Shown here: positions 1 through 27,638 of the stretch, piece after piece
Numbering within the stretch: position 1 is the first letter of the stretch
Layout of the letters: each line of letters begins with the position of its first letter
NCBI GenBank assembly: GCA_009786275.1
Contig: WQTL01000516.1
Coordinates: forward strand, 1-27,638
DNA from: Bacillota bacterium
GTDB lineage: Bacteria; Bacillota; Clostridia; Oscillospirales; Acutalibacteraceae
DNA: 27,638 bases
Reading direction: 5' to 3'
The notes under the pieces: model-generated
What the model saw: the letters and a program-made list of their open reading frames with translations, nothing else
Told to the model about the DNA's origin: nothing
Database searches by the model: none
Program-made: the position numbers and the translations under genes

Positions 1-54
1 GTGCCCATCACGAATTCCGAGATTGACGCGATGATCTCGTCGCTGTCGCCGTGA
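1..54 (+). CDS. 3' end of a probable phage structural/tail-associated gene (partial)
   Basis: Frame 1 reads VPITNSEIDAMISSLSP*. An ITNxEID motif is typical of C-termini of Firmicutes phage structural proteins. It lies directly upstream of a collagen-like gene. Confidence 0.4.
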   Translation: MPITNSEIDAMISSLSP

Positions 55-72
55 TGAAGGGAGGGGTTCCCT

Positions 73-432
73 ATGGCGAAATATCTCAACGACGCTGGCC
101 TGGCGCATCTGCTCGCTGGGCTTTGGGCTCGGGTGAACCAGAAGCTCTCGGCCATCTCCCTGACGCCGGGGCCGCCCGGCCCTCAAGGGCTGAAAGGCGA
201 CACGGGAAACACCGGGCCGCAGGGCAACGCCGGGGCGACCGGCTCCCAAGGCGTGAAGGGCGACACCGGCAACACTGGCGCAACGGGCGCGGCTGGGGCT
301 TCGGGCGCAAAAGGCGTCGCGTTTTACGGCTGGAGCACCGCCGCGAATCTCACGAATATTTCCTCCATCTCCGGCATGGCGGTGGGCGACTACGTTGTAA
401 ACACCGGCACGGCCATGCGCACCATGCTTGGC
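73..432 (+). pseudogene. Phage-type collagen-like (tail fibre) protein, N-terminal fragment truncated at a junction
   Basis: RBS (GAAGGAGG) precedes ATG 73. MAKYLNDAGLAHLLAGLW is followed by 16 G-X-Y triplets. After ~432 the frame runs into antisense GH29 sequence. Confidence 0.7.
169..315 (+). repeat. Collagen G-X-Y repeat (16 triplets)
   Basis: GPP GPQ GLK GDT GNT GPQ GNA GAT GSQ GVK GDT GNT GAT GAA GAS GAK G. Confidence 0.9.
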
Positions 433-657
433 CACCAGCACGGCGTACTTCGCCCCCGCCGCCTTCGCCGAGCGGATCCACTGGTCGGTGTCCAGCCGCA
501 TGGGCGCGAACACCTCCGCCGGGGGCGTGTAGCCCCGCTGCTTTCGAAAATCATACTCCGGCACGAAGGTCTGCACGTCCATGTGGATGAGGACGCCGAT
601 TTCCAGGTCCGCCCAGGCTTGCTGCTGCGCTGTGGGGAGCACAATGTCAGGTATCAT
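424..657 (-). pseudogene. Alpha-L-fucosidase (GH29) N-terminal fragment
   Basis: Not in the ORF track. Manual translation from ATG 657 gives MIPDIVLPTAQQQAWADLEIGVLIHMDVQTF...FAPMRLDTDQWIRSAKAAGAKYAVLVAKH, matching the GH29 pattern PTxQQxxW...H...LDxDQW...AGAKY.VL.AKH. Similarity ends right after AKH. Confidence 0.8.
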
Positions 658-675
658 CGCAGCTATCCCTGCCTT

Positions 676-1215
676 TCATTCTGCCAATCGCCCGGCCTGG
701 CTGTAGTCCCAGGCTTCAAAGCCCAGCTGCGTGACGGCCGGGGAGTTGAGCGCCAGGGTGAAGTCGCCGTTTTTCGGATCCCTGAACAGCGGGTCGGCGA
801 ACAGGGCGTTGTTGTAATAGCCAAGGCCGCGCACGTCGCCAGAATACAGGCGGTCGCCAAAATCGTGCCCCTTCTGTTTGGCGCTGAAGGGGCGGCGGGG
901 GTTGGCGTAATCGTAGAACAGGTTGCCGTCATCGCGGAATTTGCCCGCCGCCAGCGCGCGATACAGGGCCTGGCCCTCGCTGACGACGATGTTGCGCTCG
1001 AAGATGGCGCCGATGTGCTCCTCCTTGCGGTGGACGCCCGCCACGCCGTCGTCGGCGAAGGCAAAAATATTGTTGCGCACCAGGTTTTCGCGGCCATAGT
1101 GCTGGCTGAAGCATTCGCCGCAGTTATAGACCAGGTTCTTCTCGATGAGCATCCCCGAAGTGCCTTCGTCCGGGTAGATGCCGCAGCCGCCGTAGCCGCC
1201 CTGGAGGGGGTCGGC
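676..1215 (-). pseudogene. Right-handed beta-helix carbohydrate-active protein, C-terminal fragment
   Basis: GYGGCGIYPDEGTSGMLIEKNLVY...QHYGRENLVRNNIFAF and a C-terminal DPLFRDPKNGDFTL motif. The stop at 676 is just upstream of the GH29 start, giving an operon-like layout. The N-terminus is missing. Confidence 0.7.
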
Positions 1216-1571
1216 CTGCGGAACTCCTTTTTCGTGAACGCCCACTGCGCGGCGATCCGTTTCGCGATGTCCTGATTGCCCGTGGCGTCATACAGCGCCT
1301 CGAACGCGAAGAGCATCTGCGCGTGCGCCCAGATCATGTACTGCTGGCCGTCCGTTTCCATGCCGCCCCATTCCTTCATCAGGTGGCCGGTTTCCGCGCC
1401 GCCGCGCCAGTACAGCCGCAGCATGTCCTCGTAGACGGCCATGGCCATGCCGGCATCAGACTCTGCCAGTACGTCGCAGGGCTGTATGAAATCGGAAGCG
1501 TTCGCGCCTGCGGAAAATGCTCCCGCCAGCAGGGCTGTGCACAGCAACAGTGCGATGAGCTTGCGTTTCAT
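1216..1571 (-). pseudogene. Secreted protein N-terminal fragment, possibly a GH76-like (alpha/alpha)6 hydrolase
   Basis: RBS AAGGAGGAG and a signal peptide (MKRKLIALLLCTALLAGAFSAGANA). WAHAQMLFAFEALYDATGN resembles GH76-type helices. The frame degenerates after ~1216. Confidence 0.45.
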
Positions 1572-1744
1572 GTCGCTCCTCCTTCTGCAAAATCAATCCC
1601 ACCCCGGCAATTCATCCAGCGTGAGCACGCGTTCCGCGTGACCTGGTTGATCGCGAACAGCTCGTTGGACAACCGGGTATCCAGGTTCAGCTGCCTGATA
1701 ATGCCGCCTTGCGCTTTTACGCCCTCGCAACAGGGCTTGACGTT

Positions 1745-1773
1745 ATTGAAAAGGACAGGGTGTGACCCTGCCC
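1745..1773 (-). terminator. Intrinsic terminator of hup
   Basis: Minus strand GGGCAGGG-TCACA-CCCTGTCC followed by TTTTCAAT, about 18 nt after the hup stop. Confidence 0.75.
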
Positions 1774-1790
1774 AAACTTGCGTTATGCTG

Positions 1791-2069
1791 TTATTTCTGA
1801 GCCACGGCGTCCTTGAGCGCCTTGCCGGGCTTGAACACCGGGACTTGAGTTGCTGGGGAGATCAATTCCTCGCCGGTCTGGGGATTGCGGACTTTCTTCT
1901 CGGCACGCTGTTTTACCTCAAAGGCCCCGAAGCCCACGAACTGCACCTTTTCGCCGGCAACCAACGCATCGGTCAGCGCCTTGATGACTGCGTCGGTGCA
2001 TGCGGCGGCCTGCTTCTTTTCGATGCCCTCCTGCTCCGCGAGTGCGTTGATAAAGTCTTGCTTGGTCAT
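1791..2069 (-). CDS. hup: DNA-binding protein HU
   Basis: 92 aa with the HU/IHF signature VQFVGFGAFEVKQRAEKKVRNPQTGE...PVFKPGKALKDAV; RBS AAGGAG. Confidence 0.95.
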   Translation of the reverse strand: MTKQDFINALAEQEGIEKKQAAACTDAVIKALTDALVAGEKVQFVGFGAFEVKQRAEKKVRNPQTGEELISPATQVPVFKPGKALKDAVAQK

Positions 2070-2108
2070 GTGGCTGCTCCTTCTTTTTTTGATTCGTTTG
2101 ACGCAAGC

Positions 2109-2137
2109 ATTATATCATAAGACTTGACCAATTGCAA
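2109..2137 (-). promoter_or_regulatory. Sigma-A promoter of hup
   Basis: Minus strand TTGCAA (2137-2132), 17-nt spacer, TATAAT (2114-2109), with an extended -10 TG. Confidence 0.75.
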
Positions 2138-2376
2138 GTCTTTCAGAAAATCATATGGAGGCCGTTTTATCAAGGTCGAAAAGCCGCGGCAAGGATGCCC
2201 CGCAACCTTACAATCTTGGTATGAAAGCTATATGCCATTTGGCTTTTATGGCAAAAGAAGAATGCAAAATCCTTCCTCGGATTTCTGCAATCTTTCGGCT
2301 GCCGTTCTGCAGCGTAATGTGGGCCAAATCATTTTAAGGCCGCAAGCGTTTCGTACACACTGCGACTTTTATAATG

Positions 2377-2718
2377 TTAGGCCATCGTAACATCCATCTC
2401 CCCGCCCAGCCGGAAGCTGATCCGCAGCCTGTCCTTCGACAGCACCCGGACGCATTCAACCATCTGTCGCACCACCATGTTGTCGAATGCGATGGGCTGG
2501 CTGCGCAGCTTATCCATCCCAGCTATCACCTCCGTCAGGCGCGCCTGCTCGTTACCAGCATGGCGCTCGTCCCTCTGAATCTGTTCCAGCTTGGCCTTGA
2601 GGGCGACCTTCTCGCCGTAGAGCTTTTCGAATTGGGCGTCATGGTTACCCTGGTTGCCATCCTGGGATTCCAACTGGATCAGCTCACTGAGCTCACCTTC
2701 AATGGGCAGCAGGCGCTG
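2377..2718 (-). pseudogene. Large serine recombinase C-terminal fragment (coiled coil and terminal beta region)
   Basis: A coiled-coil segment followed by FDNMVVRQMVECVRVLSKDRLRISFRLGGEMDV, typical of Clostridial LSR C-termini. The catalytic and recombinase domains are absent. Confidence 0.6.
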
Positions 2719-2967
2719 ACGCAAGTTACTAATAGTATCACGAATTTGCGAGCCACTTACAGAACGTTTTTTCCAAACGAAGGGTGCAGCGGCAGCGTTG
2801 TAGTGCTTGATATAGTTGACGGGCGGCGCGAGGTAAAGCCCTACAATGTCGGCGGCTTTTCCCGCGAATTCCGGGTCGGTGCTGATGCACCAGGTTCTTA
2901 TGCGGCTAAGCTGTATCCATTTTCGCTGTAAAAAGCGCTGAATCGCATCCTCGGAGGTGTTCAACAT
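2719..2967 (-). mobile_element. IS630-family transposase remnant with the DDE domain deleted
   Basis: TWCISTDPEFAGKAADIVGLYLAPP (the segment before the first catalytic Asp) is joined at ~2818-2820 directly to the C-terminal NYIKHYNAAAAPFVWKKRSVSGSQIRDTISNLR. Confidence 0.7.
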
Positions 2968-3111
2968 GAGGTGGAGCGCTTTTTCCGCCGCTACGACCGC
3001 TACCGCAGGATTTTCACCCGCTACGAAAAGCTCGATGTGATGTTTTTGGCCTATTTTACCTTCGCGCTCATCGTCGATGCGCTGATTAAGCACTAGTGTC
3101 AACAGGCTCTA
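2965..3111 (+). mobile_element. IS5-family (IS427-like) right end: transposase C-terminus and terminal inverted repeat
   Basis: Manual translation HEVERFFRRYDRYRRIFTRYEKLDVMFLAYFTFALIVDALIKH* (stop 3094-3096), followed by the IR-like end TAGTGTCAACAGGCTCTA. Confidence 0.75.
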
Positions 3112-3166
3112 ATCAGGAGGTCACGGCTTTATTCGCCGCAGCCGCCAGCGGATGAATCAACCGGAT

Positions 3167-3210
3167 CGCGTGGATGCCCTTCAGGGTTATCCGCGCTTTT
3201 TTTCATTTTT
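3167..3210 (+). terminator. Terminator/attenuator-like hairpin upstream of the sigma-like gene
   Basis: CGCG(TG)GAT-G-CCC-TTCA-GGG-TT-ATCCGCG followed by CTTTTTTTCATTTTT. Confidence 0.5.
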
Positions 3211-3297
3211 GCGTATCTTCCGGTTGCGTGCCGGCCGCTCGCCGCCATCTCCATTCGTATGTGCATCCCAAATTGAAACGATTGGAGAAATGTGTTA

Positions 3298-3729
3298 ATG
3301 TCATATAATCATGGCCGCGAGTTCAAGAAATTTGGGGCTCGCCAACGCTGTCTGCGTCGGCAATACGAACGGCTCGGTATGCCGGAGACCAACATAGAAG
3401 CGCTGTATCAAACTGATCTGCAAGAATTTAACAGCGACCGCAGAAACGAGGAACATGACCCTGTACGCTTGGATGATTGCGAGCCGCTGGTTGCCCAAGA
3501 GGACGGATGCCATTCCCGTCTGTGGTGGGTAGAGGAAATTGACAACGCCGCCCTTGCGAAGCGGCTGAAATCCTTGCCTGAAACGGACTTGGAACTGCTG
3601 ACCCTTTATGCGATTGAAGGCCATTCGCAACCGGATATCGCGGTGATGCTCAGCATAAACCAGTCTAATGTATCGCGTCGGCTGAGCAAGCTGAAAAAAT
3701 TTTTAGAAATTTTTGAAAAACACGCATAA
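3298..3729 (+). CDS. Sigma-70 region 4-like HTH protein of the ICE/IME type
   Basis: MSYNHGRE N-terminus and a C-terminal sigma4-like HTH (LKSLPETDLELLTLYAIEGHSQPDIAVMLSINQSNVSRRL). RBS GGAG favours ATG 3298 over GTG 3292. Confidence 0.75.
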   Translation: MSYNHGREFKKFGARQRCLRRQYERLGMPETNIEALYQTDLQEFNSDRRNEEHDPVRLDDCEPLVAQEDGCHSRLWWVEEIDNAALAKRLKSLPETDLELLTLYAIEGHSQPDIAVMLSINQSNVSRRLSKLKKFLEIFEKHA

Positions 3730-3789
3730 AAAACGCGTTCTCACCGGCTATAGAGTAGAGGCGCAAATAAAAACCTCGCCAACCTTGAA

Positions 3790-4040
3790 ACCCGAATAGC
3801 CCGTTTGGCAGGTACATTGCCTTTGCTGCCCGGACACATAGAAAACAGGACGAGCTGCTGAAACCCACCCCAACGAATCTGTGGATTTGCTGGGGGCTCC
3901 GGGGCTCCGATGAAAGGTGTCAACCCGTTTGCTGGAAACCTTACCCAAGGCCGAGGGCCAATATAAACGAAGTGAACCTTTGGGTTCGAATGCAACCGAC
4001 TACGCCGGGCGGCGTGAATTATCATGGCGCCCGGCCATTT
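3790..4040 (+). ncRNA. Candidate structured RNA/5' leader between the sigma-like gene and XRE
   Basis: Several hairpins: GGCAG/CTGCC (3807-3830); CCCC-AAC-GAATC/GATTT-GCT-GGGG (3868-3896); CCTT/AAGG (3939-3950); GAACC/GGTTC (3974-3987); GCCGGGCG-G-CGTGA/TCATG-G-CGCCCGGC (4004-4035). No credible coding frame. Confidence 0.35.
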
Positions 4041-4057
4041 CAAGGAGGATTCGCGTG

Positions 4058-4456
4058 ATGAAAAACAAACCCACACAGGCACAGAACAGGGCGGCAGCGG
4101 AACTGCTCCGCACCCAAAGGCGCGGCAAGGGACTGACCCAGGAGCAGGTAGCGCGGCGCGCTGGAATACACTTTCGGGTATATGGGAGTTTTGAGTGTTG
4201 CGAGCGCAATTTCCTCACCGCCCGGTTCAGAACCGTCCATGTCAACGATTGCAACATATACAACTGTGCGCACTGCGAACACGGGCTGACAGAGGAATCG
4301 AGGTATAAAGTAGGCGCAACGAATGGCGACGTGTGGCGTACTTTTGGCAATCCGAGCGGTGAAGGCAGGCCTACCAACAAAGGCTCGGACATCTGCGAAC
4401 ACTGGCAGCGGGCGGCTGATCATACGATTTGGAGGGAAGCATGCGATATACCCTGA
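4058..4456 (+). CDS. XRE-family HTH protein (HipB-like position) with an unexplained Cys-rich C-terminal half
   Basis: RBS AAGGAGG. LRTQRRGKGLTQEQVARRAGIHFRVYGSFECCERN is an XRE HTH. The stop overlaps the start of the HipA-like gene. Confidence 0.65.
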   Translation: MKNKPTQAQNRAAAELLRTQRRGKGLTQEQVARRAGIHFRVYGSFECCERNFLTARFRTVHVNDCNIYNCAHCEHGLTEESRYKVGATNGDVWRTFGNPSGEGRPTNKGSDICEHWQRAADHTIWREACDIP

Positions 4457-5595
4457 TGCACAAAAACGTCCCGGTGATAGACCTGACCATCAACGGTGAG
4501 CTGGGAAACATCACTTCGGCGGATACGCCGCATAGTCTGGGGCATCTGCCGATAGGTGTATTGTCCTCGGATGGTGTCCCCGACTTGCTTCGCCTCGCAA
4601 AGTGGTGGAAGCACCGGGCTATCCCGCCAAACAGGCCGGGCTTGGAAAGGGCACTGAACAGGCTGAAGGCACAGGCGCCTCTATCGCTTGTTTTGCATTG
4701 TAACGGGCTGAGCCTCTCCGACCAATACTGGATTCGCCCGAAAGCTGACAATATGGCATGGGAGGACATCAACTTTTTTCGGCAGCCATTTGCCGAGGAC
4801 ATGGGCAAGCTGCTGTTAGAGAAAGCAGTACCTGGCGACAGAGTTGATTGGGTCTCTCCGGACTGCACTACGGACGGGTGGCTGACAAAGCGTTGGGAAA
4901 TTATCGATGGTGTGCGTTGCCTGACAAAAGGCGGCACGGGGCCATTGCGGCAAGAACCGCTGAATGAAGCCCTTGCCGCGGCGGTCATGCGGAGACTTGG
5001 CGTAGCACATGTGGATTATACCGTTGTATGGGAGGGTGGCTTGCCGTATAGCGTTTGCCCGAATTTTCTTTCCCCCGAAACGGAGTTTGTCACGGCCTTC
5101 CAAATCTGCGAAACCAGGCCGCTGGCACCAGGCAGCGATCTGTACGCGCATTATCTTGGCTGCTGCGACGCGCTCGGTATCCACGGCATCCGTGATAGCC
5201 TTGATCGAATGATCGTGGTGGATTACATTATCGCCAACAGCGACAGGCATTATGGCAATTTCGGCGCTATCCGTAACGCGGACACGCTGGAGTGGCTCGG
5301 TCCCGCACCACTGTTTGACAATGGAACATCGCTTTGGAACGATACACCCACAATTCTCATTGCTCCCGCCAACGGCAACAGGAGCCGCGCGTTTTTCCGC
5401 AATCATTATGATCAGTTGATCCTTGTTACATCGTTCGATTGGCTGGATATTTCGACTCTGGACTGTATCGAGGATATGTGCGCGGAAGTGTTTGCCGCAA
5501 GCCTGCATATTGACGATGAGCGCCGTGATGTCATTTGCCGCGCGACGCGAAAGCGGCTTGAATTGCTGCAGAGATATGCAGTACGCCAAAAATAA
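4441..5595 (+). CDS. HipA-like Ser/Thr kinase
   Basis: Motifs SPDCTTDGWLTKRW, LTKGG, QEPLNE, DYIIANSDRHYGNFG and APLFDNGTSL; RBS GGAGGG before ATG 4441. Confidence 0.85.
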   Translation: MRYTLMHKNVPVIDLTINGELGNITSADTPHSLGHLPIGVLSSDGVPDLLRLAKWWKHRAIPPNRPGLERALNRLKAQAPLSLVLHCNGLSLSDQYWIRPKADNMAWEDINFFRQPFAEDMGKLLLEKAVPGDRVDWVSPDCTTDGWLTKRWEIIDGVRCLTKGGTGPLRQEPLNEALAAAVMRRLGVAHVDYTVVWEGGLPYSVCPNFLSPETEFVTAFQICETRPLAPGSDLYAHYLGCCDALGIHGIRDSLDRMIVVDYIIANSDRHYGNFGAIRNADTLEWLGPAPLFDNGTSLWNDTPTILIAPANGNRSRAFFRNHYDQLILVTSFDWLDISTLDCIEDMCAEVFAASLHIDDERRDVICRATRKRLELLQRYAVRQK

Positions 5596-5617
5596 CCGTG
5601 ATAAAGGAGACAGGTCC

Positions 5618-6868
5618 ATGCAAGATCTGAAGCTTCGCTTTTTTGACGAGATTGCCGGGGAGGAAATTCGATGGCTGTGGAAACCGTACATCGCCTTTGG
5701 CAAAATTACTGTCATACAGGGCGATCCGGGCAACGGCAAAACCACCCTCGCCCTGGCCATTGCCGCCATCATCTCCCGCCGGGAACAAATGCCCACAGGC
5801 GACGCTGAGCCCTTCGTCGGCAACATCATCTATTTAAGCGGCGAGGATAGCCCGCAGGATACCATCAAACCACGGCTCGCGGCCTGCGGGGCGGATTGCT
5901 CGAAAATCTGCTTCGCCGAACCGGATGGGTCGTTGTCTGCAGTATCCCTTGAAAACGCCATACGGGAAACCAACACAAAATACGTGGTGCTTGACCCGCT
6001 GCAGGCCTTTTTGGGTGAGAAGCAGGACATATCCAGCGCGAAAAACATGCGCCCATTTTTAAAGGAACTGGCGGATGCGGCGGCCCGCACGAGCGCCGCG
6101 ATTGTCATCATCGGACACATGAATAAGGGCGAACACGCAAAGAGCATCTATCGCGGGTTGGGCTCCATTGACATTACCGCCGCCGCTCGGAGTGTGTTGC
6201 TTGTGGGCAAACGCAAGGACGATCCCGGCATTCGCTTTATGACCCAGATAAAGAATAACCTTTCCGCTTTCGGCAAATCGGTGGGGTTTACCATCGCCGC
6301 CGACGGAGGCGTTGAATTCCTGGGCGAAAGCGAGGTGCGGGAGGAAGATTTGCTTTCCAACGCTAAGGCTAAAAAAACGAAGTATCAGACGGCGAAAGAG
6401 ATGATTTTCAATATGCTCAAAGACGGCGACCGGCTGTCCAACGAGATTTATACCACGCTGCTCAATGCGGGGATTACATCAGGGATGATTCAAGGGGTAA
6501 AGCGCGATTTTGCCGTAAGGTCAGTGCAAAAAGGCAGCGAGTGGTTCTGGACGCTCAAGGGCAGCAAATTGGCATGCACCCCCTCCGGCGGAGGTGATGA
6601 CGGCGAAGTGGCGTTTGTGACGCTGGATGAAAGCTCCATCCACGACGCCCTAACGGCAGCCGAGACTCACGAGCAACAACCGCAGGTTTACAGGGACCCG
6701 ACGGATTTGGGGCTGGACCGCGAGCAATTTGAAATTCTGCCGTTACCCGAAGCCGACATCACGCGTAAAAGAGGACGCAAGCCAAAACCTCCGCCGGAAC
6801 CTGTTTTTCATCCAACCGCGCTAAAGTCGCCGCGCTACGGCGATTTGGTAGTTTTCGAGTGGAGGTGA
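5618..6868 (+). CDS. AAA_25 (RecA/RepA-like) ATPase
   Basis: WLWKPYIAFGKITVIQGDPGNGKT (Walker A), VVLDPLQAFLG (Walker B), HMNK and RGLGSIDITAAARSV; RBS AAAGGAG before ATG 5618. Confidence 0.85.
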   Translation: MQDLKLRFFDEIAGEEIRWLWKPYIAFGKITVIQGDPGNGKTTLALAIAAIISRREQMPTGDAEPFVGNIIYLSGEDSPQDTIKPRLAACGADCSKICFAEPDGSLSAVSLENAIRETNTKYVVLDPLQAFLGEKQDISSAKNMRPFLKELADAAARTSAAIVIIGHMNKGEHAKSIYRGLGSIDITAAARSVLLVGKRKDDPGIRFMTQIKNNLSAFGKSVGFTIAADGGVEFLGESEVREEDLLSNAKAKKTKYQTAKEMIFNMLKDGDRLSNEIYTTLLNAGITSGMIQGVKRDFAVRSVQKGSEWFWTLKGSKLACTPSGGGDDGEVAFVTLDESSIHDALTAAETHEQQPQVYRDPTDLGLDREQFEILPLPEADITRKRGRKPKPPPEPVFHPTALKSPRYGDLVVFEWR

Positions 6869-6875
6869 ATATCCG

Positions 6876-8672
6876 TTGCGGAATATGCCTGAAATGATTG
6901 TCATGGAGCAGGAAGAGGCGTATATATTTACCGACCTGCAGACCAAGCAGATGCGCGTCGCCGCCTACTGCAGGGTAAGCACGGATCACGAAGAACAAAA
7001 GACCAGTTTTCAATTGCAGACGGAATATTATCGCGAATACGTGTCAAATCACTCCCACTGGTCGCTGGTAGATGTATACGCGGACGAAGGGTTCTCGGCG
7101 ACGAATACCAAGCACCGTGACGGCTTTAACCGCATGATCCAGGATTGCGAGCGAGGCAAAGTCGACCTTATCATTTGCAAAAATGTATCGCGCTTTTCGA
7201 GGAATGTGCTGGATTGTCTCGGTACCGCAAAAAAATTGGCGGAGCTGCGCCACCCGGTTGGCATTTTCTTCGAGGAACAGAACATCAATACCCTCAATCG
7301 AGAAAGCCGCTTGATGCTGCACTTTCTCTCCACATTGGCGGAGTGGGAAAGCCAGGCGAAAAGCGAATCAATGGAGTGGTCCATTGTACGGCGCTTCAAG
7401 GACAGGAAATTCCTTACGCCCGCCAACTATTTGTTGGGCTACGACCGCGACGCCAATAAAAAGCTCATCATCGAAGAAAACGGCGCGAATACTGTCCGCG
7501 CGATTTATAAGGCTTTTCTGGCGGGATATTCCCTTAAGGACATCGCTTTTGTGCTGAGCGATTATGGGCGCCCTACGGGGAAAGGCAACACGGTCTGGGG
7601 CGCCGAGAGTGTCCGCCGCATCTTGCTGAATGAGCGCTACAGCGGCGGAGTTTATACACGCAAAACCTACACAAAAGATCCCTTGGACCACAAAAAAGCG
7701 AAAAACTACGGCGCGAAGGACAGCATATATCAGCGCCAACACCATCCCGCTATTGTGACGGAATCGGAGTATCTGCAAGCGCTCAAATTGTTGAAATCCC
7801 AGCGCGGCTCTCCTTACTACAACCCTTACTATACTGTCCGGGTGATCCGGGAAGGCCTGTTGGCGGGTTTTATTCCAATGTGCCCTGTATTCGGGTTTTA
7901 TCAGCCCAAACACTATGTGGGCGCGTTGGAAGCGGCGCAGATCGAACTGCCGCTCATACGCGGCGAGACCGTGGACGTGAAAAACGCCGCCATTACCCGC
8001 ATCCAGGAGTTTTCCCACTCCAACATCGCGTCTTTGACTGTTTCGCCCAGCCACCTTTCCTTTAACACCGAGTGCGTGGGGCTGCTCGGCGAAGTGAAAC
8101 ACGTTGAGCTGCTGTTCCATCCCAAGGAGCGTATCCTGGCGGTCCGGGCAGCAACGGCGGACAACCATAACGCTCTGCTCTGGCGAAACAAGCCCATCGG
8201 CGCGAAGCAGCTGGGGAATCTGCTCTATGCTTTTTGCGGCTGGAACGAACCTTGCCGTTACAAAATTATGGCGGACAGCTATTGCCGCGGGGACGAAAAG
8301 GTGCTGATGTTCGACCTTGAGGGTGCGGAATTCTTTATCCAAAGCCGCGTTGAGCAGAAAATAACGAACCAGTCCGGTACAGCGGTCAGCGTGTGGGCAA
8401 AAATTACGCGGCTCTTGCAGCCTGAGGATTGGGAGCAAAATTTTGGCAAAACCTGCAAGACCCACGCCGCATCGGGCAGGCGGTGGCTTGCGCAGTCCTT
8501 AGACGATTGGTTCATATACGCGCAGGCTGAGGAAGTTCCCGGTTTTGACGGCTATTCGCCCGAAGCACACGCGCCCATGGAAGATTGGCTGAAGGAGTCA
8601 TTTGAGGAAGGGTATATCGACGCCCTCAATCAGAATTTTTACAACCCGGAGGTAATCGAAAATGTCCAATGA
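6876..8672 (+). CDS. Large serine recombinase with an atypical C-terminal domain
   Basis: YCRVS (catalytic Ser35), YADEG, SRFSRN, and a recombinase domain (GYD...ILLNERYSG...HHPAIV). No CxxC zinc ribbon. TTG start with RBS GGAGGTGA. Confidence 0.9.
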   Translation: MRNMPEMIVMEQEEAYIFTDLQTKQMRVAAYCRVSTDHEEQKTSFQLQTEYYREYVSNHSHWSLVDVYADEGFSATNTKHRDGFNRMIQDCERGKVDLIICKNVSRFSRNVLDCLGTAKKLAELRHPVGIFFEEQNINTLNRESRLMLHFLSTLAEWESQAKSESMEWSIVRRFKDRKFLTPANYLLGYDRDANKKLIIEENGANTVRAIYKAFLAGYSLKDIAFVLSDYGRPTGKGNTVWGAESVRRILLNERYSGGVYTRKTYTKDPLDHKKAKNYGAKDSIYQRQHHPAIVTESEYLQALKLLKSQRGSPYYNPYYTVRVIREGLLAGFIPMCPVFGFYQPKHYVGALEAAQIELPLIRGETVDVKNAAITRIQEFSHSNIASLTVSPSHLSFNTECVGLLGEVKHVELLFHPKERILAVRAATADNHNALLWRNKPIGAKQLGNLLYAFCGWNEPCRYKIMADSYCRGDEKVLMFDLEGAEFFIQSRVEQKITNQSGTAVSVWAKITRLLQPEDWEQNFGKTCKTHAASGRRWLAQSLDDWFIYAQAEEVPGFDGYSPEAHAPMEDWLKESFEEGYIDALNQNFYNPEVIENVQ

Positions 8673-9372
8673 TGTCTACGCGCTCAGCAAAAACAAGGGG
8701 ATATCCAGCCTGGATGAACTGAGCAATCTCGAGGTTGTGAGGACTGAGAATTTGTCGTCAGCCCTTCGCCCCAAGGTCATCATCAATTATGAAAGCATCT
8801 CTTTCAACAGAGCCTGCGTCCTCCTGTTCCCCAACACCCAATATGTCAACATTCTCATTGACCGCGTCAAATTCCGCATTATTGTACTGCCCGCCCACCA
8901 ATATGCCAAGGATGCCCTGAGATGGTGCAATATCTGCGACGGCGAGGTGCGCAAGCGTGACTGTTCGGCAAAGAAGTTCGGCGAGAAGATGTACGATATG
9001 ATGCAGTGGATCAAAGAAAACCGCTATCGCGTGATTGCCTACTACCAGGAAGTAGACGGCGTGAGATTGTTGGTTTTCAACTTGCGGGAGTGTGAGATGG
9101 TTGTACCGGAGTATGTTACGCTGCCCAACGGAAAAACCGTCAAACGCGGCCGTGTCATTTTACCGGACGACTGGACCGGGTTCGGGATGCCCCGCGAAGA
9201 ACATGAAAAGGCCAACGACGTGGAGCTCGACGCGCACTATTCCCTGACAGAGCGAGACAGGGAAGTGACCATCAGCGAGGTTCAGGTTACGGGCGCGATC
9301 CCGACGGAAAAGGAAGTCGTCCAGTCCCACTACAAAGAAGAACCAAGAGAGGATGTGTTTGCCAATGCTTAA
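8662..9372 (+). CDS. Uncharacterised recombinase-associated protein, paralog of the LSR C-terminal domain
   Basis: ISFNRACVLLFPNTQYVNILID...W...RYRV...LLVFNL aligns with LSR LSFNTECVGLLGEVKHVELLFH...W...RYKI...VLMFDL. RBS GGAGG; overlaps the LSR stop. Confidence 0.8.
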   Translation: MSNDVYALSKNKGISSLDELSNLEVVRTENLSSALRPKVIINYESISFNRACVLLFPNTQYVNILIDRVKFRIIVLPAHQYAKDALRWCNICDGEVRKRDCSAKKFGEKMYDMMQWIKENRYRVIAYYQEVDGVRLLVFNLRECEMVVPEYVTLPNGKTVKRGRVILPDDWTGFGMPREEHEKANDVELDAHYSLTERDREVTISEVQVTGAIPTEKEVVQSHYKEEPREDVFANA

Positions 9373-9757
9373 CCATGAAATCAAAGCGGCTGAGAAGCCG
9401 ATAATAAAATTTGAAACACGGAAGTATAGCATGTCGCTCTCTCCTGAGACCGTGCTGTGCGTTGGGCAGCCGCGCCATGTTGTTTTTTACTATGACAGAG
9501 AGCGGCAGGTATTGATAATGGAGGGGACAGACGTGGCGACGCGGTACTCAACCAAATTGCCGCCGCTGAGCAAAACAGACCGGTTCAAACCATCGCAAAT
9601 GTATATGCCCGGGGTTGTACGTATTTTTGCTGACCAACTTGGTTGGGAGATAAATAAATGCTACGAGATTGAGGGTATATATTACAGCGAGAGCCGAATC
9701 GCGACCTTCGAATTGTCCGGCGCGAAAGAGAGCGGAGGCTGGGAAAATGCATTGTGA
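9365..9757 (+). CDS. Uncharacterised protein, second stand-alone paralog (AbrB-like pattern)
   Basis: MSLSPETVLCVGQPRHVVFYYDRERQVLIMEG...GWEINKCYEIEGIY...IATFEL. ATG 9365 overlaps the upstream stop. Confidence 0.7.
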   Translation: MLNHEIKAAEKPIIKFETRKYSMSLSPETVLCVGQPRHVVFYYDRERQVLIMEGTDVATRYSTKLPPLSKTDRFKPSQMYMPGVVRIFADQLGWEINKCYEIEGIYYSESRIATFELSGAKESGGWENAL

Positions 9758-10048
9758 CCCGCAGCCCCCTTTGCTTATTTCTGCGTATTTTGGAAAGCAT
9801 GTTCCTTTTTTTCGCTTGACAAGCGGCGGTTCTTTCGCTATCAACAAAGCCACGCTAAGCATTCTCGGCAGCCCGCAAAATATTCTTTTTTGGTATAGCA
9901 AGCAGCACAATGCACTTTTGCTGACGGCAGTTGAACAGCCGACCGCGTTGTCATTTCCCGTCCCGGATTACCGCTACAACTCGAGGCAATAGCAATAGCA
10001 TTCCCGCTTAACAGTGCCATGATTGAGGAGGTATCTCTAAATGTCTGA
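9747..10048 (+). pseudogene. Third paralog, with an internal deletion/frameshift near 9986
   Basis: FAINKATLSILGSPQNILFWYSKQHNALLLTA stops at 9992. The family C-terminal motif AIAFPLNSAMIEEVSLNV* resumes in another frame (9986-10048), where GCAATA is duplicated. Confidence 0.6.
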
Positions 10049-10412
10049 ACATCCAAAAAACCAAAACCTGCCCGCTGTTTTGCGCATGAAACGCGGTTGG
10101 GAGCTTACAATAAGCCGTGCCGCATTGGAACCCTTAGGGAATCCCGGTTATGTGCGATTTTTGTGGAGCGCGCAACAGCGTGTGTTGCTCATAGAAGCGG
10201 CGGATGCCGATACGCCGCAATCACTGCGGGTGGGCGCTCCAAAAGGCGGGAGCATAGTGTTCCGCAACCATAGTTTTCTCGACGCCATTTTGAAACTGAC
10301 CCAATGGAATCGCGACAGTATCTATACGGTGCAGGGCGAGTACCTGCCGAAGCTAAACATGGTGGCGTTTGAAACCCAAAATGTGATTCAGGAGGAGCCG
10401 AGCAATGCGTGA
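10041..10412 (+). CDS. Uncharacterised protein, fourth stand-alone paralog
   Basis: LTISRAALEPLGNPGYVRFLWSAQQRVLLIEA...QWNRDSIYTVQGEY...MVAFET; RBS GAGGAGG. Confidence 0.75.
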   Translation: MSEHPKNQNLPAVLRMKRGWELTISRAALEPLGNPGYVRFLWSAQQRVLLIEAADADTPQSLRVGAPKGGSIVFRNHSFLDAILKLTQWNRDSIYTVQGEYLPKLNMVAFETQNVIQEEPSNA

Positions 10413-10860
10413 TACTCCAAAGAAAGTAGCCGCCTACATTCGCGTAGGTGCGAGCGAAGCCTTCAAACCCGTTTTGGAAGCGGAAAGGGAGAAGTTTGAG
10501 AAGAGCATCAGAAACCACGAAACATGGGAGTTTGCGGGCTGTTACGCCGACGCAGGTCCCGCATCGCTGGAAAGCCCCGAACTGCAGAGGTTGATGGAGG
10601 ATTGCCGGGCGGGCAGAATTGACATTGTCATCACAAAAGGCACATCGAGAATGTCAAAGAATCTTGCAGACATCATCAAAATCTCCATGGAGCTTATGCT
10701 GCTTGAACCGCCTGTCGGCATTGTATTTATGGAAGAAAACTGCTTCACTCTACAGAGCAACGAAATCTTTTGCCTCGGCGGCTTTGCGGCCATTGAAGCG
10801 GAACAGATGGATCGGCGCAAGGGACTGAACAACCCCGATGGAGGCGATGACGACGAGTAA
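10405..10860 (+). CDS. Stand-alone resolvase-domain protein lacking the catalytic Ser
   Basis: KVAAYIRVG (Gly at the Ser position), YAD, GRIDIVITKGTSRMSKN and PPVGIVFMEEN parallel the LSR N-domain. There is no DNA-binding domain. Confidence 0.8.
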   Translation: MRDTPKKVAAYIRVGASEAFKPVLEAEREKFEKSIRNHETWEFAGCYADAGPASLESPELQRLMEDCRAGRIDIVITKGTSRMSKNLADIIKISMELMLLEPPVGIVFMEENCFTLQSNEIFCLGGFAAIEAEQMDRRKGLNNPDGGDDDE

Positions 10861-11562
10861 GACGAAAGTAGCCGTGTATATTCGTATGGATGCAGGAAGC
10901 GGGGATGAGGTAGGCCTTGTCTTTTTCGGAGCGGATCGCTTCGGTGAACTTCGCCCGACCCCGCCGGGCGAACTCGGTCACCCGTTGCTCCTCGAATTCC
11001 CGTTTGAGCAACCCCACCTCCAGCACGTCGCGCCCGATGCGGCTTTGGTCTTTGATGATCACCGTGGCCACCATGTCCTGACGGACGAGGTCCAGCAGGC
11101 GGTTGAGCTCGGGCCTCGAAAATACCGTGCCCGAAACCCCGTCGTCAGGAAAATGCTCGCAGTTTTTGAAGCCGTTGTCCTTCGCATATTTTTCGAGCAT
11201 CTGCTTCTGGTTCGCGATGGACATGGACTCGCCCTGGAGCAGGTCATACGCGTACCAAACAAGGGCTAAAAAAGGACGCACACTGTTTGGGCAACAGGAA
11301 CGACCTATTCCCTCACGCGCAGGAAGGTAAATTCGACCTGCTCATTGCGTCCAGGCTTTCAGACTTCGATGCGAACCTGGAAACTTGCACGGACACAATT
11401 TGGGAGCTTTTGCTTGCGCGCCCACCGGTCGGGATCCATATTGAATCGCTCAACTTTTTCTCCCTGATGCCAAATGCCCTGCGGTATATGAAATATCTAC
11501 AGGAAATGCGGTTTCAAAACGAGGAATCTAAGCAGTGCGGCGGCGTGCTATGGGAGCTGTAA
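10847..11562 (+). pseudogene. Second degenerate resolvase-domain gene, interrupted by inverted foreign DNA
   Basis: The 5' part reads MTTSKTKVAVYIRMD (10847 to ~10910). The 3' part reads QEGKFDLLIASRLSDF...RPPVGIHIESLNFFSL (~11246-11562). The middle is antisense foreign sequence. Confidence 0.6.
10979..11245 (-). pseudogene. Fragment of a different (TnpX/TndX-like) serine recombinase catalytic domain
   Basis: DLLQGESMSIANQKQMLEKYAKDNGF...DDGVSGTVFSRPEL...IIKDQSRIGRD. It lacks the upstream RLS motif and everything after EEQRV. Confidence 0.75.
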
Positions 11563-11585
11563 CGCAGGGAATTCTATGAACAAGC

Positions 11586-11716
11586 TCAGATCGCCCAAAC
11601 CGGCACGATCACCGTGCCCCGGTCGAGCGCTGAAAGCTCTTTCTTTGTGCAAACGACGGCCCCATTCCCCTGGGCATACCCGCTTTGTCCAGAACCTTGA
11701 ACGCGCCCGCGAGCTC
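11586..11716 (-). pseudogene. C-terminal fragment of a DUF4143-type AAA ATPase with a frameshift
   Basis: Joining two frames at a G run gives ELAGAFKVLDKAGMPRG(N)GAVVCTKKELSALDRGTVIVPVWAI*, which resembles DUF4143 C-termini. Confidence 0.5.
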
Positions 11717-11775
11717 CGTCTGTGGCGAGGCAGGCTGGCGCCGGTTTCGAGAGGAAAGTCAAGCGGATTTTTCTT

Positions 11776-11995
11776 TCAATCCCACCAATCCAACATATTC
11801 TGTTCCATGAGCTCGCCAAGCCGCTTCAGGTCGGCCTGCTCGTCATTGGACGCTGCTTCATATGCTTCATGCATTTCCCGGTCATAGCTGTCTGGCGTGA
11901 GGTGTTCAAATCCGACAGAGCCGTCTTCATAGGTCGTCTTTCTGTACGGGTACTTCCCCCATTTTTGCTCTACCGACTTACGGCGAAGCAGTTCC
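11776..11995 (-). pseudogene. C-terminal fragment of a hypothetical protein
   Basis: WGKYPYRKTTYEDGSVGFE...LKRLGELMEQNMLDWWD* looks coding. No RBS-backed start was found. Confidence 0.3.
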
Positions 11996-12158
11996 TGTCG
12001 ATCTTTGGGCAGAGCGACTACAGCCGGGACGATAAACATCTCCTTTTCGCCTTGATCGACAAATTTCTGGCCTAGCGAACAGCCGTCAGCCATAATGGGT
12101 CAACCTCCAGAGGGGTTTGGCTCATTTATTTTTCCGAACAAAATGGAGGAGGCAGATT

Positions 12159-12626
12159 ATGCGTATCCCCAGCGCCCTTGCCGTCACGCTTGACGCGTGC
12201 TGGCAGCAAGCCGATTCCATGGTGGAGGACATTTTCACCATGGTGTCTCTGCACTCTCCGCCCGCGAACGCCAAAACGCTCCTGGATCGCTGGAGCACGG
12301 ACGGAGAGTGCGAAATCGAGTTCAGCGACGGCCCGCTTCTGGACAGAGGCCCTCCTTACGCGATCCTTGAGGCGAGCCGAGAGCCCCGGCGTATCCTGAT
12401 AAGGCGCAACCAGCGACGAACCCGGTGGCTGGATGAGTCCAGCCCGCAGGCGAACCTGTGGTATGCGGAAATCCTCGGCTATCTCTCGCTTGGATTCCTG
12501 TTCTTGCGCAACTACACAATGAACTGTTCCATAGTAGTTCATACTAACTCGGATGAAATAGAAAATAGTCCTTGCAATTCAATGAAGGATATGGTAATAT
12601 TAATTCAAGCCGCGACGCCGCGATAA
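12159..12626 (+). CDS. Hypothetical protein, possibly a degenerate ImmA/IrrE-like protein
   Basis: Strong RBS GGAGGAGG before ATG 12159. RILIRR...WYAEILGY resembles ..AHELGH without the His residues. The last ~40 codons read through the AT-rich BREX promoter. Confidence 0.4.
   Translation: MRIPSALAVTLDACWQQADSMVEDIFTMVSLHSPPANAKTLLDRWSTDGECEIEFSDGPLLDRGPPYAILEASREPRRILIRRNQRRTRWLDESSPQANLWYAEILGYLSLGFLFLRNYTMNCSIVVHTNSDEIENSPCNSMKDMVILIQAATPR
12572..12600 (+). promoter_or_regulatory. Sigma-A promoter of the HTH-BREX operon
   Basis: TTGCAA (12572-12577), 17-nt spacer ending in TGG, TAATAT (12595-12600), ~42 nt before ATG 12643. Confidence 0.6.
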
Positions 12627-12642
12627 ATTGGAGGTGAGTCAA

Positions 12643-12834
12643 ATGCCAAACGAGCCTGAAAAGTGGTCAAGCCTTGAAGAAATAGCCGAGCATCTCGGCG
12701 TTAGCAAGGATACGATTCGCAGTTGGATTAAAAAAGGAGTCATACCGCACCGCCGGATAGGCAAGCAATTCAAGTTTCGGATTTCGGAAGTGGATGAATG
12801 GGTTGACAGTGGCAAAAGCGCCGAAATAGAATGA
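12643..12834 (+). CDS. Small excisionase/MerR-like HTH DNA-binding protein
   Basis: WSSLEEIAEHLGVSKDTIRSWIKKGVIPHRRIGKQFKFRISEVDEW; RBS GGAGGTGA. Confidence 0.85.
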   Translation: MPNEPEKWSSLEEIAEHLGVSKDTIRSWIKKGVIPHRRIGKQFKFRISEVDEWVDSGKSAEIE

Positions 12835-12867
12835 GCCGCCAACGATAGTGTTTGTTAGGGCGGCAAT

Positions 12868-13491
12868 ATGAGGGTGGCTACTTTTATGGATATGTTGATG
12901 CCGTACAACGGTTCCCTAACCGCTGAACAGTTTCTCTACTACGAGATGAGGATTGTTGCGGTGCGGTATCTGGAAGGCAAAACTGTGGAGGAAATCATTG
13001 AGGATGTCAAGCGGGACAATCTTTTTCAGTACCCAACGGAGCGCATGATAAACAGATTGGCCCGCGCCTGCTATCGGAGAATCGCCGCGCTGGACAACGA
13101 GAAGCTGGTTTACGAGGTGGCAAACGCACCGGCAGAGACGGGCAAGCAGATTAACCTCTACGCTATGATGCGGTATAACCAACTTGCACGAGAGTTTATG
13201 GAAGGGCTTGTGGGCGTGAAATACCGTCAGCAGGACTTCTCCTTTACCAAAAAAGACATTCATATGTTCTTTCATCGCTTGCGGGAGCAAAACGATGATG
13301 TGGCGGCCTGGAGCGAACAAACCGTCACGAAGCTGAAACAGGTGCTGACGAAGTGCCTCATTGAAACGGAGATGCTCGACAGTGTGAGAGATACCACGCT
13401 CAAGCCCATCTTCATCAGCGCGGAACTGGAAACGGGGATCCGGGAAAACAACGACTTGGGCGCGCTTGCCGCGTTCAACTGTTTTAAGTAG
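12868..13491 (+). CDS. brxA: BREX protein BrxA (DUF1819); start may be 12886-12898
   Basis: PYNGSLTAEQFLYYEMR, NLFQYPTE, KQINLYAM and WSEQTVTKLKQ; first gene of the BREX core. Confidence 0.9.
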   Translation: MRVATFMDMLMPYNGSLTAEQFLYYEMRIVAVRYLEGKTVEEIIEDVKRDNLFQYPTERMINRLARACYRRIAALDNEKLVYEVANAPAETGKQINLYAMMRYNQLAREFMEGLVGVKYRQQDFSFTKKDIHMFFHRLREQNDDVAAWSEQTVTKLKQVLTKCLIETEMLDSVRDTTLKPIFISAELETGIRENNDLGALAAFNCFK

Positions 13492-13501
13492 GAGTTTGCG
13501 T

Positions 13502-14059
13502 ATGGCCGGCATTAAACAGGAGCTTGATGAGATCAAAGGGCGCATTTCAAATGCTGCCTTCCTTGCCAACAAGGGGATTTCCAATGAGGTAGGAATCCAC
13601 GTCTTTAAATACGCCCCCCGGCACGAGCTCATCGTGCGGGACTATATCCAGCGGCTGGCGTCCGCACCGTCCGATATTTATCACGTCATTGAGCGGGATA
13701 TGTATAAAATCCTGCTTGCTATTCTGGAGGAAAAGCGCGTCCTCGGCGCGGCGCCCTCTTTGGAGGAGAAGAAGGGCAAGGAGTATCTGCTGGCCCAACT
13801 CCAGAAGGTTGCCACGCCGGAAGCCTTCCTCGCAAAAATGAAATACGAACCGCACCAGCGCGGAGATATCCTCTTTTTAACAGGCGTCGGCAAGGTTTAT
13901 CCGTTTATGCGGTCACACAAAATGCTCGACAGTATGCAACAGGCGTTCTCGGACATACCGATTGTGATGTTCTATCCAGGGGAATTCAATGGGCAAAGCC
14001 TGATTCTTTTTGATAAATTCCACGACGGGAATTATTATCGCGCATTCAACTTGCTTTAA
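13502..14059 (+). CDS. brxB: BREX protein BrxB (DUF1788)
   Basis: FLTGVGKVYPFMRSHKML...FYPGEFNGQSL...NYYRAFNL; RBS AGGAG. Confidence 0.92.
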   Translation: MAGIKQELDEIKGRISNAAFLANKGISNEVGIHVFKYAPRHELIVRDYIQRLASAPSDIYHVIERDMYKILLAILEEKRVLGAAPSLEEKKGKEYLLAQLQKVATPEAFLAKMKYEPHQRGDILFLTGVGKVYPFMRSHKMLDSMQQAFSDIPIVMFYPGEFNGQSLILFDKFHDGNYYRAFNLL

Positions 14060-14079
14060 TTTTTTGCGGAGGTTTTACA

Positions 14080-17000
14080 GTGAAGATTCAGAGCATGTTT
14101 CAAAGGGACATTAACCGCGACATCAACGGCGTGATCAAGGTGGCGCAGGACGATGAACAGAGCCTGGTTCAGGAGCTTGGCGAGTATATCATTACCAAAG
14201 AGCTCCGCCGCCACTTCACCACATTCTTCGATAATTACTCGAAAGCCATCGACCATCCAACGGATAAAATCGGGGTGTGGATTTCGGGTTTCTTCGGAAG
14301 CGGTAAATCCCACTTTCTTAAAATGCTGTCTTACCTGCTGTCCAACCGCGAAGTCGCCGGGCGACACGCTGTGGATTTCTTCGAGGATAAATTTGACGAC
14401 CCGATGATGTACGCCACAGCCGTGCGATGCACCAATATCCCTACGGAGTCGATTCTCTTTAACATTGACATCGAGGGGCCGATCAACAAAGACAAAACGG
14501 CGGTTCTGCGGGTGTTCGCCAAGGTGTTCTACAACCACCTGGGCTTCTACGGCGAGGATTTGAAGATAGCGAAGCTGGAACGCTTCGTGGACAGGAGCGG
14601 CAAGACCGACGCATTCCGCGAGAAGTTTGAGGAAATCAACGGTGCGCCCTGGGTGGAAGCCAGAGCATCCTATGCTTTTTTTGAGGACGACGTCGTTTCT
14701 GTTTTGCAAAGTGTTTTCAGCATGAGTGAAGTTGCTGCGCGCAACTGGTTCAACGGCGAAGAAAACGGCGACATGAGCATCAAGCAGCTCGTGGAAGAAA
14801 TTAGGGCATATGCCGAAACCAAAGGAAAAGACTTCAGGCTGTTATTCTGCGTGGATGAGGTCGGCCAGTATATCGGCGAGGACGGCGACCTGATGATGAA
14901 CCTCCAGTCCATCGTTGAGGAAATTGGCAGCAAGTGCCGCGGCAAGGTCTGGGTGATGGTTACAAGCCAGGAGGCCATCGACTCCGTGGTCAAAATTAGC
15001 GGCGACGACTTTTCCAAGATTCAGGGCCGCTTCAACACCAGGCTGTCCCTGTCCTCCGCATCGGTGGATGAAGTGATAAAAAAGCGTATTCTTGAGAAAA
15101 CCCCGGAGGCCGAGCAGCTTCTCCGCATGGTTTTTGATAAAGAACACGCGGTAATCAAAAACCTGTTCACCTTCAACAACGCTGTGCTGGACATCAAGGG
15201 CTATGCCGATGGCTCTGTGTTTTCCGCAGCCTATCCGTTCATTCCTTACCAGTTTATCATCATACAGAAAGTGCTCGCCGAAATTCGAAAACACGGCAAC
15301 AGCGGCAAGCATCTATCCGGCGGCGAGCGATCCATGCTTTCCGGCTTTCAGGAAGCGGCACAAAAGATACAGGGCAGAGACGAGAACGCCCTTGTGCCCT
15401 TTTGGCAGTTCTACGACACGGTACATACATTCCTGGAAAGCCCGATACGCCGCGTGATCGACCGCTGCCAGACGGCGGCCGATCATCACGACGGCTTGGA
15501 GCACCAAGACGTGCGCGTGCTCAAGCTCCTCTATCTGATCCGATACATCGATGATATAAAGGCGAACATCGATAATATCGCTGTCCTGATGGTAGACGAT
15601 ATCCGCACAGACAAGATTACCTTGCGCAGCGATATTGCCGCGTCCCTGGAGCGCCTGGAGCGCCAGAACTATGTGGCCCGCAACGGCGACAATTACTCGT
15701 TTCTGACCGACGAAGAGCAGGACATCGCCATCGATATCCGCAACACGCCGGTGGACAGCGCGGCCATCGTGCAGAGTATAGGGCAGACGCTTTTTTCGGA
15801 AATCTATCCGGCGAAGAAATTTAAGTATAACAAATACGACTTCGCCTATGACCAGTACATCGACGAAGCCCTCGTCGGGACTGCTGCGGGCGGGGTTCGC
15901 CTGCGTTTCGTCACGGTGGCAAACGACTACTGCAACGCGCCGGAAGCGAAGCTGATCATGGACTCGCAAGTCAACAACGAGGTGATCGTCCTGTTGTCCG
16001 GCGAGGCACGGTATTTTGAGGAACTGGAAACCGCCGCCAAGATTCGCAAGTATATCAAACAAAAGAATGTCTCACAATTGCCGGAGAGCATCCAGGACAT
16101 CATCCGCAAGCGGCAGGCACAGGCCCGCGCCCTTGAAGACAGCGCGAGGGGGCAGCTTGATAAAGCGATAGTCGGCGCGGCGTTCTATATCCACGGCGAA
16201 AAGACGGAAATTAAGCACGGCGATGCCAAGGCCAAGCTCGACGAAGCCCTGGGGCAGCTCGTCGAAAGCGTCTACTCCAAGCTGAACCTCGTGAATGTAT
16301 TCTGCGAAAGTGACGCCGACATCCTGTCTATCCTCAACGGCGAGCCGCGGCAAAGCAGCGTTGCGGGCACAGGGAACAATAATGAGTTTGCCCTGTCCGA
16401 AGTCAGCCAATGGCTGGAGGAGCGCTGCATGAGCCATGTTCCCGTGTCGATGGGCGATGTGCAAAGGCGTTACCAGGCGATACCATATGGCTGGCGCGAA
16501 GTGGATATAGCCGCTTTGGCGGCGCGGCTGGTCGTATCCCAGATGATTGAAATCCGCTACGGCGGCGCGGTAGCCGGCAAGGAGGACAGAAGCCTTGTCC
16601 GCTATCTGCGTGTAAAATCTGAAATCGACAAGGCGAGCGTCAGCCGCAGAATCGCGCCGTCTGAGGAGGATATGCGCAAAGCGGTCAAATTTCTGCGGGA
16701 ATGGCTTGGACAAATGTCCATTGCCCAGGACGAGGACGGCTTGGTGCTGTTTGTGAAAGAAGTGCTTGCGGAAAGGCAGCTGCACTACGAAGCTCTGTTG
16801 GCGCTATATCAGAACGAGCGCTATCCGCAAGGGGAAGTAGTGCGCGGCGCCCGCGATCTGATGGCGGATATCCTCACGCAGAAAAGCAACAACGTGGCGC
16901 TCCTAAAACACCTCATCGCCAAACAGGAAGCCATTCTGGATATGTCTGAAGATATGGAGGAGGTTGAGACCTTCTTCAAGTCGCAGAAAGACATTTTCGA

Positions 17001-17604
17001 CTCTGCCCGAAGGCAGCAAAACAACTTGCGGGACGAGCGGGATTACTTCGCCGCCGATCCGGAAACCGCCGCAAAAATCAATGAAATCGCATCTATCCTT
17101 GGCATGGCAAAGCCCTACCAAAGAATCAAGGACCTCTCCGGCCTGATGCAGGACATCAGATCGGCCTATGATGTCCTTCTCGGCCAGAAGAAGGAAGAGG
17201 TGCGCGGCATCATCACCCTGTGCATGGGCGACATCCACACGCTTGCGGGCGTGGGCAGCAGGGCTGACGACGATGTTCGCCGTGCCGACGACCGCTTCGG
17301 CGAATACAAGCAAAAGGTTGCGGGTGCGCAAAGCCTGACCGTGCTGGACGCGATGATCACCCAGATGCAAAATTACAAAGATCAAGTATGCAAACGGATT
17401 GAAGCCTTGCTGCACGAGGCGCCGCCGTCGCATCCCGGAGCCGGAGAAGCGGAAAAACCCAGGTCTATCGCCCAAGTGCGCCGTTATGACCTGTTCCCCG
17501 CAAGGCGCTTGACCAGTGCCGAGGATGTGGACAACTACCTTGAAGGCATCCGTAAGAAGTGCCTGGCCACGCTGGAGAACGCCGGCGGCATTCAAATCAT
17601 GTAG
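14080..17604 (+). CDS. brxC: BREX P-loop ATPase BrxC
   Basis: 1174 aa; WISGFFGSGKSHFLK (Walker A), FCVDEVGQY (Walker B), FSKIQGRF and YPFIPYQF. Confidence 0.95.
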   Translation: MKIQSMFQRDINRDINGVIKVAQDDEQSLVQELGEYIITKELRRHFTTFFDNYSKAIDHPTDKIGVWISGFFGSGKSHFLKMLSYLLSNREVAGRHAVDFFEDKFDDPMMYATAVRCTNIPTESILFNIDIEGPINKDKTAVLRVFAKVFYNHLGFYGEDLKIAKLERFVDRSGKTDAFREKFEEINGAPWVEARASYAFFEDDVVSVLQSVFSMSEVAARNWFNGEENGDMSIKQLVEEIRAYAETKGKDFRLLFCVDEVGQYIGEDGDLMMNLQSIVEEIGSKCRGKVWVMVTSQEAIDSVVKISGDDFSKIQGRFNTRLSLSSASVDEVIKKRILEKTPEAEQLLRMVFDKEHAVIKNLFTFNNAVLDIKGYADGSVFSAAYPFIPYQFIIIQKVLAEIRKHGNSGKHLSGGERSMLSGFQEAAQKIQGRDENALVPFWQFYDTVHTFLESPIRRVIDRCQTAADHHDGLEHQDVRVLKLLYLIRYIDDIKANIDNIAVLMVDDIRTDKITLRSDIAASLERLERQNYVARNGDNYSFLTDEEQDIAIDIRNTPVDSAAIVQSIGQTLFSEIYPAKKFKYNKYDFAYDQYIDEALVGTAAGGVRLRFVTVANDYCNAPEAKLIMDSQVNNEVIVLLSGEARYFEELETAAKIRKYIKQKNVSQLPESIQDIIRKRQAQARALEDSARGQLDKAIVGAAFYIHGEKTEIKHGDAKAKLDEALGQLVESVYSKLNLVNVFCESDADILSILNGEPRQSSVAGTGNNNEFALSEVSQWLEERCMSHVPVSMGDVQRRYQAIPYGWREVDIAALAARLVVSQMIEIRYGGAVAGKEDRSLVRYLRVKSEIDKASVSRRIAPSEEDMRKAVKFLREWLGQMSIAQDEDGLVLFVKEVLAERQLHYEALLALYQNERYPQGEVVRGARDLMADILTQKSNNVALLKHLIAKQEAILDMSEDMEEVETFFKSQKDIFDSARRQQNNLRDERDYFAADPETAAKINEIASILGMAKPYQRIKDLSGLMQDIRSAYDVLLGQKKEEVRGIITLCMGDIHTLAGVGSRADDDVRRADDRFGEYKQKVAGAQSLTVLDAMITQMQNYKDQVCKRIEALLHEAPPSHPGAGEAEKPRSIAQVRRYDLFPARRLTSAEDVDNYLEGIRKKCLATLENAGGIQIM

Positions 17605-17618
17605 GCGAGGGGACGGAT

Positions 17619-20600
17619 ATGAACAAGACCGCCATACAAAAATACGCGGTGTGGGCACGAAACGAGCTCATCGGGCAGGTAAAACAGCGTGCCTTCCAAT
17701 ATGGGATCAGCGAGGAGGGGTACGGCGAAGAGAACGCCGCCGTGGTTGCCGGGCGTGTGTTGAGCACGGACGAAAAGCGCCAGCGGCAGGGCTTTGTTGA
17801 CGAAATAAAGAAATACGGCTACCGGCAGGCGGTGGAAAAAGCTGCTTACACCTGGTTCAACCGCTTCATCGCTCTGCGCTTTATGGAGGTCAACGACTAC
17901 CTGCCGACCCATGTGCGTGTGTTTTCGGACGCTGCCGGGAGCTTCAATCCCGAAATACTCAAAGAGGCCCTGCGCATTGATTTACCCGGCCTTGACCCCG
18001 CGAAGGTCCGCGCTTTCATCGACGCCAGCGACGACGAGGGTCTTTACCGCTACCTGCTGCTCACCCAGTGCAACGCCCTGAGCGGCGCACTGCCGGAGAT
18101 GTTCCAGCAAATGGGCGGCTACACCGAGCTGCTGCTGCCGAACAATATCCTCAAGCAGGACAGCGTGCTTGCCCGGCTTGTGCTGGACATTGACGCGGGC
18201 GACTGGCACGACGCCGTGCAGATCATCGGGTGGATGTACCAGTACTACAACACCGAACCCAAGCAGGCGGTCTTCGACGGCCTGAAGAAGAATATTAAAA
18301 TCACCAAGGAGAAAATCCCCGCCGCAACCCAGCTTTTTACCCCGGACTGGATCGTGCGCTACATGGTGGAAAACTCCCTGGGCAGGCTGTGGCTGGAAAA
18401 CCACCCGGACGCGGCCTTGCGGGGCAAACCGCTGCAATCGTATTGGAAATACTACCTGGCCGAAGCGGAGCAGACCCCTGAAGTGACGCGGCACCTGTGC
18501 GCCCTGCGCTCTCTGTCACCCGTAAAATCGCCGGAAGACGTCCGCTTTATTGACCCCTGCATGGGCAGCGGCCACATCCTGGTCTACGCCTTTGACGTGC
18601 TGCTGCAAATCTACGAAAGCGAGGGCGTGGGCAACAGCGACGCCGCCCGGCTCATCCTGGAAAAAAACCTCCACGGCCTGGATATCGACCCCCGGGCCTA
18701 CCAGCTTGCCTATTTCGCGCTGATGATGAAAGCCCGCAAACACAACCGCCGCATCCTTCGCCTGGGCGTTGCGCCGCAGGTCTACCACCCGGAGGGCTTT
18801 GCCGACGGCGAGGAATACGGCTCGCTGAAAATCGATGACCCCGGCGGCATACCCGCCGAGCGCATTGGCTACGACAACGACCTGCGCGTATGGAACTTCA
18901 AGCGGCTGCTGACCCTGAAGTACGACTGCGTGGTGACGAACCCGCCGTATATGGGAGGCAAAGGGCAGAGTGGAACAACGGCTCAGTTTCTTAAAGATAA
19001 TTATCCCGATACCAAATCCGACACATTTTCTGCTTTCATTGAAAGGTGCGGACAAATGGCCAGCTCGACTGGATATGTCGGAATGTTTACGCCATATGTC
19101 TGGATGTTTATACAGAGCTATGAGAAGCTCCGCAATATGCTGTACTCCACAAAAGATATTATCACGCTGATTCAGTTTGAGTATTCAGCGTTTGAAGAAG
19201 CAACTGTGCCAGTCTGTTCTTTTGTGGTGCGCAATGGCAAAACTGGCGCTTCTGGAGAATATTTGCGCCTTGTGGATTATCGCGGCGGCATGGAGGTACA
19301 GAGAGTAAAAGCGCTTGAAGCCATAGCCAATCCCAATTGCGGCTATCGCTATACAGCCAGCACCGAAAACTTCGAGAAAATACCGGGGTGGCCTGTGGCG
19401 TATTGGGTGAGTGAGGCGATGTTAAGGGCGTTTATTCGTGGGAAAACAATTGAAGAAATCGCCGACGTAAAGCATGGAATGTCTACAGGAAAAAACGAAG
19501 TATTCGTTCGCGAATGGTGGGAGATCAAGCATAATGAAATAGATTATAATCTGACCGATAAAAATCAACTAGAACATAGCACGGCTAAGTACTATCCCTA
19601 CAATAAAGGTGGAGAGTATCGGCTTTGGTATGGTAATGCACAACAAGTCGTGCTATACGGAAGCGAAGGCAGAACAAAGATGCTAACTTACTCCGGCTTT
19701 AGGCACGATGGTAAAGAGTGGTATTTCCGCAAAGGCATAACATGGTCTTTTATTAGCTCATCAAAATTCGGCGTTCGCTTGTCGCCAACTGGGTTTGTCT
19801 TTGACGTTGCCGGCTCATCTCTTTTCCCGAAACCAGTGAATATACTCTATTTGCTTGGCTTTTTGAGTTCGAAGATTTGTTTTACCATCCTAATGTCTCT
19901 CAATCCAACATTGAATTTTCAAGTTGGAAACATCAAGAGCATACCCGTAATCCTCGATGCAGGCAGAAAGCCGGATGTGGATGATTTAGTTACCACCAAC
20001 GTCTCACTCTCCCGTTCCGACTGGGACGCCTTTGAAACCAGCTGGGATTTTAAGCGGCACCCGCTGGTGAATGGGGAAGCGAGCATGGCGGCGGCGTTTG
20101 GGAATTGGGAGCGCGAGGCGGCGGAGCGGTTTGAGACCCTCAAGGCCAATGAAGAGGAGCTGAACCGGATATTTATTGGCATCTACGGCTTGCAGGATGA
20201 GCTGACCCCGGAGGTGGAGGACAAGGACGTGACCGTGCGGCGGGCCGACCTGGGCCGGGACATCAGGAGCTTTATCAGCTACGCCGTAGGGTGCATGTTC
20301 GGGCGGTATTCGCTGGACGAGGAGGGGCTTGTGTTCGCGGGCGGCGGCTGGGATGACGGCAAGTACAAGACGTTCCAGCCGGATGCGGACAACGTGCTGC
20401 CCATCTGCGACGACGAGTATTTTGACGACGACATCGCGGGGCGGTTCGCGCAGTTCGTGGAGGCGGTCTACGGCGCGCAAACCCTGGAGGAGAACCTGAA
20501 GTTCATCGCCGACGCGCTGGGCGGTAAAGGCACGCCCCGCGAAGTCATCCGGAATTACTTCCTGAATGATTTCTACAAAGACCACTGCAAGATATACCAG

Positions 20601-20957
20601 AAACGCCCGATTTATTGGTTGTTCGATTCCGGCAAGAAGCACGGCTTCAAGGCGCTGGTGTACCTGCATCGCTACAGCCGCGACCTGCTGGCCCGCCTGC
20701 GCACGGATTACGTCCACGAGCAGCAGGAGCGCTACCGCACCCAGCTTTCGCACATCGCCGTGGCGCTGCACACGGCGGCGGGCACGGAGCGGGCAAGGCT
20801 CCTCAAGCAGCAGGACAAGCTCAGCGAGCAGGCCCTTGAGCTGGGGGCCTACGAGGAAAAAATTCACCACTTGGCCGACAGGAACATTGAAATCGACCTG
20901 GACGACGGCGTGAAGAAGAACTACGAGCTTTTCGCCGATGTGCTGGCGAAGATATAG
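17619..20957 (+). CDS. pglX: BREX-1 adenine methyltransferase PglX
   Basis: AYTWFNRFIALRFME, ATQLFTPDWIVRYMVENSLG, DPCMGSGH, NPPY, KRPIYW and IDLDDGVK. Confidence 0.95.
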   Translation: MNKTAIQKYAVWARNELIGQVKQRAFQYGISEEGYGEENAAVVAGRVLSTDEKRQRQGFVDEIKKYGYRQAVEKAAYTWFNRFIALRFMEVNDYLPTHVRVFSDAAGSFNPEILKEALRIDLPGLDPAKVRAFIDASDDEGLYRYLLLTQCNALSGALPEMFQQMGGYTELLLPNNILKQDSVLARLVLDIDAGDWHDAVQIIGWMYQYYNTEPKQAVFDGLKKNIKITKEKIPAATQLFTPDWIVRYMVENSLGRLWLENHPDAALRGKPLQSYWKYYLAEAEQTPEVTRHLCALRSLSPVKSPEDVRFIDPCMGSGHILVYAFDVLLQIYESEGVGNSDAARLILEKNLHGLDIDPRAYQLAYFALMMKARKHNRRILRLGVAPQVYHPEGFADGEEYGSLKIDDPGGIPAERIGYDNDLRVWNFKRLLTLKYDCVVTNPPYMGGKGQSGTTAQFLKDNYPDTKSDTFSAFIERCGQMASSTGYVGMFTPYVWMFIQSYEKLRNMLYSTKDIITLIQFEYSAFEEATVPVCSFVVRNGKTGASGEYLRLVDYRGGMEVQRVKALEAIANPNCGYRYTASTENFEKIPGWPVAYWVSEAMLRAFIRGKTIEEIADVKHGMSTGKNEVFVREWWEIKHNEIDYNLTDKNQLEHSTAKYYPYNKGGEYRLWYGNAQQVVLYGSEGRTKMLTYSGFRHDGKEWYFRKGITWSFISSSKFGVRLSPTGFVFDVAGSSLFPKPVNILYLLGFLSSKICFTILMSLNPTLNFQVGNIKSIPVILDAGRKPDVDDLVTTNVSLSRSDWDAFETSWDFKRHPLVNGEASMAAAFGNWEREAAERFETLKANEEELNRIFIGIYGLQDELTPEVEDKDVTVRRADLGRDIRSFISYAVGCMFGRYSLDEEGLVFAGGGWDDGKYKTFQPDADNVLPICDDEYFDDDIAGRFAQFVEAVYGAQTLEENLKFIADALGGKGTPREVIRNYFLNDFYKDHCKIYQKRPIYWLFDSGKKHGFKALVYLHRYSRDLLARLRTDYVHEQQERYRTQLSHIAVALHTAAGTERARLLKQQDKLSEQALELGAYEEKIHHLADRNIEIDLDDGVKKNYELFADVLAKI

Positions 20958-20972
20958 AGAGGTGTGAACGGG

Positions 20973-21998
20973 ATGGCAAACAAACCACCCTATACCATCA
21001 CGGAGAAAGCCGCCGACTATCTGGCGAAAATCGTAGAAACCGTAACGCGGCTGGAATACGGCACGGGCTTCAAGCGGGATATCCGCCTGCATAGGGAAAA
21101 TCGTGCGCGGACCATACACTCCTCCCTTGCCATCGAGGGCAACTCTCTCACGCTGGGTGAGGTAACCGCCGTGATCGAAGGCAAGGTCATCGCGGGCAAG
21201 CAGGCGGACATCAAGGAAGTAAAGAACGCCTACGAAGCCTACGACAAAATCATGACATTTGACCCCTATGCCGTCAAAGACTTCCTGATCGCCCACAAGC
21301 TGATGACGCAGGGTCTGGTTGCGGAAGCGGGCAAGTTCCGCAGCGGCGACGTGGGTGTATTTGACGGCGATGTGGCGGTGCATATCGGCGCGAGGCCGCA
21401 GTTCGTCCCAGGTTTGGTGAACGAGTTGTTCGGTTGGGCAAAGGAATCCGAATTGCACCCTGTGTTGAAAAGCGCGATTGCGCATTACGAAATCGAAACT
21501 ATCCACCCCTTTGCCGACGGCAACGGGCGTATGGGGCGGCTTTGGCAGACCTTGCTTCTGGCCAAATGGAACGCCATTTTCGCATGGATTCCCATGGAAG
21601 AGGTGCTGTACCGGAACAGACCGCAATACTATCAGGCAATCGAAGCGGCGAGAAAAGCCAACGATTCGGGCGATTTTATTGAATTTACGCTTTCGGTGGT
21701 TTTGGACACCATTGCCGACCAGGAAAAGCACCAAGTCAAGCACGAAGATAAGCACCAAGTCGAATGGGCCGAAAAACAACTGGAGGTGCTGAGATCACTT
21801 GGCACAACGGCATTGTCGCGCAAAGAAGTGTTTGACGCTGTCGGAATGAACGGTGATTCGCGTTCATTCAAACGTCATATGGAACCGCTTCTCGAAGCGG
21901 GACTGATTGAGATGACCGTACCTGACAGGCCAAACAGCCGCCTGCAAAAATACAGGCTGACGGAAAACGGTAAGACTGTCATCGGCGAAAGCAGATAG
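20973..21998 (+). CDS. fic: Fic-family protein with a C-terminal HTH-like domain
   Basis: Canonical HPFADGNGRMGR, an N-terminal inhibitory-type SSLAIEGN motif, and C-terminal MTVPDRPNSRLQKYRLT. Confidence 0.9.
   Translation: MANKPPYTITEKAADYLAKIVETVTRLEYGTGFKRDIRLHRENRARTIHSSLAIEGNSLTLGEVTAVIEGKVIAGKQADIKEVKNAYEAYDKIMTFDPYAVKDFLIAHKLMTQGLVAEAGKFRSGDVGVFDGDVAVHIGARPQFVPGLVNELFGWAKESELHPVLKSAIAHYEIETIHPFADGNGRMGRLWQTLLLAKWNAIFAWIPMEEVLYRNRPQYYQAIEAARKANDSGDFIEFTLSVVLDTIADQEKHQVKHEDKHQVEWAEKQLEVLRSLGTTALSRKEVFDAVGMNGDSRSFKRHMEPLLEAGLIEMTVPDRPNSRLQKYRLTENGKTVIGESR
21726..21761 (+). repeat. Three 12-bp tandem units encoding a KHQV/KHED linker
   Basis: AAGCACCAAGTC AAGCACGAAGAT AAGCACCAAGTC. Confidence 0.8.
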
Positions 21999-22014
21999 TA
22001 ACGGAGGATTGCTC

Positions 22015-24612
22015 ATGTTGTCAGAAACCATAAACAGCAGGCTGCTGGAGCGGTTCGCCGTGCCGTTGCCTGAGTTCCATAACCGCCGGATCGTGTTCTG
22101 GCACGATGAAGACGGTTCGTTCGAGGATGAATTGAACCATCTCGATCTGCCCGGCACACAGGTCATCAGATTAACCGGCACAAACAATTTCTCTGTTAAA
22201 AAATTACTCTGCGCCGACGATCTGACGGGCGATTATCTGATTTACGACCCTCTGGTTTATGACAAAGAAGGCAAAGACGACTGGTTGTTGGACATCCGGC
22301 TGTACAGCGAGGAGTTCCGCGCCGACCTTGTGTCCTTGCAGATGGAGGAACTGTTGGTAGAACCGTCCTCCGCGATGCGCAAGACGATGAAGCTTTACGA
22401 CAGATTTATGGACAGCAAAGAGCGCAGGGAAAAACTGCGCCGTATCGGCCGCAGCTACCAGTCGCCGCTGCAATTGCATATCGACATTATGGCGGTGCTG
22501 TGCGGGTGCGGCGGCGGCACGGTACAGGACGTGATTATCGCCGTGCTGTCGGCAGGCCTGGAGAAAGAGAGCAATGCCGCGCTAACGGCGATTGAAAAGT
22601 TCGGCAGCATGGATGCTTTTTGGTCGTTGATTCAAAAATACACGGGTTATCCGCACACGCACGAGCGTCCGCTTGGCGATTTTGCCGCCCATATCCTGCT
22701 GACCGCTCTCTCACAAACGATGCCGATGTCTATTCTGCGCGGGTTGGAGCGGTTCGTTTCAGACGCGAACAAAGCTTATTGCTACCAGCTAGTCCACGAG
22801 TGGCAGCACAGCGGCGACGGAAGTGGCTTGGAAGACATTTGCCGCCATGTGGAGCGAGAGCTGCGCCTTGCCGGTCGTTTTGACAAGACGGAAGTCAGCG
22901 TTCTCTTGAAAAGCGATACATTCCCGGCGATCAATGAAAGCATCCTCAAGCATTTCTACGCTGAGATTGCCGAGAACGTCATTAAGGCAGAGGATATCAT
23001 TACGGCGGTTGAGAGCCGCAGAACAGCCGCTTGGTATAGCCTGACAGAGGACTATCTCGAAAGCCTCTATTGCATAGCCAGAATGCAGAGATTCTACCTA
23101 TCGCACATCGAAGGCTTCCATATAGTGGAACCAGCGAAGGTCTGGACGCTCTACACCACGGACGCTTATCAAATGGACAGCTATTATCGGCGCTTCCATC
23201 TTCATTTTGGCAATAGCTTAAAAAAACCGAGCGCACTTTTGGAGGACGCTTTGAAGAAGTGCTCCGACAGGGTTGAAGGCTTGTACCGTGAGTGGTTTTT
23301 GAAACAACTCACCCTGATATGGACCAATTCCATCGCGGGCGATCTGGAGTCGCTTGGGGCCGTTGCCGCCGCACAGATACCCGAACAACGCAGATTCTAC
23401 AACCGCTATGTTTCGCCCAACGTGCGCCGCGGCAACCGTGTGTTCGTGGTTATTTCCGACGCCCTGCGCTATGAAACAGCCGTTGAACTCTCCGAGCGGC
23501 TCAGCCGCGTCACCAAGGGCAAGACAACAATGGAAGCGATGCAAGCAATCTTCCCTGGTATAACGAAGTTCGGCATGGCGGCTTTGCTCCCCGGCAAAGA
23601 GGTGACGGTAAATGAAAAGATGGACGTGTTTGTAGACGGCAGCCCGGCCGCCACTACGCTCCAGCGCGGTGTGATACTTTGCAGGGCCCACCCCGGCAGC
23701 GCGGCAGTGACTTACAAAGACCTGCTCCAAATGAAAAAGCAGGAACGGCGCGACCTCGTGGCAGGCAAGGAAATCATTTATATCTATCATAACACCATTG
23801 ATGCCAACGGTGACAAACCCGCTACCGAGCAGAAGGTGTTCGAGGCTTGCGGCGACGCCATTGAGGAACTGACCGCCATCGTCAAGATCATCGTTAACGA
23901 TTTAAGCGGGGCAAATGTGTTTATCACCGCGGACCACGGCTTTCTTTACACCTATCGTCCGCTGGACGAGAGCCAAAAGATCAGCCGACAAACTTTTTGC
24001 GGCAACCTTCTGGAACTGGGCAGGCGTTACGCTCTTGTGCCTCCCGAGACCACTGCCGACTATCTCTTGCCTGTCAAAACAGACAAGATGATCAGCGGCG
24101 TTGCGATGAAGGGCTTCGCTGCGCAGGATACCGTACGCATGAAAGTGCAGGGCGGCGGCGAGAACTATGTCCACGGCGGCATAAGTATGCAGGAAATGGT
24201 TGTTCCGGTCATTGTCTACAAAGGAATCCGAGCCTCCTCCACAAAATATGTCGAGGTGCAAAATCCGGGACTTTCACTGATATCAGAGAGCCGAAAAGTT
24301 TCGAATCTGATGTTCTCGCTGGATTTTCTGCAAAAGCAGCCCGTGGGCGACAAGGTGCAACCGTGCAATTATACGCTCCGCTTCACCGACGAGGAGGGAG
24401 TGCCTGTCAGCGATTTTCAGACGGTTATCGCCGACCGGACAAGCGGCAAAGATGCCGAGCGGGTGCTGCGCGTAAGGTTCACTCTCAAGCCGATGCAGTA
24501 CAACACAAACAAGCTTTACCGCCTTGTCATCGCAAACGACACCGATGCCCCCGAAGAGGTGGAATTCCGCATAGACATCGCATTTGCCGACGACTTCGGC
24601 TTCGATCTGTAA
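22015..24612 (+). CDS. pglZ: BREX-1 phosphatase/nuclease PglZ
   Basis: RRIVFWHD, VISDALRYE, ITADHGF and NYVHGGISMQE; RBS GGAGG before ATG 22015. Confidence 0.95.
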   Translation: MLSETINSRLLERFAVPLPEFHNRRIVFWHDEDGSFEDELNHLDLPGTQVIRLTGTNNFSVKKLLCADDLTGDYLIYDPLVYDKEGKDDWLLDIRLYSEEFRADLVSLQMEELLVEPSSAMRKTMKLYDRFMDSKERREKLRRIGRSYQSPLQLHIDIMAVLCGCGGGTVQDVIIAVLSAGLEKESNAALTAIEKFGSMDAFWSLIQKYTGYPHTHERPLGDFAAHILLTALSQTMPMSILRGLERFVSDANKAYCYQLVHEWQHSGDGSGLEDICRHVERELRLAGRFDKTEVSVLLKSDTFPAINESILKHFYAEIAENVIKAEDIITAVESRRTAAWYSLTEDYLESLYCIARMQRFYLSHIEGFHIVEPAKVWTLYTTDAYQMDSYYRRFHLHFGNSLKKPSALLEDALKKCSDRVEGLYREWFLKQLTLIWTNSIAGDLESLGAVAAAQIPEQRRFYNRYVSPNVRRGNRVFVVISDALRYETAVELSERLSRVTKGKTTMEAMQAIFPGITKFGMAALLPGKEVTVNEKMDVFVDGSPAATTLQRGVILCRAHPGSAAVTYKDLLQMKKQERRDLVAGKEIIYIYHNTIDANGDKPATEQKVFEACGDAIEELTAIVKIIVNDLSGANVFITADHGFLYTYRPLDESQKISRQTFCGNLLELGRRYALVPPETTADYLLPVKTDKMISGVAMKGFAAQDTVRMKVQGGGENYVHGGISMQEMVVPVIVYKGIRASSTKYVEVQNPGLSLISESRKVSNLMFSLDFLQKQPVGDKVQPCNYTLRFTDEEGVPVSDFQTVIADRTSGKDAERVLRVRFTLKPMQYNTNKLYRLVIANDTDAPEEVEFRIDIAFADDFGFDL

Positions 24613-24633
24613 CTATAATAGGAGGATTTGAAG

Positions 24634-26682
24634 ATGGAGGCAGCAAACCCAAACGAGGAAATCTATAGAAAACTGCGGGCGAATTTCGACGGCAGGATTG
24701 TCCGCAAAGACCTGACCAAGGCCATCAAGGAGGGCGCGAACGTGCCTGTCTATGTCTTGGAGTTTTTGCTTGGACAGTATTGTTCTTCTGACGACCCGCA
24801 GATTATCGAAAGCGGTGTGGCGAACGTCAAGAGAATCCTTTCCGAGAACTTCGTGCGCCCTGACGAGGCGCAGAAGGTGCTGTCATCTCTGCGGGAGCGC
24901 GGCGGCTACACGGTTATCGACCGCATCACAGTCAGCCTGAACATAAAGTTTGACCGATATGAAGCGGACTTCTCCAACCTTGGCGTTCGGGGTATCCCCA
25001 TTTCGGCAGACTATGTATCCAGGTATGACCGCCTGCTGTGCGGCGGCATCTGGTGCATCGTCGGGCTTGAATATGAGTACATTGAGGAAGACAAAAAATC
25101 CACGCCGATACGCGTCGTGAAGCTGACCCCGATTCAAATGCCACACATTGACATGGCCGAAATAAAGGAAGGCCGCAAAGCCTTTTCCAAGGATGAGTGG
25201 ATTGCGGTTTTGCTTCGCTCTGCCGGCATGGAAGCCGACCATTTTACCAACCGCGAGAAATGGCTACAGCTCACCCGTATGCTCCCGCTCATAGAAAACA
25301 ACTTCAATCTCTGTGAGCTGGGGCCTCGCAGCACGGGCAAGTCGCATCTTTATAAGGAAATTTCGCCAAACTCCATCCTTGTATCCGGTGGGCAGACTAC
25401 GGTCGCCAATCTCTTCTACAACATGTCGAATAAGCAGGTCGGCCTTGTGGGTTTATGGGACTGCGTGGCATTCGATGAGGTGGCGGGCATTACGTTCAAG
25501 GACAAAGACGGCGTTCAAATCATGAAGGACTACATGGCGTCCGGCTCGTTCGCTCGCGGCAAGGAGGAAAAGGCGGCGTCCGCCTCAATGGTTTTTGTGG
25601 GCAATATCAACCAGAGCGTGGATGTGCTGCTGAAAACCTCACACCTCTTTGACCCGTTCCCCGAAGCGATGGCCTATGATACGGCATTCCTGGACCGTAT
25701 GCATTGCTATAATCCCGGCTGGGAAATCCCAAAGTACCGTCCAGAATCATTCACCAACGGCTACGGCTTTATCACTGATTACCTCGCTGAGTTCATGCGG
25801 CAGATGCGCAAAGAGCCATTCGGTGACGTCTGCGATAAATATTTCCGCTTCGGCAGCAACCTGAACCAGCGCGATGTAATTGCCGTGCGAAAAATCGTGT
25901 CTGGTTTTGCCAAGCTGCTCTACCCGAACGGCGAGTTCACCAAGGAAGAGATAGAGGAAGTCCTCGTCTTTGCCCTTGAAATGCGCCGCCGCGTCAAAGA
26001 GCAACTCAAGAAAATCGGCGGCATGGAGTTCTACGATGTGAACTTTTCCTACGTCGACAACGAGTCCTTTGAGGAACGTTATGTTTCCGTACCGGAGCAA
26101 GGCGGCGGCAAGATAATTCCAGAAGGCTTGACGAACCCCGGTAATATCTACACCATCTCGCAAGGTAAAAGCGGCATGATAGGCGTATACCGTCTTGAAA
26201 CGCAAATGCTCCCCGGCAACGGAAAATTCGAGCGCACGGGGCTTGGCTCTGACCGCGACGCGAAGGAAGCCACCAACACGGCGTTTAACTACCTGAAAGC
26301 AAGCGGACACCAGATAAGCGGTCAACTCAGCACGACAACAAAGGACTACATCATTAACTATCAAGACCTCAACGGCATCGGCATGACAAAGTTCTTGACA
26401 TTGCCGTCTGTGATAGCCCTCGCTTCCTGCGCCCTTGGCAAGCCAACACTTTCCAGTCTGGCCGTTCTCGGCGAAATCAGCATCAGCGGCACTATCCTCA
26501 AGGTTGAGGAGCTGGCAAGTGTCCTGCAAGTCTGCCTCGATGCTGGGGCAAAAAAAGTGTTGATCCCCATCACCTCTGCCGCTGAACTGGGCATGGTTCC
26601 AGCGGACCTCATCGGCGCATTCAGCCTGATATTTTACAGCACGCCACAAGAAGCTGTTCGCAAGGCTTTGGGCGTGGAATAA
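24634..26682 (+). CDS. brxL: BREX Lon-like AAA+ protein BrxL
   Basis: GANVPVYVLEFLLG, ELGPRSTGKS, AFDEVAG and a C-terminal Lon-like domain (LGEISISG...GAKKVLIP); RBS AGGAGG. Confidence 0.95.
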   Translation: MEAANPNEEIYRKLRANFDGRIVRKDLTKAIKEGANVPVYVLEFLLGQYCSSDDPQIIESGVANVKRILSENFVRPDEAQKVLSSLRERGGYTVIDRITVSLNIKFDRYEADFSNLGVRGIPISADYVSRYDRLLCGGIWCIVGLEYEYIEEDKKSTPIRVVKLTPIQMPHIDMAEIKEGRKAFSKDEWIAVLLRSAGMEADHFTNREKWLQLTRMLPLIENNFNLCELGPRSTGKSHLYKEISPNSILVSGGQTTVANLFYNMSNKQVGLVGLWDCVAFDEVAGITFKDKDGVQIMKDYMASGSFARGKEEKAASASMVFVGNINQSVDVLLKTSHLFDPFPEAMAYDTAFLDRMHCYNPGWEIPKYRPESFTNGYGFITDYLAEFMRQMRKEPFGDVCDKYFRFGSNLNQRDVIAVRKIVSGFAKLLYPNGEFTKEEIEEVLVFALEMRRRVKEQLKKIGGMEFYDVNFSYVDNESFEERYVSVPEQGGGKIIPEGLTNPGNIYTISQGKSGMIGVYRLETQMLPGNGKFERTGLGSDRDAKEATNTAFNYLKASGHQISGQLSTTTKDYIINYQDLNGIGMTKFLTLPSVIALASCALGKPTLSSLAVLGEISISGTILKVEELASVLQVCLDAGAKKVLIPITSAAELGMVPADLIGAFSLIFYSTPQEAVRKALGVE

Positions 26683-26723
26683 GAGTAAGGTGCGCCACTA
26701 AACTTTTTTTCATCGCATAAATA

Positions 26724-26765
26724 TAAAGGCTCGAAACGGCTGTGCAAGGTCGTTTCGAGCCTTTA
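26724..26765. terminator. Probably bidirectional terminator after brxL
   Basis: TAAAGGCTCGAAACGGC-8 nt loop-GTCGTTTCGAGCCTTTA, a 17-bp stem with one G-T pair. Confidence 0.75.
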
Positions 26766-26785
26766 CAAAATTGTCCTTTCGTAAT

Positions 26786-26878
26786 GACCGCATAGCAAAT
26801 AGTCTGGTAAGTTCTCCCGTGCCTCCGTCCGTCGTAAACGGCGATCACGGCATCAGCCCTGTCAACCATGAAGCGGTT
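26786..26878 (-). pseudogene. SLOG/YpsA (DUF1273)-like C-terminal fragment
   Basis: NRFMVDRADAVIAVYDG...TYQTICYA matches the RNxxMVDxxxxxIAVYDG..GT..T..YA pattern. Confidence 0.6.
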
Positions 26879-27097
26879 GTCGGGCACGCCTTTTGTGGGC
26901 CGCCCGAACGCCACGCCACGCGCCTTGGCCGCCGCAATCCCTTCAGCCTGCCGCTGACGAATGGCTATGCGCTCCCGTTCTGAGCAGTAGCTCAACAGTT
27001 GCAAGATGATGTCGCTGATCAGCCGCCCGGTGAGGTCGCGGTCTTTCTGTCGCGTGTCGAGCAGCGGCATATCCAGCACCACGATATCCGCACCCTT
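26879..27097 (-). pseudogene. Small serine resolvase internal fragment
   Basis: KGADIVVLDMPLLDTR...IILQLLSY..ERERIAIRQRQAEGIAAAKARGVAFGRP; the N-terminus is absent. Confidence 0.8.
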
Positions 27098-27170
27098 CCA
27101 TTGTAAATCATCGTAGCTGATACAGCTATTCCTTTTTTTGCTTTCACGCCAGGCTCACATGAAAAGGCGC

Positions 27171-27199
27171 TTGCCTTCCCATCTGTTCTGTGCTATGAT
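27171..27199 (+). promoter_or_regulatory. Sigma-A promoter of the downstream secreted-protein gene
   Basis: TTGCCT, 17-nt spacer ending in TGC, TATGAT; RBS GAGGAGG ahead of ATG 27242. Confidence 0.55.
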
Positions 27200-27241
27200 T
27201 AAAAAGTCAGAAGAGCGGAAGTAAGAGGAGGCTCATTTCCT

Positions 27242-27550
27242 ATGAAAAAGAAAACCATAGTTTCCTTGGCCATCGCACTGCCCGCTGCGCTTTTGCTTGC
27301 CTTGGGCGTCCTGCACGCCCTCAGCTACGTCAATACCATAAAGGAGAAGCCTATGCAATACACTCTATCCCAGGGCGATCTAGCGCTCAATTATGACCCC
27401 TGCGCCATGACCTTGCGTGTTGTAAATCACAACGGCACGCGGTGGGACTGGCTGCCCAAAGCCTGCTACGTGGAGCTCGCGGGCGGCAAACGGCTCGCGT
27501 TCGAAAAGGCGCTGTGCGAAAGCGAGGAGCTTGAAATTGATGGTGTGCTA
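27242..27550 (+). pseudogene. Secreted/membrane-anchored protein N-terminus truncated by an IS630 insertion
   Basis: Signal/anchor MKKKTIVSLAIALPAALLLALGVLHA. The last codons of the ORF (VPCKT*) lie inside the IS end. Confidence 0.55.
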
Positions 27551-27638
27551 GTACCCTGTAAAACCTAATCATTGAACAACCGGATAAAGCCTTTTGAGCT
27601 TGATACGAGCATCTTCGGCAGTAAACTGCCAATCGACA
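27549..27638 (-). mobile_element. IS630-family element right end (continues beyond the window)
   Basis: Minus strand VDWQFTAEDARIKLKRLYPVVQ* (stop 27571-27569), a conserved IS630 C-terminus. It is followed by a terminal ...ACAGGGTAC and the TA target at 27549-27550. Confidence 0.8.

Follow-up and report, generated by a model that had tools for sequence, protein, structure and literature searches.

What does a large serine recombinase (LSR) do at the head of an operon that is built from copies of its own domains? The question is raised by a 27,638-nucleotide contig of a Bacillota bacterium (the window), in which a gene for such an enzyme, here LSR-X, is followed by closely packed small genes. 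The initial annotation counted six overlapping accessory genes, four of them paralogs of the C-terminal domain of the LSR (the X domain below) and two of its resolvase domain without the catalytic Ser. Our analysis points to a probable multi-protein recombination module that has not been described before, present in the window as a partly broken copy. What the window contains is a single LSR together with three X-domain genes and one dead resolvase that are intact, a fourth X-domain gene that is truncated and two dead resolvases reduced to remnants. The locus is laid out as follows.

5615 to 6868, plus strand: AAA_25 (RepA/DnaB-C-like) ATPase gene, directly 5' of the LSR (Pfam AAA_25, E 2.7e-23; start approximate, the ORF being open from 5423)
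6876 to 8672, plus strand: LSR-X, large serine recombinase with Resolvase and Recombinase Pfam domains and the motif YCRVST
8662 to 9372, plus strand: g1, 236 aa, free copy of the whole LSR C-terminal module
9365 to 9757, plus strand: g2, small X-domain protein, 130 aa (HMM A2, E 3e-41)
9747 to 9992, plus strand: g3, truncated small X-domain gene, as judged against the 135-aa ortholog that is intact in the related locus L022
10041 to 10412, plus strand: g4, small X-domain protein, 123 aa (HMM A2, E 4e-43)
10405 to 10860, plus strand: g5, Ser-less resolvase-domain protein, 151 aa (Pfam Resolvase, E 7.2e-11)
10847 to 10909, plus strand: 5' stump of g6, 21 codons, motif YIRMDAG; homology with L022 stops at 10910
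10910 to 10985, no strand: 76-nt filler between two breakpoints
10986 to 11245, minus strand: DUF4368-type LSR fragment, about codons 15-101 (Pfam Resolvase, E 3.7e-15)
11246 to 11562, plus strand: 3' remnant, the last 105 codons of a 174-aa Ser-less resolvase gene, outside the LSR-X operon

The overlaps of 8-14 nt are real (11, 8, 11, 8 and 14 nt along the operon), but two of the six accessory genes are broken, namely g3 and the last one, which is a chimera. Each overlapping start in the window has a GGAGG-like Shine-Dalgarno site ahead of it, the operon of L022 is joined by 8-nt overlaps, and the downstream genes appear to be translationally coupled to LSR-X. The 48-nt gap ahead of g4 exists because g3 has lost about 105 nt and its frame. 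The AAA_25 gene also precedes LSR-X in L022, L023, L025 and L026, and is absent ahead of LSR-X in the phage-type loci examined.

LSR-X itself has the front half of an ordinary serine integrase. Its catalytic domain (residues 28-173; PF00239, E 8.9e-29) carries both active-site motifs, YCRVST and SRFSR, the former of which bears out the intact catalytic Ser described initially, and Y-x-R-V-S-T is kept in 18 of 19 LSR-X proteins. A 'recombinase' domain follows (residues 203-307; PF07508, E 7.5e-18), and the C-terminal part consists of the X domain with an extension (about 365-532) and then an acidic tail. In canonical integrases this position is taken by a zinc ribbon and coiled coil, which read the outer half-site and control synapsis and direction, whereas LSR-X has the unrelated, beta-rich X domain there. 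The zinc-ribbon profile PF13408 did not match the window LSR-X at E<=0.1, neither of the two LSR-X proteins scanned had a zinc-ribbon Pfam match, and no CxxC occurs in the C-terminal part of any of the 19; the canonical LSR adjoining in L022 does match PF13408. No informative repeats marking att sites or borders were found around the locus, which leaves LSR-X a candidate for the integrase of the island.

The same C-terminal module recurs in the genes that follow. The g1 protein consists of X domain, extension and acidic tail, aligns to LSR residues 367-530 (blastp E 5e-10; HMM E 5e-23) and has 74 homologs at 39-89% identity. The family of g2, g3 and g4 has one domain in common with the g1 family (hhalign 98.2%, E 3e-14). 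We place the start of g2 at ATG 9365, 8 nt inside the g1 stop, with another ATG upstream at 9353; in the tree, g2 clusters with the small-X pair of L026. The true start of g3 is ATG 9747, and relative to the L022 ortholog it has suffered the deletion of about 105 nt together with a frameshift, so that the window copy reads as a probable pseudogene; relatives in sequencing runs X2 and X5 lack g3 (joint 9752>10027). Thus, the X domain is present in all four of the genes first taken as C-terminal-domain paralogs, but g3 is truncated.

Searches with g1, g2 and g4 placed the X domain in no Pfam, NCBIfam or PHROG family and gave no Pfam SpoVT_AbrB/MraZ profile match, and the g1-family profile had no match in the PDB. 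At 50% identity, the family matched by the profile of the X domain counts 2109 clusters. AF2 models (pLDDT about 90 over residues 40-150 of g1 and 86.8 for g4) both show a doubled strand-strand-helix-strand-strand pattern. The top PDB match of these two independent models was MraZ (1n0e), weak in both cases (Z 3.5 and 4.8, the latter being the best fold match of g4), followed in both by plant B3 DNA-binding barrels, with all Z<5 and no Foldseek match at E<=0.001. The matches to the swapped-hairpin barrels of MraZ/AbrB and to the B3 pseudobarrels extend over the whole domain, at Z of only 3.5-4.8 and with no match in sequence. X cores are neutral to basic, while the dead resolvases are acidic. 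On these models, X probably folds as a single-chain, MraZ/AbrB-like barrel that would bind DNA; since the fold matches are weak, we treat DNA binding by X as a lead and not as a result.

Of the two Ser-less resolvase paralogs described initially, g5 stands and the second does not. The g5 protein is intact, has G at the Ser position (YIRVGAS), aligns to LSR residues 27-140 at 34% identity (E 3e-19), is acidic (pI 4.8) and has no DNA-binding domain. The second Ser-less gene of the operon, g6, is intact (170 aa) in L022, and what was taken for a second gene in the window is a chimera of the g6 stump, the filler, an inverted LSR fragment and the end of another dead-resolvase gene. Relatives in runs X2 and X5 likewise diverge at 10909, the filler (10910-10985) has no match to L022 or L053, and loose ends occur at 10986/10988 in run X2. 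The DUF4368-type fragment, from which both the codon for the catalytic Ser and the rest of the gene downstream are missing, is 53% identical to the 535-aa LSR of L022 and has 92.7% nucleotide identity to L053 263-522; it occurs at doubled depth and is therefore a repeat in the metagenome. At the nucleotide level the distal remnant (11246-11562) is 89-91% identical to L051, L052 and L053, in which the 174-aa gene is intact and comes after a second dead resolvase; 1123 nt of L053 have no counterpart in the window. Independent Logan contigs from the source run span the junctions 10909/10910 and 11245/11246 (5244-10939 and 11216-12054, respectively, 0 mismatches).

Across the related loci, Ser-less resolvase genes are an optional component, numbering 0-2 per locus and occurring in 9 of 19 loci, and in L029, L030, L032, L034 and L035 one lies upstream of LSR-X. 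All 10 intact short resolvase proteins (151-234 aa) lack the Ser, with G, D, F or N-type replacements, and keep the resolvase fold with no further domain. The descent of both dead resolvases from the window LSR, as first proposed, is not supported: the tree does not resolve it, and the family of the distal remnant also occurs without LSR-X. Pairs of dead resolvases are likewise found with no LSR-X nearby (L051).

As a test of the idea, the initial annotation had asked whether the gene set would fail to track the LSR. Our neighbourhood comparison did not refute it: among 19 related loci, all but one keep the trio as LSR-X, then g1-like, then small X (18 loci), the exception being L038, where LSR-X has no g1 downstream. 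The 18 trio loci span several genera and phages. Of 200 same-family genomes, 15 have the core trio, as do 19 phage records, from Ca. Heliusvirales and others, including gut phages; the trio-bearing phages also have one to three canonical LSRs. In the Ca. Heliusvirales phage records viewed, the trio genes are labelled hypothetical. A link to the BREX-carrying island, for which the free domains had been proposed to act, is not supported, since L022 has the full operon without BREX; the BREX part is also missing from relatives in other termite-gut runs.

Phylogeny and selection point to age and maintenance. LSR-X, g1 and small-X classes form separate old groups, the small-X class being set apart by a 100/99 branch and the g1 class grouping at 91/91, and their subclades hold identical sets of loci, which argues for an old unit inherited together and not for recent duplicates. 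Conserved linkage and matching subclades are also expected from plain co-transfer on one element. All members are under purifying selection, with dN/dS of 0.08-0.32 (LSR-X 0.08 against L022, g1 0.13, g2 0.32, g4 0.19 and g5 0.13). Copy number is variable, with one to three small X genes per locus and with g3 intact, truncated or absent among close relatives, so that the extra copies are dispensable; the window copy of the module is expanded and partly decayed.

Our searches of Pfam, NCBIfam, PHROGs, the PDB and the literature agree with the earlier impression that no characterised system has such a layout, although absence of a match is not proof. CcrB is the best NCBIfam model for both the window LSR and g5, yet as an SCCmec Ccr or as XisF the enzyme falls far below the NCBIfam equivalog cut-offs (CcrB 98.7 against 900 bits, CcrC 64 against 900, CcrA 62 against 700, XisF 63.9 against 375). 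The jointly acting CcrA and CcrB also place more than one serine-recombinase paralog side by side, but both are full-length and catalytic, whereas the extra paralogs here are single-domain proteins, those of the g5 type without the Ser. The fdxN element of Anabaena, too, has a large serine recombinase, XisF, followed by small genes, xisH and xisI, which are needed for excision; unlike g1 and small X with respect to LSR-X, neither XisH nor XisI is known to be a paralog of an XisF domain. In the synaptosomes of Tn3/gamma-delta and Sin (sites II/III), non-cleaving subunits beside the crossover site build an architecture that gives direction and selectivity; those subunits are the catalytic polypeptide itself, while here they would be separate specialised genes. 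[quoted passage not shown] Known RDFs, as PMC11795197 describes them, bind at the junction of zinc ribbon and coiled coil and are unrelated, scavenged proteins encoded elsewhere, whereas the genes for the LSR-X partners overlap that of the enzyme and encode paralogs of its domains.

Judged from the sequences, the accessory proteins are most likely non-catalytic co-subunits of a recombinase complex, and conserved order, old groups, selection and recurrent loss of the Ser together make the multi-subunit recombination or regulation machine first envisaged a reasonable reading. Tentatively, and at a little less than even odds, we regard the locus as a conserved, undescribed serine-recombinase module with accessory co-subunits, carried by mobile elements and temperate phages of Clostridia. 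In the mechanism we propose, LSR-X, which keeps its catalytic and 'recombinase' domains and has X in place of the zinc ribbon and coiled coil, would be joined by non-catalytic paralogs, g1 supplying the whole C-terminal module and small X the core barrel alone, to which some lineages add Ser-less catalytic domains. These paralogs may act as accessory subunits that assemble with LSR-X where it recombines DNA, the X proteins binding DNA beside the crossover site and/or pairing with the X domain of the enzyme, and the dead catalytic domains docking on the catalytic tetramer. Jointly, they would provide the site selection and direction control of the missing coiled coil, much as non-cleaving resolvase subunits do at accessory res sites, but separately encoded. 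The stricter form, in which LSR-X, g1 and small X (with dead domains in some lineages) make up an obligate hetero-oligomeric serine recombinase whose recognition and direction have moved to separate paralogous subunits, is possible, though we would sooner doubt it than rely on it.

Other readings must be weighed against co-subunits. LSR-X might integrate alone, with g1 and/or small X acting only like RDFs that permit excision through the X domain or the attL/attR arms. Small genes directly 3' of the recombinase do recall xisF-xisH-xisI, and NCBIfam XisF gives a weak, sub-threshold match. According to PMC11795197, excision by serine integrases generally needs a separate small protein, and known RDFs are structurally unrelated to one another; with the usual RDF target, the coiled coil, missing, a different partner surface would be needed. 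However, overlaps of 8-14 nt with the integrase gene and with one another imply that the accessory proteins are made whenever the integrase is made, which is ill-suited to a switch, and a single RDF would suffice, yet two or more distinct X paralogs are maintained next to each other; we consider this account unlikely. It is similarly improbable, in our judgement, that the small proteins are competitors or repressors, with free X proteins as AbrB/MraZ-type DNA-binding regulators on the motifs of the enzyme's X domain or on the operon promoter, and dead domains forming inactive mixed dimers, so that recombination is damped and the element stabilised. X has its best fold matches among the transcription factors MraZ and AbrB and the B3 domains; moreover, part of helix E survives in the Ser-less catalytic domains, which makes mixed dimers conceivable. 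Yet the helix E region is lost in the upstream-type dead resolvases, the surroundings of the operon showed no operator-like repeats, and an obligatorily co-translated inhibitor would leave the enzyme permanently off.

That there is no joint function, the small genes being decaying duplicates or unrelated cargo travelling with the integrase, is already disfavoured and seems to us very improbable. The truncated g3, the destroyed g6 and the differences in copy number between close relatives are what it would lead one to expect, but the dN/dS of the intact accessory genes (0.13-0.32), the order kept across several genera and phages, the separate old clades and the sheer number of family clusters are not.

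Serine integrases are major genome-engineering tools, and the present view of how they choose site and direction rests on the zinc ribbon and coiled coil and on unrelated RDFs. The LSR-X family, which is sizeable and occurs both in elements resembling defence islands and in phages abundant in the human gut, has swapped that domain out and keeps free-standing paralogs of its own domains under selection. Its description would aid annotation of the integration modules of Ca. Heliusvirales phages. If the paralogs are co-subunits, they would show that site selection and directionality have been solved in a second way, would give a role to catalytically dead resolvase domains and would provide small, exchangeable components from which new recombinase tools could be made. 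Should the recombinase prove to be an obligate hetero-oligomer, it would stand as a class of serine integrase with an architecture of its own, spread widely among gut Clostridia and their Heliusvirales phages, whose specificity might be re-set by swapping the small subunits.

LSR-X, the large serine recombinase of the window, combines a catalytic domain (resolvase match at E 9e-29, motif YCRVST) with a PF07508 recombinase domain (E 8e-18), while a domain search of the protein returned no zinc ribbon at E<=0.1; a beta-rich C-terminal domain, here called X, stands in place of the zinc ribbon and coiled coil. The genes that follow are g1, a free copy of the LSR-X C-terminal module, the small X-domain genes g2, g3 and g4 (small X), and the Ser-less resolvase genes g5 and g6. 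LSR-X is itself reached through a tight row of genes on the same strand.

3917-4456, +, XRE-type regulator gene, the first of the tight row leading to LSR-X
4429-5595, +, HipA-like gene (388 aa, weak HipA_C match), overlapping the XRE-type gene
to 6868, +, AAA_25 ATPase gene, between the HipA-like gene and LSR-X
6876-8672, +, LSR-X, 598 aa
8662-9372, +, g1, 236 aa, aligning with LSR-X residues 367-530 (E 5e-10)
10405-10860, +, g5, resolvase domain (E 7e-11) with 34% identity to the LSR-X N-terminus

The initial annotation had put the overlaps between consecutive genes at about 8-14 nt, and we measured stop/start overlaps of 8-14 nt with a GGAGG-type site at every start. The operon products are apparently made from one message and coupled. 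It had also counted four paralogs of the C-terminal domain. By BLAST, g2, g3 and g4 show weak similarity among themselves and to g1; a profile of g1 relatives matches a profile of the small relatives with 98.2% probability (E 3e-14, 111 columns), and thus all four genes carry the X domain. One of the four is damaged, since g3 (start ATG at 9747) is missing about 105 nt and shifted in frame compared with an intact 135-aa ortholog in L022, a comparison locus that shares 84% DNA identity over window positions 4441-10910 and was recovered from two independent assemblies. Upstream, the HipA-like gene is kept in L022 (78% aa identity, dN/dS 0.20), where an XRE-type gene also precedes it; L023 and L025, the other LSR-X loci with annotated neighbours, do not have it.

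Neither Pfam, PHROGs nor NCBIfam gave a family match for g1, g2 or g4, and a PDB sequence search with the g1 profile had zero matches. In a collection of 5.8 billion proteins g1 has 74 homologs (39-89% identity), none of them informatively named or assigned a Pfam domain, and the family profile, run as a full HMMER scan, matched 2109 clusters at 50% identity, 1309 of them at E<=1e-10. AlphaFold2 models of g1 (pLDDT about 90 across residues 40-150) and g4 (mean pLDDT 86.8) both contain a doubled strand-strand-helix-strand-strand unit. Foldseek with these models found nothing in the PDB at E<=0.001 and, in the AlphaFold DB, uncharacterised proteins only, some of which bear the names integrase or recombinase. 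Exhaustive structural alignment placed MraZ (1n0e) at the top for both models with weak scores (Z 3.5 and 4.8), followed by plant B3 DNA-binding domains, also with weak scores. These models make a swapped-hairpin barrel that binds DNA a lead for X, not a result. The X cores are neutral to basic (pI 9.0 for the g1 core), and the Ser-less resolvases are acidic.

The gene set is conserved with its recombinase. In profile searches of 19 loci, drawn from bacterial genomes, metagenomes and phages, 18 showed the order LSR-X, g1-like gene (200-265 aa), small X gene (115-170 aa), hereafter the trio. The L022 row is complete, with the LSR, g1, three small X genes and two Ser-less resolvase genes, and all of its junctions except g2/g3 are called with an 8-nt overlap. 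Of 200 genomes sampled from the same family, 15 carry the trio, as do 2 of 400 drawn from the whole phylum and 19 phage records; most of the latter are Ca. Heliusvirales from human faeces. In the phage records the genes of the trio are labelled hypothetical, and one record has 50 bp between its end and the LSR-X start. Two Heliusvirales records (L039:4564-6407 and L040:5802-7692) continue after the trio with a protein of about 325 aa that matches no family, followed by a DUF6551 protein, and carry one to two canonical serine recombinases on the opposite strand.

Values of dN/dS between the window and L022
LSR-X, 0.08
g1, 0.13
g2, 0.32
g3 (truncated), 0.32
g4, 0.19
g5, 0.13

Selection maintains the accessory genes, which are also old. 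The X-domain tree has a 100/99 branch that separates the small X proteins from the rest; g1 proteins cluster (91/91) within the X domains of the recombinases, and the same loci fall into subclades of all three classes. The set thus arose early and was passed on as a unit. The window's three small copies are not recent tandem duplicates, since g2 belongs to another small-X lineage than g3 and g4. Intact in L022 and truncated in the window, g3 is missing altogether from relatives in two further termite-gut runs; the extra small-X copies are therefore dispensable.

Ser-less resolvase genes, one or two per locus, occur in 9 of the 19 loci. In the window's clade they follow the X genes; in a phage-like clade they lie upstream and overlap the recombinase start. 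In g5 a Gly occupies the position of the nucleophilic Ser. All 10 intact Ser-less resolvases lack the Ser and keep the preceding Arg (YIRVG, YIRAG, YIRMD, YIRIG, FCR-N, YIRF/YF), whereas Y-x-R-V-S-T is kept in 18 of 19 LSR-X proteins. A PPVGI-type motif is common to the Ser-less resolvases and LSR-X and absent from the only canonical recombinase aligned with them; a resolvase tree, with its long branches, gave no resolution on the descent of the Ser-less proteins from LSR-X. Related pairs are also found without LSR-X. In L053 they adjoin a canonical recombinase. In L051 (positions 3129-4702 of contig Ga0082212_10026534), a 201-aa protein consisting of a tyrosine-integrase SAM-like (core-binding) domain alone is followed by two overlapping Ser-less resolvase genes (163 and 174 aa), with no intact recombinase within 6.7 kb of the pair; this row looks like another set of "recombinase parts".

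The second Ser-less gene that had been read at 10838-11562 is not a gene but a chimera. Homology between the window and L022 ends at 10910, 21 codons into g6 (170 aa in L022); two fragments of other genes lie beyond it.

10986-11245, -, DUF4368-type recombinase fragment, by homology
11246-11562, +, remnant: the 3'-terminal 105 codons of another Ser-less resolvase gene (174 aa), of which L051 and L053 have intact copies

At the second of these the window is short of 1123 nt relative to L053. We rejected 11287-11562 as the C-terminus of g6, as it is 33% identical to L022 g6 and about 90% to the 174-aa gene (L051-L053). Independent contigs from the source run, the metagenome run behind the window, span both outer junctions of the chimeric stretch without a mismatch, so the inverted recombinase fragment is real DNA and not an artefact of the MAG assembly. 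Three comparisons, one with L022 and the others with relatives in two further runs, break at one base, 10909/10910, inside g6. In L022 (10673-10822), a 535-aa DUF4368-type recombinase gene converges on g6, and its 3' end covers the final ~50 codons of g6 on the opposite strand. Together, these alignments make the distal operon end look like a rearrangement hot spot, and the 10909/10910 region is a candidate recombination hot spot or att region. The arrangement first described, a recombinase followed by an overlapping row of its domain paralogs, is real and conserved, but this copy of it is partly broken.

A complete type 1 BREX operon (brxA, brxB, brxC, pglX, Fic gene, pglZ, brxL) starts at 12868. 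The initial annotation had tied the recombinase row to it, a tie that is not supported: L022 has the LSR-X operon and no BREX, and the BREX part is missing from relatives in other runs. In L023, brxL lies about 6 kb away on the opposite strand. Within the window, a 68-aa excisionase-family/MAD1-like HTH gene (12628-12834, +) lies directly upstream of brxA, with a strong sigma-70-like promoter match (11/12) at 12803-12832; a Fic/DOC-domain gene (20964-21998, +) lies between pglX and pglZ; and just downstream of brxL is a small serine recombinase remnant (26621-27082, -) whose match is limited to the helix E region (PF00239 positions 110-144). Inside pglX, G+C falls to 0.44 at 19001-20000, which may mark an exchanged or variable methyltransferase segment.

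The window is an entire 27.6-kb contig of termite-gut metagenome DNA in a MAG that is 80% complete. Repeat searches and a tRNA scan (zero hits) found no LSR-X att sites in it, nor did we find island borders there, composition and promoter/terminator scans being uninformative. The stretch around positions 1-2000 has 60-65% G+C and contains a gene for a collagen-triple-helix repeat protein (73-1275, +). In each of the four termite-gut runs its depth is high and heterogeneous and it is broken by many internal joints, so within the community it occurs repeatedly and in variable form.

As described in PMC11795197, the zinc-ribbon/coiled-coil part of characterised serine integrases reads the outer half-site and mediates selective synapsis, and directionality factors (RDFs) dock on that same part. 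LSR-X has lost this part and carries X instead. The reading we prefer, tentatively and at somewhat less than even odds, is that free X copies, and sometimes copies of the catalytic domain, assemble with LSR-X on its sites as non-catalytic co-subunits; this mechanism is one we infer. Their role would be comparable to that of the non-cleaving resolvase subunits at accessory res sites, but here the subunits are separately encoded.

Two other roles for the accessory proteins seem improbable to us: that they act as an excision switch only, and, an idea we hold just as doubtful, that they compete with or poison LSR-X and so keep the element quiet. That the accessory genes have no joint function is very hard to credit. 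Silent cassettes for exchanging the LSR-X C-terminal domain are rejected, because identity between the copies is only about 20%, every copy is equipped with a start and a ribosome-binding site of its own, and the clades they fall into are old and separate. Nor is there support for an invertible segment or a shufflon on which LSR-X acts: no supporting inverted repeats occur in the operon or the whole window, and the contig joints contain no inversion.

Our literature searches returned no description of the LSR-X/X-domain module, and the paper describing Ca. Heliusvirales does not mention the trio genes. As far as these searches reach, the co-subunit candidates and their recombinase form an undescribed operon arrangement, one that belongs among the serine integrase systems.
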